DNA of 64,000 nucleotides. Source: a virus. Within the stretch, counting starts at the first letter, position 1. Every line of letters begins with the position of its first letter. The position numbers and the translations under genes are program-made. The stretch lies in IMG/VR virus record IMGVR_UViG_3300045988_137032, positions 1 through 64,000 of that record; one strand, 5' to 3'. Positions 1 through 64,000 of this stretch are shown piece by piece. Under the pieces are notes generated by a model. That model was not told the origin of the DNA, did not search any database, and saw only the letters and a list, made by a program, of their open reading frames with translations.

Positions 1-116
1 TTACCGTAAAGTCTCGAATTATAATGATATATTATAAATGCGAATAATAAGAAGGATGAATAGTAGTAATCCTTCATTTTGTATGATCCTAAAAGGATTA
101 GAAAAGGAGATTCATT

Positions 117-707
117 ATGTCTATTTTCAAGAAAGAAACTCGCGGCCAGAAGATCATGAACGGTGTCAAGGATGTTGCATCTACCGTTGGTGCAATTGGT
201 CTTGCTACCATGTACGTTGCCGGCGCTGCAGTTGTTGAGGCTGCAGAAATCAACGCTGAGACTCAGGCATATTACAACAGCAACAACCGCTACAATAATT
301 ACAAGAGCAATTACAGCAGCAACAACTATCGCAGCGTTGCTAACAACACGAATGATATCACTCGTAACTTCATGAAGGAGTTCGTGAGATCCTTCGGTTC
401 TTTGGAGACCCCGGCTGTCCGTAATATGCGCTCTGGTTGTTTGCATGCTGTAAGCTACAACAGCAGCGTGTATAAGAGCTATTATAGCAACGCAAACTTC
501 CGTGTTGCATGCAGCGGATATGATTGGAAGCTGTACGCCGGTGTTGAGAATGGCGTTGTCATGATGGTTCTCACGACCCGTTATGACAGCATCATCGACA
601 TCGCAAGTTGCTACAGCAATGACCTGTACGAAAAGTTCCGTGAAGAAGCCACTGCAAACTATCGCGTGAACGATATCCACACTGCAGTCCTGAAGGCCCT
701 GCAGTAA
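117..707 (+). CDS. hypothetical protein with N-terminal hydrophobic anchor/signal and an Asn/Tyr/Ser-rich low-complexity stretch
   Basis: 196-aa ORF. AAGGAG lies 7 nt upstream of the ATG. The hydrophobic segment is VASTVGAIGLATMYVAGAAVV. C-ending codon bias (CTG, AAC, TAC, GGC) differs from most neighbours. Confidence 0.8.
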   Translation: MSIFKKETRGQKIMNGVKDVASTVGAIGLATMYVAGAAVVEAAEINAETQAYYNSNNRYNNYKSNYSSNNYRSVANNTNDITRNFMKEFVRSFGSLETPAVRNMRSGCLHAVSYNSSVYKSYYSNANFRVACSGYDWKLYAGVENGVVMMVLTTRYDSIIDIASCYSNDLYEKFREEATANYRVNDIHTAVLKALQ

Positions 708-741
708 TAAAAACGAGATAAAAGAAAAGGAGAAATTTACT

Positions 742-1347
742 ATGTTCCAGCGTTTTGAAGAGACCACCAAGTTCCGCAATGCAGATGAAGCCATGGAGGC
801 TATGAAGTACGCCAATGAGCTTATGAGCCAGGCCATCGCATATCTTACCAATACTGGCGTCAGCATGCCTTCCATGAAGGCATCTCCTCCTAAGCCCATC
901 GAGATCAGTATGAAGAATGCTGATACAACTGCCACTCATCTGTTCAATGGATTTTCCAACAACGACAAGCAGTATTCTGACGCTACCAAGCGTCAGAATA
1001 TCAAGAAGGTCAACGACCGGTATGTGATGGCTATGCAGTATAGCTTTGATCATCTTCCGGCAGGAGAAGATGCGCGGACCTATGATCGGATTGTCACCAA
1101 CCGCAATCGTGTCATCCACAGTTGGGAAGGTGATGATTGCGGTGTCTTCATCACGATTGATGGTGATACCACGATCATCCATATCACCGCCGATACCTTC
1201 AACGAGATCCTGAAGACAGTTATCAACAGGACCGAAAGCGTTCAGTCTTATCTCCGCCTCGCATTGAATGATGAGAGAAAGCCCAAAGAGGAGAAAGATA
1301 TTGCTGAGAAGATTCTGGCCTACATTGACTGGAAGTCTCGGCAGTAA
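742..1347 (+). CDS. hypothetical protein
   Basis: 201-aa ORF with AAGGAG upstream, followed by the intrinsic terminator at 1355..1394. Confidence 0.8.
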   Translation: MFQRFEETTKFRNADEAMEAMKYANELMSQAIAYLTNTGVSMPSMKASPPKPIEISMKNADTTATHLFNGFSNNDKQYSDATKRQNIKKVNDRYVMAMQYSFDHLPAGEDARTYDRIVTNRNRVIHSWEGDDCGVFITIDGDTTIIHITADTFNEILKTVINRTESVQSYLRLALNDERKPKEEKDIAEKILAYIDWKSRQ

Positions 1348-1354
1348 TCTAAAA

Positions 1355-1394
1355 AAGAAGGACCTAACATCCAGTTAGGTATCCTTCTTTTTTG
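1355..1394 (+). terminator. intrinsic terminator
   Basis: Stem GAAGGACCTAAC/GTTAGGtaTCCTTC followed by a T-run. Confidence 0.75.
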
Positions 1395-1448
1395 TTATTA
1401 TACCAATTACCTTATTCTAATTACTATGATCCTGAAAGGAGATCTATT

Positions 1449-1829
1449 ATGACTAAGAAATCTATTTTACGGCAGATTGGCCGTATGGCAAAATCTGTGG
1501 AACTGGTACAGAGAGATGAGAATGGTAAGATGCATGTTACCCACGAAGCCTTCAAACCTATCAGTGGTAGAACTGCTGGACGTATCCTCAATAATCAGGA
1601 TCTTCGTGGTATCCTTACTACTGCAACCGGTATTCTGATTATCGCTGATGATGTCCTGGATACCGATGCTTCCGGTAATATCAAGTTCCGGAAGTACGAT
1701 AAGAATAAGAAGTACGTTATCTCTGCTGAGGTAGTTCCTGAAAACGAAGGTGTCATGTATGCCGAAATTAAAGAACTTGGAGCACACGCCTTTGAGCATA
1801 CTGAAGCAAATGGGACCACTGTGGATTAG
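1449..1829 (+). CDS. hypothetical protein
   Basis: Start moved to the ATG at 1449 (MTKKSILRQIG), which has GAAAGGAG 8 nt upstream. The track start at 1392 has no RBS. Confidence 0.75.
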   Translation: MTKKSILRQIGRMAKSVELVQRDENGKMHVTHEAFKPISGRTAGRILNNQDLRGILTTATGILIIADDVLDTDASGNIKFRKYDKNKKYVISAEVVPENEGVMYAEIKELGAHAFEHTEANGTTVD

Positions 1830-1962
1830 TGACGATCCATTATTGCCTGATGTTGTTTTGGTACAAGACACTGAATGGCGTGAAATTTTCAAAAAGAATT
1901 TGATGCGAGCTGCTAAATATCGTCATAATGGCGAATGGCGCGTAGTTCAATTTTACGTTTAA
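1810..1962 (+). CDS. possible small overlapping ORF (50 aa) or +1-frame extension of the upstream gene
   Basis: The ATG at 1810 overlaps the end of 1449..1829 by 20 nt in the +1 frame. The ORF runs right up to the terminator at 1965..2008, so this 130-nt stretch lies inside the transcript. There is no clear SD. Confidence 0.25.
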   Translation: MGPLWISDDPLLPDVVLVQDTEWREIFKKNLMRAAKYRHNGEWRVVQFYV

Positions 1963-1964
1963 GA

Positions 1965-2008
1965 AGAAAGACTATACTGGAGTGATTCTGGTATAGTCTT
2001 TCTTTTTT
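1965..2008 (+). terminator. intrinsic terminator
   Basis: 13-bp stem AGAAAGACTATAC/GTATAGTCTTTCT followed by TTTTT. Confidence 0.8.
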
Positions 2009-2102
2009 CTATTCATTCCTATTTTAGCCTTGAAAACAGACTTGTAAGGGCTAAATAGTATAGACGAGTATAGTAGTCTACTCATCAAATGGAAAGGAGT
2101 GG

Positions 2103-5100
2103 ATGGATTCTATGGCGAATGATAAGCCGGATATTAAGAAAACTACCGGTAAGATTAACTCAAAATGGATGCAAAATGCTGTTAAGAGTCTTGGTCTTGC
2201 TGGTACGGAAGTAATCAAAGAAATCTTCCCCGCAACTACATCTGCTGTCACAAGCACAAGTAAGTTAGCCTCAGATGCTATTAAATCGGCTCGAGATGCC
2301 ACGAAAGATAGTAAGTCAATTTCTAATGCACTGAATCAAATGAGTGGCGTTAGAATGGCAAAGGAAGTTGTTGAAAACTCCATTGCTGACTTAAAGAGTG
2401 GCAAACTCTATAATCCTGACAGAGATCCATTTAGTAGCGGATCAGATGGATTCAGTGAAGATGACGTCGATACCATGTTTGGTGATATCGACGATATGTT
2501 CTCTGATGATGAATCTGGCAACGGAGATTCAGCACCTGATGTCCAAATCAATAATCAGGTAGTGAATCGTGATGGTAGCAGTCAGGATGCTACCATTCAA
2601 GTTCTTCAAAAGACTACCCAGCATCAGTTACAAGCTTCAAAAGCGCAGATTGATGCCATGGTGTCTATTTCTTCCATGCAGATGGCTCGTACGTCTGAAA
2701 TGGGAGCAAAGATCGTAGATGCATTGGATGCTATCAATAATAACATCGCATCTCTGATCGAATTCAATAATGATAATATGTCGAAGCTTATTAGCTCGTC
2801 TATCTCGTTCTACGAGCAGATGGGCATGAAGCGTGAAGAGGAATACTCTGGTGGCAAGGGCCAGGTTAAACCTGAGGATATTTTCTCTAACGGCTTCAAT
2901 GCTTCCACATATAAAGATTACATCAAGCAGAATATTAATAATTCACTGCTGATGTCTACGCTTGGAATGGTTACTGACCAAAAGGATATGATTGCATCAA
3001 ATCCTGTTGGTATGGTACTCCAAGCAACCATGAAGGGTCTGATTCCTAAAGTTGCACGTAGTGCAATGGAGGAATTTGATAAGACATTCTCCAACTTCCT
3101 TCCGAATATGTTGGAGAGGCTTTCTGATTGGGGTGAAGGTGGAGACACTCAATCTCTCGGAGGAATGGTCCGTAGAAGTATTGGCTCCGTGTTTGGTATT
3201 AAGAACCAGCGAACCAATTACATCAACCCTAAGAAAGCTGATCCTACGCCGATGCCTTGGAATGGCATGGCGAATCATGCCCTGATTGAAGTCATTCCTA
3301 AGTATCTTCGTGAGTCCACTGGTTACTTACAGGAAATTGCGGAAGTAATTACTGGTAAGACCAGAGATGAAATGAGCGATAAGTTTGTCGGTTACAACTG
3401 GGAAACTGGTCAATATCAAGGCATCAATGATCAGCGTAATCAGATTGCTGATACGTTTATCAATAATACCGTTGATGTACTTCAGAAGAGTGACTTCTAT
3501 AAGCAGCTTCAGATGTTCTCAAGCAGCCTTAAGAACAAAGAGCTTGGCAAACAGCTGATGGAGATGTTCCCTGAATTTGCTCTTCGTGTCGAACAGCATC
3601 AGGGTCCTATTAAGTGGGAGAATCAGTTAGATCGCGAGACCCTCTTCTCTACTATCAAGGGTGGTGATGCTGAAGCTAAGAAAGCCATGGAGGGCATGAT
3701 TCTCGATATGCTCGAGAATAATTCTGGTGCTCTTGGTGATCTTGCTACAGCAAAGCGTAAAGCGACGCAGTCTCGTAAAGAGATGATTTCGTCTTATGAG
3801 CGTAATGCTGATGAGAATAATATTCGTCAGGTTCTTGATGGCCGTTCCACGGATCAGTGGATTGAAGATCGTATTAATGCTAAGATTGCAGATAAGGGTC
3901 ATATTGAAGTTACTCCTGTAGCAAAGAAAGTCTCTGTACCTACGATTCTTAGTGAGATCAATAGCGTTCTTCATCGTGGTATCTACGTCGTTGTGAAGAA
4001 TCGTTTCCCTGGTGAAAAGGGTTCTGATGGTGATAAGAATGCTACAGTTGATACGAAATCTCGTATCGTTTCAGAGGGTAAGCCTTATGTGAAGAATGCC
4101 AGCGGTCTTATTGTACCTGCTCAAGCAACTCCGAAACCTGAGACGACGGCTACCGTATCTGATAATCCTAAAGCTACAGAAAAGAAGGAAGAACTGACAG
4201 CTCAGGACTATGCTGGTATTTATAATTTCCACCGGAAAGAAGCTGAGAAAGCTTCCATTCAGGGTGAACCTGATAAGTATCAGCTCGGTAATTATACTGC
4301 TGGTTTCTTCAACACGCTTAGTGGACTTATGAATGGTATTATGAATGGCGACGCGGATCGAGCATTCGATAACGTCATGAATAGTATCTATGATAAGTTT
4401 GCTAATGCTGGACGTGAAATTTCTGCAAAGTTCTTAACTCCTATTAAGCAGGAGCTCTTCGGCACGAAGAACGAAAAGACTGGGTACAAAGATGGTGGAT
4501 TGTTTTCTGGTGTAACGAACCGGATGCGTGAATCCATGTTTGCTCTCCGTCATATGATTACCGGTGAAGGTTATGTCGGTGCTGATGGTAAGAAGGTAGA
4601 AGCTGATACTTCTGGTAATACAGTGAAAGCCAAACTTACTGGAATGCTCCATAACCTGAGTAACGGTATCAAAGTTCGTATCTTCGGTGAAAAAGAAGAT
4701 GGGAAAGATACCAAGGAAGGTATTCTTCAGAAAGCACAGAATGGCATTGCAAAGACAGTAAGCACTTTCCATAAAGGACTTGCTGGTTGGAAGCATGCTA
4801 TTTTCGGTGATAAGTATGAAGATGATCAGGATCCTGAAAAGACAGGTAAAGAAGTCTGGGCTGAAATCAAAGAGAAAGCATCTAAGATGCTTCCTTCTGG
4901 ATTAGCCGGATCTGCTGTTGGCGCCATGGGCGGTATGATGTCTGGTGGCGTATTAGGAACACTTGTTGGTGGTCCTATTGGCGGCGCTTTGCTTGGCTTT
5001 GCTGGTGGTCTTGCGTCGAGATCCGAAAAGTTCAAGGATTGGCTGTTTGGTCCCGAAGATAAAGACGGTAACCGTGCTGGTGGTCTTATCAGTGCGAATA

Positions 5101-8100
5101 CTCAGAAATTCTTCAAGGAGCATGCTGCATTCTTAACTGGTGGTGCTGCGCTTGGCGCTGCTAAAGGAGCTATCACTGGCGGTGGTGTTCTTGGTAATCT
5201 TGTTGGTGGTCCTGTTGCAGGTGCACTGATGGGTCTTGGCACCGCTGTTGTTCTGAAGTCTAGCATCTTCCAGAAGTTCCTCTTCGGTGATGAAAAACTT
5301 GGTCAGCTCGGTATTGTCACTCTCGGTAAGCAGTGGATGCGTAATATCGTATCCAAGTCTGGTGAAGAAGGCGGAGTTGATGGTTCTAAGCTTTTCGGTA
5401 TGATGGGAATTGGTGCTGCAAGCGGTGGCCTCCTCGGTACACTTGTTGGTGGTCCTATTCTCGGCGCATCCATGGGCTTAGGCACAGCTATTCTTGCCCA
5501 GAAAGAAAACTTCCATGCATGGCTTTTCGGCGAAGATGACGAGAAGACCGGTGCTCATCGTGAAGGTATCTTTGGCCAGTTTAAGAATGCTATCAAGGTT
5601 TCTGTCCTTGATCCTATGAAGCATCGTATTGAGGAAACAGCTGCTGATGCAAAACGATTCCTCTACTACGACGTTTTAGCAAAGCTTAATATTGCACTTG
5701 AGCCTATTGGCAGGGGTATTTCTGATTTAGTTGGTAATATCTCAGCATCTGTCTGGGATACTACGAAGAGTGTCGGTAAGTACATTAAGGAAGACTTCCT
5801 TGGTGGCATGGTTGATGCTACAAGAAGTATTCTTACTCCTGTAACTGAAGCTGCTACGGCAGCAGGTTCTGCTATCTGGACTGCCACTAAAGCAATCGTT
5901 GCTGCTCCTGTCAATCTTCTTTATGCAGTTACAAGCCCTCTCATGGAGAGTGCAAAGCATGTCATTGGTACTGCTGTAAAGGTTATCACAACTCCTATCG
6001 GTCTTGCAATTAAGGGATCTATGAAAATCCTTACTACATCCATTGGTCTTGCTGCCAAGACTATCGGTAAAGCAGTTGCTTTGCCGTTTAATGTAGTAAG
6101 TAAGGCAATGCGATTCATCAACGATAAGGTTATAGGAACAGTTGCCCATATTGGTCGTGCCGGTATGCAGTTGGTTGCTGATGTAAAGGATGCTGTTCTT
6201 AATCACGGTCCTATTGGTTGGATCCGCAAGCAGTTTAGCAATGCCAAAGACTTCATGGGTGTAATAAAGACCCAGATCAGTGAGATGTTTGACCCAATGA
6301 AGGATGCCATGAAGTCTGCTATCAAATATGCGGCTCATAGCATCACTGATCATGTGAAGAAGACTTTCTCCGATTCCATTCATTCCTTCTTCAATATTCT
6401 CAATCCTATTAACTGGATCAAGAAGGGTGCACAGCTCCTTGGCTTTGGTAAGAATAAGGATAGTGATAATCAGTCTGGCGGTAAAAAAGGATACTTCGCA
6501 CGTCTTTGGGAAAGAACGAAGTATGGCCCTGAAGTCAAGGATTATTCTGGTAAGATGGTCCATGACGAAGATGGTAATCTGATTGGTCGTGTTAAGGGAT
6601 TCACTCGTGCACAGGCTGATAGAAACCGTAAGAACGCCAGCATCAATGAAGCGAATAAGATCAAAGAAACCAGAAAGGCAAATAAAGACCGCGAATACAA
6701 TCAGCGGATGATTGCTAAGTATACAAAGAACCAGCGTGGTACTGATACTGAAGAAAATCGTCTGCTTGCTCTTGCTGAGGCTAAGCGCCAAGGTAAGACG
6801 ATTGAATGGCGAGGAGAAGCTATTAAGGCTGAAAGCGTTAAGAAAACTGAACTCTTCCAGGATAAGTCTGTATCGATTCAGGAAGATACCAATAAGACTT
6901 TGAATCGTATTGCTGATTTCATTATGGGTCGTACTCCGAAGCAGAGCCTTTGGGATGAACGTGTTGACCAGTATAATGATGGTAAGCATCAAGGTAACCT
7001 TATTGGTATTCGTGATAAGACTCTTGAGGAAAAACGCGCTTCCGTAGTGACTGATGATCAAGATAGAGAAATGCATCGTATTCAGAAAAACGTGGATAAA
7101 GCACGTGCGCGTGAATCTAAGGCTCGTCAGGAAAACTACGATAAGCTTTTCCGGGAACGTGGTTTCTGGGGAGGCTTAGCTGCTGTCAATTCCAATATCC
7201 GTGGTATCCGTAAGGGTATTAAAGCTGGTAAAAACGGCCAGATGAAGTATGCCGAAGGCACTGACAATGCTAAGGCTGGCGAAGCTCTCACTGGTGAAAA
7301 TGGTCCCGAGATCATCGATGATAAGAAGGGTAATGCTGTCATTACTGGTGCTAATGGCCCTGAAGTCCGTGAGATGAGCGGTGGCGAAAAAGTTATTCCC
7401 AATGGCGGCATTATGGGTGTCTTTAACGGAATGCTTAACTATCTGCGTGATATTCGTGATAGTGTTAATGCTGGATTTAAGACTACCGTAGAAGCTGTTG
7501 ATGAGAATGCTGACGCTACTGCAACTATTGCAGATACTCCCGATCTCCCTGATAGCAACTGGGTAGATAAGAATTATACTCCCCAGATGAATACAAACAT
7601 TGCTCCTTATTTGACAAGACATGATCCGCCTAAGGCGACTGTCGAGTTCAATAAGGCAGTTGGTAAAACAGCTGAAGCACAAAAAGCTGCGGCAGCAGCA
7701 GCTGATGAAAAAGCAAGTGATGCTGAATTCAAAGAGAAGGTTACAGAAGGTATTGCTGATGTAAATGAGGGGGTTCGTTCTCATAATAGCATCTGGAATT
7801 CCATCTTCTCCAAGAAGGGTCTCATTACCGGTGCTTTGATTCTTGGTGCTCCGTTGATTTTTAAATTCCTGAAATCTATCCCTGGTCTTATCAATAAACT
7901 CATCAATGCATTTGGTGATGCAGGAGCTCGCTTTACTGAGGATCTTAAGTTTGGTCAGGATTCTCTTGGTGATGGTCGTAATAGCGGAAATGTCATCGGT
8001 GATGAACTGGAAGGATTAGGTCGTACTGCCGAGTCTCTTGGTCGTGGTGATCTTCCTGGCGCATTCAGAAATTTCGTTTATGATAAGGACGGCCAGGTAT

Positions 8101-11100
8101 ACAACGAGACTGGTGCTCGTGAAAAACTTCTTGCTCATGGTGCTATTGATGTAGCTAACACGGCAATGAAGCATGGTAAGCAGCTTCATGCAGCAGCTAA
8201 GGGCGCTCTGGCTACAGTCAAGGGTGTTGGTAGTGCTGCAAAGAGTGCTGGTAGATACCTCGTCTCAAACTTTAAGACTGGAGTCGGCCTTAGCAAGGGT
8301 CTTTATGGTGTTACTACTAATGAAGCTGTCAAAGCTCTGATTGAAAGCTCTGGTGGTTTATCCAGTCCTTCTGATATCGGCTATGTGGCTCAGTCTACTG
8401 CAAATAAGGCATCCGTTAAGGTTGGTGAAATTGCAGGTAAGACGGCTGAGAAGATTGGAAAAGCTGCTGAAAAAACTGGTGTTACTAAAGTCATTGACGT
8501 TGTCAAGAACTTCTTTGTGTCGCTTGCTACTAAAGCAAATGCAAAGTTCGGCGGTAAGATTTCCAATAATATCTTCACTAGACTTATCACAAAGGTAAGT
8601 GGTTGTATCAAGAAGGGTTGGAGCGTTCTCTCTCCGAAGATCTCTAGGATTCTTTCTGGTGCAGGTGCTCTTGCTTCTACTGGTATCGGTCTGCTTGCTA
8701 AGGAAGGAACCTGGGTCGTACTCGGTGCTGTGAACGGTGCAACTGGTGCAAAGCGTTTGTTCCGCTCAAAGGATTACGTTGATGCTAAGATGATCGCTAT
8801 CTCTGCTGTATTCGGCGGATTTGCTGGTACTACACTTGGTAGCGTCGTTGACTGTGTTAATGAGTTGATCGTTTCCGTTCTCGGAATTGATATGTTTACT
8901 GAAGCTGCAACGCTTATCTATCAGCTCGTCTCTTCTGAAGACGATATGAATAAGCTTGACGCTTCTCAGGATAGTCTTAAGAATGATTATACTGCAAGTG
9001 TGGATACAAGTTTGGATGAGCAGTATGATACCATGGTTAAGACTGGACTCATTGATTCCAGTATTGATAAGGAAACTTGGAAAGAACAGGCTAAGAACGG
9101 TGAAACTGCTGCCAATATTCAGTCCTTTGCTGATTATAACGATCAGCAGAATCAGACTCTTGGCTCTACTGTAAGTAAGGCTGTTAAGAATAGCTTTATT
9201 GGTAAGGGCGCTAGAGGAATTAAGAATGCTCTCTTTGGTTCTACCGAAGGCCGTTACTATGACACTCAGAATCAGAATGTCGAATATCGTAGAGGTGATG
9301 ATGGTAATTATTACGCCTATGATGTTAAGACTGGTAAACAGCTGAGTGAAACAGGCATTGATCGTTCTGTCTTTGAGTCTGATACTGAGCGTTTCCAGAG
9401 TGGTGATATTGTCAAGGAAGGTGCCATTAAGAAAGCCGTTACAGCTGTAAAGGATCTTCCTAGCAATATTTCTAATGGTATCAAAAACTTCAAAGCTGGC
9501 GCTGCTGAGAAAGCTAATGTTGTTAAAGCAAAATTCAGTGAAAGCTGGAAGAGTCTGAATGAGTGGGCATCTGGTACTTGGACCAATGCTACAACTGCTG
9601 CAAGTGAATGGGCATCCAATACATGGGCTTCTATTAAGACTGGTACTAAAGTCATGGGTAAGAAGTTCTCTGATAGTGCCAATAGTCTCGGTAAGTTCTT
9701 TACTTCTATTCCAGGCTCTGTGAATTCTGTCATGACTTCTGCTGGTAAGAAGATTAGTGATCTCTTTACAAGCACAAAAGAACAGGTTTCTACTGTAATC
9801 AATTCTACTGGAGAACTTGCAAGTGCAGCATTCACTGGTAATAGTGAGAAGTTCAATAATGCTGGTCAGGATATTGATGATAGCCAGCCTATCGCGAAAG
9901 CATTGATTGGCGTTAATAAATTCCTTCTGAGTCCCATTAGTGGTATTTCTGGTTTTGCTGTTAATATGGTGAAAACTATTAAGAACAGCATCGATGCGAC
10001 TAAGAATATCACAAAGGATGCTGCTAATTACGCTTCTACTCTGTCCAAGTATACTGACAGCAATAAGAGTATGAATGGCTTCTTCAATGAGAAGATGTCT
10101 AATGCCGATAAGAATCCTGTAGTGAAGATTGTCCAGTCAATGGTACAGTTCTTCATGAACATGTATGTTTCCCTTGGCCGTGCTATTTCTGGTGTGGTTA
10201 ACAAGGTGAAAGATACAGCAGGTAATGTCGGTAATTGGATTAAGAATCTTCTCGGTATCGGCGACAAGGAGCATGTCACAATCAATGGATTTGATCAATC
10301 TGATATTGATGCATACAATGCTGCGGTTGCTAGTGGTGAATTTGATCCGAATTCCGTCGGTATTCGATCTGCCAAGAGTGGTAGGGGTGGACGTGGCATC
10401 ATGCCTTCGTCTCTGAATGGTGGAACTTATTTCTCCCAGACGGATTCCCGTTGGGCTGGAGATAGTTACGCCGAAGCGAATGGTAATGATGCAAATGCTA
10501 CTATGGCAGACTCTGGCTGTGGCCCGACTGCTATGGCTATGGCACTTAGTGACGTTACCGGTAAGTCACCTACTCCAACGAATCTTGCTCGGCTTGCACA
10601 GAAGACTGGTGATCGTGATGATACCGGTACGAATGTAAACTTCATTACAAATGCAGCGAACGCATACGGCGTTCAGTCGGATGAGACAATCAATCCTACT
10701 CCGAATAAGATCATCAATGAACTTCGTTCTAGTGGTAATCCGATGGTTCTGCTTGGACAGAGTGATGGTGGTAATGGTCCTTATACTTCTTCCGGCCACT
10801 ACATTGTGGCTGAGGGCGTTGATAATAACGGAAATGTTGTTGTGAACGATCCTCGTGGTCCTGAGTATTCTGGTTCTGTAGCTCCGAGTCAGCTTGCTGG
10901 TACTACTTCTTCTGCTTGGTCCTTCGGTGGACGTGGAAAGCGTAAGAATGTAATTCATTCAGTGAATTCTGATATCGGTGGATACAGTGGTAACCGTGAA
11001 AAGTGGATCAACATCGTTGCTGAAGTTAAACGTCAGATTGCTGCTAGTAAGGCTGGCTACTCTAATACCGGTTCTGTCACAGTTACCATTGGCGGTAAGT

Positions 11101-13769
11101 CAATTCGTGTTCGCACCGACTGCTCTGGTTTGGTTTCTGCATGTCTGCAGTTCTATGGTGTAATGGATAAGGGTCAGACGCTGAACTCTGATTCTATTGC
11201 AGATATGAGCAACTCTATCATGCGTAGAACTGGATTTACTCCTAGGAAGTTCACAAGCTGGAAAGATCTTAATAAGGGTGATATCGTGGCTCGCCATGGT
11301 CATACCGAAATCTTTGCAGCTATTGTGGATGGCAAGAAGTATGTCTACAACGTAGGTTCTACTTCGTCTGCAAACGATCCGTATGCAACGCCTCCGCTCG
11401 ATCAGGATCATGAGACCGTTTGGTCTGTTGGTGCTCCTGGCAAGTATGCAGTTACTGCATCTGGCGATGGTAATGTCCAGGTCGATAAGAACTATAAGGG
11501 TTCTTCTGATGATAGAGGATCTACTGTCGATGATAGCGGTAGCAGCACTTCTACTAGCCTCTTCTCGAAGATCACTGGTGCATTCTCTGCTGTTACGAGT
11601 GCTCTGTTTGATTCTGCTATTTCTGGTCAGGCTCCTGACTGGGATAAGGTTGTCTCTGAGTACAAGGCTGAATACAATAACTCTTCTAATTCTTCCTCTT
11701 ATGGCGATGATGATAGCGTGGATCTTGGTGATGCAAGTCAGATCAATGCTGATATCATTGCTGGTGATAAGGGAATGACTACAACAGGTGGCGCTGCTAA
11801 TCAGTCTACTATCTGGAAGAGTCTCCGTGCATTTGGCCTGAGCAAGGCCGGTACAGCTGGTCTTATGGGTGCTTGGACAGCCGAATCTGGTCTGCGTCCA
11901 AATAACCTTGAGAATCAGTTTGAAAGCAAATACGGCAATGATAGGGAATACACTAACAAAGTCGACCGTGATCATAAGTGGCCTGATAGTCCGACAGACA
12001 ACGTCGGTTATGGCCTTGCACAGTGGACTGGTGCTAATGGCAATACGAAATCAGGTTCTAGTCGTAAGAATACCTTGCTCGCTCTTGCGAACGGCGCTGG
12101 CGCTTCTGTCGGTAACCTCGGTATTCAGTTACAGCACGCTGAAAGCGAACTTAAGAGCAGATATACGACTGCATATCAGCATCTTCGTGAAGCAACCACA
12201 GTTGCACAGGGTACTGCTGCAGCTCTTGGTGATTATGAGATGCCTGGTATGAAGCAAGCTAATGCTTATGAAAATAAGCGTTGGTATCCGACACGTTTGA
12301 AGTTCGCTACCGAAATCTATAATAAATTCGCCAATGAACGTAGAGCTGGCTATGGTGGCCGCGGTGGTCTCTCTGATGTTGCCGCTGACGTTGCTAGTGA
12401 GATGCTTGTCAACTACTACGATGAGAATGCTCCGAAGGTTTATGAGAAGCTTACTGGTAAAAATCCCGGTAAGATTGATCGTAAGGCTATTCGTGAGCAG
12501 AACGCTAAACGTGAAGCTGAAGCAGCCGAAGCAAAACGTCGTGCATCTCTGTCTACATCTGAGAAGTTCACTGAGGATGTGGTTGCTCCTATCATGGAAT
12601 CTCTTATCCGTAAGGGTATGGATGCTGGTATGGATTACCTTGAGACTCATGTGACTACAGCTGGCGTTGATGGCATGACTGGTGCTTCTCGTAAAGCTCC
12701 TGCTGGGCGTAAGAATCGTAGCACATCCAAGTCCTCTTCTAAGAAGTCTACGACTACAAAGAAGGGTAGAGGTGGACGTGGTAGCGCGCTGTCACTCGTT
12801 GATATCTTCGGTCAGGATACACTTGATCAGGTTAGTGCAATGACAAAGGACCTTGTCCTTGATCTTGCATCTGATGCTGTAAAGGATAATCGTGACTCTA
12901 TCAATAAGGCGATTTCTGACACTACTGCAAAGGCTACAGATACTGGCAATGATGTAGCAGCTAAGCTGGATGAGGTCTTCCCGGGCATGGGCTTGGGTGA
13001 TTCTCTTAAGACGAATCTCTCTAAGACGATTAATGAGAATATGCCTACTATCAATGAGAGTTTGGATATGCTCTCTGCTCGTCAGCAGAGTGAAACAACC
13101 AGCCGCAATCTTTATGATGAAGCTATCAAGGCTTACAATGATAAAGACTATGCTACCTTGCAGGCAGTTCTTAGTCCCAATGCAATTAGAACTGGTAGCA
13201 CTTACGTTGAGCCTTCGTCCAATGCTACGATTGCTCCTACTCAGAATGCAGCAGCTTCTTCGGATGCTTCTACGGTTCAGCCGCAGACTGAAGTTTCCGA
13301 TTCGAATGCTACTGTCAATAACGTCAACTACGGTTCTGTAACACCTGAGTCTGATGTAACTACGGAGCAGGCTACAGCCAATGCATCCAGTACTGGTTCT
13401 ATTTACACAACTACGACGACTCCGTCTAATGTGGAAATCATCAATCAGTATCAGAATGCTGGTGGTAGCTCTACGCAGACTACTTCTCAGATCGTTACTC
13501 TGATTGGTAAGGTCGTTGACATCTTGGGTAATATCTCTACCAATACTAATAACCTCAAGGAGCTTGAAGATATCAAGACGGGTATTAATAATATCCATAT
13601 TCCTACTCTTCCTGCATCCGGTGGTTCCGGTAATGGCTCCTCTGATACATCTAAGAAAACAACGAAGCCTTCCTTGAAGATTCCGTTTAGTAGATCTGAT
13701 GGTGGTTTTAGTAGTGAAGGTATTTCCAATGCAGAACTAACTGCACGTAAGATTGCTTTTGGTATTTAA
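2103..13769 (+). CDS. giant virion tail tape-measure-like / cell-wall-degrading protein (3888 aa)
   Basis: Uninterrupted 11.7-kb ORF. GGAAAGGAG lies upstream; an alternative ATG at 2112 has better spacing. The protein has three tandem glycine-zipper membrane segments typical of tape-measure proteins, followed by C39-like peptidase, NlpC/P60-like and phage-tail-lysozyme-like domains. The terminator at 13784..13830 follows. Confidence 0.85.
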   Translation: MDSMANDKPDIKKTTGKINSKWMQNAVKSLGLAGTEVIKEIFPATTSAVTSTSKLASDAIKSARDATKDSKSISNALNQMSGVRMAKEVVENSIADLKSGKLYNPDRDPFSSGSDGFSEDDVDTMFGDIDDMFSDDESGNGDSAPDVQINNQVVNRDGSSQDATIQVLQKTTQHQLQASKAQIDAMVSISSMQMARTSEMGAKIVDALDAINNNIASLIEFNNDNMSKLISSSISFYEQMGMKREEEYSGGKGQVKPEDIFSNGFNASTYKDYIKQNINNSLLMSTLGMVTDQKDMIASNPVGMVLQATMKGLIPKVARSAMEEFDKTFSNFLPNMLERLSDWGEGGDTQSLGGMVRRSIGSVFGIKNQRTNYINPKKADPTPMPWNGMANHALIEVIPKYLRESTGYLQEIAEVITGKTRDEMSDKFVGYNWETGQYQGINDQRNQIADTFINNTVDVLQKSDFYKQLQMFSSSLKNKELGKQLMEMFPEFALRVEQHQGPIKWENQLDRETLFSTIKGGDAEAKKAMEGMILDMLENNSGALGDLATAKRKATQSRKEMISSYERNADENNIRQVLDGRSTDQWIEDRINAKIADKGHIEVTPVAKKVSVPTILSEINSVLHRGIYVVVKNRFPGEKGSDGDKNATVDTKSRIVSEGKPYVKNASGLIVPAQATPKPETTATVSDNPKATEKKEELTAQDYAGIYNFHRKEAEKASIQGEPDKYQLGNYTAGFFNTLSGLMNGIMNGDADRAFDNVMNSIYDKFANAGREISAKFLTPIKQELFGTKNEKTGYKDGGLFSGVTNRMRESMFALRHMITGEGYVGADGKKVEADTSGNTVKAKLTGMLHNLSNGIKVRIFGEKEDGKDTKEGILQKAQNGIAKTVSTFHKGLAGWKHAIFGDKYEDDQDPEKTGKEVWAEIKEKASKMLPSGLAGSAVGAMGGMMSGGVLGTLVGGPIGGALLGFAGGLASRSEKFKDWLFGPEDKDGNRAGGLISANTQKFFKEHAAFLTGGAALGAAKGAITGGGVLGNLVGGPVAGALMGLGTAVVLKSSIFQKFLFGDEKLGQLGIVTLGKQWMRNIVSKSGEEGGVDGSKLFGMMGIGAASGGLLGTLVGGPILGASMGLGTAILAQKENFHAWLFGEDDEKTGAHREGIFGQFKNAIKVSVLDPMKHRIEETAADAKRFLYYDVLAKLNIALEPIGRGISDLVGNISASVWDTTKSVGKYIKEDFLGGMVDATRSILTPVTEAATAAGSAIWTATKAIVAAPVNLLYAVTSPLMESAKHVIGTAVKVITTPIGLAIKGSMKILTTSIGLAAKTIGKAVALPFNVVSKAMRFINDKVIGTVAHIGRAGMQLVADVKDAVLNHGPIGWIRKQFSNAKDFMGVIKTQISEMFDPMKDAMKSAIKYAAHSITDHVKKTFSDSIHSFFNILNPINWIKKGAQLLGFGKNKDSDNQSGGKKGYFARLWERTKYGPEVKDYSGKMVHDEDGNLIGRVKGFTRAQADRNRKNASINEANKIKETRKANKDREYNQRMIAKYTKNQRGTDTEENRLLALAEAKRQGKTIEWRGEAIKAESVKKTELFQDKSVSIQEDTNKTLNRIADFIMGRTPKQSLWDERVDQYNDGKHQGNLIGIRDKTLEEKRASVVTDDQDREMHRIQKNVDKARARESKARQENYDKLFRERGFWGGLAAVNSNIRGIRKGIKAGKNGQMKYAEGTDNAKAGEALTGENGPEIIDDKKGNAVITGANGPEVREMSGGEKVIPNGGIMGVFNGMLNYLRDIRDSVNAGFKTTVEAVDENADATATIADTPDLPDSNWVDKNYTPQMNTNIAPYLTRHDPPKATVEFNKAVGKTAEAQKAAAAAADEKASDAEFKEKVTEGIADVNEGVRSHNSIWNSIFSKKGLITGALILGAPLIFKFLKSIPGLINKLINAFGDAGARFTEDLKFGQDSLGDGRNSGNVIGDELEGLGRTAESLGRGDLPGAFRNFVYDKDGQVYNETGAREKLLAHGAIDVANTAMKHGKQLHAAAKGALATVKGVGSAAKSAGRYLVSNFKTGVGLSKGLYGVTTNEAVKALIESSGGLSSPSDIGYVAQSTANKASVKVGEIAGKTAEKIGKAAEKTGVTKVIDVVKNFFVSLATKANAKFGGKISNNIFTRLITKVSGCIKKGWSVLSPKISRILSGAGALASTGIGLLAKEGTWVVLGAVNGATGAKRLFRSKDYVDAKMIAISAVFGGFAGTTLGSVVDCVNELIVSVLGIDMFTEAATLIYQLVSSEDDMNKLDASQDSLKNDYTASVDTSLDEQYDTMVKTGLIDSSIDKETWKEQAKNGETAANIQSFADYNDQQNQTLGSTVSKAVKNSFIGKGARGIKNALFGSTEGRYYDTQNQNVEYRRGDDGNYYAYDVKTGKQLSETGIDRSVFESDTERFQSGDIVKEGAIKKAVTAVKDLPSNISNGIKNFKAGAAEKANVVKAKFSESWKSLNEWASGTWTNATTAASEWASNTWASIKTGTKVMGKKFSDSANSLGKFFTSIPGSVNSVMTSAGKKISDLFTSTKEQVSTVINSTGELASAAFTGNSEKFNNAGQDIDDSQPIAKALIGVNKFLLSPISGISGFAVNMVKTIKNSIDATKNITKDAANYASTLSKYTDSNKSMNGFFNEKMSNADKNPVVKIVQSMVQFFMNMYVSLGRAISGVVNKVKDTAGNVGNWIKNLLGIGDKEHVTINGFDQSDIDAYNAAVASGEFDPNSVGIRSAKSGRGGRGIMPSSLNGGTYFSQTDSRWAGDSYAEANGNDANATMADSGCGPTAMAMALSDVTGKSPTPTNLARLAQKTGDRDDTGTNVNFITNAANAYGVQSDETINPTPNKIINELRSSGNPMVLLGQSDGGNGPYTSSGHYIVAEGVDNNGNVVVNDPRGPEYSGSVAPSQLAGTTSSAWSFGGRGKRKNVIHSVNSDIGGYSGNREKWINIVAEVKRQIAASKAGYSNTGSVTVTIGGKSIRVRTDCSGLVSACLQFYGVMDKGQTLNSDSIADMSNSIMRRTGFTPRKFTSWKDLNKGDIVARHGHTEIFAAIVDGKKYVYNVGSTSSANDPYATPPLDQDHETVWSVGAPGKYAVTASGDGNVQVDKNYKGSSDDRGSTVDDSGSSTSTSLFSKITGAFSAVTSALFDSAISGQAPDWDKVVSEYKAEYNNSSNSSSYGDDDSVDLGDASQINADIIAGDKGMTTTGGAANQSTIWKSLRAFGLSKAGTAGLMGAWTAESGLRPNNLENQFESKYGNDREYTNKVDRDHKWPDSPTDNVGYGLAQWTGANGNTKSGSSRKNTLLALANGAGASVGNLGIQLQHAESELKSRYTTAYQHLREATTVAQGTAAALGDYEMPGMKQANAYENKRWYPTRLKFATEIYNKFANERRAGYGGRGGLSDVAADVASEMLVNYYDENAPKVYEKLTGKNPGKIDRKAIREQNAKREAEAAEAKRRASLSTSEKFTEDVVAPIMESLIRKGMDAGMDYLETHVTTAGVDGMTGASRKAPAGRKNRSTSKSSSKKSTTTKKGRGGRGSALSLVDIFGQDTLDQVSAMTKDLVLDLASDAVKDNRDSINKAISDTTAKATDTGNDVAAKLDEVFPGMGLGDSLKTNLSKTINENMPTINESLDMLSARQQSETTSRNLYDEAIKAYNDKDYATLQAVLSPNAIRTGSTYVEPSSNATIAPTQNAAASSDASTVQPQTEVSDSNATVNNVNYGSVTPESDVTTEQATANASSTGSIYTTTTTPSNVEIINQYQNAGGSSTQTTSQIVTLIGKVVDILGNISTNTNNLKELEDIKTGINNIHIPTLPASGGSGNGSSDTSKKTTKPSLKIPFSRSDGGFSSEGISNAELTARKIAFGI
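4895..5530 (+). other. three tandem glycine-zipper hydrophobic repeats within the giant protein
   Basis: The three repeats read GLAGSAVGAMGGMMSGGVLGTLVGGPIGGALLGFAGG..KFKDWLFG, then GGAALGAAKGAITGGGVLGNLVGGPVAGALMGLG..FQKFLFG, then GMMGIGAASGGLLGTLVGGPILGASMGLG..FHAWLFG. Confidence 0.8.
10418..10860 (+). other. peptidase C39-like (papain-fold) domain of the giant protein
   Basis: YFSQTDSRWAGDSY..ADSGCGPTAMAMALS supplies the catalytic Cys context (TGT at 10518..10520). Downstream, SSGHYIVAEGVDNNGNVVVNDP supplies the His and Asn/Asp. Confidence 0.7.
11085..11390 (+). other. NlpC/P60-like cysteine peptidase/amidase domain of the giant protein
   Basis: The Cys motif is RTDCSGLVSACLQFYG and the His motif is KGDIVARHGHTEIF. 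Confidence 0.65.
11808..12330 (+). other. phage-tail-lysozyme-like (lytic transglycosylase/muramidase) domain of the giant protein
   Basis: GTAGLMGAWTAESGLRPNNLE..GYGLAQWTG..RKNTLLALA matches the Glu-Ser plus GYG-x-xQWT pattern of phage tail lysozymes. Confidence 0.65.
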
Positions 13770-13783
13770 CCACTAGAAAACAA

Positions 13784-13830
13784 AATGGTAAGGAAAACTC
13801 TAATATGAGGAGTTTTCCTTACCATTTATT
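13784..13830 (+). terminator. intrinsic terminator after the giant gene
   Basis: 17-bp stem AATGGTAAGGAAAACTC/GAGTTTTCCTTACCATT with a 7-nt loop and a T-rich tail. Confidence 0.75.
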
Positions 13831-13859
13831 TCCGTATATGAAAGAGGTGGATAAGATAC

Positions 13860-15725
13860 ATGGGATTTAATAAAGGTGACAAAGTTACTTGTAGCGCGGA
13901 ACGAGATTACAACGGTGTCCATCTCGCAAGTTTCGTGAGACGTAACACATATGAAGTCATGCAAGTTGATGGTGACCGAGTTGTCATCGGTCGTAATGGT
14001 GTAGTTACAGCTGCCGTTAGTGCTAGTCAACTTAATAACCCAGCGGCAGCAGTCACTCAAACTAAGGCAGATTCACCTGCCCTTCCTACAGGTACTGCAA
14101 CATCACAAAATACATCAGTTCTTAATACAGCAGGTAATTTCGCACAGAATTATCTTACCACACTGGCAAGAGGATTTGATGCTAAAATCACAAATATGAT
14201 TGATAACTATGGTGAGGATATTACCAAGTATTCAATGAGACTATTTGGTATTCCTCATCAGTTTACTCAGTATTGTGATTATAGAACCTATTCTGTTTCT
14301 AATAAGCCGAAGTGCCAGCTTATTGGTAGAACCTTCATTGAGAATATCATGCTGGAAGCACCTGTTGTAACGATTCTTCCTGGTAAGCCTGTATATCTTC
14401 CTGCAAAGAAAGGTGAGAAAAAGGAAGGTGTTACAACCTCTTTGATTTCAGCGGCAAATGATTCTATTGCATTTGCAGCATATGCTCAAACACAGGATGA
14501 ACAGAAAACAGCTGATAAGGTTCGATATTATGACTTTGAGCAGGATTACACGAACTACATGCGATATGTAAATATCATGTGTCAGGTTGCAGCTGCATTC
14601 CTTGACCTTGATACAGAAAATATCGATGGTAGTACAGCGCTCACCACATATATGTGGGAGAACTATAAGTGGACTGCTGATCAGTATAGTACTGCATCTG
14701 GCAATATGTTTAATGCAGCAAAGAATCTTGTTGGTAAAACCATTTCGAAGATTTCTGCTGGACTTAAGAGCATTATCGGCGGCGGTGGTACAAAGGTTAC
14801 TGCATTGGACCAGAAGATGGATCCTGACAAAGAAGAGGGCATCCTTGCGAATGTCGAATATCTTTTGACTCAGATGCATTTCGTCCAATTCTATATTGAC
14901 TCATCTTCTAGTTCTACCGAAAATAGTTCAAACCAGACAAGTTCTTCGAAGCTTGAAGGCATGTTTGATTCTGCAAATGACGTCTTAAAAGAATTTGCAT
15001 TCATTGCAAACTCTGGCGGTTTAACGCAATCTCAGATGCAGGAATACACTAGCGGAGCTATGGGAGCTCTTAGTGGAATGCTGAATGATTCCAATAGCTA
15101 CGTCGGTGGCGTCATTGGACGTCTTCTTGGATCAGCAGGTAATGTGATTCGTGGTAATACCATGATTTTCCCGAAGATTTACCAGAGATCAGAGTACTCA
15201 AAGTCATATAATATTACTGTGGATCTTCGTAGTCCTTATGGTAATAAACTTAGTTTCTATCTGAATATCCTCGTTCCTCTCTTCCATCTGATGTGTCTTG
15301 CACTTCCGAAACAGGAAACTGCAAACACTTATGGCTCCCCGTTCCTTGTTAAAGCTTACTATCCCGGTGTCTTCTCTTGTAATTTAGGCATCGTACAGAG
15401 TCTTAGTATCGAACGTGCTCCCAATTCAGATTGGTCCGTAGACGGGTATCCTATGGAAATTAAAGTTAGTCTGAGTATCGAAGATCTTTATTCTGATCTA
15501 ACTATGACTCCAGCAGGCTCTACCCTGCTTTTCCTTGCTAACTCCAGTTTGATTGAATTCATTGCAACAAACTGCGGAATTAGCTTAATCACTCCTCAGC
15601 TTTCAAACCGTGTTAAATACGTTACTGCAATTTTTGAATCTGCTGCAAAGAATGCAAAAACAAATGTTGCAAATGCCGTGTTTAATAGTCTTGAAAGCAA
15701 GATTTCATCTTTTACAAGAACGTGA
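13860..15725 (+). CDS. hypothetical virion-associated protein with N-terminal SH3-like domain
   Basis: 621-aa ORF with an AAGAGGTGG RBS. The N-terminus KGDKVTCSAERDYNGVHLASFVRRNTYEVMQVDGDRVVIG is paralogous to the N-terminus of 22831..24609(-). Confidence 0.8.
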   Translation: MGFNKGDKVTCSAERDYNGVHLASFVRRNTYEVMQVDGDRVVIGRNGVVTAAVSASQLNNPAAAVTQTKADSPALPTGTATSQNTSVLNTAGNFAQNYLTTLARGFDAKITNMIDNYGEDITKYSMRLFGIPHQFTQYCDYRTYSVSNKPKCQLIGRTFIENIMLEAPVVTILPGKPVYLPAKKGEKKEGVTTSLISAANDSIAFAAYAQTQDEQKTADKVRYYDFEQDYTNYMRYVNIMCQVAAAFLDLDTENIDGSTALTTYMWENYKWTADQYSTASGNMFNAAKNLVGKTISKISAGLKSIIGGGGTKVTALDQKMDPDKEEGILANVEYLLTQMHFVQFYIDSSSSSTENSSNQTSSSKLEGMFDSANDVLKEFAFIANSGGLTQSQMQEYTSGAMGALSGMLNDSNSYVGGVIGRLLGSAGNVIRGNTMIFPKIYQRSEYSKSYNITVDLRSPYGNKLSFYLNILVPLFHLMCLALPKQETANTYGSPFLVKAYYPGVFSCNLGIVQSLSIERAPNSDWSVDGYPMEIKVSLSIEDLYSDLTMTPAGSTLLFLANSSLIEFIATNCGISLITPQLSNRVKYVTAIFESAAKNAKTNVANAVFNSLESKISSFTRT

Positions 15726-15735
15726 GAATCCTTTT

Positions 15736-16338
15736 ATGAAGAAGATAGAGAGAGACTATTTGTCGGAATATGGAAATATCCCGAAAGACGAGGCTGCACG
15801 ATTCGATTATATGCTCGATACTCTTAATCTTAAACTGAGAAAACCTCAGATAATGGATCGGATGTATCATATACGTAACATACATTGGAGCAGTTTGGAT
15901 TTCGTGATTTATCTCGTACCGACTGCAACTCCTAGACCTAGATTCTCTTCTCTCACCAATACATTTTATGTGGCTGGTGCGAAAGTAAATCGAGATATCT
16001 TTAGGGAGTTTGCTCGGAAAAACAAATTGCCTCATATCGTAACTCAATGCAAATTTGAGTGTACTTCATATTTACCCATTCCGAAATCTATGAAAAAAGT
16101 AGATGTTGTATTGGCTGAACTTGGATTGGTTCGCCCTATTACAAAACCGGATTGGGATAACCTCGGAAAGACGTATTCCGACATGATTCAATCAACGTTG
16201 TTGGAAGATGACTCGCTTATCATTGAGGGAATAAGCAGAAAGTACTATTCTTTAAAGCCTAGAATAGAAATCCATATAGAATGGGCGGATGAGCATGATA
16301 GCTCGTTCAATTATAATAAAATACGAAAGAAGGGTTAA
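15736..16338 (+). CDS. rusA: RusA-like Holliday junction resolvase
   Basis: Start moved to the ATG at 15736. The motif PITKPDWDNLGKTYSDMIQSTLLEDDSLIIEGISRKYYS..PRIEIHIEW fits the RusA KPD-x-DN..D..DD signature. Confidence 0.6.
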   Translation: MKKIERDYLSEYGNIPKDEAARFDYMLDTLNLKLRKPQIMDRMYHIRNIHWSSLDFVIYLVPTATPRPRFSSLTNTFYVAGAKVNRDIFREFARKNKLPHIVTQCKFECTSYLPIPKSMKKVDVVLAELGLVRPITKPDWDNLGKTYSDMIQSTLLEDDSLIIEGISRKYYSLKPRIEIHIEWADEHDSSFNYNKIRKKG

Positions 16339-16340
16339 TT

Positions 16341-17525
16341 ATGGCCACGCAACAGATGTTTGGATATTTCAATGGTCAGTATTTCATGATCGACGAATCT
16401 CCTAATATCGTAGTACCGGAAGGTGCTAATTATAAGAAGTCTGGTATTCAGGTGAATAAGAACCAGAATAACGAATACGAAGTGGACATGTATTGCTATC
16501 ATTCTGACTTAACCACAGAACGCAATAGTGAACGTATTGCATTCATGAAAGAGTACATTATCAATGAAAAAGTCAAAAGCATCCTTGGTGTTAACAACGA
16601 TTTCCTGCTCACTGCTGATTATGAGCTCTTTAATAAGGATGGAAAGTGCATCGCAAATGGCGCTCTTTCCACTCTTGCAAAAAGTTGCAATGGTATTATT
16701 CTTGATCCCATTGATAGCGAAAATAATCTGATGTATCGTAGGCTGTATGTCTTTGATGGTCGGATTGAAATTCCTATCCCAAATATTGCAAAGTACGGTA
16801 TTAAGAATTGCTATCAGCAGTATCCGTATACTCTGCGGATTAATTCTGTGAAGGCGACTACTACTTATGGCACCGATACTTACATGATCGGTCTTGATGA
16901 GCAGGTTTCACATGCAAATGATATCGATGGTCGTTATCATAATGCACAGTATAATCTGTATCATCATATGTGCGATTGTCGCAATGAGATCACTCATAAC
17001 AACTACTGCTCTCGTTTCCTGTCTAATGCAAAGATCGGCACATCTATCATTGATTCTATGGCAGTTCCTGTTGCATTGGAAGCTCCTGCTGATTACACTG
17101 AAGTTGTAATGGCAGATATTCCTTGTGCTACGAAGGATAATAGCTATACTGTCAAGATTGATGGTAAGGCTGATCAGATTGTGCTGAATGTGGAAGTTGT
17201 TGTCGATAACTTTAATACTGTCTATGACATTGCTGATATCAAGACTCTTGTAGAAGCAAATGGCGGTAGTATTGGTGATGACAATGAAGATACGGGCACG
17301 ACTGGATCGACTGGTGGTTGTAAGTGTGATTGCTGCACAAAAAAGGATAACAAGCCTGGTAACTCAGATACTACTGGTAAGGTTGATCCTCCGGTGTCGG
17401 GTTCGGAAGATGGTAAAACAGATACGCAGTCACCTGATGTAACCACTCCTCCTGAAGATAAGAAGGATGAGAATACTACGGAAGGTACTGGTGAATCTAC
17501 TGACAATACAGAAGGCGGTGAATAA
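16341..17525 (+). CDS. hypothetical protein with Cys-cluster and acidic Thr/Pro/Glu-rich C-terminal tail
   Basis: 394-aa ORF that starts 3 nt after the upstream stop. The C-terminus reads GGCKCDCCTKKDNKPG followed by low complexity. Confidence 0.75.
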   Translation: MATQQMFGYFNGQYFMIDESPNIVVPEGANYKKSGIQVNKNQNNEYEVDMYCYHSDLTTERNSERIAFMKEYIINEKVKSILGVNNDFLLTADYELFNKDGKCIANGALSTLAKSCNGIILDPIDSENNLMYRRLYVFDGRIEIPIPNIAKYGIKNCYQQYPYTLRINSVKATTTYGTDTYMIGLDEQVSHANDIDGRYHNAQYNLYHHMCDCRNEITHNNYCSRFLSNAKIGTSIIDSMAVPVALEAPADYTEVVMADIPCATKDNSYTVKIDGKADQIVLNVEVVVDNFNTVYDIADIKTLVEANGGSIGDDNEDTGTTGSTGGCKCDCCTKKDNKPGNSDTTGKVDPPVSGSEDGKTDTQSPDVTTPPEDKKDENTTEGTGESTDNTEGGE

Positions 17526-17527
17526 TC

Positions 17528-18001
17528 ATGATCTATGATTCCATTCTTGAAGCATCATCATCTGATTTAATTTCATCACATGAAGCTGCTAAGCTAATTG
17601 GTTTTATTTCTGAAAAGAAGAAAACTGATTTCCGTGGTGGAGATGTTGTGATCTTCGGTAAGAAGACAAAGATCAAACGTGTTAGTGCATATTACAATGA
17701 CACAATGACTGAAGCCGATGCTAAGAGATATATGCTTAAACTTAGATCAAGTGCATCGGAGATTGAAAAAAGCGTACTCAATTATATCAGATCGAATATG
17801 AAAGATTTTTCAGAATATGATTCTACGCTTCCTAATGTCAATGATGCTATTGGATTAGGTTTCCATGTAAAACCTCAGTATGTTATGGCTTCAAAGAATA
17901 CCGTTGTACTGATGTGTACTTGTAAATGGGATATCGAGCATGGTATCGGTATTCAGTTTATTCCTAGTATTAAAGTAGCTCCGCAGGATATTTTCCTGTA
18001 A
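17528..18001 (+). CDS. hypothetical protein carrying the shared N-terminal leader motif
   Basis: 157-aa ORF that starts 3 nt after the upstream stop. The N-terminal motif is SILEASSSDLISSHEAAKLIG (see findings). Confidence 0.75.
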   Translation: MIYDSILEASSSDLISSHEAAKLIGFISEKKKTDFRGGDVVIFGKKTKIKRVSAYYNDTMTEADAKRYMLKLRSSASEIEKSVLNYIRSNMKDFSEYDSTLPNVNDAIGLGFHVKPQYVMASKNTVVLMCTCKWDIEHGIGIQFIPSIKVAPQDIFL

Positions 18002-18005
18002 ATAA

Positions 18006-18070
18006 TTTTATGGTGATGCTTGATAGTAATGCATTAGTTAATAATGCTCTATCAAACATCACCATAAAAA
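18006..18070. terminator. long imperfect hairpin / bidirectional terminator
   Basis: TTTTATGGTGATGcTTGATAG pairs with CTATCAAaCATCACCATAAAAA. Confidence 0.6.
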
Positions 18071-18111
18071 TTTAAGCATTTGCGCTATTTAAGAAAGGAG
18101 CTTAAAATAAA

Positions 18112-18381
18112 ATGTCTAAAACTTTTCTGAATGAAGCTGCTAAATATACAGATACGATCATGAATTCCATTAAATCGATTCTTGACAAGAATGATATCTC
18201 TTACAAAGAAATTGATAAGATGAATTTGATCGTATCTTTTACAGAGGACAATTCAATTACTTCCGATGCTATCCGAGCTTTAACATCTGAAGAGATTGGA
18301 TGTGAGCCAAATGTGTTCGATGCTCTGATTGACATCGTTGATGTGAATGGGAAAGTTTACATCCGGCAGATTTTAAAGTAA
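18112..18381 (+). CDS. hypothetical small protein
   Basis: 89-aa ORF with an AAAGGAG RBS, followed by the bidirectional terminator at 18383..18433. Confidence 0.7.
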   Translation: MSKTFLNEAAKYTDTIMNSIKSILDKNDISYKEIDKMNLIVSFTEDNSITSDAIRALTSEEIGCEPNVFDALIDIVDVNGKVYIRQILK

Positions 18382-18382
18382 A

Positions 18383-18433
18383 AAAGACAGGCTTATGGAA
18401 CTATGATGTTTCCATAAGCCTGTCTTTATTTTT
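18383..18433. terminator. bidirectional terminator between convergent genes
   Basis: 18-bp perfect stem AAAGACAGGCTTATGGAA/TTCCATAAGCCTGTCTTT flanked by A- and T-runs. Confidence 0.85.
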
Positions 18434-18435
18434 GC

Positions 18436-19350
18436 TTAATACTTGCCGTTGATATAATCGTATGCCATTTCCTTTACGGACTGGAGATTAAAATCTTCCA
18501 GCTTGAGTGCCTTCAGCATAGCAAGCTTCGTGTACTCATGAACCGCTTCAGTAAAGATAGCAGACGGATCAGCGCCATCCATTTTCTCGGCCTTATTCAT
18601 CATGACGGCTTCAAACAGAGAAGGCTGATAAACCTTCGGTTGTCTGCAAGACTTAAAGTTTGTGATCTTAGCCATGGTAGATTCCATGGAAGCATCATCC
18701 ATAACTTTATCATCGGCTGCGAGTGTATCCTGAATGTCAGTCTTATACTGATCTTCAGCAGCAGCCTTCTGCTTTTCGTCATTGATGGCGTTAGCTACAT
18801 TGTTCTGGATGATTTCACTGATTTCGTCACCGCTCAGTTTACCAGTAATAGCATCGACGCTATCGTTCATTGCAGCAGGATCGTAATTGAGACTCATAAC
18901 ATCAATGTGGCCGACGTTATTCTTCTTCTTGTACGAAACTGCCTTTGAGCAAGCCTTTTCAGCTTCTGTTACGATGGTTTTCAGAACTCCTGAATTAGTA
19001 CGCTTCAGTGCCTCACGGACATAATATTCCGTCGGTTTACCGTCAGTACGCTTAGCAATAAAGTTATGAATTTCACCACCAACGTCTGACGGAGAAAGAT
19101 TCTTGTCAGGATCGTTGTAAGGCAGAGCATTCTGATAAATTTTGCCGAGTACTGTATCGATACAAACGGACTTGCCGTCTTCAGCAGCTTTAAGTGCCAT
19201 TGCATTCTGATGTGTGGGACTAGCTTTGAAGGCAGCCATGCCATCAATCTTTTCCTTTGCATCTTTCTTGGCCTGAATGAAATCGAGAACCTTAGCTTCT
19301 CGTTCGTCTAATCCAGCAGTATCCAGTGTTGCCTGAATTGCAGAATTCAT
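18436..19350 (-). CDS. hypothetical protein (acidic, helical; scaffold-like composition)
   Basis: 304-aa ORF with an AAAGGTGG RBS on the minus strand. It is convergent with 18112..18381. Confidence 0.8.
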   Translation of the reverse strand: MNSAIQATLDTAGLDEREAKVLDFIQAKKDAKEKIDGMAAFKASPTHQNAMALKAAEDGKSVCIDTVLGKIYQNALPYNDPDKNLSPSDVGGEIHNFIAKRTDGKPTEYYVREALKRTNSGVLKTIVTEAEKACSKAVSYKKKNNVGHIDVMSLNYDPAAMNDSVDAITGKLSGDEISEIIQNNVANAINDEKQKAAAEDQYKTDIQDTLAADDKVMDDASMESTMAKITNFKSCRQPKVYQPSLFEAVMMNKAEKMDGADPSAIFTEAVHEYTKLAMLKALKLEDFNLQSVKEMAYDYINGKY

Positions 19351-19404
19351 AATTCATAGCCACCTTTCATTATATATTTTAAAAATGTAATAGTAGTCAG
19401 AAAC

Positions 19405-22400
19405 TTAACTTAATGTTTTTACGACCTCGACGTTAAGAACGATGTCATCCGTGGACACAACCAGGACTTCCGGCACATATTCACGAAGTTCATCCTTAGT
19501 AAGATCATTCAGGTCAGTAACCTTCATACATACGGTCTGATACTTCGGGTCGTAATCATTGATACCAGTAAATCTCAAATGGTGGACAGACGGGAAGTTA
19601 TTCTCGATTGCCTTAATCATATTCGAGATATACAGATCGTTTGTACCAGAAGAATTAACCTTCTCAACGAATTCCTTAATGAAGCTCTTGATTTCAGTTG
19701 CAACGCTTGTTGCAGTGACACCATCAATCAGTTTCACATCATACGAAATTCCGATATTAACACGATCGATGAGTTCCTGATTATCACCAATGTAGTAGTT
19801 GTTACTACGGCCATAAGTGTTGTAGAACTTCACATCAAGGTTTGTGTTATTACGCAGTCTCGGGTTTGTCTCTTCCAGATAACGATAGTTATTCGTAACG
19901 TAAGTGATGAACGTATCGAAAGTATCCGCGTTATTAACCATATCTGCTTTCACCATAGGAAGCAAAGACATATTGCACATAACGCAATCTTCAGTACCAT
20001 CATCATTCAAAGAACCACGGGTGAATGTTACGGTGCTACGCATCATATTGAGAGGCTCAATAAACGTAAGACCTTCATCATCCGTAGAGTAGACATTGAC
20101 GATGGAATACTGGTCGATATCACCACCGGTAGTGGGATTACCCTTCTCATCACGAGGACGATAATAGTCGAAGAACTTCGGCTGTACGTCGCCACGACGA
20201 TCTCTCCAGCAGATGTAGATATTCACCTTGCAGTTTTCAATAGGAATGAAACTAACAGGTGATTCACCTTCTTTTACGAGATTCATGACTGCAAATGTCT
20301 TATTCACAGTAACGTAGTTATTCGTGATAATCTTACTGGAGAATGTTACCATGGAAGTATCTCCGGTATCAACTGCGGTCGGGAACAACTCAAGGTAACC
20401 AATCTCAGTCTTATTATCCATGAACTCAGCGAAGATTCTAACATCATTCAGCTTACCAGTCTTTTCGTTCTTATACCCATTCATGGTATAAACGTAGCCA
20501 TCCGGAAGCTCAATAGACGGAATGATACTCATGGAAATATCAAAGCTACGACTCTGTTCGAGTCTACGATTAAGCTTCAACTTTGATGTGATGAACTGAG
20601 ATGTGATCTCATCATTTGCACTCACGTATTCCAGTGTAGCAATCTGATTCTGGATATTCTTGTAGAGTCCAATCAGATTCGGATTCTTACTCATAGAAAT
20701 CAGGAACGGATTCGTATAGATGAATTCATATCCTTCTTTCTTCTCCAGTTTACCAGAGAGAACGTCAGGACGAATATCCTCAAAGTCAACACGACTCTCA
20801 AGCTTATTACCATCCCAATCATAGCGGGAATAACCGTTTGTATCCTGGACGTAGTATTGGCCGACATTTCGCATGTTATACATGGAAATATCCTTCATAT
20901 ACTTTTCATATCCAATATACTTATCTCCGATCATTGCACCGTCTTCATCACAAGGATAATAGACATTGTGGCTGAGAACTTTAAGGGTTACAGTACCATT
21001 CTCGATGAGAGTGGTCAGAGTATCAGTGGAGATGTCACCATCAATCTTTTCATCAGATGCACTGTAATGAGTACCATCAGACAGATAGTAAGTGCCATCA
21101 ATATCAATGTAATGCTTTACATTAATCTTCTCAGTACGATACCGGACGATTTTCTGCACAAGGGAAAGGCTATTGATCAAGCCATCTTCCTTTGTCATAT
21201 CTTCATCAGTATACTGAGAATAGCTGATGATATTACCATTGAAATCACACTGACGCCAATAGCCGTCATCATCCTTCATGAAGAAGTTGTCAACTCTACG
21301 ATCTTTTCCAGAACCAACGTAATGCTCCCAGATATTATCAGTAAACCAAATCTCTCCCGTTTCATAACGATCCTTGAAGAGATGATCAACGATTGTCTTG
21401 TTGTAAGACATGTATCGAGGAAGCAATCTTACGGTATTTCTGCTATCACCATCATATACAAACAGATGGCCAGGATTCAGAGTATAGACGTTGCTATTCT
21501 CAGCAAGGTCAAACTCATTGCCATTGATATTCAAGAAGAGTGTATTGGTAGGATAGATGAAGTCGTCTCTCTTAATCAGCAAGAATGCTGAGAAGAGACG
21601 CTCCGTGATATCATCTCGACGCTTCAAAACGAAGATCTCATTTCCGTAGCGGTACTTGTAGTTGTAGAAGTATTCACTAATATCGCTTTCCGTAGAAAGC
21701 TCAGTAGCAGTAGAGAATGCTTCAACGGTAAGAGCTTGAAGTGCATCCAGTGACAGTTTTCCAGCGCCACCAGCACAAGGAGATACTGTCTTACCAGCAA
21801 TGATCATCTTTTCATTATAATCAAAGCGTTCGTTATTCATCTGGAATCCGACATTCTTACCATTGTACTCTTCGAAGTTACCATCTGCACCCTTTGTAGT
21901 ATAAGTGATAACTTTAATCTCAGAGTTAAAGTCAGGCTGGAAGTAGCCATCCTTCGGAGAGAATGTAATTTCCAGAGTCTGGTCATCCTTTAACCGATAA
22001 TAACAGAAAGGCCTCTTAATAGGAAGTGAGAATTTCACTTTCTTCTCAAGAGCTGTATATTCACTATCGGTAGGAGACTTATAGAAGATATCAAATCCAG
22101 CCAGAGTATCAGAGAAATCAAATTCCAGCACGGGATAATTGATCTTCGTATTTGTGATGACAGATTCACTCATCTCAGTGCGTTCTACCTGATGGCAAGT
22201 GATCTCAAGCATCAGAAGTCCATTACCAACTTTACGAAGCTTCAGATAAGGATTCGTAATATCGGAAATAGAATTCTTCACAGACATATCATACTTTGCA
22301 CTGTAGATATATTCTGCTTCATAAGTACCAGTGTTATTCTTTCGCTTTTCTTCAATGATGATATCGTAGTCAGGAGTAAACGGAATATCTTCTACGGTAA

Positions 22401-22809
22401 TAATGGTTTCTTTTGCAATGTAGAAGGTACGAACTCCGTTTGCACTATTTTCACTACCATAATCATGAATATCAGACTGCTGTAAAAGAATGACAAAGGT
22501 ACATTCACCAGCTTTACCAAAAGAATTATCGAGCTGATGGATAGCTGCATGGGAATAAATAGATTCAGGAATAACTGCTTTATTTGGGAAAGCCTCATTG
22601 ATCAAAACGGATGCGGTATTCATTGCATCTTCGATAGCATTGGCATCCTGCTCCAGAGTAAAACCAAGCTCACCGACGTTCAATGCTGAGAGAGTTGCAT
22701 CTCCAAAGTATTTTTCACCGAGTGTGGTTAAAGCAGTATTTTTAATGGCATAGCCATCTGTATAGTCACGATCAACAACGATCTTTTCGACCGTAGATAC
22801 TTTAGCCAT
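19405..22809 (-). CDS. large hypothetical structural protein (1134 aa)
   Basis: Long ORF with a GAAAGGAG RBS. It starts 22 nt after the stop of 22831..24609. I recognise no motif. Confidence 0.85.
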   Translation of the reverse strand: MAKVSTVEKIVVDRDYTDGYAIKNTALTTLGEKYFGDATLSALNVGELGFTLEQDANAIEDAMNTASVLINEAFPNKAVIPESIYSHAAIHQLDNSFGKAGECTFVILLQQSDIHDYGSENSANGVRTFYIAKETIITVEDIPFTPDYDIIIEEKRKNNTGTYEAEYIYSAKYDMSVKNSISDITNPYLKLRKVGNGLLMLEITCHQVERTEMSESVITNTKINYPVLEFDFSDTLAGFDIFYKSPTDSEYTALEKKVKFSLPIKRPFCYYRLKDDQTLEITFSPKDGYFQPDFNSEIKVITYTTKGADGNFEEYNGKNVGFQMNNERFDYNEKMIIAGKTVSPCAGGAGKLSLDALQALTVEAFSTATELSTESDISEYFYNYKYRYGNEIFVLKRRDDITERLFSAFLLIKRDDFIYPTNTLFLNINGNEFDLAENSNVYTLNPGHLFVYDGDSRNTVRLLPRYMSYNKTIVDHLFKDRYETGEIWFTDNIWEHYVGSGKDRRVDNFFMKDDDGYWRQCDFNGNIISYSQYTDEDMTKEDGLINSLSLVQKIVRYRTEKINVKHYIDIDGTYYLSDGTHYSASDEKIDGDISTDTLTTLIENGTVTLKVLSHNVYYPCDEDGAMIGDKYIGYEKYMKDISMYNMRNVGQYYVQDTNGYSRYDWDGNKLESRVDFEDIRPDVLSGKLEKKEGYEFIYTNPFLISMSKNPNLIGLYKNIQNQIATLEYVSANDEITSQFITSKLKLNRRLEQSRSFDISMSIIPSIELPDGYVYTMNGYKNEKTGKLNDVRIFAEFMDNKTEIGYLELFPTAVDTGDTSMVTFSSKIITNNYVTVNKTFAVMNLVKEGESPVSFIPIENCKVNIYICWRDRRGDVQPKFFDYYRPRDEKGNPTTGGDIDQYSIVNVYSTDDEGLTFIEPLNMMRSTVTFTRGSLNDDGTEDCVMCNMSLLPMVKADMVNNADTFDTFITYVTNNYRYLEETNPRLRNNTNLDVKFYNTYGRSNNYYIGDNQELIDRVNIGISYDVKLIDGVTATSVATEIKSFIKEFVEKVNSSGTNDLYISNMIKAIENNFPSVHHLRFTGINDYDPKYQTVCMKVTDLNDLTKDELREYVPEVLVVSTDDIVLNVEVVKTLS

Positions 22810-22830
22810 GGGTTAATCTCCTTTCCGTTA

Positions 22831-24609
22831 TTATTCTGCTTTATGGAAGCGGAGTTTAAATGTGTAAGGAAGGTTACCGTCATTACGGTTACCACGGAAG
22901 GTTTCAATGAATGGAGTACCGGCCCAAGTATATCCAGTACCGAGTACAGAGCTCTGATACGTATTCACGTACTTCCAGTTACGTTTCCATCCATGAGTAT
23001 TGAACTCAACCAATGACAGAGGGTTGAAATCTTCCTTCCAAGAATATTTATAGCTAATGGTATATTCCGGGTTACTAATACGCTGACTATCATCAAACAT
23101 CAAGTTTGAAGACGGAGTCTTTGTAGGGAATACACCATAGTACTTACTCCAGAAGATAATCGTTTCTCCATCTTCTGCGGTAAGAATATAGTAAAGACAT
23201 GTGGGATAGTCAAGAATCTTATTCTTGACGTAATTAATATCAGGCCACACTTTACCACGGTAAACATGACTGATATAGTCAGTCCACAGTTTATGCAAGT
23301 GATAAATATGAAGATACTTATCATCGGTGTATTTGATATTAATTTCTCCAGCAGCTTTACTCTTGATATTATTCTTACCGTATGCAACTTTGTGACCTGT
23401 CAGTGCATCACCGTAGGATTCATCTTCAACGTATTCATCAGAAGTTTCAAACGATTTTGCTTTGTTTGACAGGAACATCATGAATTCATGATCATATCCA
23501 GCTTTGCCCTGAGTTAATTCACGGAGCAACTCAGGAGCATGCTGTAGTGCATAATAGTATTCAGACAGATTCTTTAAGTTGTCTGCAAGAGTAGGCGATG
23601 CATTTGCACCAGTAGATCCATCTGCATAAATATTACAGTCAGGTCTTACAAAGAATACATGACCGAATGCTTTTGTTAAAGCATCATTCGGATTTTGTAT
23701 TTTGTAGCGGTTGTAATATTTCGTATATTGACGGAATAATTGTTGGGGATTCATAAGATCCAGATTTACTGACCTACGAATTTCCTCCATGTCAGTGTAA
23801 TTCTTCTTATCATCGAATTCGGTTCCTGTATAGTAATCATATCGGTAAAGACCGTAATTCTTTGCACTCTTAGAAGAATTCTTACTGGGACTAGGAGAAG
23901 ATTTTAACTTCGGCCATACTCCAATCTTATGTCCATTTTCATCAAGAATTTGAGTCTGATATACTTCAGGAGCATTTCTATCCAAGTTATCAATCTGCTT
24001 TTTTGTCATCTGGTAACGAAGATCACCATATCGAAGCATATTCATAACCTTGTAATATTCAGCAGACTGCACTTCTTTGTAGGTATAATCAGCAGCAGAA
24101 GAAGCATTGTATCGTTTGCTGAGATACATAACTTTACTAGCTCCATCCAATGTACCACTAAAGAGATCTGATACATATCCACCGAGCTTATTAAAGAGCC
24201 TTGATGCTGCACCTGATAATAGAGTCATACCAATATTCATGAGACCATTGGTAAGCTTTTTACCTGCGCTAGATCCCATGAAGGTTTTTACTTTATTACC
24301 AGCATTCACCAATCCATTCGTTAGATTACCAAGTAAGCTAGTTTCAGCTACAGCATACTGGTCATCCATTGAAACACCTACGATTTTTTGTGGCATCAAT
24401 GTGGCAGGATTAAATCGAGTCAGAGTTTCAATATCGACTGTAGTAATTGCTTTTCCGCGTAAACCAAGAACGACATAGTTGTCTGGATAATTTTGACCAC
24501 CAATCTGTAAGACATCATACAGGTTGTCTTGTACAAAAGAGGCAAGGTGAACACCATTTACATCTTTAGATGCAGATGTACTCACCTTGTCACCAACCTT
24601 GATCTTCAT
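22831..24609 (-). CDS. hypothetical virion-associated protein with N-terminal SH3-like domain
   Basis: 592-aa ORF with a GAAAGGAG RBS. The N-terminus VGDKVSTSASKDVNGVHLASFVQDNLYDVLQIGG is paralogous to that of 13860..15725. Confidence 0.8.
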   Translation of the reverse strand: MKIKVGDKVSTSASKDVNGVHLASFVQDNLYDVLQIGGQNYPDNYVVLGLRGKAITTVDIETLTRFNPATLMPQKIVGVSMDDQYAVAETSLLGNLTNGLVNAGNKVKTFMGSSAGKKLTNGLMNIGMTLLSGAASRLFNKLGGYVSDLFSGTLDGASKVMYLSKRYNASSAADYTYKEVQSAEYYKVMNMLRYGDLRYQMTKKQIDNLDRNAPEVYQTQILDENGHKIGVWPKLKSSPSPSKNSSKSAKNYGLYRYDYYTGTEFDDKKNYTDMEEIRRSVNLDLMNPQQLFRQYTKYYNRYKIQNPNDALTKAFGHVFFVRPDCNIYADGSTGANASPTLADNLKNLSEYYYALQHAPELLRELTQGKAGYDHEFMMFLSNKAKSFETSDEYVEDESYGDALTGHKVAYGKNNIKSKAAGEINIKYTDDKYLHIYHLHKLWTDYISHVYRGKVWPDINYVKNKILDYPTCLYYILTAEDGETIIFWSKYYGVFPTKTPSSNLMFDDSQRISNPEYTISYKYSWKEDFNPLSLVEFNTHGWKRNWKYVNTYQSSVLGTGYTWAGTPFIETFRGNRNDGNLPYTFKLRFHKAE

Positions 24610-24757
24610 ACGAAGTCGCCACTCCTTTCTTTTCTAATTCTGGGTTATCCTCGTAATAGCTTACCCTATTGTTTTTTGGTACTATTTCTAGTGATACTAT
24701 AGAAAGTACATGTATTTAACGTCATATAATATTTCTTAATTGGAAAGGAGAATAGGT

Positions 24758-25042
24758 GTGACCAATAAACACGGTAAACGCAAAAGAGTAAAAACACGTG
24801 ATATGATGTTGATCATTTGCTCAGCAATGGTCATCATCTATACACTCGTAGATATCACTCTTGGATTTGTCGGTCTTAAGACGGGTGCACAGATTCAGCT
24901 TGATAGCACACTTACTTCCGAAGTATTCGGTTTTGCAAAGTGGGTTATCACAACTGGTGCTGGCATTACTGTCGCTAAGACACTGAAGGGAAATACCAAT
25001 AGTGATGAAACAGAATATCCTACCGATGAAGAACCCGACTAA
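24758..25042 (+). CDS. small two-TM membrane protein (holin-like topology)
   Basis: The GTG start at 24758 lies 7 nt after GAAAGGAG. The protein has a basic N-terminus, two hydrophobic helices (MMLIICSAMVIIYTLVDITLGFV and FAKWVITTGAGITVA) and an acidic C-terminus. The holin function is only inferred from this topology. Confidence 0.6.
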   Translation: MTNKHGKRKRVKTRDMMLIICSAMVIIYTLVDITLGFVGLKTGAQIQLDSTLTSEVFGFAKWVITTGAGITVAKTLKGNTNSDETEYPTDEEPD

Positions 25043-25079
25043 AATATAAAAAAAATAAAGAAATGTGAGGTACCTTAAA

Positions 25080-25685
25080 ATGACTAATAATCTGCAGATT
25101 GCTATTCTTGAAGCCGCGCATGACGGTGTCCTGTATAACCATGAGGCTATCGATCTGATCAATCAGACTTACGTCAGCGAGGGTGTGAACCTGGATGCTC
25201 GTCGTGAGTACAAGGATCGTAACAAGGCTGCTCGTGCACTGGTTAAGCAGTTCAAGGCGGCTAAGAAGGCTGGTAAGTTCAATGAGGCCAATACCTGCCT
25301 GGATAAGGCCATCAAGATTCTGGATGATCTTCAGGACAGCCTGAAGGATTACCAGGATATGAGCGGTTTTGGTTCCTTCGTCTTCTCTCTGTTCGTCCCC
25401 ACTCTGTGCGACTTCGTTCCTCTGTATGGCCTGAGCACCATGTATCTGAACCAGTTCGATACCTTCGTCAAGGCATTCAAGAAGTCCTGCTTTGGTAAGG
25501 GTGCTGAGATCAGCGACCTGAACCAGTATGTGTCTCGTCTGAACATGTACACTGGCGAGTTTAAGAAGTCTCTGCAACGTCAGAAGGCTGAGCTGCGGAA
25601 GTATCGTGATACAATCGCTAAGGAGTCCGTTGATGATGAAGTTACTCTGGATGACCTGCTGGCAGAGATGACTGATCTGGTCTAA
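25080..25685 (+). CDS. hypothetical helical membrane protein with shared N-terminal leader motif
   Basis: Start moved to the ATG at 25080. The N-terminal motif is AILEAAHDGVLYNHEAIDLIN and the central hydrophobic segment is FGSFVFSLFVPTLCDFVPLYGL. Codon bias is C/G-ending. Confidence 0.75.
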   Translation: MTNNLQIAILEAAHDGVLYNHEAIDLINQTYVSEGVNLDARREYKDRNKAARALVKQFKAAKKAGKFNEANTCLDKAIKILDDLQDSLKDYQDMSGFGSFVFSLFVPTLCDFVPLYGLSTMYLNQFDTFVKAFKKSCFGKGAEISDLNQYVSRLNMYTGEFKKSLQRQKAELRKYRDTIAKESVDDEVTLDDLLAEMTDLV

Positions 25686-25703
25686 TTGTGGAGGTGGACA
25701 TCA

Positions 25704-27305
25704 ATGAGTGTTGTTTCTGATGTCCTGATGGAAGCACTGGATAATCGTGATATTACTGCTGATGAGGCAGCGTTTATCATGAGGAATTATTATTCTGAAG
25801 GTGCTGTTCGTGATGCCGTTCATAATATTTCTCGTGTCATGGACGCTTCTCGTGAAGATAAAGCATCCACCATCGAGCAGCTGAAGTCCAATAAGGGTTT
25901 CAGCGATGCTGAAAAGAACGTGAAGTCTTATTGCGCTAAAGCGTATAAGACTATGACTAAGTATAGCAGAACGATTGCTATCAAAGATAATGCCAATGGT
26001 AAGGCTGATATGCAGAATATTATCAATGGTATTAATAGCGCTATGACAAAGTATAATAGCGCAAAGAAGGCAGCAGAGAAATCTGATCATGCCGATATTA
26101 CTCCGGTTGTCAATAAGATTATCAATAACCTGAAGAGTGCGCAGAAGTGCTTTGCTTCTGATGGTACTCCAAATAAGGAAGCCCTGAAGAAGCTGGCAAG
26201 TAATACTCGTATGGAGTATGGTAATCTTGGTGCCGTCAATGTTGACGCAAAGGCGCCGAAGCCGAAGGAAAAGGAATCTACCAATGAGAGTGCTCTTATC
26301 TCTTTTGATAATGATGTGCTCTCTGAGAGTTTCTTCAGTGATATGAAGAATAAGATTTCTAAGAAACATGATACTCAGGATAAGGCATCCAAGAATACTG
26401 GTGCTGAAAAGTCCCCCAAGAAGAAAGCCGATCCGATTGGTGGTATCGTGTCTAAAGTAATCAATATTCGTACGGCTGCGAATGGTGCGATGGGACGGAA
26501 GATTACTGCATTGAAGAAGAAGTCTGATGACTTTGAGTCTCAGGATGATATCAAGCAGGTTAATCGATCCATGACTGGCTATGCTGAAGATGTTAAGTCT
26601 AACATCGATAAGCTTGGCTCCATGCCTAATGGTAAGAAGTATATTCCTGGTCTTACTAAGATCATGAATTACATCAAGAACGCCATCTCTTCTAAGAGCC
26701 CCAACGATATTGAGACCTTCCGTGTTAATATGATGGGTCAGACAATTGCTCTGGTAGAATCATATCAGATGGAAAGCGTCAATACCTTCCTTGAGGCAGT
26801 TCCGTTTGTACCTACCATGGATGCTACGAATCGGATGGAGGCAATTGTCCAGCGGTTCAACTATCTTTCTGCATCTTATCGTACGCATATGAATGCTGGT
26901 GATAAGAGCGCAGCAAAGAAAGACCTGAAGGAAATGCAGGAAACCATCCATACGGCGGCTGGTATTATCGATGATGCGAACAAAAATTCTACCTTCGTCG
27001 AAACTACTCTTATTAACCTCTTATTCGATGGCATTGCGATTGCAGGTATTGCAATCAGTGTGATTAACGCACCTTGGATGGGTAGTTTTGGCGTTGTCAT
27101 GGCAGGCATGTATGGCGCATATGGTGGTATCTTTAGTGGTGGTCAGATTATGAATGTAATCAATGATTATAAAAAGACCGGTAAGTTTAATTATCGGGCC
27201 ACTAATGCTGCTCTCGGCATCCTTGCTCTTGAACTCAATAAGATGGAAAACATCCTTGGTCGCATGACCGTTGAGCTCGATAAAGCATATGCTGCATCCA
27301 AGTAA
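25704..27305 (+). CDS. hypothetical helical membrane protein with shared N-terminal leader motif
   Basis: The ATG at 25704 follows GGAGGTGG. The N-terminal motif is VLMEALDNRDITADEAAFIMR. Hydrophobic segments (LLFDGIAIAGIAISVI and GVVMAGMYGAYGGIFSGG) lie near the C-terminus. The terminator at 27330..27372 follows. Confidence 0.8.
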   Translation: MSVVSDVLMEALDNRDITADEAAFIMRNYYSEGAVRDAVHNISRVMDASREDKASTIEQLKSNKGFSDAEKNVKSYCAKAYKTMTKYSRTIAIKDNANGKADMQNIINGINSAMTKYNSAKKAAEKSDHADITPVVNKIINNLKSAQKCFASDGTPNKEALKKLASNTRMEYGNLGAVNVDAKAPKPKEKESTNESALISFDNDVLSESFFSDMKNKISKKHDTQDKASKNTGAEKSPKKKADPIGGIVSKVINIRTAANGAMGRKITALKKKSDDFESQDDIKQVNRSMTGYAEDVKSNIDKLGSMPNGKKYIPGLTKIMNYIKNAISSKSPNDIETFRVNMMGQTIALVESYQMESVNTFLEAVPFVPTMDATNRMEAIVQRFNYLSASYRTHMNAGDKSAAKKDLKEMQETIHTAAGIIDDANKNSTFVETTLINLLFDGIAIAGIAISVINAPWMGSFGVVMAGMYGAYGGIFSGGQIMNVINDYKKTGKFNYRATNAALGILALELNKMENILGRMTVELDKAYAASK

Positions 27306-27329
27306 CTTGTCTCAAAAGACATAAAATAT

Positions 27330-27372
27330 TCCCACTACATCAGATGGAATACTGATGTAGTGGGAAATATTT
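27330..27372 (+). terminator. intrinsic terminator
   Basis: 14-bp stem TCCCACTACATCAG/CTGATGTAGTGGGA followed by a T-rich tail. Confidence 0.7.
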
Positions 27373-27525
27373 TACTTAAAACGAATTTGTTATTAGATTG
27401 GTTGATAAACGGATTTTATAGAAATTGCATTTGTTAGTTTTTCAATTTCAGAAGGAATCGAAGTAACCTAAATATGATCGGCTCGGTATCTTCCAATCAT
27501 AAGTGGGGAAATGTAAGCAATCCTT

Positions 27526-27683
27526 CTCCGGCCATCTAGGTCTCCAGACAATACTGACATTTCTCTTATCATTCCAATATCGCTATATTTTATCTACGGC
27601 CATATAGGTCTCCGAAATATATCGAGTAAAGGTCTGAAGCTACTGAAAGATCCAAATCATTGTCTACGGCCATCTAGGTCTCG
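27526..27683. repeat. three spaced ~20-bp direct repeats (iteron-like)
   Basis: The copies are CTCCGGCCATCTAGGTCTCC (27526..27545), CTACGGCCATATAGGTCTCC (27594..27613) and CTACGGCCATCTAGGTCTCG (27664..27683). Centre-to-centre spacing is 68 and 70 nt. They lie in an ORF-free gap. Confidence 0.8.
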
Positions 27684-27715
27684 GATGACTCAGTTCAATC
27701 AACGCATAATAAATA

Positions 27716-27752
27716 GTTGAGCTGATGTAGTATTAGTCCACATCAGCTCAAC
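27716..27752 (-). terminator. intrinsic terminator of 27792..28070
   Basis: 13-bp stem GTTGAGCTGATGT/ACATCAGCTCAAC with a T-rich tail on the minus strand. Confidence 0.7.
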
Positions 27753-27791
27753 AAAACGTTTTTGCAAACGTCATGGACGCCAATGTGGTAA

Positions 27792-28070
27792 TTACATACC
27801 AGCCAGCTTGTCATCCACTTTCTGCAGAAGCTCAACACGCTCTTCAGCAGTAATAGAGCCGTTCATCTCAGCCTCGTAGATCTTGCAGCGCATAGCATCT
27901 GCCTTCTCTTCGACTGACTCTTCAGGCTCAGCATCTTCCGTAACGGAAGAGGAATCATCATTGGTCATATCGCTGTCAGTGTCTTCCAGGCATGCCAGCA
28001 TCAGATCCTTGGTGACTTCATCAATCTCGCCGCTCTTCGCAGCTTCGAAAATAGCGTTCTTGATTTTCAT
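27792..28070 (-). CDS. small acidic protein with shared N-terminal leader motif
   Basis: Start moved to the ATG at 28070 (MKIKNAIFEAAKSGEIDEV), which has GAAAGGAG 8 nt upstream. The terminator at 27716..27752 lies downstream. Confidence 0.7.
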   Translation of the reverse strand: MKIKNAIFEAAKSGEIDEVTKDLMLACLEDTDSDMTNDDSSSVTEDAEPEESVEEKADAMRCKIYEAEMNGSITAEERVELLQKVDDKLAGM

Positions 28071-28220
28071 AAGATGATATCTCCTTTCAGATATTTTAGG
28101 ATAACGTATAAGATCTATTCTTACACGTAATATCATGAGATTAATATAATGTAACAGTACTCCAAAAAACATTTCCTTAAGCTTACTAGGGAATTACATA
28201 GTAAAGGAGTGAGAATAACT

Positions 28221-29732
28221 GTGAAATATTCATTGCTGGATCAAATAGTAATGGAGAGCGATTACAACTCCATGCGTTTGAATCACTTCATGCAGTGTAA
28301 TATCGATAGTTTTGCTTTTGAGACAGCAGATATCTTCATGGATGCTGACTCAGGAGTCATTACAGAGCATGACGCAAATATTCTCTATGAGAATGCGTTT
28401 ACTGATATCGTTGATAAGCTGATGGCATTTATCCAGAAAATTATCGATAATATTGCAAAATTCTTCAATGAATTAAAGATCCGTATCTTCGGTAGTCCGA
28501 AGGAAAAGGAAAAACTTAAGAAGTTGAAGGAAGCAGCAAAGGCTGCTAGTAATAAGGGCATTAAGGGCAATGCTGTTACGAAGAAAGTAAAGGTCTTTAA
28601 GATCAAGCGTAACAAGAAAGCTCTTGATGCTTACATCAAAGAAATGAGCAAGCTTGAGCGTAGAATGCTGAATCTGAAATATCAGGCCGCGCAGGATTCT
28701 ACTAGAGTTTCTGATATTCCTGTTATTGGTAAGAAAATTGCATCTGATAATACAACTGCATCTACGATGATCGAATATAATGAACTTACGAAAGCTATTG
28801 ATGAATGCAATCGTAAGTATGATAAAATCGTTAAGTCGAACGCAGAAGTAGTTGAGCTTGCTCTCAATGATGCAATCCGTTTCTCTGATAAGGATCTGGA
28901 TTCTATTGGCCTTGATCTTGATGAGATTAAGAAAGGCTCTGATAGAGTTCTTGCTAAGTTTAAGTCTGATGCAAAAGGCGTTAAGACAAAGCAGCAAGCA
29001 AATCTGATTCAGAAAGCAGTACAGAGTATTGAAACTCGTGTTCGTAAGAGCATGAAAGACGGAGCTGAATATCAGACAAAGAATTCAACTGCTCTTTTTG
29101 CTTTCTTTACTGCTGCTGGCGTTATTGCTGGTGGTTCTGCTATTCTTAAGTTTACTGGTAAAGACCAGGTAATTAAAGATGCTATCTCCGATAAGATTGG
29201 TGACGGTGATATCATTAACAAGGGCATTGATATAGCAAACGCAAAATATGCTGAAGTATCAACAGCAATTAATACCAGTCAAAAGAAGAAAAAACTTAGT
29301 AATGCTAAGCCAGATGCTGCTGGTTACCACATATTGCACATGGCCGTTCTTAATTGGATTAATACCAATTTCCCTCTTAGTGCAGGAATTCCGAAAAACG
29401 CAAAAGATTATCTTGAAGCTGTTACGGATACATCTAAAGTCACTAAAATGTGGCAATTGCCGTTTTCTATTCCAAATGGTATGATGCTTAGAATTTGTGG
29501 CTATATCACCAATGATAATGGCCCTGTTGCTAGCATGAAAGTTAAAGCTTTTTTAAATTCACATCCGGAAATGCAAATTAAGTTTGAATCTGTAAGTGAT
29601 GGCGGTAAACTCACACAAGCAGGTTTACGTAAGTTCTTTAATTATTATGCGACGAATATTGCAGGTGTTAAAGATGTTATTAAATTTTCCGAAGAGATGA
29701 AAGCTTGTTGGAAAAATCAAGAAGAAGAATAA
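28221..29732 (+). CDS. hypothetical helical membrane protein
   Basis: The likely start is the GTG at 28221, 11 nt after AAAGGAG; the track start at 28209 overlaps the RBS. The hydrophobic segment is ALFAFFTAAGVIAGGSAILKF. Confidence 0.75.
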   Translation: MKYSLLDQIVMESDYNSMRLNHFMQCNIDSFAFETADIFMDADSGVITEHDANILYENAFTDIVDKLMAFIQKIIDNIAKFFNELKIRIFGSPKEKEKLKKLKEAAKAASNKGIKGNAVTKKVKVFKIKRNKKALDAYIKEMSKLERRMLNLKYQAAQDSTRVSDIPVIGKKIASDNTTASTMIEYNELTKAIDECNRKYDKIVKSNAEVVELALNDAIRFSDKDLDSIGLDLDEIKKGSDRVLAKFKSDAKGVKTKQQANLIQKAVQSIETRVRKSMKDGAEYQTKNSTALFAFFTAAGVIAGGSAILKFTGKDQVIKDAISDKIGDGDIINKGIDIANAKYAEVSTAINTSQKKKKLSNAKPDAAGYHILHMAVLNWINTNFPLSAGIPKNAKDYLEAVTDTSKVTKMWQLPFSIPNGMMLRICGYITNDNGPVASMKVKAFLNSHPEMQIKFESVSDGGKLTQAGLRKFFNYYATNIAGVKDVIKFSEEMKACWKNQEEE

Positions 29733-29757
29733 TTTTATTATAAAATCCCGCATTAGC

Positions 29758-29768
29758 GGGGGGGGGGG
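29758..29768 (+). repeat. G11 homopolymer tract
   Basis: Eleven consecutive G residues by direct count. The tract follows the CCCGC-ATTA-GCGGG hairpin (29747..29760) and lies 8 nt upstream of the ATG at 29777. Confidence 0.9.
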
Positions 29769-29776
29769 TAAATATC

Positions 29777-30448
29777 ATGATTAAAGAATCTATTCTCTCT
29801 GCAATGTCTTCAGATGTTATCACAGTAAATGAAGCGGCATCTCTTTTTGACATCTACGAGCGTGGTGGTATCACACGGGATTCAAAACATCGTATGGATA
29901 TCTACGAATATTTTAAGGATGCTACAGTTGAAGCTGCGCATCTTAAATTTGAATCCTATGAGGATAAGGCACTTTCTGCAAAAGCCAATGAAGATGTTAA
30001 GTATTCAGAAAATATGGAAGCTGTTGCTAAGAAGTTTGTAGCGGATTGTGATGAGATTCGTAATAAACTGATTGCTCAGAAGAAGAAACTGATTTCTGTA
30101 GCAAAATCTGATCCAAATGCATTCATGGATGATATTAAACTTACAGATGAAGGTATGGATAAGAATCTTCCTGAGAATGCATCTTTTGGTGGAGACTGTG
30201 GTAAAACTCAGTCTCTTGCAATTTCTGCAGCAGAGAGTTTTGGCAAGCTTCTTGTCAAATGCTCTTCGCGTGGCTGTAAGAAGCTTACAAGCAAATGCGC
30301 AAGTTATGCACATTCTTGTATGTATGATGTTGATGATATGGCATACGTGATTCTCGAGTTTATTCGTAGAGGTGATAAAGGTCTTCCTGATCCCGATAAG
30401 AATACATGGCGTAATGGTAAAGAACCCGAATATAAATTCGAGTTCTAA
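29777..30448 (+). CDS. hypothetical protein with shared N-terminal leader motif
   Basis: 223-aa ORF with the N-terminal motif SILSAMSSDVITVNEAASLFD. Instead of a normal SD it is preceded by an 11-G homopolymer (29758..29768), 8 nt upstream of the ATG. Confidence 0.75.
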   Translation: MIKESILSAMSSDVITVNEAASLFDIYERGGITRDSKHRMDIYEYFKDATVEAAHLKFESYEDKALSAKANEDVKYSENMEAVAKKFVADCDEIRNKLIAQKKKLISVAKSDPNAFMDDIKLTDEGMDKNLPENASFGGDCGKTQSLAISAAESFGKLLVKCSSRGCKKLTSKCASYAHSCMYDVDDMAYVILEFIRRGDKGLPDPDKNTWRNGKEPEYKFEF

Positions 30449-30457
30449 GAAAAAATA

Positions 30458-30497
30458 AAGAGAACGAGATAATCCAATACGGATATCTCGTTCTCTT
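30458..30497. terminator. bidirectional terminator between convergent genes
   Basis: 14-bp stem AAGAGAACGAGATA/TATCTCGTTCTCTT. Confidence 0.75.
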
Positions 30498-31525
30498 TAC
30501 AGCTCATAGGTTTGGAGCTTGATCTTATCTTTCTGTACACCACAATCTTTCTCAATCACATTGTAGTGTACATAGATTCCATTCGTTAATGGAATATATT
30601 GACTTAGTGTATTTCTCAGATAATTGATGTCAGTACCTTCAGATCCATCGTTATCTGCATAGATGTGATACTTCACATTATTACCGATGAATCCTTTATG
30701 CATCATTTCTTTCATCATATTACCGTAGAACTTACCGCAGGTTGCAATATTCAAAGTATTATCTTTGATTTGATCTAAGCCATATGCAATTCCCATGCAA
30801 TCAAATACACCTTCTGAAATATTAATTCGTATTTCATCTTGTGTAAATAAATCTACCATGGAAGATATGGCATAGTATGGTCTTATCATATTCTCACTTT
30901 GTAACAGAGAATATTTAAACCATCTTATTTTTGCATCTTCATCAGTATTACGGAATAATATCTGAGTTCCTGTCGTAGTAACAAATCCAACAAAGTTACT
31001 TTCCAGATATCTTGCTACTTCAGGTTTTGTAGTTATTGTGTGAATATCATTCTTTATCAAGAATGCTCTCAATGAAGTAATTACTTTGCAGTCTTCCAAT
31101 TCTTGATTAGAAAATTTTCTTCCTAATCTATCCTCGATATATTGGATTTTTCTTCTATCATATTCTTTCGGTAGTTCGTAGTTAAATATGATAGCTGGCC
31201 TACCTGGATTATTTCCTGCATTCTTATCAGATGTCTTAGCAACTTTACCAGCTCCATCCAATAAGTCTCTATCAGTAATTCCAAGTAGTTCCATTGTATC
31301 CTTATCGAGAATTCCTTTGGCAGGACAACGAAAGCAATTATATAAAATTGGTAAATTATCATTTGGAGAAATTCGGATATAAAAATGCCCTGTATTCTGG
31401 TTCTTCGAAGAGTCACCACAATACGGGCATCGAGTTCTCATATTAACTTCACTTACTTTCTGAGTGAAGATAGGTCTTTCCATCAGTTTCTTAATTAACT
31501 CTATTTTGAATTCTCTATTGGTCAT
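30497..31525 (-). CDS. DNA primase (zinc-ribbon + Toprim, DnaG/T7 gp4-like)
   Basis: The zinc ribbon is CPYCGDSSKNQNTGHFYI..LYNCFRCPAKG. The Toprim Glu lies in NISEGVFDCMGIAYG and the DxD motif in HIYADNDGSEG. Confidence 0.75.
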   Translation of the reverse strand: MTNREFKIELIKKLMERPIFTQKVSEVNMRTRCPYCGDSSKNQNTGHFYIRISPNDNLPILYNCFRCPAKGILDKDTMELLGITDRDLLDGAGKVAKTSDKNAGNNPGRPAIIFNYELPKEYDRRKIQYIEDRLGRKFSNQELEDCKVITSLRAFLIKNDIHTITTKPEVARYLESNFVGFVTTTGTQILFRNTDEDAKIRWFKYSLLQSENMIRPYYAISSMVDLFTQDEIRINISEGVFDCMGIAYGLDQIKDNTLNIATCGKFYGNMMKEMMHKGFIGNNVKYHIYADNDGSEGTDINYLRNTLSQYIPLTNGIYVHYNVIEKDCGVQKDKIKLQTYEL

Positions 31526-31592
31526 ATAGTCATCACTTCCAATACCAAAAATGTGTCTCTTAGTAGTCTGTCGTCATTTTCATAGGAAAAAA

Positions 31593-31632
31593 GAAACCCA
31601 GCGTAGTATGTATTTTAACTACGCTGGGTTTC
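31593..31632 (-). terminator. intrinsic terminator
   Basis: 15-bp stem GAAACCCAGCGTAGT/ACTACGCTGGGTTTC followed by TTTTTT on the minus strand. Confidence 0.8.
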
Positions 31633-31637
31633 ATTAT

Positions 31638-32432
31638 TTACAGGATATCTTCAGGATCAGATTCATCAACGGGTTCATCGGACTCCGTAGATTCCTCATT
31701 ACTGGAATGGTATTTGCCGGTGGGATCAAGCATCATGCTTGCAGTACGAGGCTGGACATCCGGAGTATAGTCATCTTCGTCCTTATCGGTCAGAGGCTCA
31801 CGTGTAGTGAAGTTTGCACCGGGAGTGACGAGATCACCTTCGATCACATCATCGTCGTCATCCTCCTCATCCTCACTGGAAACGATGGTTGCTGCGTTTG
31901 CAATCGCGTCACGCATGTCCTTAGGAGCATCGTTGATGAGCTTCTCGATGTCAACTTCTTCGTTGGCAGGTTTCTCATACACACGGTGATTGCGGTTTTC
32001 TTCATGCTCATAAATAGAGCAGGGATCTTCCTCCATAAGAAGATCGTTGTTGACATCCACCATAGCTTCTTCGAGCTCACCAATCCACTTGAAGATCGAA
32101 TTGATAAGGATGCGCTTGCAATGGCGAAGGTCTGCATGGTATTCATCCAGAACCATCTTCTTTGCAGTATTAAGCGCTTGCTGGTGAGTGACGGTAATCC
32201 CATCATACGCCTCGGTGAAGCTGTAGTTGTAGGGCATCATCATCTTCTCAAAGATGGTACCCTTGATGTCGTAGGGATCATGGCCAGGTGCATGGATGCC
32301 AAAGTTCTTGCATCCAGGAATCTGGTTATTCAGCTTCCGGAGAAGCTTCGGAGTATAGAAACGGATTGCGTCCCACTCGGTACCGGTCAGATGTACAGTG
32401 ACACATTTGCTGGTAGTATAGATCTTAAGCAT
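31638..32432 (-). CDS. hypothetical protein with long acidic C-terminal tail
   Basis: Start moved to the ATG at 32432 (MLKIYTTSK), which has AAGGAGG upstream. The terminator at 31593..31632 lies downstream. Confidence 0.75.
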   Translation of the reverse strand: MLKIYTTSKCVTVHLTGTEWDAIRFYTPKLLRKLNNQIPGCKNFGIHAPGHDPYDIKGTIFEKMMMPYNYSFTEAYDGITVTHQQALNTAKKMVLDEYHADLRHCKRILINSIFKWIGELEEAMVDVNNDLLMEEDPCSIYEHEENRNHRVYEKPANEEVDIEKLINDAPKDMRDAIANAATIVSSEDEEDDDDDVIEGDLVTPGANFTTREPLTDKDEDDYTPDVQPRTASMMLDPTGKYHSSNEESTESDEPVDESDPEDIL

Positions 32433-32445
32433 AATATTTTCCTCC

Positions 32446-33195
32446 TTATTTCTTGTCTTTGTTTGCGGTATTATCTTCAAGCGGTTCTCCGCTCTCAGGA
32501 TCTTCAACGGTTTCGATATAAACCTTATCGGTATAACTGCTGTATACGATATCATGCTTCAGGGGGAATTGAGTATCGACACCGGTGTCATATACACGGA
32601 CTTCATAACCTGCGCCAAGCAGTTCCATCCATGTATTGAAATTCTTGATACTCATTTTTGTGGGACCCATTAAAGCAGCTTTGATATTCGGAAGAGTATA
32701 CTTTTCCGTAGTCTGTGCTTTCAGGGTATTGATATTGCGACCTTTTGCCGCAATGAGCTTCTTAACGAGTTTCTTAAGTCCATCGTCGTCTTCGTTGATA
32801 ACAGGAGCGAATGTAGCCGTAGACGAATTCAATGCATACAGATCCTTTTCAGAGTAAAGGACCTCACCATCGGTGGTCTCCTTGATAATCTGAACCGGTT
32901 CGATGTATCTCGTCTTACTGAGATGAAATGCATTCATCACATCATCGCTCGTGGAGTAGTTACGAACTACTTTACCATCTTCGATCGTCAGGAACGGGAT
33001 CCCATGATATCTCGGGTTCCCGGATTTCGTATAGATGAAGATGTAGCCAGTTTTCTCTTCTACGTATCCTTTACCGTCTACATAGTATCCACTGGCAATC
33101 TTTTCGGGGTCATACGTAATATAGCCCCAAACGCTATAGACATCTTTCCGATTAGGAAGATATCTCGGAAAATTCGTTTCCTTTTCGTCCGCCAT
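32446..33195 (-). CDS. hypothetical protein
   Basis: 249-aa ORF with a GGAGG RBS. It sits in the replication-gene neighbourhood. Confidence 0.75.
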   Translation of the reverse strand: MADEKETNFPRYLPNRKDVYSVWGYITYDPEKIASGYYVDGKGYVEEKTGYIFIYTKSGNPRYHGIPFLTIEDGKVVRNYSTSDDVMNAFHLSKTRYIEPVQIIKETTDGEVLYSEKDLYALNSSTATFAPVINEDDDGLKKLVKKLIAAKGRNINTLKAQTTEKYTLPNIKAALMGPTKMSIKNFNTWMELLGAGYEVRVYDTGVDTQFPLKHDIVYSSYTDKVYIETVEDPESGEPLEDNTANKDKK

Positions 33196-33217
33196 AGTCT
33201 TTGTCCTCCATGTGTTC

Positions 33218-33436
33218 TTATAATTGGTTGATGTAAGCTTTGAATCGTTTCATATCCAAAACTTCATCTGCATCACCTGCTCTTAATTTCTTGATCGCCT
33301 TCTTGACTCTCTTGCAATCTTTCTTGTACTGTGCTCTCGTAAGATGTTTCAGAATGAAATATCTCTTCATCATCTTAAGATACGATTCCAAGCTATCTGC
33401 AATTTCGTCATAGTATTTTTGATAGTCTCTTGTCAT
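33218..33436 (-). CDS. hypothetical small basic protein
   Basis: 72-aa ORF with TAGGAGGTG 5-6 nt upstream of the ATG. Confidence 0.65.
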   Translation of the reverse strand: MTRDYQKYYDEIADSLESYLKMMKRYFILKHLTRAQYKKDCKRVKKAIKKLRAGDADEVLDMKRFKAYINQL

Positions 33437-33579
33437 AATATCACCTCCTAAAAGTTTAAGCAGGCTGAATTAAATTTAATGTCACTTGCTTATTACAAAT
33501 ATATAATATATAAACAAAAATTCCTTGGACATATTTGATTACCTATACATTGTGCTCTCCTTACTTTTATACATATGGA

Positions 33580-33630
33580 ACGAACCGATATCTGAGTAAT
33601 TAAAACCCAGATATCGGTTCGTCTCATTTT
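33580..33630 (+). terminator. hairpin with a plus-strand T-run, between two minus-strand genes
   Basis: 15-bp stem AACGAACCGATATCTG/CAGATATCGGTTCGT followed by CTCATTTTT on the plus strand only. Confidence 0.5.
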
Positions 33631-33656
33631 TCATATGAAAAACTTTGGTGGAAAGA

Positions 33657-34310
33657 TCACTTCTTCTTCTTGAAGAACTTGTTAGCGAGCTTGGACAGAA
33701 GACCAGACTTGGACATGCGAGCACGCTTCAGGTACTCCTTCAGCTTCATGTTAGCCTGGTTGTTGTACTTAACGCGCAGCTTAGCCTTCAGGATACGCTC
33801 CATCTTATAAGCAAGATTCAGCTTCTTCCACAGAGGATCGCGGTGCTCCATAGCGCAAGCACGGACAGCAACTTCCTTCAGCTGAGCCTTACGCGCGTTA
33901 TTATCGAACTTGACGATCGTACGCTCAGTCATGAAGCCCTCGTTCACCAGAGTATCAAACTCCTCAGAGTTCACAAACTCCTCGAACTCCTCATCAGTCA
34001 TGCTTTCCTTCAGCAGCATGGGAGTCAGGACAGCAGTCATGACATCATCCACATGCTGACTCTGCTCAGGAGACAGCGGAGGAGGATCCTGCAGTTCAGT
34101 ATCAGAAGAAGTCATTGCCTTGACGGTAGCGTCACCGGCAACAGGAGAAGTCACAGGAGGCTCAATTGGAGCGGCAGCAGGATCAGTGCAGAACGGATCT
34201 GCGGGATCACAAATGCTACCATCAGCACCGAAGCCTTCCAGAGTATATGCATCTGCGGAATCCAGAGAGGACTGCAGAGGCTTAGACATCAGTTCAGAAA
34301 ACTTTGACAT
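33657..34310 (-). CDS. hypothetical protein (acidic N-half, basic helical C-half)
   Basis: The likely start is the ATG at 34310 (MSKFSEL), about 12 nt after AGAAAGGA; the track start at 34322 abuts the RBS. Codon bias is strongly C/G-ending. Confidence 0.75.
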   Translation of the reverse strand: MSKFSELMSKPLQSSLDSADAYTLEGFGADGSICDPADPFCTDPAAAPIEPPVTSPVAGDATVKAMTSSDTELQDPPPLSPEQSQHVDDVMTAVLTPMLLKESMTDEEFEEFVNSEEFDTLVNEGFMTERTIVKFDNNARKAQLKEVAVRACAMEHRDPLWKKLNLAYKMERILKAKLRVKYNNQANMKLKEYLKRARMSKSGLLSKLANKFFKKKK

Positions 34311-34461
34311 GTGATTACTCATCCTTTCTTTAATAGTGTAAAGACCATAGAGTCATTACACTAATGTTTTCATAGTAGTCTATTACCTGCACTACTGATT
34401 ATTCAGATTGTCGCTTACTTTACCTTAAAATTTTAAGTTCTTAATGAAAGGACTGATCTTA

Positions 34462-36561
34462 ATGATTCGATTAAATGAAGCTTCTCTTGAGAGAAGTGAT
34501 TTTATCAAGTTATGGAAAGATGAAATGACTCTCAATATGACCCGTATGAATCCGGAATGGGATCATGATGATATTGAGAAGGTTTTGGATAAAATGCTTC
34601 TGGAACAAATGATGATTCCGGAAGTAGAGCTAGATAATAACTATACAGGCGAGCATAAAGATGCTTCGTCATTGAGTGTTTTGGATTGGGTATTAAAGCG
34701 GAAACCAATTGTCGCTGGTAATGCCACATTTTATAAGAATCAATTGGAGGCTATTAACCCGATTGCAGACATGGTTAATGGCTTCCTTATTGAGCGTAAA
34801 GCTGTGAAAAAGAAGATGTTCCAAATTGAGGATGATCAATCCGATGAGTATAAAGATTTGGATCGTCTTCAGGGTAACGTGAAGCGTCTGGCAAACTCTT
34901 ACTATGGCGCTTCTGGTATGCCAAAGGCAGCATTCTATTCCAGATGGTCTGGCCCTGCAACAACAGGTACAGCACAGTCTGTTATTTCCACTACGGAAAC
35001 TTTGTTTGAAGGTTATCTCGTTGATAATTACAAGTTCGTTGATGATAATGAATGCTATCATTTTATCAATGAGATTCTTAAGCAAGACTATAAGATTCCG
35101 AAGTGGGTTAAACGGGTATCTGAAGGTGAGTTGGTTGAAAGACTCGTTGGAATGTTTTATGAAGATACCTATGTAACTAACTGGGGAGTTGCTGTAGCAG
35201 ATATGGTTCATAATCTTAGTGAAGATGATAGAACCAGAATCTATTACAAGAATAACTTCCTTGAATTTACGAGAGTACATGAAAAGGTTCTTGATCTGTA
35301 TGACGATCTTTTTGCAGCAGTTAAGAATCTTCCCTATGCAGAAACTTATGATGAAATTCCTGATGAATTCAAACCGATGTTCACGAAGGGTAAAGATCAT
35401 GATAAGGTAAAAGCATACAATGAATTCGTGAATACAGAATATTTCTTGAATCCGAATTCTCCTCCTGATTCTGTCCATGGAATTCTGGATGAATTGAAAG
35501 ATCTCTATATGAAATTCGTTTATATTCCGTTTATGTCCATTGACAGAATTCACAGACTGAAATACTTCATGCGGAAAACTGTTTGCATCGTTGATACAGA
35601 TTCTAATATTCTGAATATTGATGCTTGGGTAGATTTCTGTAATGAGTATATCCTTAAGAATTCTTCTTATGGTAGAAGTGCAGAGAATAATAAGTTCATT
35701 TGTGTTAATACTCTGACTTATTATATCACTGCTGCTGTCCAGCATACTCTGAATGAGTATGGACTTCATTCTTATATTCCGGATGATTATCGTCCTATTT
35801 TCAATATGAAGAATGAGTTCTACTTCCAGAAGCTGGTTGTTGGTAAGAAGAAAAAGCGTTATATCTCTGCAATTAAACTGCGTGAGGGTAACATGTTCCA
35901 TCCCTATAAACCTGACGTTAAAGGTTTCGATTATATGAAAGCTGGTACAGCAGAACTTGCTAAGGGCCGCTTTGATATGATCGTAAAGAAATATGTCCTT
36001 GAGTCTGAGGTTCCGGATGTATCGGCTATCTTGAGTGAACTTGCAGCGTTTGAGAATGATATTCGTGATTCTCTCCGTAGAGGTGAACTTACATATCTTT
36101 CTCTTGCATCTGCAAAAGATAAAGAAGCATATGCAAATCCGTATTCTCAGCAAGCATTCCGTGGAGCAATTGCATGGAACGCATTGTATCCTGCGGATGC
36201 AATTGAGTATCCGTCTAAGGTCAGTATTCTGAAGCTTACTACGTTTACAGAGAATGACTTGAAGGATTTGAATAAAACCTATCCTGAAGTATACGATTGT
36301 CTCATGAAGAATGTATTCCATTCTCCTGATAGAGAAATTGCAAAGAAGGGATTGCAAGTTCTTGCTATTCCTTCTGGTCATACCATTCCTGAATGGTGTC
36401 AGCCATTTATTGATGTCCAGACTGTTATCGGCAACATCATGGCTCCGTTTAAGGGAGTTCTTGATATCTTTGGTATCAATAATAGTACGGTTGGTAAGAC
36501 TTATAGTGCAGCTTCCGTAAATCGTAAAACTTCGAAGTTCTCTAATATAGTTAGATTCTAA
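34462..36561 (+). CDS. family B DNA polymerase, C-terminal portion (fingers/palm/thumb) encoded as a separate gene
   Basis: Motif B is KRLANSYYGASG, motif C is VCIVDTDSNIL, and the KKRY motif is GKKKKRYISA. The ERKAVKKKM..LDRLQ segment precedes motif B as in PolB fingers. This ORF has no exonuclease motifs and no DxxSLYPS motif A. The start is set at the ATG at 34462, after AAAGGA. Confidence 0.8.
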   Translation: MIRLNEASLERSDFIKLWKDEMTLNMTRMNPEWDHDDIEKVLDKMLLEQMMIPEVELDNNYTGEHKDASSLSVLDWVLKRKPIVAGNATFYKNQLEAINPIADMVNGFLIERKAVKKKMFQIEDDQSDEYKDLDRLQGNVKRLANSYYGASGMPKAAFYSRWSGPATTGTAQSVISTTETLFEGYLVDNYKFVDDNECYHFINEILKQDYKIPKWVKRVSEGELVERLVGMFYEDTYVTNWGVAVADMVHNLSEDDRTRIYYKNNFLEFTRVHEKVLDLYDDLFAAVKNLPYAETYDEIPDEFKPMFTKGKDHDKVKAYNEFVNTEYFLNPNSPPDSVHGILDELKDLYMKFVYIPFMSIDRIHRLKYFMRKTVCIVDTDSNILNIDAWVDFCNEYILKNSSYGRSAENNKFICVNTLTYYITAAVQHTLNEYGLHSYIPDDYRPIFNMKNEFYFQKLVVGKKKKRYISAIKLREGNMFHPYKPDVKGFDYMKAGTAELAKGRFDMIVKKYVLESEVPDVSAILSELAAFENDIRDSLRRGELTYLSLASAKDKEAYANPYSQQAFRGAIAWNALYPADAIEYPSKVSILKLTTFTENDLKDLNKTYPEVYDCLMKNVFHSPDREIAKKGLQVLAIPSGHTIPEWCQPFIDVQTVIGNIMAPFKGVLDIFGINNSTVGKTYSAASVNRKTSKFSNIVRF

Positions 36562-36607
36562 TGATAACTATTAGCTATTTTATATAAAAAGAAAGGATTG
36601 GCACAAT

Positions 36608-37360
36608 ATGAGCGATTATGGTTACACCCCGAATGATATTTCTTATGAGGAGTTTCTTTCGGAAGCTCCTCTGGATTTAATCAAGGAAAGCATCAGAACC
36701 CAATTCTCAGATCCAATCGATTATAATAAAAAGGACTATATCGCATCCTTCATCAACATGTACAAGTACTCTGAGGAGAAAGCAAGTGCATTTGAAGATG
36801 AGGATACCGATAGCATCCATTATCTCCGTGATAATTTCTATGCATTCATGATGTCCATGTTTTCGAAGAAGCTTGGTGTTGGAATCAATGATTTCGATGA
36901 GATGAGCATGGATGATCAGGATGAAATGATTCATTACGTTTACAGATTCTTCCTGAGTAATTGCAAGAAGAATTTCACAAATATCGTAATGAATCACATC
37001 GAAGAAAATCATGATGTTTATGCATCTATTGCAGATGATGAAGAAGATGTCACTAAGAATTCCATGAAGCGATATGTGGATGACCCTGCTGATGTATATG
37101 TGCTGAGTCATCTTCGTGAAATCATTCAAGAAGCTTTGAATGGCGACATGGATGTTGACGAATTCCTTGATCAGTGTGATAGCACAGAAGATCCTTGTCT
37201 TGAAACTGCTTTCGTCAGAAATAAGTATGAAGACTTTACTCTGACTGGTAATTTCGTTCCTCTGTATTTTGATCTCACTGATTACAAAGACTTCTTAACA
37301 GAAGTTGAGTCTAAAGTACGACATAAAATCCTTAAGAAGTATAATAAAAAGAAGGATTGA
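36608..37360 (+). CDS. hypothetical acidic protein
   Basis: 250-aa ORF with an AAAGGA RBS. Confidence 0.75.
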   Translation: MSDYGYTPNDISYEEFLSEAPLDLIKESIRTQFSDPIDYNKKDYIASFINMYKYSEEKASAFEDEDTDSIHYLRDNFYAFMMSMFSKKLGVGINDFDEMSMDDQDEMIHYVYRFFLSNCKKNFTNIVMNHIEENHDVYASIADDEEDVTKNSMKRYVDDPADVYVLSHLREIIQEALNGDMDVDEFLDQCDSTEDPCLETAFVRNKYEDFTLTGNFVPLYFDLTDYKDFLTEVESKVRHKILKKYNKKKD

Positions 37361-37441
37361 TTTTTTGTCATATTCGAGGTTACATGTACGTAATTTCGAG
37401 ACCACAACACTTGAAACACATTTCAAAAGGAGATTTTAATT

Positions 37442-38149
37442 ATGGCTTATAACAACAATAATCGTCGTAGTGTTTCCACTAACATCAAGACTCTTTACGG
37501 AGACACTGCATCTATGAGTCTGTCTTACTGGAATGATATGATTTCCATTAAGATGAATCCTTGCACTGGTACCAACGCAGATGGCGTTCGTCAGTACGAT
37601 CGTAACCGTAGTTTCTCCACTGCTCTGTCCATTCAGAAGTCCAAGGCTCTCGTTGACCTGATCGAGGAGAATATTCTGCCTCTGATTAAGAGTGTCTCTG
37701 AGGGAAATAAGCTTGAGCATCCTGTTAACGTGGCAGTTCAGTGTGGTGTTAAGAAGGCTATGGTCATTATTCAGTACAGCAATGATGATCGTGGCAAGCC
37801 GTTCGTTTGCCTGTACGGTTACACCTCCAGCAACGATGACGGTACTTGCGAGCAGCAGAATATGTACGCTTACAAGTTTGGTAAGACCAACGTCATCAAG
37901 AACTACAATCCGAACACTGGTGAGGGTGATGTAGTTCAGGTGGAGTCTGAGTTTGAGTTCTTCTACAACGTCCTGAAGAATCAGGCCAGTGCATTTGGTG
38001 CAGCCAGCCACTCTAACAGTTACTTCACTTCTTGGAGCAATGGTGGTGACAATGGTAACCACGGCAATGCGCCTTCTAACTACGGCAACAATTTCCCCAC
38101 CAGCAATGGCGGTAATTCCGACACGTCTGGCGACGATATGCCCTTCTAA
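37442..38149 (+). CDS. ssb: single-stranded DNA-binding protein (SSB-like)
   Basis: A Gly/Asn-rich linker ends in the acidic tip SGDDMPF, matching the canonical SSB C-terminal D-D-D-I-P-F-type tail. Codon bias is of the high-expression type. The gene sits next to replication genes. Confidence 0.6.
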   Translation: MAYNNNNRRSVSTNIKTLYGDTASMSLSYWNDMISIKMNPCTGTNADGVRQYDRNRSFSTALSIQKSKALVDLIEENILPLIKSVSEGNKLEHPVNVAVQCGVKKAMVIIQYSNDDRGKPFVCLYGYTSSNDDGTCEQQNMYAYKFGKTNVIKNYNPNTGEGDVVQVESEFEFFYNVLKNQASAFGAASHSNSYFTSWSNGGDNGNHGNAPSNYGNNFPTSNGGNSDTSGDDMPF

Positions 38150-38165
38150 ATAATTCTGATATCTT

Positions 38166-38214
38166 AAAGGCTATCACACACTTATATAGAGTGCTGTGAT
38201 AGCCTTTTATTTTA
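38166..38214 (+). terminator. intrinsic terminator after ssb
   Basis: Stem AAAGGCTATCACA/TGTGATAGCCTTT followed by a T-run. Confidence 0.8.
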
Positions 38215-38233
38215 TAGGAAAGGAATGATACAC

Positions 38234-38989
38234 ATGGCGGAAGGAGCACAATCAGTATTTTTAAATTCTGATTATGTCGTAATCCAGTATATTGATATGA
38301 TTAAATCACCATATCTCGTACTACTTGATATTATCAGAACGAATCCGAATCTGAGAGAAGTCCTTAAGATTGAAGAGATTGAAACTTTCGATACTGCTGC
38401 TCTTTATGAGTGGTATGTAAATAGAAAGCATCAGAATTTCTTCATTGATTTAAACCGTGATCGTGAGAAGTATCCAGATGAATTCATGGATGGTTTACTT
38501 GCAGATCAAATGTGCCTGGCAAAAGAATTCTATACGAATACCAATATGCTCTGTACTGAATTCATGCTCAAATTCTTAAAGAGTAAGAATGATATGGTGA
38601 AAGATGTCATTATCTATTTCCCATTCAATACTCCTTATGCAAAAGAAGATTTGAGAGAGAATATCGGACATAGCTTTACTTTCATGAGTGACTTTGATGA
38701 GATTTGTAAGAAGTGTGGTAGTAACTGCACTTACTTCTTATCTGATATTGATCTCATTAATCGTATGGAGAAAAATAAAGTACTTGAATTTTCTTCTGTT
38801 ATTCTTCCGATTGAATATCGGTATAATAAGAAGAATATGAATGACTTCAAAATTGACTTCGATAAGAAGTTGAAAGATGTTGTATTTAAGCTCTCTTTCA
38901 TGAGAGCATGTACTGTTGAAGATCATGACAATGGATCTTTTGATAGAACGGATGTGAATCTGAATACCTATCAGAATCCAGTCATGTAA
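38234..38989 (+). CDS. hypothetical protein
   Basis: Start moved to the ATG at 38234, which has GGAAAGGA upstream. Confidence 0.7.
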   Translation: MAEGAQSVFLNSDYVVIQYIDMIKSPYLVLLDIIRTNPNLREVLKIEEIETFDTAALYEWYVNRKHQNFFIDLNRDREKYPDEFMDGLLADQMCLAKEFYTNTNMLCTEFMLKFLKSKNDMVKDVIIYFPFNTPYAKEDLRENIGHSFTFMSDFDEICKKCGSNCTYFLSDIDLINRMEKNKVLEFSSVILPIEYRYNKKNMNDFKIDFDKKLKDVVFKLSFMRACTVEDHDNGSFDRTDVNLNTYQNPVM

Positions 38990-39026
38990 CACAACCATAA
39001 TCAAAAACCATAGGAGGTATTACCAA

Positions 39027-41114
39027 ATGAATCGAGAAGATATGGATTTTGGCAGAGGTGATCTGAAGTTTGCACCTCTGATCAATGTGTACTCCAAGGA
39101 AGAATTCGATAAGCGAGTCAAGAAGGTATTCGACGTAATCTGGGATAAGCTTGTTATGTCGTTCGGCCCTGCTGGTGCTGGTACTTTCATTGTCATTCCT
39201 TCCTCTACTCAGTCTACCTTCTTTAACACGAAGGATGGCTATACCATCATGAAGAATCTTCAGTTCAATACGAAGATTGATCATACCATCAAGAATATGA
39301 TGTCGACTATCTGTGATCGACTGAACTTCACTGTTGGTGATGGTACTACTACCGCAGTTGTCGCAACTGGCGGTGTTTACAACTCCTATATGGAAATGAA
39401 GAAGAATCCTGATAGTGAACTGAATCGGGTTCTTCCTCGTAAGATCATGTCTATGATGGATACCGTTAAGAATGATATTATCAATGAGCTGAATAGCCAT
39501 GCAGTTTCTATTCAGTCTGATAACCAAACTACCCTTGCAGAGAATATCCGCAAGGTCGTATACGTATCTTCTAACGGTAATGAAGAAATCACGGATATGA
39601 TTTCTAAGCTTTACTATAAGCTTCAGTATCCGGCAATCTCCGTGGCTAACTCTAAGGATGGTTCTACCCATGCTTATACCGTGGATGGCTACAAGATTGA
39701 TGTTTCCCTTACTGATCAGTCTTATATCAACAGCGATGACAATACCATGATTTCTGGTGGTATGGACTACATCATCTTCGATAATAAGGTCGACCAGCAG
39801 ATTTACGATAAGATTCTGAAGCCTCTGTGTGATGCATCTAAGCAGCGTGGTCGTAAACTTGCATGTATTGCACCTTGGTACGATGATGTTGCTCTCGGTG
39901 GTCCGATTCGTCGTGATCTTCTGAATGAGCTGAAGCAAACCGGATCTATTTCTCTGGTTCTGCTTGTCTGCAATAAGACAAATGCATATGCCCGTACTCT
40001 GTTGAGTGACTTTGCTATGCTGCTGAATACTCCCATCATTACTCGTGTAGTGAAGGATCAGATTCTGGAAGAGCTGGATAAGAATCCCGATATCTATTCT
40101 CAGTTTGATATGGATAATCGTAATATTGAGGGTATCAATATTGCAGTGAAGAATCCTATTGCTGGTTTGGACAGTAATCAGCTGGAACTCCGTCTCACTC
40201 AGTATAATAAGGAGACTACTCCTGCTCAGCTGATCTTCAATCGTGACAAGAAGAATCTTATTCGTGTTGGTTATTGCGATAAGGCAGTTATCGGCATGAA
40301 AGAATCTACTTTCTCTGGATTTTTCTATGATCCGGACATGTATGAGAAGACTCTGTCAGTTGCAAAGGCTGAGCTTGCTGATGAGAAGGCAAAGCTTCAG
40401 ATGATTGGTTCTTTCAGCCTTGGTGTTGTTGAGAAGCAGCAGCGTATCAATGCACTTGGTCTGAAGACTGGTGTCATTGAAGTTGGTGCAGCTTCTCAGA
40501 TGTCTCAGGGTTATTTGAAGGACTCTGTGGATGATGCTGTTAAGGCAGCGGCTTCTGCATTCAATAATGGTGTAGTTCTTGGATGTAATTGCAGTCTGAT
40601 TGATTCCATTAAGAATCTTATTGATAAGCAGCCTGCTTCTAAGGACGGTATTGTATCCGATGAAAATAAGCTGTATTATGAGATTCTCAATATGCTGTAT
40701 AACGGTTACGTTACCGTGTATCAGACTATTCTCAATAGTATCTATCCTGAGGGTGCTGTTATCAACATGGATTTCTACACTAAGAATGCTGAGTTTGCGA
40801 AGAAGGAAGGCACTTCTCATATCATCGCATATATCGACGATAAGACTCATCGTACCATTTCTGTGAATCGTCGAGTTGCTGATCGTATCTTCAAAAAGAT
40901 GAGTAAGCAGGCTTTGGATGATACTCCGGATACGGTTCCTCTGATCTGGTTTGTGCTTGAGTATTCTCGTGTTACCAATACGGTGCTTGATGTAACTACC
41001 GGTGAATTCACTTCGGATGTTATCAACTCTACTGAAACTGATCGTGAAGTTCTCAATGCAACTGTCGATCTTCTTAGCCTTCTGATTACTGGTAATCAGC
41101 TGGTTCTCTGCTAA
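39027..41114 (+). CDS. phage-encoded GroEL-like (group I-type) chaperonin, 695 aa
   Basis: The N-terminal equatorial-domain pattern reads SFGPAGAGTFIV..NTKDGYTIMKNL..TVGDGTTTAVVATGG, which includes the GDGTTT nucleotide-binding motif. There is a GGAGG RBS, and the terminator at 41121..41168 follows. Confidence 0.8.
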   Translation: MNREDMDFGRGDLKFAPLINVYSKEEFDKRVKKVFDVIWDKLVMSFGPAGAGTFIVIPSSTQSTFFNTKDGYTIMKNLQFNTKIDHTIKNMMSTICDRLNFTVGDGTTTAVVATGGVYNSYMEMKKNPDSELNRVLPRKIMSMMDTVKNDIINELNSHAVSIQSDNQTTLAENIRKVVYVSSNGNEEITDMISKLYYKLQYPAISVANSKDGSTHAYTVDGYKIDVSLTDQSYINSDDNTMISGGMDYIIFDNKVDQQIYDKILKPLCDASKQRGRKLACIAPWYDDVALGGPIRRDLLNELKQTGSISLVLLVCNKTNAYARTLLSDFAMLLNTPIITRVVKDQILEELDKNPDIYSQFDMDNRNIEGINIAVKNPIAGLDSNQLELRLTQYNKETTPAQLIFNRDKKNLIRVGYCDKAVIGMKESTFSGFFYDPDMYEKTLSVAKAELADEKAKLQMIGSFSLGVVEKQQRINALGLKTGVIEVGAASQMSQGYLKDSVDDAVKAAASAFNNGVVLGCNCSLIDSIKNLIDKQPASKDGIVSDENKLYYEILNMLYNGYVTVYQTILNSIYPEGAVINMDFYTKNAEFAKKEGTSHIIAYIDDKTHRTISVNRRVADRIFKKMSKQALDDTPDTVPLIWFVLEYSRVTNTVLDVTTGEFTSDVINSTETDREVLNATVDLLSLLITGNQLVLC

Positions 41115-41120
41115 TGCATT

Positions 41121-41168
41121 AAAAGAGCAGGTATTCATGAACAAAATGAATACCTGCTCTTTATTTTT
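41121..41168 (+). terminator. intrinsic terminator after the chaperonin gene
   Basis: 17-bp stem AAAGAGCAGGTATTCAT/ATGAATACCTGCTCTTT followed by a T-run. Confidence 0.85.
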
Positions 41169-41247
41169 ATAAAGGCAATTACAACCGAATAAGTTAATTA
41201 TTGTTATCTCGTCTATATTTTTATCCCTAGAAAGGTGATGAGACAAT

Positions 41248-42126
41248 ATGGAATCCTTAAGTGTATCTACGCAAACTTTGGAGCAATTTTTGGAAGCTCC
41301 TTTTTATCAGAAAGACACACAGCAGAAACACCTTATGTATGAATCCCGATATCAAGCGTATCGGAAAGCAAATCGTATTCGTATTAAATCAGTTGTCGAA
41401 GTAGATCATAACTATTTTATTCTTTTTAATGTCCCATCCGAAACTGCTAAAGAGAAATTTGACTATGATGTCGTAATTCAATTTACCCCACCGGATAATG
41501 ATCATGCAATGAGCCCTTCTTTAAGACAGTACTGGGTGCAGTTCTTCTCGAATAGTCCTGGATTTGTCTATAAGTATGCAGCTCTTTATAAACTTCAAGG
41601 TTACTTGATTGAAACTTTACAGATGAAGTTTGCTCCAGGTACTCTGGATACACTTCCTGATAAAGCTAATTCAAATTACACCCTGTATTTCGATTCCAGT
41701 ATCTATTATGCATGCCGATTCATGATTGATAATAAGCTCACTTATTTCAATAAGATCGCTTTGACTTTCTGGAAACGAAATAAGTTTTCTCAGTTCGTTG
41801 ATAATATTAGAGATTTCCAATCTTCACAAGCTGCCCGTAATGGAGGCGGTACTGTAGAGTTGGACTCTAAGATCAAAACTGAGATCAATAAAGATCGTAA
41901 GCTTTCCAATGTGGAACGTCATAAGTTAGCTTCTCGTAGTAAAGTATATTCGGATCAGATAAAAAAGAAAGATAAGCTTGAGAAGAAAGTTGCTAAGATG
42001 AGCACGGACAAAGATGCTCCTCCCAGTATCGTACGTCCTGTCAAGTCTACTTCTCAAGTTCATACAACAACGAAAGTGAATCCTACCAAAAAGAAAACAG
42101 CATCCAAATCAACAAGGCGAAAATGA
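41248..42126 (+). CDS. hypothetical protein with Lys/Thr-rich basic C-terminal tail
   Basis: 292-aa ORF with an AGAAAGGTG RBS. Confidence 0.75.
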   Translation: MESLSVSTQTLEQFLEAPFYQKDTQQKHLMYESRYQAYRKANRIRIKSVVEVDHNYFILFNVPSETAKEKFDYDVVIQFTPPDNDHAMSPSLRQYWVQFFSNSPGFVYKYAALYKLQGYLIETLQMKFAPGTLDTLPDKANSNYTLYFDSSIYYACRFMIDNKLTYFNKIALTFWKRNKFSQFVDNIRDFQSSQAARNGGGTVELDSKIKTEINKDRKLSNVERHKLASRSKVYSDQIKKKDKLEKKVAKMSTDKDAPPSIVRPVKSTSQVHTTTKVNPTKKKTASKSTRRK

Positions 42127-42212
42127 TTTTTTACTAACACGCTCAGTGAATGATATGTTATATACTTGGGCACGTTAGTATAACTGAATTTTTTGAGAGG
42201 AGAGACCATTCA

Positions 42213-43907
42213 ATGAACACAGACAGCAAGACAACTGAAACGGCCGTAAGTGCGACTTCGTTACGACCGAAGTTCCCGAATATCCCTCGGTCTGAGTGGA
42301 CCGAGAAAACCGCACCCAAAGCACCAATTACTCAGTGGAAACCTAAGCGCGATAAAAGTGATCTTTATTCGGAAGCAGATGGAAGAGTATTTATCTTCCA
42401 TTTTGAGAAGTTTGACTTACCTGATAAGGTAGCAACTTACGATCGATTCTTCGTGAATAAGTTGTCTTACGGTAGTCAGCTTCCTACAATCTGCTCCTAT
42501 ATCAATTACTTCATTAAGAAGTATGATTTGGATCATGAAATTCCCACAGCATATCTGAAGCTCAAGTTCTCCATTGATAAACTGGTCGATGAGGATACTG
42601 GACTGAACGTCTATAATGAAGAAACGATGGATCAGTTCATTAGTCTCATCTATGAAGTGATGTTCACCCCGACAGTTGTTGACAAGATCAAACGATTGGT
42701 TGAAGATAACTATCTGGATGACATTGAGTCTACGGATAATTCTCGTTATCTGAAAGATTCTAAGAAGCATCTTGAAAGTCTTGAATTCAGAAATATCCAT
42801 GTGAAAGTGATGCTTCGCATTAGTTTTGGTATGAAGCTGATTGCCCCCGTTATGTGCCACTTCTTCTACGTGAACCATATGAAACCGGAGCGAGACAGTG
42901 ACGTTATCTATAACTTCTATGCCAGACTCTTTGATCTGTTCAATGAGCCGGGTATGAGCCTTTATAACAAACTCTTCGTTTATGTCAAAGCGAAGGTTCT
43001 GGAGAATAAGTCTCATAATACCGTGATCTTTGAGCAGCGTGAGATTCTCGGCTGGGATGGTTATGTCGTCATTAATTCCTTCCTTCGTAAGGTTCTGATC
43101 AGTGAAACGATCATCAAGTATACGTTCAGTGAGCACTATAGCCCGAAGACGAAGAAATACCAAGAGAATATCATCGGCTTCAACAAAACGATTATCAAAT
43201 ATCAGTTGATGTACTTCTTGAAAGAGCAGTATGCGAAGAACATGACTGAAGTAACATCCACAAAGAACACCGACGGATTGTCCGGACAGGATAAGATGGA
43301 GATGAACCTCACCAAGATTGATGAGGGCATGGTTGTTATTGCGGATGCAAACATCTCTTCCGAAATCGAACGCTTGAGAAGAGAAATCGATTTCGACATC
43401 ACTGATGATGAAATCAATTATTATGTGAAGAACCATAGTCCGTCTCCTCTGCAAGTCCAGATGGTATATTCCTACTGGGCAAAGGACTTTGGTGTCTATC
43501 GCAATATGAGCCTCGCAAGTCGTGTCGAATACACGATTCTTATGCTTATCCTGAAAAAGCGTTTGCTTATCAATGCTGGTAATTCTGAGGATAGTGTCAC
43601 AAATACTTGTGCACTGGCTTACATCATTTCCGGTAACGTGAATGGTACCGTGAATACCAGACAGATTCGCAAGAGTCGCTTTGTCGATAAGGTTGAGAAG
43701 AGTGCTCTCTACAAAGATTTGTGTGAGAATAAGTATAGTCAGCTCATTTCGATTCGTCCTGAATACATCAAAGAAATCCTCTCGAAGTTTATCAATACTT
43801 CCTTTACCTATGTGGTTTACGAAGCTCCTGATCTGTTAGGTCAACCTATTGAATACGATGAGGATACCATTTCTGATGAGCTGCTCTTCTTCCTCAAGAG
43901 CATTTAA
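42213..43907 (+). CDS. hypothetical protein
   Basis: Start moved to the ATG at 42213 (MNTDSK), which has GAGAGGAG upstream. The terminator at 43916..43956 follows. Confidence 0.75.
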   Translation: MNTDSKTTETAVSATSLRPKFPNIPRSEWTEKTAPKAPITQWKPKRDKSDLYSEADGRVFIFHFEKFDLPDKVATYDRFFVNKLSYGSQLPTICSYINYFIKKYDLDHEIPTAYLKLKFSIDKLVDEDTGLNVYNEETMDQFISLIYEVMFTPTVVDKIKRLVEDNYLDDIESTDNSRYLKDSKKHLESLEFRNIHVKVMLRISFGMKLIAPVMCHFFYVNHMKPERDSDVIYNFYARLFDLFNEPGMSLYNKLFVYVKAKVLENKSHNTVIFEQREILGWDGYVVINSFLRKVLISETIIKYTFSEHYSPKTKKYQENIIGFNKTIIKYQLMYFLKEQYAKNMTEVTSTKNTDGLSGQDKMEMNLTKIDEGMVVIADANISSEIERLRREIDFDITDDEINYYVKNHSPSPLQVQMVYSYWAKDFGVYRNMSLASRVEYTILMLILKKRLLINAGNSEDSVTNTCALAYIISGNVNGTVNTRQIRKSRFVDKVEKSALYKDLCENKYSQLISIRPEYIKEILSKFINTSFTYVVYEAPDLLGQPIEYDEDTISDELLFFLKSI

Positions 43908-43915
43908 CTAATATT

Positions 43916-43956
43916 ATCCACCAACTGTATTATCTCTTGCAGTTGGTGGATTTCTT
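43916..43956 (+). terminator. intrinsic terminator
   Basis: 12-bp stem ATCCACCAACTG/CAGTTGGTGGAT followed by TTTCTTC. Confidence 0.7.
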
Positions 43957-44037
43957 CATATAAGTTATACTAAGTTGCCCAAACTTGTATTGAATTATAT
44001 ATCATATATTTGAATAGATAGAAAGGTGAGTGATAGA

Positions 44038-44415
44038 ATGGTCAATCTATTCATACACGGATGGGAGATTGTGCCTATCTGGTTTAAGATAATCTTTATC
44101 TTTGCAGTGCTTAATGCCGCTTGGGACATATGCATGAAAGTCATAACTCGTATTGTCACATTTTATTTTGCAAAAGAACTCGTAAAAGAGAAACTAAAAT
44201 TTCTCATATCAAAACGAGATTTGATTCGAGACTGTATGATAGAGTACGGCTGGAAATGCTATGAAAAAGACAAAGTACGGTATTATGAATCAGGTCTGGT
44301 TAAAATGACGGAGATGGAACTTTTTAAAAATATCATGCGCAATAATTGTGCAAGTGATCCTTCGGAAGTCACGACAAGCATTGATTCCGCTAATAACAGC
44401 ACGAATACAAAATGA
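44038..44415 (+). CDS. small membrane protein, tandem paralog 1 of 4
   Basis: The ATG at 44038 follows AGAAAGGTG. An N-terminal TM helix is followed by a DCMIEYGWKCYEKD module. Confidence 0.7.
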   Translation: MVNLFIHGWEIVPIWFKIIFIFAVLNAAWDICMKVITRIVTFYFAKELVKEKLKFLISKRDLIRDCMIEYGWKCYEKDKVRYYESGLVKMTEMELFKNIMRNNCASDPSEVTTSIDSANNSTNTK

Positions 44416-44427
44416 AAGGATAATTGA

Positions 44428-44787
44428 ATGGAAATATATGGAAGAGTTTTCTGGTTTTTATTAGGCTCCTCGTTATTCATTTGCAGTCTAATGCTTCTTT
44501 TCATTGATCCTGTCACGGACTTCATGTGGAAGATTCACTGTATCAGGGTGGATAATAAACTGGAACGTCTTGTTCGTGACTACATGAAAGAATGTGGATG
44601 GAGGATCGTATGGGATAAGAGCATTCGTGGTTGGATGTGTATCAGTAGAAGTGGTTTTAGAATCACTTTGAAGAATGCATGTAACTACGTAAAAGATCAC
44701 AACGATGAAAACGATCCATATTATTGGGCAAACGATTTTATGGTGTGGAATTATGTGGACGAAAGGGATACTAAAAAATGGACTTAG
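44428..44787 (+). CDS. small membrane protein, tandem paralog 2 of 4
   Basis: An N-terminal TM helix is followed by VRDYMKECGWRIVWDKSIRGWMCISRSGFRITLKNACNYVKDH..YYWANDFMVWN. Confidence 0.75.
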   Translation: MEIYGRVFWFLLGSSLFICSLMLLFIDPVTDFMWKIHCIRVDNKLERLVRDYMKECGWRIVWDKSIRGWMCISRSGFRITLKNACNYVKDHNDENDPYYWANDFMVWNYVDERDTKKWT

Positions 44788-45185
44788 TATTGAAATGGAT
44801 CCTGGTTATCTATTTCGCGGTTCTCTTAATCATTATCACTGGATTCATATTTTCGTATCAGATATGTTTCGTAGTGATTTACATAGCAACCTTTATCAAG
44901 GATAAGGAGTTTAGAGACGCTGTAATATCCCTCCGTTTTAATTATTTTAAGCGGAGTATTCTTCTGTATAAATTTCATCGTCATGTACGGAGTTATTTAA
45001 AGCATGATGGATGGAAAATCGTTTGGGATATAAAAACCTTCAGGAGAGTATGCATCAGTAGAAGAGGATTTCGTATCCCTTTGAAAGATGCGTATTCATA
45101 TATCAGGAAACATGGAGATCCAATGGATATATTCTATTGGGGTGATGTGTTTGATCTGTGGAATCGTACGAGTGAGGAGATGTAG
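44778..45185 (+). CDS. small membrane protein, tandem paralog 3 of 4
   Basis: It overlaps the upstream stop by 10 nt. The conserved module reads VRSYLKHDGWKIVWDIKTFRRVCISRRGFRIPLKDAYSYIRKH..FYWGDVFDLWN. Confidence 0.75.
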   Translation: MDLVLKWILVIYFAVLLIIITGFIFSYQICFVVIYIATFIKDKEFRDAVISLRFNYFKRSILLYKFHRHVRSYLKHDGWKIVWDIKTFRRVCISRRGFRIPLKDAYSYIRKHGDPMDIFYWGDVFDLWNRTSEEM

Positions 45186-45187
45186 AA

Positions 45188-45448
45188 ATGATTGAATTGA
45201 ACGGGTACAATGTAACGGCGGCATTCATTATCGGAGCAGGAGCAATCGAACTCTACAAGCAGTGGAAGGTTGGTCATGACCTTGCTAAGATGTGCAAGGA
45301 AGAAATCTGTGAGTTCATGTCCAACCGTGGGTACAAAGTGCATACAGATAACTTCGGAGATACTTACTTCGTGAAGGACAGTAAGCTTTATACCTATAAG
45401 TACATTCATGATCTTGCCGGAGAGAATAAGCTCAACGAAATCTATTAA
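45188..45448 (+). CDS. small protein, divergent tandem paralog 4 of 4
   Basis: GAGGAG RBS. The module CEFMSNRGYKVHTDNFGDTYFVKDSKLYTYKYIHD resembles the conserved module of the three upstream genes. Confidence 0.65.
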   Translation: MIELNGYNVTAAFIIGAGAIELYKQWKVGHDLAKMCKEEICEFMSNRGYKVHTDNFGDTYFVKDSKLYTYKYIHDLAGENKLNEIY

Positions 45449-45531
45449 TTGATTTACTTGCTAACCTGTAAGTAATTACAGGGAAGCTTGTAATATAAGC
45501 AAATCAAATGAAACACAAAGGAGAAAGTATT

Positions 45532-45903
45532 ATGAACCTGACAGAGAAATTCAACGACCTCGAGCGGTATCAGCCCAACCAGCTTTGGATGATGAAGGAT
45601 GGTAGCCTGTTCTTCGTCACTGGTATCGATCCCATCAGCAAACTCCGTACGTCCAACAAAGAGCGTACTGTCTCTGGCCGTAAGGTTAAACCCCGTTCTC
45701 AGGACAAGACTCTGAGCGATGACCTCGTGATGTTCACTGAGCCTCAGAGTGGTGTCGTCTATCAGATGGACATCCGTTCCACCATCAGCATGTCCATGAA
45801 GGATATGCGCAACAATGAGGCTGCATACATTGCAACTCTCACTTCCTCTCTGCTGGATAAGATCAATCGCCAGCTGAACGATTACAACCAGAACAACTGG
45901 TAA
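45532..45903 (+). CDS. hypothetical protein
   Basis: The ATG at 45532 lies 8 nt after AAAGGAG. Codon bias is C/G-ending. The terminator at 45916..45959 follows. Confidence 0.75.
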   Translation: MNLTEKFNDLERYQPNQLWMMKDGSLFFVTGIDPISKLRTSNKERTVSGRKVKPRSQDKTLSDDLVMFTEPQSGVVYQMDIRSTISMSMKDMRNNEAAYIATLTSSLLDKINRQLNDYNQNNW

Positions 45904-45915
45904 TTCCCTAGCATA

Positions 45916-45959
45916 AATAAGGAGTATGTGTACTGTGTTACACATACTCCTTATTTTTT
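45916..45959 (+). terminator. intrinsic terminator
   Basis: 17-bp stem AATAAGGAGTATGTGTA/TACACATACTCCTTATT followed by TTTTT. Confidence 0.85.
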
Positions 45960-46023
45960 GTATTGATACTGCCTAAAAACAAACTCTTAAGTCGATAACT
46001 CTAAAGTAAAGGAGATGAGACAA

Positions 46024-46860
46024 ATGAATTATGAATCCAGACTGACTGATCTTCAATGTGAGATTGCTTGTGAGAAAGCAGTATCAGATGCAATGTATGC
46101 AAGTGATAAATTTGTGATTTCTGTAATGGAAAATGCGAATGATCCTGATTTTCATTTCCTTTATGAGATGAATATGGAGGATGTTCGATCTGCATTTATT
46201 ACTGCGATCCAAAATATTCTGGATGCTCTTGCTGAGTTTGCTCGTAAGGTTTCTGTTGCTATGGCATCTGCTATTCAGGCTAAGAAGCTGAATGAGAAGC
46301 TTAGTGAAGTGAAAGCTATCATGGCAAAGAATCGTTCCAAATTCCTTGATAAGAAAATCAATATTTTTGATATTTACAAGTTTAATAAGTATTATACTGA
46401 GTATATCAATAAATATACGAAGGATATTAAGGATATGGCTTCAAGGAAATTTAATTCTATTGAAGACTACGAGAAGTGGCGTGATAAGATGCAGGAAGAT
46501 CTTGCTGAGTTTAACTTCAAACTTACGGATGAAGAGCAGTGGAAACTCTCCGTTTCTATCAATAAGGCCATTGAATTGAGTGATGATGAAGTCACCAATT
46601 ACAAGAAGAATATTGCTCTTGCCCATCAGTATGGTGAAAAGACTATTACTGACTTAAAGGGTTCCTTTAAGAGTGAAGAGAAGATGAGTGATTCCGAAGT
46701 GAATCCGGATACAAAAGCAGCTTCTCTGTTACGAATGTCGAATAATCTCGTTATTAGCTTCTGTAATCAGATTGCTAGTATTGCGAGAACCGTTATTCGT
46801 ACTATCGAGAAACATCCGTTTGCTACACTTGCACTTGTCATCGTTGCAATTGCTATGTAA
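46024..46860 (+). CDS. hypothetical helical protein with C-terminal membrane anchor
   Basis: The ATG at 46024 follows AAAGGAG. The C-terminus is HPFATLALVIVAIAM. Its architecture resembles 28221..29732. Confidence 0.75.
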   Translation: MNYESRLTDLQCEIACEKAVSDAMYASDKFVISVMENANDPDFHFLYEMNMEDVRSAFITAIQNILDALAEFARKVSVAMASAIQAKKLNEKLSEVKAIMAKNRSKFLDKKINIFDIYKFNKYYTEYINKYTKDIKDMASRKFNSIEDYEKWRDKMQEDLAEFNFKLTDEEQWKLSVSINKAIELSDDEVTNYKKNIALAHQYGEKTITDLKGSFKSEEKMSDSEVNPDTKAASLLRMSNNLVISFCNQIASIARTVIRTIEKHPFATLALVIVAIAM

Positions 46861-46861
46861 T

Positions 46862-46909
46862 AAAAGTACCAATGAAGAATCTATTAAAGATATCTTCATT
46901 GGTACTTTT
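46862..46909. terminator. bidirectional terminator between convergent genes
   Basis: 17-bp stem AAAAGTACCAATGAAGA/TCTTCATTGGTACTTTT. Confidence 0.8.
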
Positions 46910-46911
46910 CA

Positions 46912-47313
46912 TTATTTCTTTGGATAGTTATTCTTTGCCTTAATTTTATTATAGAAATATTTCTCGATAAAGTTCAAAGTTCTAGGTTCTACCTGAGGGA
47001 AATCTTCTTTCCCTAAGAACTGGATAGCAAACTCATCCGGATGCTCTTTGATACGCTGCAATAGTTGAGTTGTGAAAGATCTCAACCTACGAATACTTCT
47101 GTCATCATGAGCCATCTTCTCTTTATTCATATAAAGAGGGCACTCATGACACATTTTGTAGCTCATGATATTTGCAAGAACCGGAATATGCGGATATAAA
47201 CCATACTTGCAGTAATGATGTTCCTCATCGTTTCTTTTCCTTACGATATGATACAGACATTCTGTGCATAGGCAATTGGTTTGAACCAATTCCGGCTGTG
47301 ATTTATTTTCCAT
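46912..47313 (-). CDS. Cys/His-rich (zinc-binding-like) protein, paralog A
   Basis: Start moved to the ATG at 47313 (MENKSQPE), which follows AAGGAG and overlaps the upstream stop by 11 nt. The Cys/His pattern is CLCTECLYH..HHYCKYGLYP..MCHECPLYM, followed by RIKEHPDEF. Confidence 0.7.
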   Translation of the reverse strand: MENKSQPELVQTNCLCTECLYHIVRKRNDEEHHYCKYGLYPHIPVLANIMSYKMCHECPLYMNKEKMAHDDRSIRRLRSFTTQLLQRIKEHPDEFAIQFLGKEDFPQVEPRTLNFIEKYFYNKIKAKNNYPKK

Positions 47314-47755
47314 CTTTATTTTTCTCCTTGATATATTTTTTCTCAGCAGCTTCTCTCCGGAGATCCCATCCAATTGGATGCACTTTATCTGCAATACGCT
47401 TTAACATCCATTTCTGGAACCAATTCAAATTGATTCCCATATAGTCCGTAAGGAACTGATCCGGATGAGACTTAATCCGTTCGATAAGTTGATACGACAA
47501 TTTCCGAATACCATTTCTGGTAACTTTATTCTTTGTAATCGTATCACCATCCATATAGAATGGACATCTTCCATATGTGCTCTGGTGTCCGTATGACATA
47601 ATTTGATTATCCGGCACAGGATACATACCGAGCTTACAGAAATCTGCACTCGTACTAATTGGACTATCATCAGGCCCAACCATTTTGTACTCATGATAGA
47701 TGCATTCCGATAAGCCGCAATGTGTGCATTTCGGATTTTCCGCATTTAATTCCAT
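47303..47755 (-). CDS. Cys/His-rich (zinc-binding-like) protein, paralog B
   Basis: AAGGAGG RBS. The pattern is CTHCGLSECIYH..DFCKLGMYP..GRCPFYM, followed by RIKSHPDQF. Confidence 0.75.
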   Translation of the reverse strand: MELNAENPKCTHCGLSECIYHEYKMVGPDDSPISTSADFCKLGMYPVPDNQIMSYGHQSTYGRCPFYMDGDTITKNKVTRNGIRKLSYQLIERIKSHPDQFLTDYMGINLNWFQKWMLKRIADKVHPIGWDLRREAAEKKYIKEKNKDGK

Positions 47756-47769
47756 GACTAAATCCTCCT

Positions 47770-48312
47770 TTATTTTCCGGTGGAACCAATGCCACCGTTT
47801 CTTGTTCCAAGTTCATCTTTATTTTCGATTGCAACACCATACTGCAAGAAAATACCCTGACAGAACTTCTGACCCTTCTCAATAGTAAGCGCTGTCGTAG
47901 AATCACTCGGTACATGAATCTTCACCATGATATGCCCTTCATTTGTTTCATCATTGCTCTCACTATTATAATAGTCAGCATCTACAATGCCGATTGTATT
48001 AGCAAGAGTCATACCATATCTAAAGCCAAGACCGCTCTTCGGGCACAATACAAGTACCCAATTAGGATCAATCTCACATTTGATACCGGTTTTTACTACT
48101 ACAGATTCACCAGGTTTGATGGTGAAGTCTTCTGTGCTGTAGAAATCATATCCTGCACTGTGCTTTGTAGCACGCGTAGGAAGCTTGATTTCATCATACT
48201 CGCACAGTTTAGTTTCTCCGTTAATAATTAAATTATTACGGAGTTTATCCCACTGCCGGATATTATCCCACTGCTTCTCAGATACTTTTTCGAAATTTGC
48301 AATGTAACCCAT
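47770..48312 (-). CDS. dut: dUTP diphosphatase (trimeric dUTPase)
   Basis: The motifs present are SAGYDFYS, CPKSGLG, IGIVDADYY, and the C-terminal RNGGIGSTGK. Confidence 0.85.
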   Translation of the reverse strand: MGYIANFEKVSEKQWDNIRQWDKLRNNLIINGETKLCEYDEIKLPTRATKHSAGYDFYSTEDFTIKPGESVVVKTGIKCEIDPNWVLVLCPKSGLGFRYGMTLANTIGIVDADYYNSESNDETNEGHIMVKIHVPSDSTTALTIEKGQKFCQGIFLQYGVAIENKDELGTRNGGIGSTGK

Positions 48313-48381
48313 GATAACATTTTCCTTTCTTGATTCAAGAGGGTTTATTTGTCTTATGTGTTTGTGAAGTCAATAGCAGAA

Positions 48382-48422
48382 AAATACTCCTATACTAGAT
48401 AGATTCCAGTATAGGAGTATTT
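48382..48422. terminator. hairpin terminator at the 3-prime end of the tRNA cluster
   Basis: 15-bp stem AAATACTCCTATACT/AGTATAGGAGTATTT. Confidence 0.7.
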
Positions 48423-48426
48423 AAGT

Positions 48427-48500
48427 TGGCTGCCCTGTCCTGTTACGATCAGGATTCAGTAGTTTCAAAGACTACTGGCTTACCATTGGCCTACAGGGCA
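48427..48500 (-). tRNA. tRNA-Gln (anticodon UUG), CCA encoded
   Basis: Hand-folded cloverleaf from the reverse complement: TGCCCTG TA GGC CAATGGTAA GCC A GTAGT CTTTGAA ACTAC TGAA TCCTG ATCGTAA CAGGA CAGGGCA G CCA. It has the U1-A72 pair typical of tRNA-Gln. Confidence 0.8.
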
Positions 48501-48513
48501 ATATGTATTTATC

Positions 48514-48568
48514 CAGTATATGATCTGCTATCCAAGGTCAAGCAGGAAGGATAGCAGATCATATACTG
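48514..48568. repeat. perfect 20-bp inverted repeat (hairpin) inside the tRNA cluster
   Basis: CAGTATATGATCTGCTATCC (48514..48533) pairs with GGATAGCAGATCATATACTG (48549..48568). The loop is 15 nt. Confidence 0.85.
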
Positions 48569-48667
48569 ATTCTAGGAGGTTATCTATACGCAGCACAAAT
48601 GGTAAAGACTACACCCATTGCACGTGCGGTAATGTCTTAGAAGAGGATATATTTTGTATACCCTCCA

Positions 48668-48758
48668 TGGCGCCAGCACTCGGGTACGATCCGAGGATAC
48701 GTTGTTAGCGTATGCCGGTTTTCAAGACCGGTGTATTCGACCACTCTACCATACTGGC
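48668..48758 (-). tRNA. tRNA-Ser (anticodon UGA), class II, CCA encoded
   Basis: The acceptor stem is GCCAGTA/TGCTGGC. The anticodon arm is CCGGT CTTGAAA ACCGG. The long variable arm is CATACG-CTAACAA-CGTATC. The T arm is CTCGG ATCGTAC CCGAG. The discriminator is G73. Confidence 0.8.
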
Positions 48759-48765
48759 TTATAAT

Positions 48766-48802
48766 GAATATCCATCCCATATCCTGTATACAATGGATAT
48801 TC
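48766..48802. repeat. 10-bp perfect inverted repeat between tRNA-Ser and tRNA-Thr
   Basis: GAATATCCAT (48766..48775) pairs with ATGGATATTC (48793..48802). Confidence 0.8.
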
Positions 48803-48803
48803 T

Positions 48804-48878
48804 TGGTGCCGGATGTTGGGATTGAGCCAACTTTTGAGAATTACAAATTCCCTGTCTTCACCATTGGACGAATCCGGC
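48804..48878 (-). tRNA. tRNA-Thr (anticodon UGU), CCA encoded
   Basis: The acceptor stem is GCCGGAT/ATCCGGC. The anticodon arm is GGGAA TTTGTAA TTCTC. The T arm is GTTGG CTCAATC CCAAC. Confidence 0.75.
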
Positions 48879-48884
48879 TAGATA

Positions 48885-48963
48885 TGTCAATACTCGGACT
48901 TGAACCGAGACCCTTTCGGACTACCACCTCAAAGTAGCGTGTCTGCCTTTCCACCATATTGAC
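48885..48963 (-). tRNA. tRNA-Leu (anticodon GAG), class II, no encoded CCA
   Basis: The acceptor stem is GTCAATA/TATTGAC. The anticodon arm is CTACT TTGAGGT GGTAG. The variable arm is TCCGAAAGGGT. The T arm is the canonical CTCGG TTCAAGT CCGAG. The discriminator is A73. Confidence 0.75.
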
Positions 48964-49154
48964 ACATATTATTTCTTTTTATTAGAGATAACTATTTGTT
49001 CTTGTGAGTGAATCTTTATATTTATATATTATATACTTGAGTTACAATAAAGGAGGCAATTATTATATGTAGCTTTATAAAAAAGAATCCAGTAGATTAC
49101 AGAATCCTAAACCCTATAAGACTACAGATAACGACAACAAGGAGTGACTAGAAT

Positions 49155-51221
49155 ATGAGTATGACAGTTCCTGCTATTCCGGATACGAAAGAACTCGAAA
49201 AGTATATCAAACCGATTTACTTTATCGAAGATTACATGGTAAGCGAAGAAACCTATAGTGCATTTGAAGATCGAATTTATGATGTGGTGAAAGGGTGTTT
49301 TGAAATTAAAGAATGCAGGGAATACCCTGTGAAGTTTAAGTTCTATAAGGATGACAAAGAGATGCATGAATTGCAGCTCCGTCATTTCTTGATCAATGTA
49401 TTCATGTGGCATCCGTTTGTGAATCTGTATGATACGGATTTTCATATGGATAAAACCTTCATTGTGGATTGCTTTACTGAGATTCCTCATTTGGAGGATT
49501 TCATTAATCCAAAGATCATTGAGGTTCTGAGAGATTACAGTGTACGAAATACTGTGATTAACGAAAGCGTATCCAACGTACTACACAATCTGAGAAGCAT
49601 TTCGATCAATTTCGCATTGATTATGGGATTGACGATCTCTACGAATACCTTCTTGGATTGGTATACGGAAGATAAAGAACTTCATGATATCATGAATACG
49701 ACTTTCCCGCTTGATAAACAGCCTAGTGAAATCGAAGAAGCACTGGCTGATATTCAGGTAAGAGAAATCGAAGAGATCAAAACTCGTAAGGATGATCCGG
49801 TTGGTATTATTCTGAGAGCAGATACCGGCATTAAGCACAAGCAGCTTGTTGAGTTTACTGCTCATATGGGCTTGAAACCCGACCTTGCAGGTGTTACGAT
49901 TCCTCTGCCTATCAACTCTTCTACTTTGATTAGAGGTTTGGATAAACCCAGTTCTCATTACATTGATGCACTGGGCGGCCGTAAGTCTCTGATTATGAAT
50001 AAGAAGGTCATGGGTAGAGCTGGTTATTTCGGCAAGGTTGTGCTGCTTCTGGCACGTACTCTGTCTCTGTCCATGGATGTATCTGATTGTGGTAGTAAGC
50101 ATTATCTAAAGATTATGATTACTTCCAAGAAGATGCTCCAGAAGTACAATAACCGTTACTACCTTGATCATTCCACTGGTGATCTCAAGTGTCTGAATGC
50201 GGAAACCGATACCCATTTGATTGGTACCTACGTAGATTTTCGCAGTCCGATTACTTGTAAGTGTGGTGATAAAGTTTGCCATGTCTGCTTCGGCCGTACT
50301 TCTCTGCTGAACCTTGATATCGCTGATGGCGTTACTGGCTTTGAAGTTGAGGAAGTTACCAAGGTTGTCAACCAGATGATTCTGTCCACGAAGCATCTTT
50401 TGACTACTGTGTCTGAGAAGATCAGCTTCAATGATGACTTCCATCGGTTCTTCCGTCTGTACTGTGGTGAGATTATTCCTCTCACTGCTGAAGAAGCAAT
50501 CCCTGACATTGATGATTGGGCAGTCTGGGTTGATCCCACTACCATTCAGAGATCCGATGATCTGGATGAAGATTCTTCCTTCAACAGCTATGTGCTGGGT
50601 GGATTCTATGTCCAGAATATGAAGACTGGTGAGGTCATCCAGATTAAGACTGACGAAGGCCGTGAGCTTTATCTGACAGATGAACTGATCGATCTCGTTA
50701 AGAAGGGACATGGATATGCAAAGTTCTCTGAGATGACGGAGTTCACTACGCTGTTCAAGATCATTATCATGAACAACGAATTGACGAAGCCTCTGTATTC
50801 TCTGATGAACCTGCTGAATAATTCGAAGTCTACTTCGAATGGTACCATCACCTATCATGAGATGGCTCAGAAGTTTACTGAGCTTCTGCTGGATGCCGGT
50901 ATTAAGGCGACTGCACTGTCTGGCGAGCTTATCATCAACCGTTTGATTCGCAATGATCCCGACGTTGATTATGATCGTCCTGACTTCTCCAAGGAGGATA
51001 TTGGTAAGTATAAGATCGTCAATGTCCTGAACGCTATCGAGTACAACAAGTCTCCTTTGCTTGGTCTGGCCGGTCAGAATCTGAAGCGTCAGCTTCTGTC
51101 GGATGCTCTGGTTACTACGAAGGATTCTCCGTCTTATATTGATGCATACTTCAAGAAGAAGACTTCTACGGAAAACTTTATCCGTAAGCATCACAAACCT
51201 GAAGAATCCTCTGACTGTTAA
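49155..51221 (+). CDS. multisubunit RNA polymerase beta-prime-like subunit, C-terminal fragment (stand-alone gene)
   Basis: ILRADTGIKHKQLVEFTAHMGLKPDLAGVTIPLPINS..RGL..HYIDALGGRKSLIMNKKVMGRAGYFGKVVLLLARTL..DCGSK aligns with the bacterial beta-prime SGARGS..GMRGL..P.G..PI..EGL..YF.S..GARKGL.DTALKTA.SGYLTRRLVDV..DCGT region. FRSPITCKCGDKVCHVCFGRTSL aligns with VRS..C..GVC..CYGRDL. Confidence 0.8.
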   Translation: MSMTVPAIPDTKELEKYIKPIYFIEDYMVSEETYSAFEDRIYDVVKGCFEIKECREYPVKFKFYKDDKEMHELQLRHFLINVFMWHPFVNLYDTDFHMDKTFIVDCFTEIPHLEDFINPKIIEVLRDYSVRNTVINESVSNVLHNLRSISINFALIMGLTISTNTFLDWYTEDKELHDIMNTTFPLDKQPSEIEEALADIQVREIEEIKTRKDDPVGIILRADTGIKHKQLVEFTAHMGLKPDLAGVTIPLPINSSTLIRGLDKPSSHYIDALGGRKSLIMNKKVMGRAGYFGKVVLLLARTLSLSMDVSDCGSKHYLKIMITSKKMLQKYNNRYYLDHSTGDLKCLNAETDTHLIGTYVDFRSPITCKCGDKVCHVCFGRTSLLNLDIADGVTGFEVEEVTKVVNQMILSTKHLLTTVSEKISFNDDFHRFFRLYCGEIIPLTAEEAIPDIDDWAVWVDPTTIQRSDDLDEDSSFNSYVLGGFYVQNMKTGEVIQIKTDEGRELYLTDELIDLVKKGHGYAKFSEMTEFTTLFKIIIMNNELTKPLYSLMNLLNNSKSTSNGTITYHEMAQKFTELLLDAGIKATALSGELIINRLIRNDPDVDYDRPDFSKEDIGKYKIVNVLNAIEYNKSPLLGLAGQNLKRQLLSDALVTTKDSPSYIDAYFKKKTSTENFIRKHHKPEESSDC

Positions 51222-51232
51222 TTAATTAAAAA

Positions 51233-51269
51233 CCCGACTATCAACTAACGATAGTCGGGCTTATTTTTT
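51233..51269 (+). terminator. intrinsic terminator after the RNAP beta-prime fragment gene
   Basis: 10-bp stem CCCGACTATC/GATAGTCGGG followed by CTTATTTTTT. Confidence 0.8.
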
Positions 51270-51288
51270 ATGAAGGAGGTAATTATAT

Positions 51289-52155
51289 ATGGCATCTGAT
51301 GAGTTTTTCAAATTATCTAAGATGGCCCATAATCGTATCAATATCAAGCAGACTCAAAAGGGTGGAAACAATATCATCCAGTGTCAGAATATCCACATCG
51401 ATCAGAATATGAATATTACTGGTGATGGAAACCATGTAACTGGTATTCATATCGGAGTTGATGGAGATGTCATTGACGATTTTAACAATGGGAAGAAATC
51501 TGCTAATGATGTCAGGAATACAGCTCTCTATGGTGGATCTACCAAGAAAGAAAAATATCTGAAGAGAAAAAGGTATCACGGAATTCTCAATAGTGATCCA
51601 GAAGACTATAAAACTGCAGAACCACTTGAGGATTTCCTTCACTTCTACGAAACGAATGCTTATAAGGAAGGATATCTTCTGGAACGAAAAATCAAAGGAG
51701 TTATTCACGATAGTGAGAACTTTAGGATTCTTCCTGCGTTTATGTCGAATAAGTTTAGTAAGCTTTTCTCGACAAGGAATATCTACAGTGAATCTGCTAA
51801 AGATCCGATTCTTGGTATTGAGGTAGATAGGGCATATAATATCTACTATCGAATTACAGATAACGCTGTATTCTATATCATCAGTAAAGATGTGCCTGGA
51901 TTCAAATCGTTTTGTCCTTTTAGTCTTGAAATGTGTCATCTCGTTGAGCTTCGGTATTTCAGGAAAGATAATACTTCGGCTCCCGTTTTCTATGATCCTA
52001 AGAATGATTATCTGTATACAAAAGATGATAATACGATCATTCTTAGTAAGGTTACAGAAACCAGTTTTCAGAAGTTCCTCGATCTCTTATGGGCAATGAA
52101 ATTTGAAATCTTCATTGTAATTCTTATTATTCTCATCTATATCAATTTTCACTAA
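51289..52155 (+). CDS. hypothetical protein with C-terminal membrane anchor
   Basis: 288-aa ORF with a GAAGGAGG RBS. The C-terminus is FEIFIVILIILIYINF. The bidirectional terminator at 52159..52200 follows. Confidence 0.75.
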   Translation: MASDEFFKLSKMAHNRINIKQTQKGGNNIIQCQNIHIDQNMNITGDGNHVTGIHIGVDGDVIDDFNNGKKSANDVRNTALYGGSTKKEKYLKRKRYHGILNSDPEDYKTAEPLEDFLHFYETNAYKEGYLLERKIKGVIHDSENFRILPAFMSNKFSKLFSTRNIYSESAKDPILGIEVDRAYNIYYRITDNAVFYIISKDVPGFKSFCPFSLEMCHLVELRYFRKDNTSAPVFYDPKNDYLYTKDDNTIILSKVTETSFQKFLDLLWAMKFEIFIVILIILIYINFH

Positions 52156-52158
52156 AAG

Positions 52159-52200
52159 AATAACCGCTGTGGAAGATTTATATCAACCACAGCGGTTATT
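52159..52200. terminator. bidirectional terminator between convergent genes
   Basis: 14-bp stem AATAACCGCTGTGG/CCACAGCGGTTATT. Confidence 0.8.
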
Positions 52201-52671
52201 TTATTTTTTCTTCTTATTGAGATAATACTCTTTCATCTCAAACTTATCACATGTCTCAAATCCATGCTTTGCATGATAATTACCTACATGCTTTCTTGGG
52301 AAATCCTTTTCATTCATTCCTCGAATACAACTACCAAGGAATTGTCGATTCTTTCCATTCGTAATGAAATGCTTACACAGATAACAGCATCTACTCCTGT
52401 GATGTGCTCTCACACAGTCATGTTCTTTTTTATAGTAATACTGAAGATAATCCATGTAGTCCATTACAAGATTCTCTTTCGTCCAATCAACTTCTTCTCC
52501 AACGTCTACTTCTTCAAAGAAGTAGGAATATACGTCATCATATCGACTGTCTGTATTTGTTAGAAAGTCTTCCATCCTAGCACCCGGAATTCCCTTGTAG
52601 ACATAAGGATGGTTATTCTCTACCCAGGTATCATCGTGGTGAGGAAAAAAGGAGACACGATACGTGCTCAT
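52201..52671 (-). CDS. Cys/His-rich protein, distant relative of 46912..47755 pair
   Basis: 156-aa ORF with an AGAAAGGA RBS. The Cys/His pattern is HDCVRAHHRSRCCYLCKHF..GSCIRG..HAKHGFETCDKFE. Confidence 0.7.
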   Translation of the reverse strand: MSTYRVSFFPHHDDTWVENNHPYVYKGIPGARMEDFLTNTDSRYDDVYSYFFEEVDVGEEVDWTKENLVMDYMDYLQYYYKKEHDCVRAHHRSRCCYLCKHFITNGKNRQFLGSCIRGMNEKDFPRKHVGNYHAKHGFETCDKFEMKEYYLNKKKK

Positions 52672-52759
52672 ACATAATCAGTCCTTTCTATATATTTTTA
52701 CATACACCATTACACTAACGTAATCTCGAAAGTAGAATGGTAGTCAGTGTTTTTAATAA

Positions 52760-53366
52760 TTACTACCACTACATAGAGATAGCAAGGTTTTAATTCGGTG
52801 TAATCCCGAAGCGATGTCGTGATGACATTCGTAACGCTTAATTCCTTCCATTCATAGTCCAAGCCTGGGCACCGACGCGCCTATTCGTAGCTGGATTAGA
52901 CTACCGTTTTTAGTAGCGGGCTAGGTGATAAATAATAGGGTGTTTGGAAGGACGTGTGGTTTAAACGAATTAAACTGAGTTGCTAGTAATCTCCATACAT
53001 GGAAAACTAGCAGACAGGTAAATGCGGACCTGTCGGAGAGTAGACTTGTATACGCATCCTTGGAGGTGTAGAGGATCGCCGTTGTTTTCGGGATCAGTAA
53101 ACGATATCAGAAACCGCTTGTCAGGATATCCTAGCGCCTAACGGCGTTTTGATTTTCTGGCGAATAACAGCGTGTTATTGGTATTGCAGGTTAACCCTCC
53201 CTCTCTAGCGATTACTGTAAATGATTTCATTTGCAGTTGTTCTATATTTGCTGTTTGAAGACGAAAGTCCCCTTCAGATGGCCATAATGCCTTTCAAAAT
53301 TGATTGATAATCACCACATGTACGGCTTCGTTGTTTCACCGTATATGTGGTGATTATCAATACCCT
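52760..53366 (+). ncRNA. candidate large structured noncoding RNA 1 (or structured 5-prime leader of 53425..54141)
   Basis: The track shows no ORF of 60 aa or more in any frame across 52672..53424. G+C is locally elevated (32/60 in 52861..52920 by my count). There are many hairpins, including GACAGGT/ACCTGTC at 53013..53034 and GCTAGT/ACTAGC at 52982..53011. A long-range 8-bp pairing joins 52803..52810 to 53087..53094. A 22-bp stem at 53304..53360 contains a G-T wobble that is only compatible with the plus strand. Confidence 0.4.
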
Positions 53367-53424
53367 ATACGACATGTAGTTAATTTTACCCACGGAAATA
53401 AATAACGGAAAGGGTGTTTTAACT

Positions 53425-54141
53425 ATGCCGAAATATAAACTTCTTCCTGTGCAAGGAAAAACTACAGTAAATGCTCCTCCTCTTTATATTGTGGTTGCAC
53501 AGGAAGATTTCATTGCTATGGATGGAACTTTTATTCCCTGTGGCACTGAAGGAGGATTTGTAGAAAGCGAAGCTTGCATGCCAAATACATCCAAAGATAA
53601 AAGCTGGATTTATGCTACCAATGGTTATGTAGTTGACAATGCAAAAATTACGAATAGCGTTATCAAGAATGGGTACATATCCGGAAATGCTACCATTGAG
53701 AATTCTATCATCGATAAGAAATGCAATATCATGGAGAATGCAGTTGTAGTTGATTCTACAGTGGATAGTAGTGTGATTGGTGTATGCTCAAGAATCGTTC
53801 GTTGTAAATTGATTGGTGATAATTGCATCAATCTTTATGAGAATACTCATATCTTAGATTCTACGATTGAGGATTCTTCTATTTCTGGAAATATTCTTAT
53901 CTGGAATTCTAATATCGCAAATTGTGCTATTCATAACACTGAATCGAAATGTAGGTCTTATGAATCCACTCATTTATCCGATAAGACGGAATTGGATTCT
54001 CTCAATTACAATTATCGTGATAAGCATGGTACTGGTGAGTTTGCTAAACGTAATAGACAACTCATGAAAGAATTGGAGCGTGCTTTTGCATCAGGAGAAC
54101 TCCGTGCTGGCTACGATATCCATCAGAAATCTGATAAGTAA
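53425..54141 (+). CDS. beta-helix (hexapeptide-like repeat) protein of unknown function
   Basis: 238-aa ORF with a GGAAAGGGTG RBS. It has about 15 short repeats of the type x-I-x-N/D-S-x-[IV], for example NSVIKNGYISGNATIENSIIDKKCNIMENAVVVDSTVDSSVIG. Confidence 0.75.
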   Translation: MPKYKLLPVQGKTTVNAPPLYIVVAQEDFIAMDGTFIPCGTEGGFVESEACMPNTSKDKSWIYATNGYVVDNAKITNSVIKNGYISGNATIENSIIDKKCNIMENAVVVDSTVDSSVIGVCSRIVRCKLIGDNCINLYENTHILDSTIEDSSISGNILIWNSNIANCAIHNTESKCRSYESTHLSDKTELDSLNYNYRDKHGTGEFAKRNRQLMKELERAFASGELRAGYDIHQKSDK

Positions 54142-54999
54142 ATTAATATTTTAATATCTTCTAAACTATATGGTATGAGAACATGATTAAGAAGATCTTC
54201 TTCTCATGCAATTTGCTTAACGATTGGTGCCATTTGTTAAGCAAGACAGTTTAGAATTATTACCTTTTCCTCTCACGAATTTCTCATCGTAATAATTCTA
54301 AATTTAGGGTTGAGAGCCCGAAGTTCAAAGCCGTACAACTCCCATTCCTACGGCCGGTCCAGTAAGATTCTGGAGATCAAGAACGAAAGTAACTTTAGCA
54401 TGATTTATGGATAGACAGAAGTTACCAATTGCGATATCAGCCGATATCTGCTTGTCATTTGAATGTTACTGCATCATATGGTAATTGGTAGCTCTCCACA
54501 TCTGTCTTACATTCATATGCACATGCTCCACTCTTTTGTAACGTACTTTGCTAGTATTGATCAACGTTCACAGCTCTCACAATAAATCGCGTACGGTTTG
54601 ACGTTGGCCAGTCTCTCCTAAGTCGTGTAAGAGATGCTGTATGCAATTGCATTATAAGGAGTTCGATGATATTGAATCTGTAGCGATTCTATCTAGTCAG
54701 GTAAAATTCCTGTGCTTCAAGCTGTTAAGAAGTTTACCATCCTTTTGGTGATACGCTGAACCACTGTCGCGTATACGCCCCAATAAGTTTATATATAGAG
54801 TATAGGATTATGAACTTTGGGTATACTCAGTCCAGAGTGGGTCATTACCGCTGGTTCCTAGATATACTCGATAGACATACCCCGTCGACTATTCTATGTA
54901 TAACAATAAGAGTGATGAAAACGACACCTTGAAGTAACTCCATTTTAGACTATTCAAATACACAGTAGATGTGAGATAAAACATCTACTGTGTATTTTT
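54142..54999 (+). ncRNA. candidate large structured noncoding RNA 2
   Basis: There is no ORF of 60 aa or more across 54142..54984. Perfect hairpins occur at 54213..54244 (9 bp) and 54252..54300 (12 bp). A nested long-range helix pairs 54413..54430 with 54483..54507; it includes a T-G wobble that favours the plus strand. An internal GATATC/GATATC hairpin lies at 54433..54448. The region ends in the terminator at 54956..54999. Confidence 0.45.
54956..54999 (+). terminator. intrinsic terminator closing the second noncoding block
   Basis: 16-bp stem AAATACACAGTAGATG/CATCTACTGTGTATTT followed by TTT. Confidence 0.75.
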
Positions 55000-55053
55000 A
55001 CTATTATAACAAATAGGTATGAATGCGTATGGATCTTTTATGATTATATATGC

Positions 55054-55147
55054 CCTCCTGTAGTGTAATGGTAACACGCCGGATTTATGACCCGGATAAG
55101 TTCTAGATTGGAGCAAGATGGGGGTTGGAGTCCCTCCAGGAGGACCA
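55054..55147 (+). tRNA. aberrant tRNA-like gene (94 nt); nominal anticodon UAU, 24-nt extra region, CCA encoded
   Basis: Hand fold: CCTCCTG TA GTGT AATGGTA ACAC G CCGGA TTTATGA CCCGG [24 nt ATAAGTTCTAGATTGGAGCAAGAT] GGGGG TTGGAGT CCCTC CAGGAGG A CCA. The acceptor stem is a perfect 7 bp. There is an A31-C39 mismatch and a G at T-loop position 56. Confidence 0.5.
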
Positions 55148-55193
55148 CTTTGTTTTCCATATAAATAGATCCTTTCAAACACATTCATTTGAC

Positions 55194-55238
55194 TGATACA
55201 GAGACTGATGACTATTATGGTTGTCAGTCTCTGTATCA
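55194..55238 (+). terminator. strong hairpin downstream of the tRNA-like gene (no T-run)
   Basis: 15-bp stem TGATACAGAGACTGA/TCAGTCTCTGTATCA. Confidence 0.45.
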
Positions 55239-55322
55239 TCTAGCCCTAAAAACAGTATTCTAATCAGTTAGGTTTTTCTCTTGTATTCTTAAATACTAAA
55301 GAAAGGGGAGATAATATAAGTT

Positions 55323-58300
55323 ATGGGTAATACAACTTCAGAGCTGATTCCGAACTACGATGCTATTATCAATAACACGTATGACGAAAGTTGGCTCAAT
55401 AAGCTTCTCCATACTACTGTCGAGAACTCGTTTCAGTTTCTGAAGAGATTGCAGCTCAGCTACTGTAGTGTGGATAGATTCCATTTTACACAGAAAGATT
55501 TCTTTGTGTGTACGGATTATCCGAATAATCTTTGTATCTCTATTCCGAAAGACTTCATTGATGCTACAAAGCGTAAAACTTATCGCTATTCAAAATATTA
55601 TGGTGAATATATCACCTATAATGATATTGCAGAAGATTTGGAGCATCAGTTTGATCCGAGTGATTTGAAACAGACTACATTTGAGTTTACACCATGTATC
55701 CACGTGGATGGAAGAGTTGCTACGAACGTGTTGTTCCGTTGTACTCTGGATGGACGTACTCAGGTTGTCTTTTTGGACATTCCTCCGTATTCGGAATGGA
55801 TTGGTGAAGATGCCAAGCATACGATCGAAGTATTCATGCTTCGGAATACATGGACTCATTCGTTCCTTACGAATAGTAAGGTGATGAGAAATCGACTGAG
55901 ACTTCTTGATACACAGGATGCTGATGATAGCGTAGAAGAGAGAAACGGCTATTATGTCTTTAACTCTACCCTTACTGGTGTTTTAATGACAAAATCTCCC
56001 ATTTTCTATTCTATCCGTTGTGTGAGTAAGCGGAGTGATGACTGCTATGAGACGTTCGGAAATTCCTTGGCTTTTGGTCATGTGGATGCTGATGGTAATC
56101 TCTGCATTCCGGCTACTACTTGGCTGAAAGAATATGTTACGAAGCATACTCTTCTGAATCTGGAAGTTACAATTTTCCATCCGAATTACACCTACGAGAT
56201 TCCGAATCTTCGTGAGGTAAAACAGCGTACTACGAACAAGGATATTTATTCTTGTATTGCAGTATGCCAGCAGGAAGAGATGCTTCACTGGGCTATGCCG
56301 ATTCCGGAAGAAAACATCATGGTTTTCTTTGTGGATAAAAAGACTGGTGAAACTACTTATCTCAATTCTTCCGAACTCACAAATCTTCATTATCCGAATA
56401 TTTATGAGATTCGTACAACAAAGGATATTGCAGATAAGTACTACATCAAACTCTTCTATCTGTACCGTCCTCTGTATAAGAGTCTCACTTATGTGGATCA
56501 ATTTTATTACATTCATAAATTCTTTAAATACCAATACAAGACTTCATACGGTCAGGAAGCTACTTTTGAGGATACTTGCAATAAGTTCCTGTATGATCAA
56601 GTCGATCCGTCTCTCGAGGGTACTCGCAAGTACTTTGATCAGATTTGGAACTATGAGGATGTTAATTACGTCTATAACATTAACGATTATGACCATAGCT
56701 CTGAGTATCCTAATTCTTATGCCTATAAACTTGATAAGGCGAAAGAATTTGGGTTATTGGCACCTGACAAGACAAGTGATTACATTGGCAATGTCAATAC
56801 AACTTCTGATCTTTACTATCTGGACGTAAGCAAAGTAGATTTGACTAACCGTGAGCGTACTACAACGCATGGTGAGGATAAGTCTTCCAATGTTGAGTTC
56901 GGTGAAGTACGATATCTGTTTATTTTCCGTAATGATGGTTCTAAGGCATTGAATCTTCGTTATTGGGTAGACGGATTGCTGTGCAATCGCTATACACAGA
57001 TTCATGTTGGCAATTACGATTATATCTACATTCCGAAAGAATATGTGACTCCGAGTTCTCATATTTACATTGAGAAGTTCTGGACTTACACATATTCTAA
57101 GCACCATGCTTTCTCAAGCATGGATGACATGTTTGATATTGAAGTAAAAGCTCCGAGTTATGTCGTTCCTACATGGCATGACCTCTTTGTCCGTCATAAT
57201 GAGACGGAGAAGATTGATAAGGATCGCTTTATCTTCTATAGTCGTGTCAATATGAATGATTATGAGAAGAGTATGCCTCTTGAAGAGCGGAAGCATCAGT
57301 GTGGTATTCCGGATGATGTCGAAGTCATTGACGGTGATGATGGCTACATGTATATGCGGATTACTCAGAATTATGATACTGATATGCCGCGGTATATGCA
57401 TCTCAGCAAGATTAAAGTAAAGCTTGCTAATGAATCTGATCTGAATAAGGACTTCCAGTTCATTATCAATAAGGATTCGTTTATCAGTCATGATACAATT
57501 CCTGCAAAAACACCTGTGCAGCGTATTCGTATTATGGATAGCACGCTTCCTTGGATTGAAGAAGGTACGTATCTTCGTACTTTCGTTGATCGTCGTCGTA
57601 TTGTATGTAACATCAAGATTGAAGCACTTACTCCGTATGATCTTCGTGCTCGTACTGACTACTATCCGACAATAATTCCTTATATTCAGTCTACTGATGT
57701 TACTCCATATTCGTATAAGCGAGTCTGCTTTGTTCCGGAGATTCCCGAGAACTTCATGATTGACATGTCTCAGTATATTGATACTCCGTTTAGTCTTGAC
57801 TACTACGAAGTATATCTGAACGGTCGTCGTCTGTTTGACTATAATATTGAGTGCATTACTCATCGTTATATCAAGCTTTTCAATGTAAGTTCTCGTTTGA
57901 ACTTTGCTGTGTATCGCAGGGATATGGATCCTTTCATCCTTGGTCATGCTCCTAATAAAGAGAAGACACCGATGGATGAATTCATCACGAATGGTCTCAT
58001 TGATCAGACTACGAAGGATAACTTCATTGATAATCTGATTGCTGAGAAACATCCCGGTAGTACTCCTGGTGAGAATACTGAGATCAATGTCAATGATGCA
58101 GTTACACCTGATGATACGACTACTGATCTTAAGAGATTCTACACAGATGTCATTATTCCTGAAGGTGTCACTAAGCCCCAGACTTGGATGCTCGATGAGA
58201 ATGATATCAAAAATAATTATCCCGCAGTATATGAAACTTACACCAAGAAGCATAAAGTTGTCATTCGTCCCAATGTCAACTTCGATGCTCTCCTGTGCAT

Positions 58301-58328
58301 GATGGTTGGTGAATATACTGAGGTTTAA
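55323..58328 (+). CDS. large hypothetical protein (1001 aa), probably structural
   Basis: Long ORF with an AAAGGGGAG RBS. I recognise no motif. Confidence 0.85.
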   Translation: MGNTTSELIPNYDAIINNTYDESWLNKLLHTTVENSFQFLKRLQLSYCSVDRFHFTQKDFFVCTDYPNNLCISIPKDFIDATKRKTYRYSKYYGEYITYNDIAEDLEHQFDPSDLKQTTFEFTPCIHVDGRVATNVLFRCTLDGRTQVVFLDIPPYSEWIGEDAKHTIEVFMLRNTWTHSFLTNSKVMRNRLRLLDTQDADDSVEERNGYYVFNSTLTGVLMTKSPIFYSIRCVSKRSDDCYETFGNSLAFGHVDADGNLCIPATTWLKEYVTKHTLLNLEVTIFHPNYTYEIPNLREVKQRTTNKDIYSCIAVCQQEEMLHWAMPIPEENIMVFFVDKKTGETTYLNSSELTNLHYPNIYEIRTTKDIADKYYIKLFYLYRPLYKSLTYVDQFYYIHKFFKYQYKTSYGQEATFEDTCNKFLYDQVDPSLEGTRKYFDQIWNYEDVNYVYNINDYDHSSEYPNSYAYKLDKAKEFGLLAPDKTSDYIGNVNTTSDLYYLDVSKVDLTNRERTTTHGEDKSSNVEFGEVRYLFIFRNDGSKALNLRYWVDGLLCNRYTQIHVGNYDYIYIPKEYVTPSSHIYIEKFWTYTYSKHHAFSSMDDMFDIEVKAPSYVVPTWHDLFVRHNETEKIDKDRFIFYSRVNMNDYEKSMPLEERKHQCGIPDDVEVIDGDDGYMYMRITQNYDTDMPRYMHLSKIKVKLANESDLNKDFQFIINKDSFISHDTIPAKTPVQRIRIMDSTLPWIEEGTYLRTFVDRRRIVCNIKIEALTPYDLRARTDYYPTIIPYIQSTDVTPYSYKRVCFVPEIPENFMIDMSQYIDTPFSLDYYEVYLNGRRLFDYNIECITHRYIKLFNVSSRLNFAVYRRDMDPFILGHAPNKEKTPMDEFITNGLIDQTTKDNFIDNLIAEKHPGSTPGENTEINVNDAVTPDDTTTDLKRFYTDVIIPEGVTKPQTWMLDENDIKNNYPAVYETYTKKHKVVIRPNVNFDALLCMMVGEYTEV

Positions 58329-58403
58329 ATAACGATGATTGTATTCTAAGAACTAATTGCTAAAGTTCTTGAAATTACAATCAAAGAGAAAGGTGGCTAA
58401 AAT

Positions 58404-59306
58404 ATGGCTGGTGCTCAGGCACGCTACGGTATTTCAGCACTGGACCTTGGGTATAAAGATTATGCCCAGAATGACGAGCTCATGGTCCATGGTGATGACG
58501 GCCGTATGTATTATAAGCGCACAGACGGTACTATTGTGTCGTATAGCGATAAAGATCTTACTGAATCCCAGGTCGTTGATAAGACGATGGGTGTTCTTCT
58601 TGGCATCGATGGCCTTACTCTTCCTGAAAACGAGTACATCGTTTATCGTACTTTTGATACGACTGGTAAGCTGGATCTGGCTACAAGTACAGATGTTGCG
58701 ATCTCTCGTGGGGCTACTCTGTCGAAGAATGTGCCCGGTTTCTTCTTCCGGATTCGTGGTAATGATGCAGTATCTTCTTCTGCTGCTATCATGAAGGCCG
58801 TCTATGCAAATAAGGTGAAGAATGGTTCTGATGCTGAAGTATCTGTGAAGATTAATGTCTCCAATAATGGTGCTAATCAGCAGACTATCACCGTTAATAC
58901 TCACCTTGATACGCTCACATATGTGAAGTTCCCGACATTTACTGGTACGCTTACGAACTACATTGTGACAATTGCATCGGTTTCTTTCCCGATGTTCAAA
59001 GCTGCATATGCTGCTGCTGGCGAAGCAGATAAGGTTACAATTCTTAAGGTGAATCGCGGCAATGCGAAGTTTGAAGTAAACTGCATTGACTTCATTGGCT
59101 ATGCAAGTAGCATTGCTGCTCTTGCTGATGATGTAACGGATGATGTTGCTATCAAGAGTGTAACTTTGAGTAAGGAAGCTTCCAAAGCATACGCTAATGA
59201 AAACTCTGCTGTTGCAAATGTCGGCGGTATTCCGAAGACCGCATTTGTCATCAGTAAGGATAATCCCAAGTCCGAATGTGTATGGGGTAAAATCGTAGAA
59301 GGTTAA
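58404..59306 (+). CDS. hypothetical structural protein
   Basis: 300-aa ORF with an AAAGGTGG RBS. The terminator at 59310..59354 follows. Confidence 0.8.
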   Translation: MAGAQARYGISALDLGYKDYAQNDELMVHGDDGRMYYKRTDGTIVSYSDKDLTESQVVDKTMGVLLGIDGLTLPENEYIVYRTFDTTGKLDLATSTDVAISRGATLSKNVPGFFFRIRGNDAVSSSAAIMKAVYANKVKNGSDAEVSVKINVSNNGANQQTITVNTHLDTLTYVKFPTFTGTLTNYIVTIASVSFPMFKAAYAAAGEADKVTILKVNRGNAKFEVNCIDFIGYASSIAALADDVTDDVAIKSVTLSKEASKAYANENSAVANVGGIPKTAFVISKDNPKSECVWGKIVEG

Positions 59307-59309
59307 ATT

Positions 59310-59354
59310 AAATGGCTTACACCTGATTTTTAACGGGTGTAAGCCATTTATTCT
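59310..59354 (+). terminator. intrinsic terminator
   Basis: 14-bp stem AAATGGCTTACACC/GGTGTAAGCCATTT followed by a T-rich tail. Confidence 0.75.
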
Positions 59355-59468
59355 TCTATCTGACGGAAGACAAACACCTTATTAAATGCTATGATATACT
59401 GAAGATGGCAATCCGGCTATCTTCATTTTATATCCATAGAAAATATACTTTAAGGAGTGATTTTTCAT

Positions 59469-60539
59469 ATGGCAAATAATATGAAGCAGGTCCTGCTGAA
59501 GAAGAAGATTGAGGGCGTCATTTACGATCTGTACGTGAAGACCTCTGCTGCTCTGGTTCAGTATGACGAGAACACTACTGTTGCTGCTAAGGTTGCTGCA
59601 GTTGAGGCTGTTGCTAACCAGGCTAAGGCTGATCTGTCTACCCTGATGGGTGCCGACGGCGGCACGTCTATCTCTGCAATGATCGATGAGAAGGTCAATG
59701 CTCTGAAGACTGCTCTGACCAATGAGGCGGATTCTGCCTCTCTGGCTGGTAAGATCAAGGCTAATGCTACTGCTATTGCAGCAGCACAGAAGGCTGCTTC
59801 CGATGAGGCTACTCGCGCTAAGGCTGCTGAGAAGACTCTGACCGACAACCTGTCTGCTGCTAACACCAAGCTGACCACCCTGATTGGTACTGATGCCAAC
59901 AAGTCTGCTCGTGCCATCGCTGCTGAGGAGATCGCTAAGCAGCTGATTCCCGAGCATGCTTCTGAGGCTCTGGACAGCCTGCGGGAGATCGCAGCTTGGA
60001 TTCAGGCTCACCCCGCTGAGGCCTCTGCGATGAACGCAAAGATCACCGCTCTGGAGACCAAGACTGGTACCATCGATGACGAGTCCGCTGACCTTGTCAC
60101 CTACGTTAAGAATCAGGTTAATGCTGAGAAGACTCGCGCTACCGCCGCTGAGGAAGCTAACGCAGCTGCTGCTTCCGCCGCTTCTACCGCTGCTGGTAAG
60201 GCTCAGACTGCTGCTGACGCCGCAAAGAAGGCTGCTTCCGATGAGGCTACTCGCGCTCAGGCCGCTGAGAAGACTCTGACCGACAATCTGAGTGCTCTGA
60301 CCACTAAGGTTGGCGAGATTCCCGCTACCGGTATTGGTGGCAAGGCCGCTTCCGTGGTCGCTTACGCTGCTGCTGTTGCTGCAGACGCTAAGAAGGCTGC
60401 TACCGATGAGGCTACTCGCGCTCAGGCTGCTGAGGGCGCTCTGACCACCAAGGTCAACGCTCGTGCTCGTTTCCTGGTTTCTGTAACCGAGCCTGACGAT
60501 CTGACCGAGTCTGATGTATGGGCTCAGATCATTGAGTAA
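59469..60539 (+). CDS. tail-fibre-like Ala-rich coiled-coil protein with three internal repeats
   Basis: The ATG at 59469 lies 11 nt after AAGGAG. The module KKAASDEATRAQAAEKTLTDNLSA occurs three times. Codon bias is strongly C/G-ending. Confidence 0.75.
   Translation: MANNMKQVLLKKKIEGVIYDLYVKTSAALVQYDENTTVAAKVAAVEAVANQAKADLSTLMGADGGTSISAMIDEKVNALKTALTNEADSASLAGKIKANATAIAAAQKAASDEATRAKAAEKTLTDNLSAANTKLTTLIGTDANKSARAIAAEEIAKQLIPEHASEALDSLREIAAWIQAHPAEASAMNAKITALETKTGTIDDESADLVTYVKNQVNAEKTRATAAEEANAAAASAASTAAGKAQTAADAAKKAASDEATRAQAAEKTLTDNLSALTTKVGEIPATGIGGKAASVVAYAAAVAADAKKAATDEATRAQAAEGALTTKVNARARFLVSVTEPDDLTESDVWAQIIE
59790..60448 (+). repeat. three in-frame ~55-70-nt DNA repeats inside the fibre gene
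   Basis: AAGGCTGCTTCCGATGAGGCTACTCGCGCT..GCTGAGAAGACTCTGACCGACAA occurs at 59790..59858 and 60228..60296. A shorter copy lies at 60393..60448. Confidence 0.85.
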
Positions 60540-60610
60540 TCTTATAGATAGTAAGTATACTATCTAAGCAATAGGGTTACTTTGATTACTTCTTCATGAA
60601 GTAAATTCGA

Positions 60611-60651
60611 CCGCTAGATTACTACAAAAATGGTAATCTAGCGGCCTTTTT
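60611..60651 (+). terminator. intrinsic terminator after the fibre gene
   Basis: 12-bp stem CCGCTAGATTAC/GTAATCTAGCGG followed by CCTTTTT. Confidence 0.8.
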
Positions 60652-60729
60652 ATGGTTATAGCTTTGGAACGTAAGTATAACCTAGTACTAGCTAATATAA
60701 ATTCTTTCATGAAAGGAAGGTATTAACCT

Positions 60730-60987
60730 ATGCTTCTTACTACTTCGATGGGTGCTAAGCATATCATCATGAATAAGGTTGATAAGCAGGGTAACGCCAA
60801 TGTTATTTTACCTGCAAACACAGCAGATGACGTTATCTGTGATGAGAACTCTAATACCCTGTCTGAGTATCTTTGCACTGTGTCTACGAGTGAGACTGTT
60901 GTTGGCGCCCCAATGTTTGCTATGCCGTATGGTTCTGGTCTTACACTCAATGCAGCAACTCTTAGTGCACTGACTAAAACAACTTAA
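60730..60987 (+). CDS. small fibre-associated protein
   Basis: 85-aa ORF with a GAAAGGAAGG RBS. The N-terminal segment LPANTADDVICDENSNTLSEYL resembles VKTSAALVQYDENTTVAAKV in 59469..60539. Confidence 0.6.
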   Translation: MLLTTSMGAKHIIMNKVDKQGNANVILPANTADDVICDENSNTLSEYLCTVSTSETVVGAPMFAMPYGSGLTLNAATLSALTKTT

Positions 60988-61052
60988 TAAGATCCTCTTG
61001 ATTCATTTTCTTTCTTTTTATTGCCTGTTTGGTAATTCCTCTCTTATAATAT

Positions 61053-61114
61053 TGAAGTCACATGATTTACTATGTAACTCGCACGCATAGTAATCATGTG
61101 ACTTCATATTTTAT
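61053..61114 (+). terminator. intrinsic terminator
   Basis: A stem of about 21 bp, TGAAGTCACATGATTTACTATG/CATAGTAATCATGTGACTTCA with one bulge, followed by a T-rich tail. Confidence 0.75.
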
Positions 61115-61157
61115 TTATATATTATACCTATAGTATGAAGAAAGGAGGTATAAAGAA

Positions 61158-61385
61158 ATGGATAAAGAACTTTTGACAACTCTTGGCAGTATCGTGCTGG
61201 ATGCTGCTGGGAATCGTCAAGTGCAAAGAGTTGTTCTTGGTACTTACACAGATGGATCGACTCGAAATCTTTTCGATGCTGCTTCTGGTGAATTTCTCTC
61301 TCCGAAAGATCGTGAGAAGTATTTCATGAAGAAACAGAAGAAGCACAAGAAGAAAAAGAAGCATAAGAAGATTCATCTCGACTAA
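61158..61385 (+). CDS. small protein with poly-Lys/His C-terminal tail
   Basis: 75-aa ORF with a GAAAGGAGG RBS. The tail is KKQKKHKKKKKHKKIHLD. The terminator at 61397..61445 follows. Confidence 0.65.
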   Translation: MDKELLTTLGSIVLDAAGNRQVQRVVLGTYTDGSTRNLFDAASGEFLSPKDREKYFMKKQKKHKKKKKHKKIHLD

Positions 61386-61396
61386 GTAATAGTCGA

Positions 61397-61445
61397 AAAG
61401 ACAAATGACGTTTGGAGTAGCATTCGTCATTTGTCTTTTTTTGTT
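61397..61445 (+). terminator. intrinsic terminator
   Basis: 14-bp stem AAAGACAAATGACG/CGTCATTTGTCTTT followed by TTTTTTT. Confidence 0.85.
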
Positions 61446-61534
61446 TTCCTATGCTGAAAAACGCCTAGAAAACAATAAGGTAAGTTTTCTAAGGGTTTTC
61501 CCTTAAATATAATAAAGAAAGGACAGGTGGTATT

Positions 61535-62893
61535 ATGTCATCACCGATTAGTGATATTATTTCTGCTATGCGTGATGCTCGTAGAGCTGGTGCTGAAATT
61601 GCCCATGCAGGCAATGAGCTGTCTCACAAGAGTATCGTACGCGGTGCAAAAGATAGTACCATGCAATTCCCCTGCCTCGTTAGTAGCACTGTCCCGATCG
61701 ATTATGCTTCTGTCGTGGCAAAAACTATGGAGCGTGTTTATGCATCCTTTGTCCAGACTTACCTGTCTGCAAATAATGTCATGAACATCTCTGATTATAA
61801 GGATGTAAATCAGTATATTCAGAGATTCCATCGTAATGTGAAATTAGAATCAACTGCCGTTGATACCTATCTGGAAAATTGTGTTGTTCCTGATCCTGAT
61901 TACGACAAGCTCTTTGAGAGAATCGATAATGGTTCTACCAAGGCATACATCAATGAGTCTACTGGTCAGATTCTGGCATTCAATTTCTCTGATAAGTTCA
62001 ATAAGGCAGTTTTTGAATCCAATCAGGAACAGCTGGATGTTGCCCTGAAGGATATCGACTTTAGGCCGATTCCCAATGTTGGTAATAGTCCATTCTACGC
62101 TACGGAAGCTGAAGTGGATCCGAAGGAATACAATAAGAAGGTTCTGGATACTCAGTTTGATCGCTATAAGCAGCAAGCCGACCGTGATAAGGAAGCATAT
62201 AAGGCAACTATTAATGGTACGAAGGTTCCTGAGGTTCTTAAGGATCAGGATGTCAAGAAAACAAACGATATGCAGCCGTATCTGATGCAGGTCCGTCTGT
62301 CTGCTGTCAATGATCAGGATGAGTTCGTTCAGTTCATTGATTTCGTCCTTGGTGTTAAGGTTGTCTTGCATGTTGTGAAGTCTGATGAGATGGCTATGAA
62401 CCTTATTAATTCTATTCAGAATAAGGGCGTTCTCTTTAACTTCATTCGTTGGACAACTGGTGAGAAGAGTCTGATTAAGGATATCCTTCTGAATATCAAT
62501 GATACAAAGCTGGATGCCGCAAACCGTTCTCTGGGTGCATCTCCTTGGTGGACTACTCTGAAGCGCATGAAGGCTACTTCCAAAGCTCAGATGTCTGTCA
62601 TGTCTCGTACTCAGCTGGTTCCTCAGACTACTATCGTTCTGCATTCTATGGACGTTGATTCCATTATGCGCTCTTCTGGTTATGATCTCCATAATCCGAA
62701 GTTTGCAGTTCCTCTGATGCGTTCTCTCTTCCTGATGACATTTATCATTGTGGATGAGGGCACTCGTACTGTGGATATTCTCTATGATGGAAGCAATACG
62801 TTCCAGACTTACGCTCTGGAGGCACTGGAGCGTGAAATTACCATGAGCTCCAATAAGATCGGTCGTGAACTTACCCGTATGATCGGTCATTAA
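61535..62893 (+). CDS. hypothetical protein (452 aa)
   Basis: AAAGGACAGGTGG RBS. The ORF is long with consistent codon usage. Confidence 0.8.
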   Translation: MSSPISDIISAMRDARRAGAEIAHAGNELSHKSIVRGAKDSTMQFPCLVSSTVPIDYASVVAKTMERVYASFVQTYLSANNVMNISDYKDVNQYIQRFHRNVKLESTAVDTYLENCVVPDPDYDKLFERIDNGSTKAYINESTGQILAFNFSDKFNKAVFESNQEQLDVALKDIDFRPIPNVGNSPFYATEAEVDPKEYNKKVLDTQFDRYKQQADRDKEAYKATINGTKVPEVLKDQDVKKTNDMQPYLMQVRLSAVNDQDEFVQFIDFVLGVKVVLHVVKSDEMAMNLINSIQNKGVLFNFIRWTTGEKSLIKDILLNINDTKLDAANRSLGASPWWTTLKRMKATSKAQMSVMSRTQLVPQTTIVLHSMDVDSIMRSSGYDLHNPKFAVPLMRSLFLMTFIIVDEGTRTVDILYDGSNTFQTYALEALEREITMSSNKIGRELTRMIGH

Positions 62894-62919
62894 TTTTTTG
62901 ATAAAGGAGGTTAATGAAA

Positions 62920-63936
62920 ATGCTGATTCAGCCTATTCTCGTAAGGGAATCCGTGCGGATTCTCAGTGGCTGTGAGAAGCCTTCTATGAAGCAAGAGCGT
63001 GAAATCATGACTTGCTTTGAAGATGCGAATTCTCCTGTCACGGCACGTTATCTGGAAAAGCTCTATATGAGCGTTATTTCCAAGTCTCACATTGACTTTG
63101 ATAATATTCCGCAGTCTGCTGGTGATATTGAGAAGTATGTCGGTTATAAGAATATGGTTCAGGTACTCGATAACATCGATGGTATCTGTGCTAATGCTCA
63201 TAACAAGCAGGTACAGCAATATACGCTGACTGTACGTGAGGCCATCAATAATATTCGTAAGCTTGCTCCTATCTACAAGAAAGGCTTCATGGCTAAGAAT
63301 GAATATGTCATGATGGAGTATAACACCTTTGTGTATACTTGCGTTCAGGCTACATCTTCACTGCTCTATGAGTTTGTGGATTACATGAAGCGTCCGGATA
63401 TGACAACCGTTACGATTACACTGAAGAATACAAAGTATCGTGCAAATACTTTCTATATTGATCAGCTTGCAAAGTATAACGCTGTCAATAAAAAGATGCA
63501 GTATGCAAAGTATCTGGAAGGTATGCTTACAAATGGTAAGGATAACTTCATTGGTACTTATACTGTGATTGGTGCTACCGCTGTTGTTGCAGTTGCTCTG
63601 GCAATCATCCCTGTTATGCGTGAGCTGGTTTACCAGTTCTATAATGTACGTACTAATATCAGTGATGCTCTCTCACAGCAGGCATATTTCCTTGAGCTGA
63701 ATAAGGCATGTGTGGAAGCCAATTCTTCTTTCTCTAAGGAGAAGAAGGCTGATATCCTTATGAAGCAGGAAAAGGCAAGAAATATCTGCATGCGGTTATC
63801 TGATAAGCTTCGGGTTACCCATGCTAAGAGCATGAGTGCTGGTGAGGCAGCTATTCGGAATGATTCGAAATATCTCACCCTCGATAACATCAAGAATGGT
63901 GATGATGGTTCCGCATCTTCCTTGCAGCTGCTGTAA
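62920..63936 (+). CDS. hypothetical helical protein with one TM segment
   Basis: The ATG at 62920 lies 9 nt after AAGGAGG; the ATG at 62914 is too close to the RBS. The TM segment is IGTYTVIGATAVVAVALAIIPVM. Confidence 0.75.
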   Translation: MLIQPILVRESVRILSGCEKPSMKQEREIMTCFEDANSPVTARYLEKLYMSVISKSHIDFDNIPQSAGDIEKYVGYKNMVQVLDNIDGICANAHNKQVQQYTLTVREAINNIRKLAPIYKKGFMAKNEYVMMEYNTFVYTCVQATSSLLYEFVDYMKRPDMTTVTITLKNTKYRANTFYIDQLAKYNAVNKKMQYAKYLEGMLTNGKDNFIGTYTVIGATAVVAVALAIIPVMRELVYQFYNVRTNISDALSQQAYFLELNKACVEANSSFSKEKKADILMKQEKARNICMRLSDKLRVTHAKSMSAGEAAIRNDSKYLTLDNIKNGDDGSASSLQLL

Positions 63937-63954
63937 GAAAGGGAGATGCAGACA

Positions 63955-64000
63955 ATGGAATGGTATGATGTTAGAGACAGTTTGAAGAGTCTCTATGATT
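63955..64000 (+). CDS. 5-prime end of a further gene, truncated by the window edge
   Basis: The ATG at 63955 follows AAAGGGAG, and the frame is open to the end of the window. Confidence 0.4.
   Translation, partial: MEWYDVRDSLKSLYD

Follow-up and report, generated by a model that had tools for sequence, protein, structure and literature searches.

A probable gene for a 0.8-kb structured noncoding RNA beside a tRNA gene in jumbo phages of the human gut

To our knowledge, only a handful of bacterial and phage RNAs longer than 500 nt have an elaborate conserved fold and no known function. GOLLD and ROOL were recently found to build RNA-only cages, and the GOLLD cage is a closed 14-mer. RNAs bearing a T-loop, such as RNase P and the T-box stem I, dock on the tRNA elbow; the T-loop has the spacing U-N-N-R-A, and its loop positions 2-3 are usually UC or G-N. 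[quoted passage not shown] ROOL is an ornate phage and prophage RNA of ~0.6 kb near tRNA islands, has no known protein partner and self-assembles by kissing loops and A-minor contacts; Rfam provides profiles of both families (PMC12286853). Unclassified lncRNAs of Staphylococcus phage K (Kayvirus) were described as similar to GOLLD and ROOL solely in where they lie with respect to tRNA genes and in being abundantly transcribed (PMC9241854). For phage AR9, the late-promoter consensus AACA-N6-TA/G was described, the last base being the start site (PMC5312081).

The window analysed here is a stretch of 64,000 nt (positions 1 to 64,000 of the IMG/VR record IMGVR_UViG_3300045988_137032) from a phage represented by a ~262-kb contig (ENA ERZ918917 k127_22657). 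Its block 54142-54999 very probably contains a real gene for a folded noncoding RNA of ~0.8 kb that is conserved across a family of human-gut phages of ~260 kb. The original prediction had read the block as a large, terminator-capped, noncoding structured RNA beside a tRNA gene, which the present analysis bears out, and had linked it to GOLLD and ROOL, a link not upheld by the Rfam 15 covariance models in any clade: only the tRNA was matched in the window at gathering score and in the region 54000-55350 with relaxed filters (E ≤ 10), and representatives of clades A-D gave no match at E ≤ 1. Like GOLLD, the predicted RNA is phage-encoded, large (~826 nt) and adjoined by a tRNA gene; unlike GOLLD, it has no model match and is laid out as two similar four-way-junction domains. 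It differs from ROOL in the missing model match, in that no counterpart of the multiple ROOL pseudoknots was detected in a scan of four clades with little power, and in its setting in gut jumbo phages of ~260 kb, which have multisubunit RNA polymerases of their own, although a palindromic hairpin could play a role similar to that of the ROOL assembly contacts. Compared by description, its likeness to GOLLD and ROOL is the same kind of analogy as that of the phage K lncRNAs; for the latter there is transcriptomic support while comparative structure is absent from PMC9241854, and for the block RNA it is the reverse. No comparable large RNA was found in the AR9 literature searched. tRNA, tmRNA, RNase P RNA, 6S RNA and SRP RNA were considered and rejected, as ARAGORN and Rfam returned only the true tRNA at 55054-55147. 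Since no known family was matched, the RNA appears to represent a new class among the large RNAs of phages. It was undescribed in the full-text literature searched, and unnamed motifs from screens of IMG/VR or human microbiomes (PMC10690425, PMC8040213) could overlap with it.

Relatives were found by exact-protein look-ups and a gapped DNA pattern, and 34 homologous copies were recovered with nhmmer. They fall into four clades (A-D, 52-69% identical) plus part of a fifth, originate from ~260-kb human-gut phage contigs and are all flanked by the same two genes. The RNA measures about 640-830 nt in the relatives, and the mean identity of the block (67%) equals that of the neighbouring gene. Other searches gave no further copies: the flanking proteins as single queries had no match in IMG/VR, blastn of 54100-55320 had none in 50,697 phage records, and a pattern for the first domain yielded 82 chance matches and zero true copies in 185,579 species genomes. 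A pattern for the second domain gave zero copies in IMG/VR beyond the loci already known. Pattern matches with 54-nt spacing from human-gut contigs were discarded, their sequences being unrelated to the RNA.

The block is noncoding. As originally predicted, it contains no substantial ORF (longest ≤ 67 codons in the standard code), and none exceeded 151 codons when any one stop codon was read as sense. On the plus strand, no frame was open over at least 40 codons in all copies, hence a shared ORF is absent. The period-3 power of conservation was 1.2x the median in the block versus 45x and 65x in the genes on either side, and neither protein homology nor an intact ORF was found at this position in any clade. 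A recoded genetic code or a small protein was therefore rejected, and the block shows the conservation without coding signal that is expected of a structured noncoding RNA gene.

All hairpins that had been named in the block were found at their positions by direct sequence check. In the 5' part, TTGCTTAAC (54213-54221) pairs with GTTAAGCAA (54236-54244) and TAGAATTATTAC (54252-54263) with GTAATAATTCTA (54289-54300) on the plus strand; further downstream, AGACAGA (54413-54419) pairs with TCTGTCT (54501-54507) and encloses the helix of GTTACCAATT (54421-54430) and AATTGGTAGC (54483-54492), all exact in the window. Several of them are variable, clade-specific decorations, and the conserved core is found elsewhere, at roughly 54306-54950. 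Both the stretch with the hairpins at 54213-54300 and the domain 54413-54507 are missing in clade C. The plus strand of the block folds at -248 kcal/mol (z = -7.5 in one run and -10.2 in another) and the minus strand at z = -3.3. Ten coding stretches of the same length from the window reached z = -1.1 to -10.1; the visible hairpins are therefore real but unexceptional in this phage genome, and the folding z-score was dropped as evidence for an RNA. A second gene-free block (52672-53424), a decayed ORF, still folds at z = -7.0; it has no similarity to the block studied here. The significance of the block structure comes only from the comparison with relatives.

Covariation was counted on an alignment of 23 sequences. 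The 142 predicted pairs were paired in 91.7% of cases, compared to 36-40% when the partners were slid. Pairs changed on both sides numbered 65, versus 48.5 ± 2.5 after shuffling (0 of 500 shuffles reached 65) and 13-21 after sliding, whereby such counts rest on few independent events, as only four to five lineages, all from one group of phages, are known. Six helices of at least 4 bp were at least 95% paired with at least two double changes, and the same procedure found none in the upstream gene. Pairs of the window's minimum-free-energy fold stayed paired after changes on both sides in 56-67% of cases (21-47% in the coding control), the ratio of double to single changes was ~1 in the RNA and 0.16-0.45 in coding DNA, and RNAalifold gave 56 double-change pairs in the block against 26 in coding DNA. 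RNAalifold overfits coding DNA and folding energy is useless as a discriminator in this phage genome, a calibration lesson which makes such controls essential. The compensatory changes that the original prediction had called for are thus present above two coding controls, and they include long-range helices. G-U exceeded A-C in the alignment (252:91 cells), which favours the plus strand. Together, the compensatory pairing and the surplus of G-U speak for selection on a single RNA strand. A scan for pseudoknots and tertiary pairs among covarying complementary runs outside the nested fold turned up only candidates that were short and weak, four clades providing little power.

Based on the copies, the noncoding signal, the compensatory changes and the G-U excess, a noncoding RNA of ~826 nt is predicted at 54175-55000 on the plus strand, as are all elements described in the following. 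It would begin with the terminal hairpin H1 (54175-54207), in which AUGAGAA (54175-54181) pairs with UUCUCAU (54201-54207). A hairpin is present here in every clade, with the stems GGGAGAA/UUCUCCC, GGAAGAA/UUCUUCC and GAGUGAG/CUCACUC elsewhere (compared by eye, without formal count). The two peripheral hairpins at 54213-54244 and 54252-54300 are variable in evolution; compensatory changes were seen within clade A (copies L009 and L011), and clades B and D have other hairpins.

Domain 1 (54311-54579) is closed by helices 5 (54311-54317/54573-54579) and 6 (54320-54325/54563-54569), which are 100% and 98.6% paired. The closing helix UGAGAG/CUCUCA is replaced by CGAGCG/UGCUCG in clade D, and a U-A to C-G change occurs in copy L019. 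At the predicted four-way junction, hairpin 1b (helix 7, 54330-54354), which contains GCCGTA/TACGGC exactly as originally predicted, has double changes in 8 of 9 pairs and at least four stem sequences. Hairpin 1c (helix 8, 54358-54374) consists of a 5-bp stem closed by G-C and the 7-nt loop UAAGAUU; it is 100% paired with two double-changed pairs, and the loop is invariant except for one A in L019, its U...A spacing being T-loop-like. The long arm (54375-54562) is formed by 54375-54380/54557-54562, 54386-54390/54545-54549, 54398-54402/54522-54526 and 54407-54412/54511-54516. Helix 9 of this arm is 100% paired with three double-changed pairs, and variants of its other helices, compared by hand, were GCAUG/CAUGC versus GUAUG/CAUAC, AUGGAU/AUUCAU versus GUGAAU/AUUCAC and AAAGU/ACUUU versus GAAGU/ACUUC. 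The nested helices at 54413-54507 form a variable insert that caps the arm. The single-stranded CCACUCUUUUGUAACG (54528-54543) is near-invariant in clades A-C and different in clade D.

Both domains are linked by a central helix (helix 13, 54609-54639; seven pairs, 87.9% paired, two double-changed) with moderate support. It is followed by the hairpin AUGC-AAUU-GCAU (54641-54652), a perfect 12-nt palindrome. The variants AUGUAGCUACAU and AUGCCAUGGCAU are likewise perfect palindromes including the 4-nt loop, so that three of the four sequence variants keep the symmetry, which L017 breaks. This is suggestive of a candidate self-pairing (dimerisation) element, four variants being known in all.

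Domain 2 (54658-54940) has the layout of domain 1. Its closing helices 15 (54659-54662/54937-54940) and 19 (54713-54718/54931-54936) are 100% and 95.6% paired and include one U-A to C-G change. Hairpin 2b at the junction (helix 16, 54668-54693) has double changes in 3 of 5 pairs, and hairpin 2c (helix 18, 54698-54712), which carries the invariant loop UAAAAUU, in 3 of 4 pairs (stems CAGG/CCUG, UGGG/CCCA and UGAG/CUCA). The stretch 54722-54786 on the 5' side of the long arm is variable and absent in clade D. The long arm itself (54787-54904) consists of 54790-54802/54889-54902, 54821-54827/54860-54867 and 54829-54840/54848-54856; helix 25 is 97.5% paired with double changes in 5 of 7 pairs and four fully paired stem variants, whereas support is weaker for helices 22 and 26, with 82-84% pairing. 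The pattern GRAGTTCRA-N20-60-GTAARATTC occurs only twice in the 64-kb window when both strands are searched, at 54320-54370 and 54658-54709. Judged from the sequence, the RNA is built on a duplicated module: both domains are predicted four-way junctions of similar layout, in which a GRAGUUCRA strand and a 5-bp hairpin with the loop UAARAUU recur. Like T-loop RNAs, it has two conserved 7-nt loops with U-N-N-R-A spacing on 5-bp stems closed by G-C; unlike them, loop positions 2-3 are AA, and the models of RNase P and T-box were not matched. By analogy, the resemblance is a lead for tRNA docking.

The promoter-like motif AACTATATGGTA (54164-54175, AACW-N6-TA) lies 22 nt past the upstream stop codon at the foot of the first hairpin and is found at the same place in four clades. 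As AACT-N6-TA, it has one mismatch (T for A) to the AR9 consensus; the AACT variant also precedes two protein genes (36566, 58351). Sites fitting AACA-N6-TA/G lie before the tRNA gene (55008-55019), the 1001-aa gene (55251-55262) and the minus-strand tRNA cluster (48989-49000). Within the window, AACA-N6-TA has an 8.5x higher density in intergenic DNA than in coding DNA, and all 11 sites of the form AAC[AT]A-N5-TA[TA] are intergenic. The RNA polymerase beta-like genes of the phage are 27-29% identical to those of AR9/PBS1, so its transcription machinery appears to be distantly related to that of these Bacillus phages; in AR9, the consensus belongs to the late (non-virion RNA polymerase) units. 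From this motif we infer A54175 as the transcription start. At the other end, the predicted intrinsic terminator was confirmed at 54956-54997 with an 8-nt loop and a stem of 17 bp instead of 16 bp; including the following U run, it reaches 54999. It is helix 27 of the fold, 97.7% paired with 10 of 15 pairs double-changed and a further stem variant in L366. No terminator was found between the upstream stop codon at 54141 and the motif, so transcripts reading through from upstream must carry the RNA too. The 5' start and the discreteness of the RNA are given here as predictions.

The neighbouring unit (55008-55147), which is not part of the RNA, comprises the promoter motif AACAAATAGGTA (55008-55019) and a tRNA-Ile(UAU)-like gene (55054-55147). 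The adjacent tRNA of the original prediction was recovered by ARAGORN as Ile-UAU and by the Rfam tRNA model with 55.2 bits; it begins 54 nt past the terminator, carries a conserved extra arm of 21 nt, and a four-tRNA cluster lies 5 kb upstream. The upstream gene, which ends with its stop codon at 54141 and encodes a 238-aa product that stops at the same residue in all homologues, is on the same strand as the downstream neighbour. The 1001-aa neighbour had no match in Pfam, PHROG, PDB sequences or by tblastn against phages. RNA and tRNA co-occur in clades A-D, and distant relatives, in which the downstream gene is 29-32% identical, have ~105-140 nt at this place with neither RNA nor tRNA. This suggests a joint gain of the RNA and the adjacent tRNA gene.

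The overall explanation to which we assign a probability of about 70% is an independent gene that encodes a large, structured, trans-acting noncoding RNA in a ~262-kb gut jumbo phage. A late-type promoter of the phage itself (AACW-N6-TA) would most likely drive transcription from about A54175, presumably late in infection, and transcription would stop at the 17-bp terminator (54956-54999) to give a discrete RNA of ~0.83 kb. The RNA is predicted to fold into the domains 54311-54579 and 54658-54940, each a four-way junction of a closing helix with the 5' strand GRAGUUCRA, a variable hairpin, the 5-bp hairpin with the UAARAUU loop and an insertion-tolerant long arm, with the short hairpin of 12 palindromic nucleotides between them. 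Its role is probably an architectural one, exerted in trans. In analogy to GOLLD and ROOL, the RNA may self-associate via the palindromic hairpin and other contacts, or both T-loop-like loops may be presented to a binding partner, of which a tRNA or a tRNA-binding factor is the most plausible because RNA and neighbouring tRNA gene appear to have been gained together.

A cis-acting part of a longer transcript, either a 3' UTR of the 238-aa gene serving as stabiliser or processing platform or a leader governing the tRNA, is unlikely. The lack of a terminator between the stop codon 54141 and the block, the same-strand genes on both sides and a promoter assigned by motif only would fit it, but ~650 nt of conserved, covarying two-domain architecture far exceed the needs of known stabilising 3' ends, the first hairpin has the conserved promoter motif exactly at its foot in every clade, and between the RNA and the tRNA lie a strong terminator and a further promoter motif. 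A ribozyme, whether self-processing, tRNA-processing or with a group-I-like core without exons, is very unlikely. It was suggested by the large size, by invariant unpaired stretches (CCCGAAG, the loops and, in clades A-C, CCACUCUUUUGUAACG) and by the 35-nt leader which the tRNA has if started at its own promoter. A group I intron in particular came into question by 'GUUCACAG', as AACGUUCACAG-CUCUCA is reminiscent of an 'R' element of group I introns with a P3-like long-range helix after it, the latter formed by UGAGAG/CUCUCA. Comparative pairing led to its rejection: the GUUC of 'GUUCACAG' pairs with GAAG (helix 6, 54320-54325/54563-54569) with ACA bulged, so that the P3-P7 pseudoknot topology of the group I core, in which the 5' strand of P7 runs directly into the 3' strand of P3 and P7 is closed after P8, is not formed. 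Exons are absent as well, since the upstream ORF ends like its homologues and is followed by the terminator, a promoter motif and the tRNA; moreover, no Rfam ribozyme or intron model was matched.

Size (~0.66-0.83 kb), phage origin and position beside a tRNA would agree with a highly diverged GOLLD or ROOL (or another known large RNA) as described (PMC12286853), the more so as distant members can escape covariance models. Given that Rfam 15 was unmatched at all three thresholds and that the two-domain repeat layout is not known from either family, the chance of this is slim. Hardly any weight is given to an absence of RNA function, i.e. a decayed gene, a hairpin-rich spacer or a DNA element (origin, packaging or protein-binding site). 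The decayed ORF at 52672-53424 folds well, coding DNA does so nearly as well as the block, and the 12-nt palindrome might serve as a DNA site for protein binding; however, remnants of a protein are seen in no clade, identity is as high as in the neighbouring gene yet codon periodicity is absent, and compensatory changes with G-U excess argue for selection on one RNA strand.

With the stand-alone, trans-acting RNA as the preferred explanation, a more specific picture is offered tentatively: a new giant phage RNA class of two four-way-junction modules, which forms a palindrome-driven RNA-only complex or docks tRNA via its T-loop-like loops. As part of this same tentative picture, the GOLLD/ROOL lifestyle might have arisen here independently for a third time, in jumbo phages that carry out their own transcription, and the RNA would have been acquired along with an unusual tRNA(UAU) bearing a conserved extra arm. 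If one more unrelated class exists in the phage and tRNA-side setting, such RNAs would prove to be something that phages have invented repeatedly and not two curiosities. The compact, internally duplicated architecture is a target for structural work, and the RNA and its odd tRNA, apparently gained as a unit in abundant human-gut jumbo phages, would provide a defined module for the question of function.

The block at 54142-54999 on the plus strand lies between a 238-aa ORF with a weak hexapeptide-repeat match (53425-54141) and a tRNA gene (55054-55147), beyond which a 1001-aa ORF without assigned function follows. Hairpins, terminator and adjacent tRNA were all found where the original prediction had placed them, and the absence of ORFs was upheld, there being no long ORF in the standard code or with any single stop codon read as sense. 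The phage setting also proved correct: the window belongs to a ~262-kb phage contig from human-gut metagenomes, whose proteins include a divergent family-B DNA polymerase and RNA-polymerase beta-like proteins. The nearest cultured relatives, at 27-29% identity, are the ~250-kb jumbo phages AR9/PBS1 (Bacillus) and S6-like phages (Staphylococcus). These relatives and the encoded beta-like proteins indicate a jumbo-phage source that encodes multisubunit RNA polymerases of its own. No DNA-level similarity of the block to deposited phage genomes was found.

Looking up exact proteins and searching with a gapped DNA pattern taken from the conserved core recovered 34 copies of the block. They form four clades (A-D), 52-69% identical to one another; a fifth lineage was recovered in part. 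Every copy occupies a gene-free gap of 1.0-1.2 kb flanked by the same pair of genes. Pattern searches of 185,579 species genomes, like additional IMG/VR scans, gave no further carriers. In phages with a 1001-aa homologue only 29-32% identical, the gap measures ~105-140 nt and holds a terminator and the promoter motif, with RNA and tRNA both absent; RNA and tRNA therefore travel together and are confined to this phage lineage.

The three-base rhythm in conservation reached 1.2 times the median spectral power in the block, compared with 45 and 65 in the flanking genes of the same phage set, and no plus-strand frame is open for 40 codons in all copies. Mean pairwise identity is 67% for the block and 68% for the upstream gene; with the lack of codon rhythm, this points to selection on the block, though not for a protein.

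The plus strand of the block folds at -248 kcal/mol (z = -7.5 or -10.2; minus strand z = -3.3), and ten equal-length coding stretches of the window ranged in z from -1.1 to -10.1, with most values near -4 to -5, relative to dinucleotide shuffles. Since coding stretches and a decayed-gene block fold comparably, folding z-scores are unreliable in this genome; hairpin richness is a property of the genome and was not counted as evidence. Local composition or widespread mRNA structure could cause the strong folding of coding regions. The decayed gene, on the minus strand, occupies the other gene-free block of the window (52672-53424; z = -7.0, several terminator-like hairpins) and is intact in clade B (160-188 aa; tblastn identity 47% over 90 aa). 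This block has no similarity to the RNA block.

For a 23-sequence alignment (A2), the RNAalifold consensus comprised 142 pairs in 27 helices. Its cells were paired in 91.7%, against 36-40% with partners slid by 1-3 columns, and 65 pairs had both sides changed. Column shuffles gave 48.5 ± 2.5 such pairs, with none of 500 shuffles reaching 65, and sliding gave 13-21. Because RNAalifold rewards covariation, the same pipeline was run on the upstream coding gene as a control with the same 22 taxa. The control gave 122 pairs, 26 double changes and an energy of -93, and the RNA 135 pairs, 56 double changes and -173; with just four clades, RNAalifold overfits. Three measures set the RNA apart from the coding background. 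Helices of ≥ 4 bp, ≥ 95% paired and with ≥ 2 double changes numbered six in the RNA and none in the control. When pairs of the MFE fold, computed from the window sequence alone, were scored in the other clades, 56-67% of those changed on both sides were still paired (control 21-47%), as were 44-49% of all changed pairs (26-34% in two coding controls). Double and single changes were about equal in the RNA, whereas their ratio was 0.16-0.45 in the coding controls. With 252 G-U cells to 91 A-C cells, the bias is the one expected for a plus-strand RNA. The comparative evidence, with its coding controls, supports the proposal of a large structured phage RNA.

The predicted RNA, all on the plus strand, opens with a 5' hairpin (54175-54207) found in every clade with clade-specific sequence, followed by two variable peripheral hairpins (54213-54300), a stretch missing from clade C. 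Helices 54311-17/54573-79 and 54320-25/54563-69 close domain 1 (54311-54579). The domain contains a junction hairpin (54330-54; 8/9 pairs covary), a hairpin with a 5-bp stem, G-C closure and loop UAAGAUU (54358-74), and a long arm (54375-80/54557-62, 54386-90/54545-49, 54398-402/54522-26, 54407-12/54511-16). The nested domain predicted at 54413-54507 is the tip of this arm; it is replaceable and absent in clade C. A central helix (54609-39) lies between the domains and is followed by a short hairpin (54641-52). Domain 2 (54658-54940) repeats the plan of domain 1, with closing helices 54659-62/54937-40 and 54713-18/54931-36, hairpins 54668-93 and 54698-712 (loop UAAAAUU), and a long arm with well-supported helices, e.g. 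54821-27/54860-67, which has four different fully paired sequences. The terminator follows at 54956-99 (10/15 pairs covary). Over both strands of the 64-kb window there are just two occurrences of the composite motif GRAGTTCRA-N20-60-GTAARATTC, one at the start of each domain, so the duplication is no chance resemblance. The hairpin at 54641-52 is a perfect 12-nt palindrome, AUGCAAUUGCAU; variants in other clades (AUGUAGCUACAU, AUGCCAUGGCAU) are likewise palindromic, loop included, and one copy deviates. As a hairpin needs no self-complementary loop, the palindrome is a hint of intermolecular pairing, though four variants are too few for certainty.

The consensus of AR9 late promoters, which the non-virion polymerase recognises, is AACA-N6-TA/G, its last base being the start site (PMC5312081). 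Within the window, intergenic DNA has an 8.5-fold higher density of AACA-N6-TA than coding DNA, and 11/11 matches to AAC[AT]A-N5-TA[TA] are intergenic. Canonical motifs directly precede the tRNA (55008-19), the 1001-aa gene (55251-62), the tRNA cluster on the minus strand (48989-49000) and several genes for proteins; in distant relatives the motif is retained ahead of the 1001-aa homologue. Given this enrichment upstream of genes, an AR9-like non-virion RNA polymerase promoter code is probably used by this gut phage. Together with AACT variants, the motif is found directly before genes in most intergenic regions, e.g. at 1366, 2035, 13779, 24662(-), 36566, 45978, 48989(-), 55008, 55251, 58351, 59373 and 61471. 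In all clades, AACTAT[AT][AT][AG]GTAT is located 22 bases past the upstream stop codon at the foot of the 5' hairpin, with T at the fourth position (A in the AR9 consensus). This conserved AR9-like motif leads us to infer that transcription begins at about A54175 and yields a discrete ~826-nt RNA that ends at the terminator; transcripts may also read through from the upstream gene. The contig of relative L012 (run SRR13378580) ends at 5902, exactly the 3' foot of the terminator stem, which would mark a transcript end if the run were a metatranscriptome. Ahead of the 1001-aa gene, a 78-nt stretch (55245-55322; CCTAAAAACAGTATTCTAATCAGTTAGG...AAAGAAAGGGGAGATAATATAAGTT) includes promoter motif and ribosome-binding site. 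It is almost invariant even in clade D, despite diverged surroundings, is recognisable in phages only 30% identical in the 1001-aa protein, and may contain an extra regulatory element.

The tRNA is unusual in combining a UAU (Ile) anticodon with a 21-nt extra arm (compared in L011, L013, L014, L017, L019 and L366). The 4-bp stem of this arm covaries across clades (GUUC/GAGC, GCGC/GCGC, CGGC/GCCG) and its loop carries a conserved 7-nt YAGAUUR; acceptor and D arms diverge strongly. No tRNA was called in L011 and L043; L017 was called as CUA 'Pyl' and L014 with a 4-nt anticodon. A downstream hairpin of ~17 bp (55189-55244; ACAGAGACTGATGACTA/TGGTTGTCAGTCTCTGT) is conserved across all clades, shows compensatory changes in clade D, lacks a T run, and is possibly a tRNA processing or termination signal. 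In the close relative L006 (11660-12640, window ~55088), a 905-bp insertion interrupts the tRNA gene right after the anticodon. A 5' fragment of the tRNA is left upstream of it, and a full but diverged copy of the tRNA lies downstream. The 266-aa ORF of the insertion matches HNH-endonuclease PHROGs and has a 32%-identical paralogue within the minus-strand tRNA cluster of L002, L004, L006, L008, L009 and L010 (~4400-5205), absent from the window's own cluster. The ORF and its paralogues look like free-standing homing endonucleases targeting tRNA genes.

The suggested link to the GOLLD/ROOL families was not sustained: Rfam 15 gave no match in the window, the region (E ≤ 10) or any clade (E ≤ 1), and no GOLLD, ROOL, OLE, raiA, intron, RNase P, tmRNA or other described RNA was detectable. 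A group I intron, considered for the likeness of 'AACGUUCACAG-CUCUCA' to the R element, was rejected, as GUUC pairs in a different helix and exons are lacking. No description of this RNA was found in the literature; unnamed motifs of large screens might overlap it. The phage RNAs GOLLD and ROOL lie near tRNA islands and assemble into protein-free cages, 14-mer and ROOL-type, held by kissing loops; tRNA enclosure has been suggested for them (PMC12286853). Two unclassified long RNAs are similarly placed in phage K (PMC9241854). The present RNA resembles GOLLD/ROOL in setting and scale; its own leads are the palindromic hairpin that separates the two similar domains and a pair of invariant T-loop-like loops. 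It is best read as a probably late-expressed, trans-acting architectural RNA, which would associate either with itself or with tRNA or a tRNA-binding factor. We regard it as a new class of an already known kind of element, of high interest for RNA structural biology.
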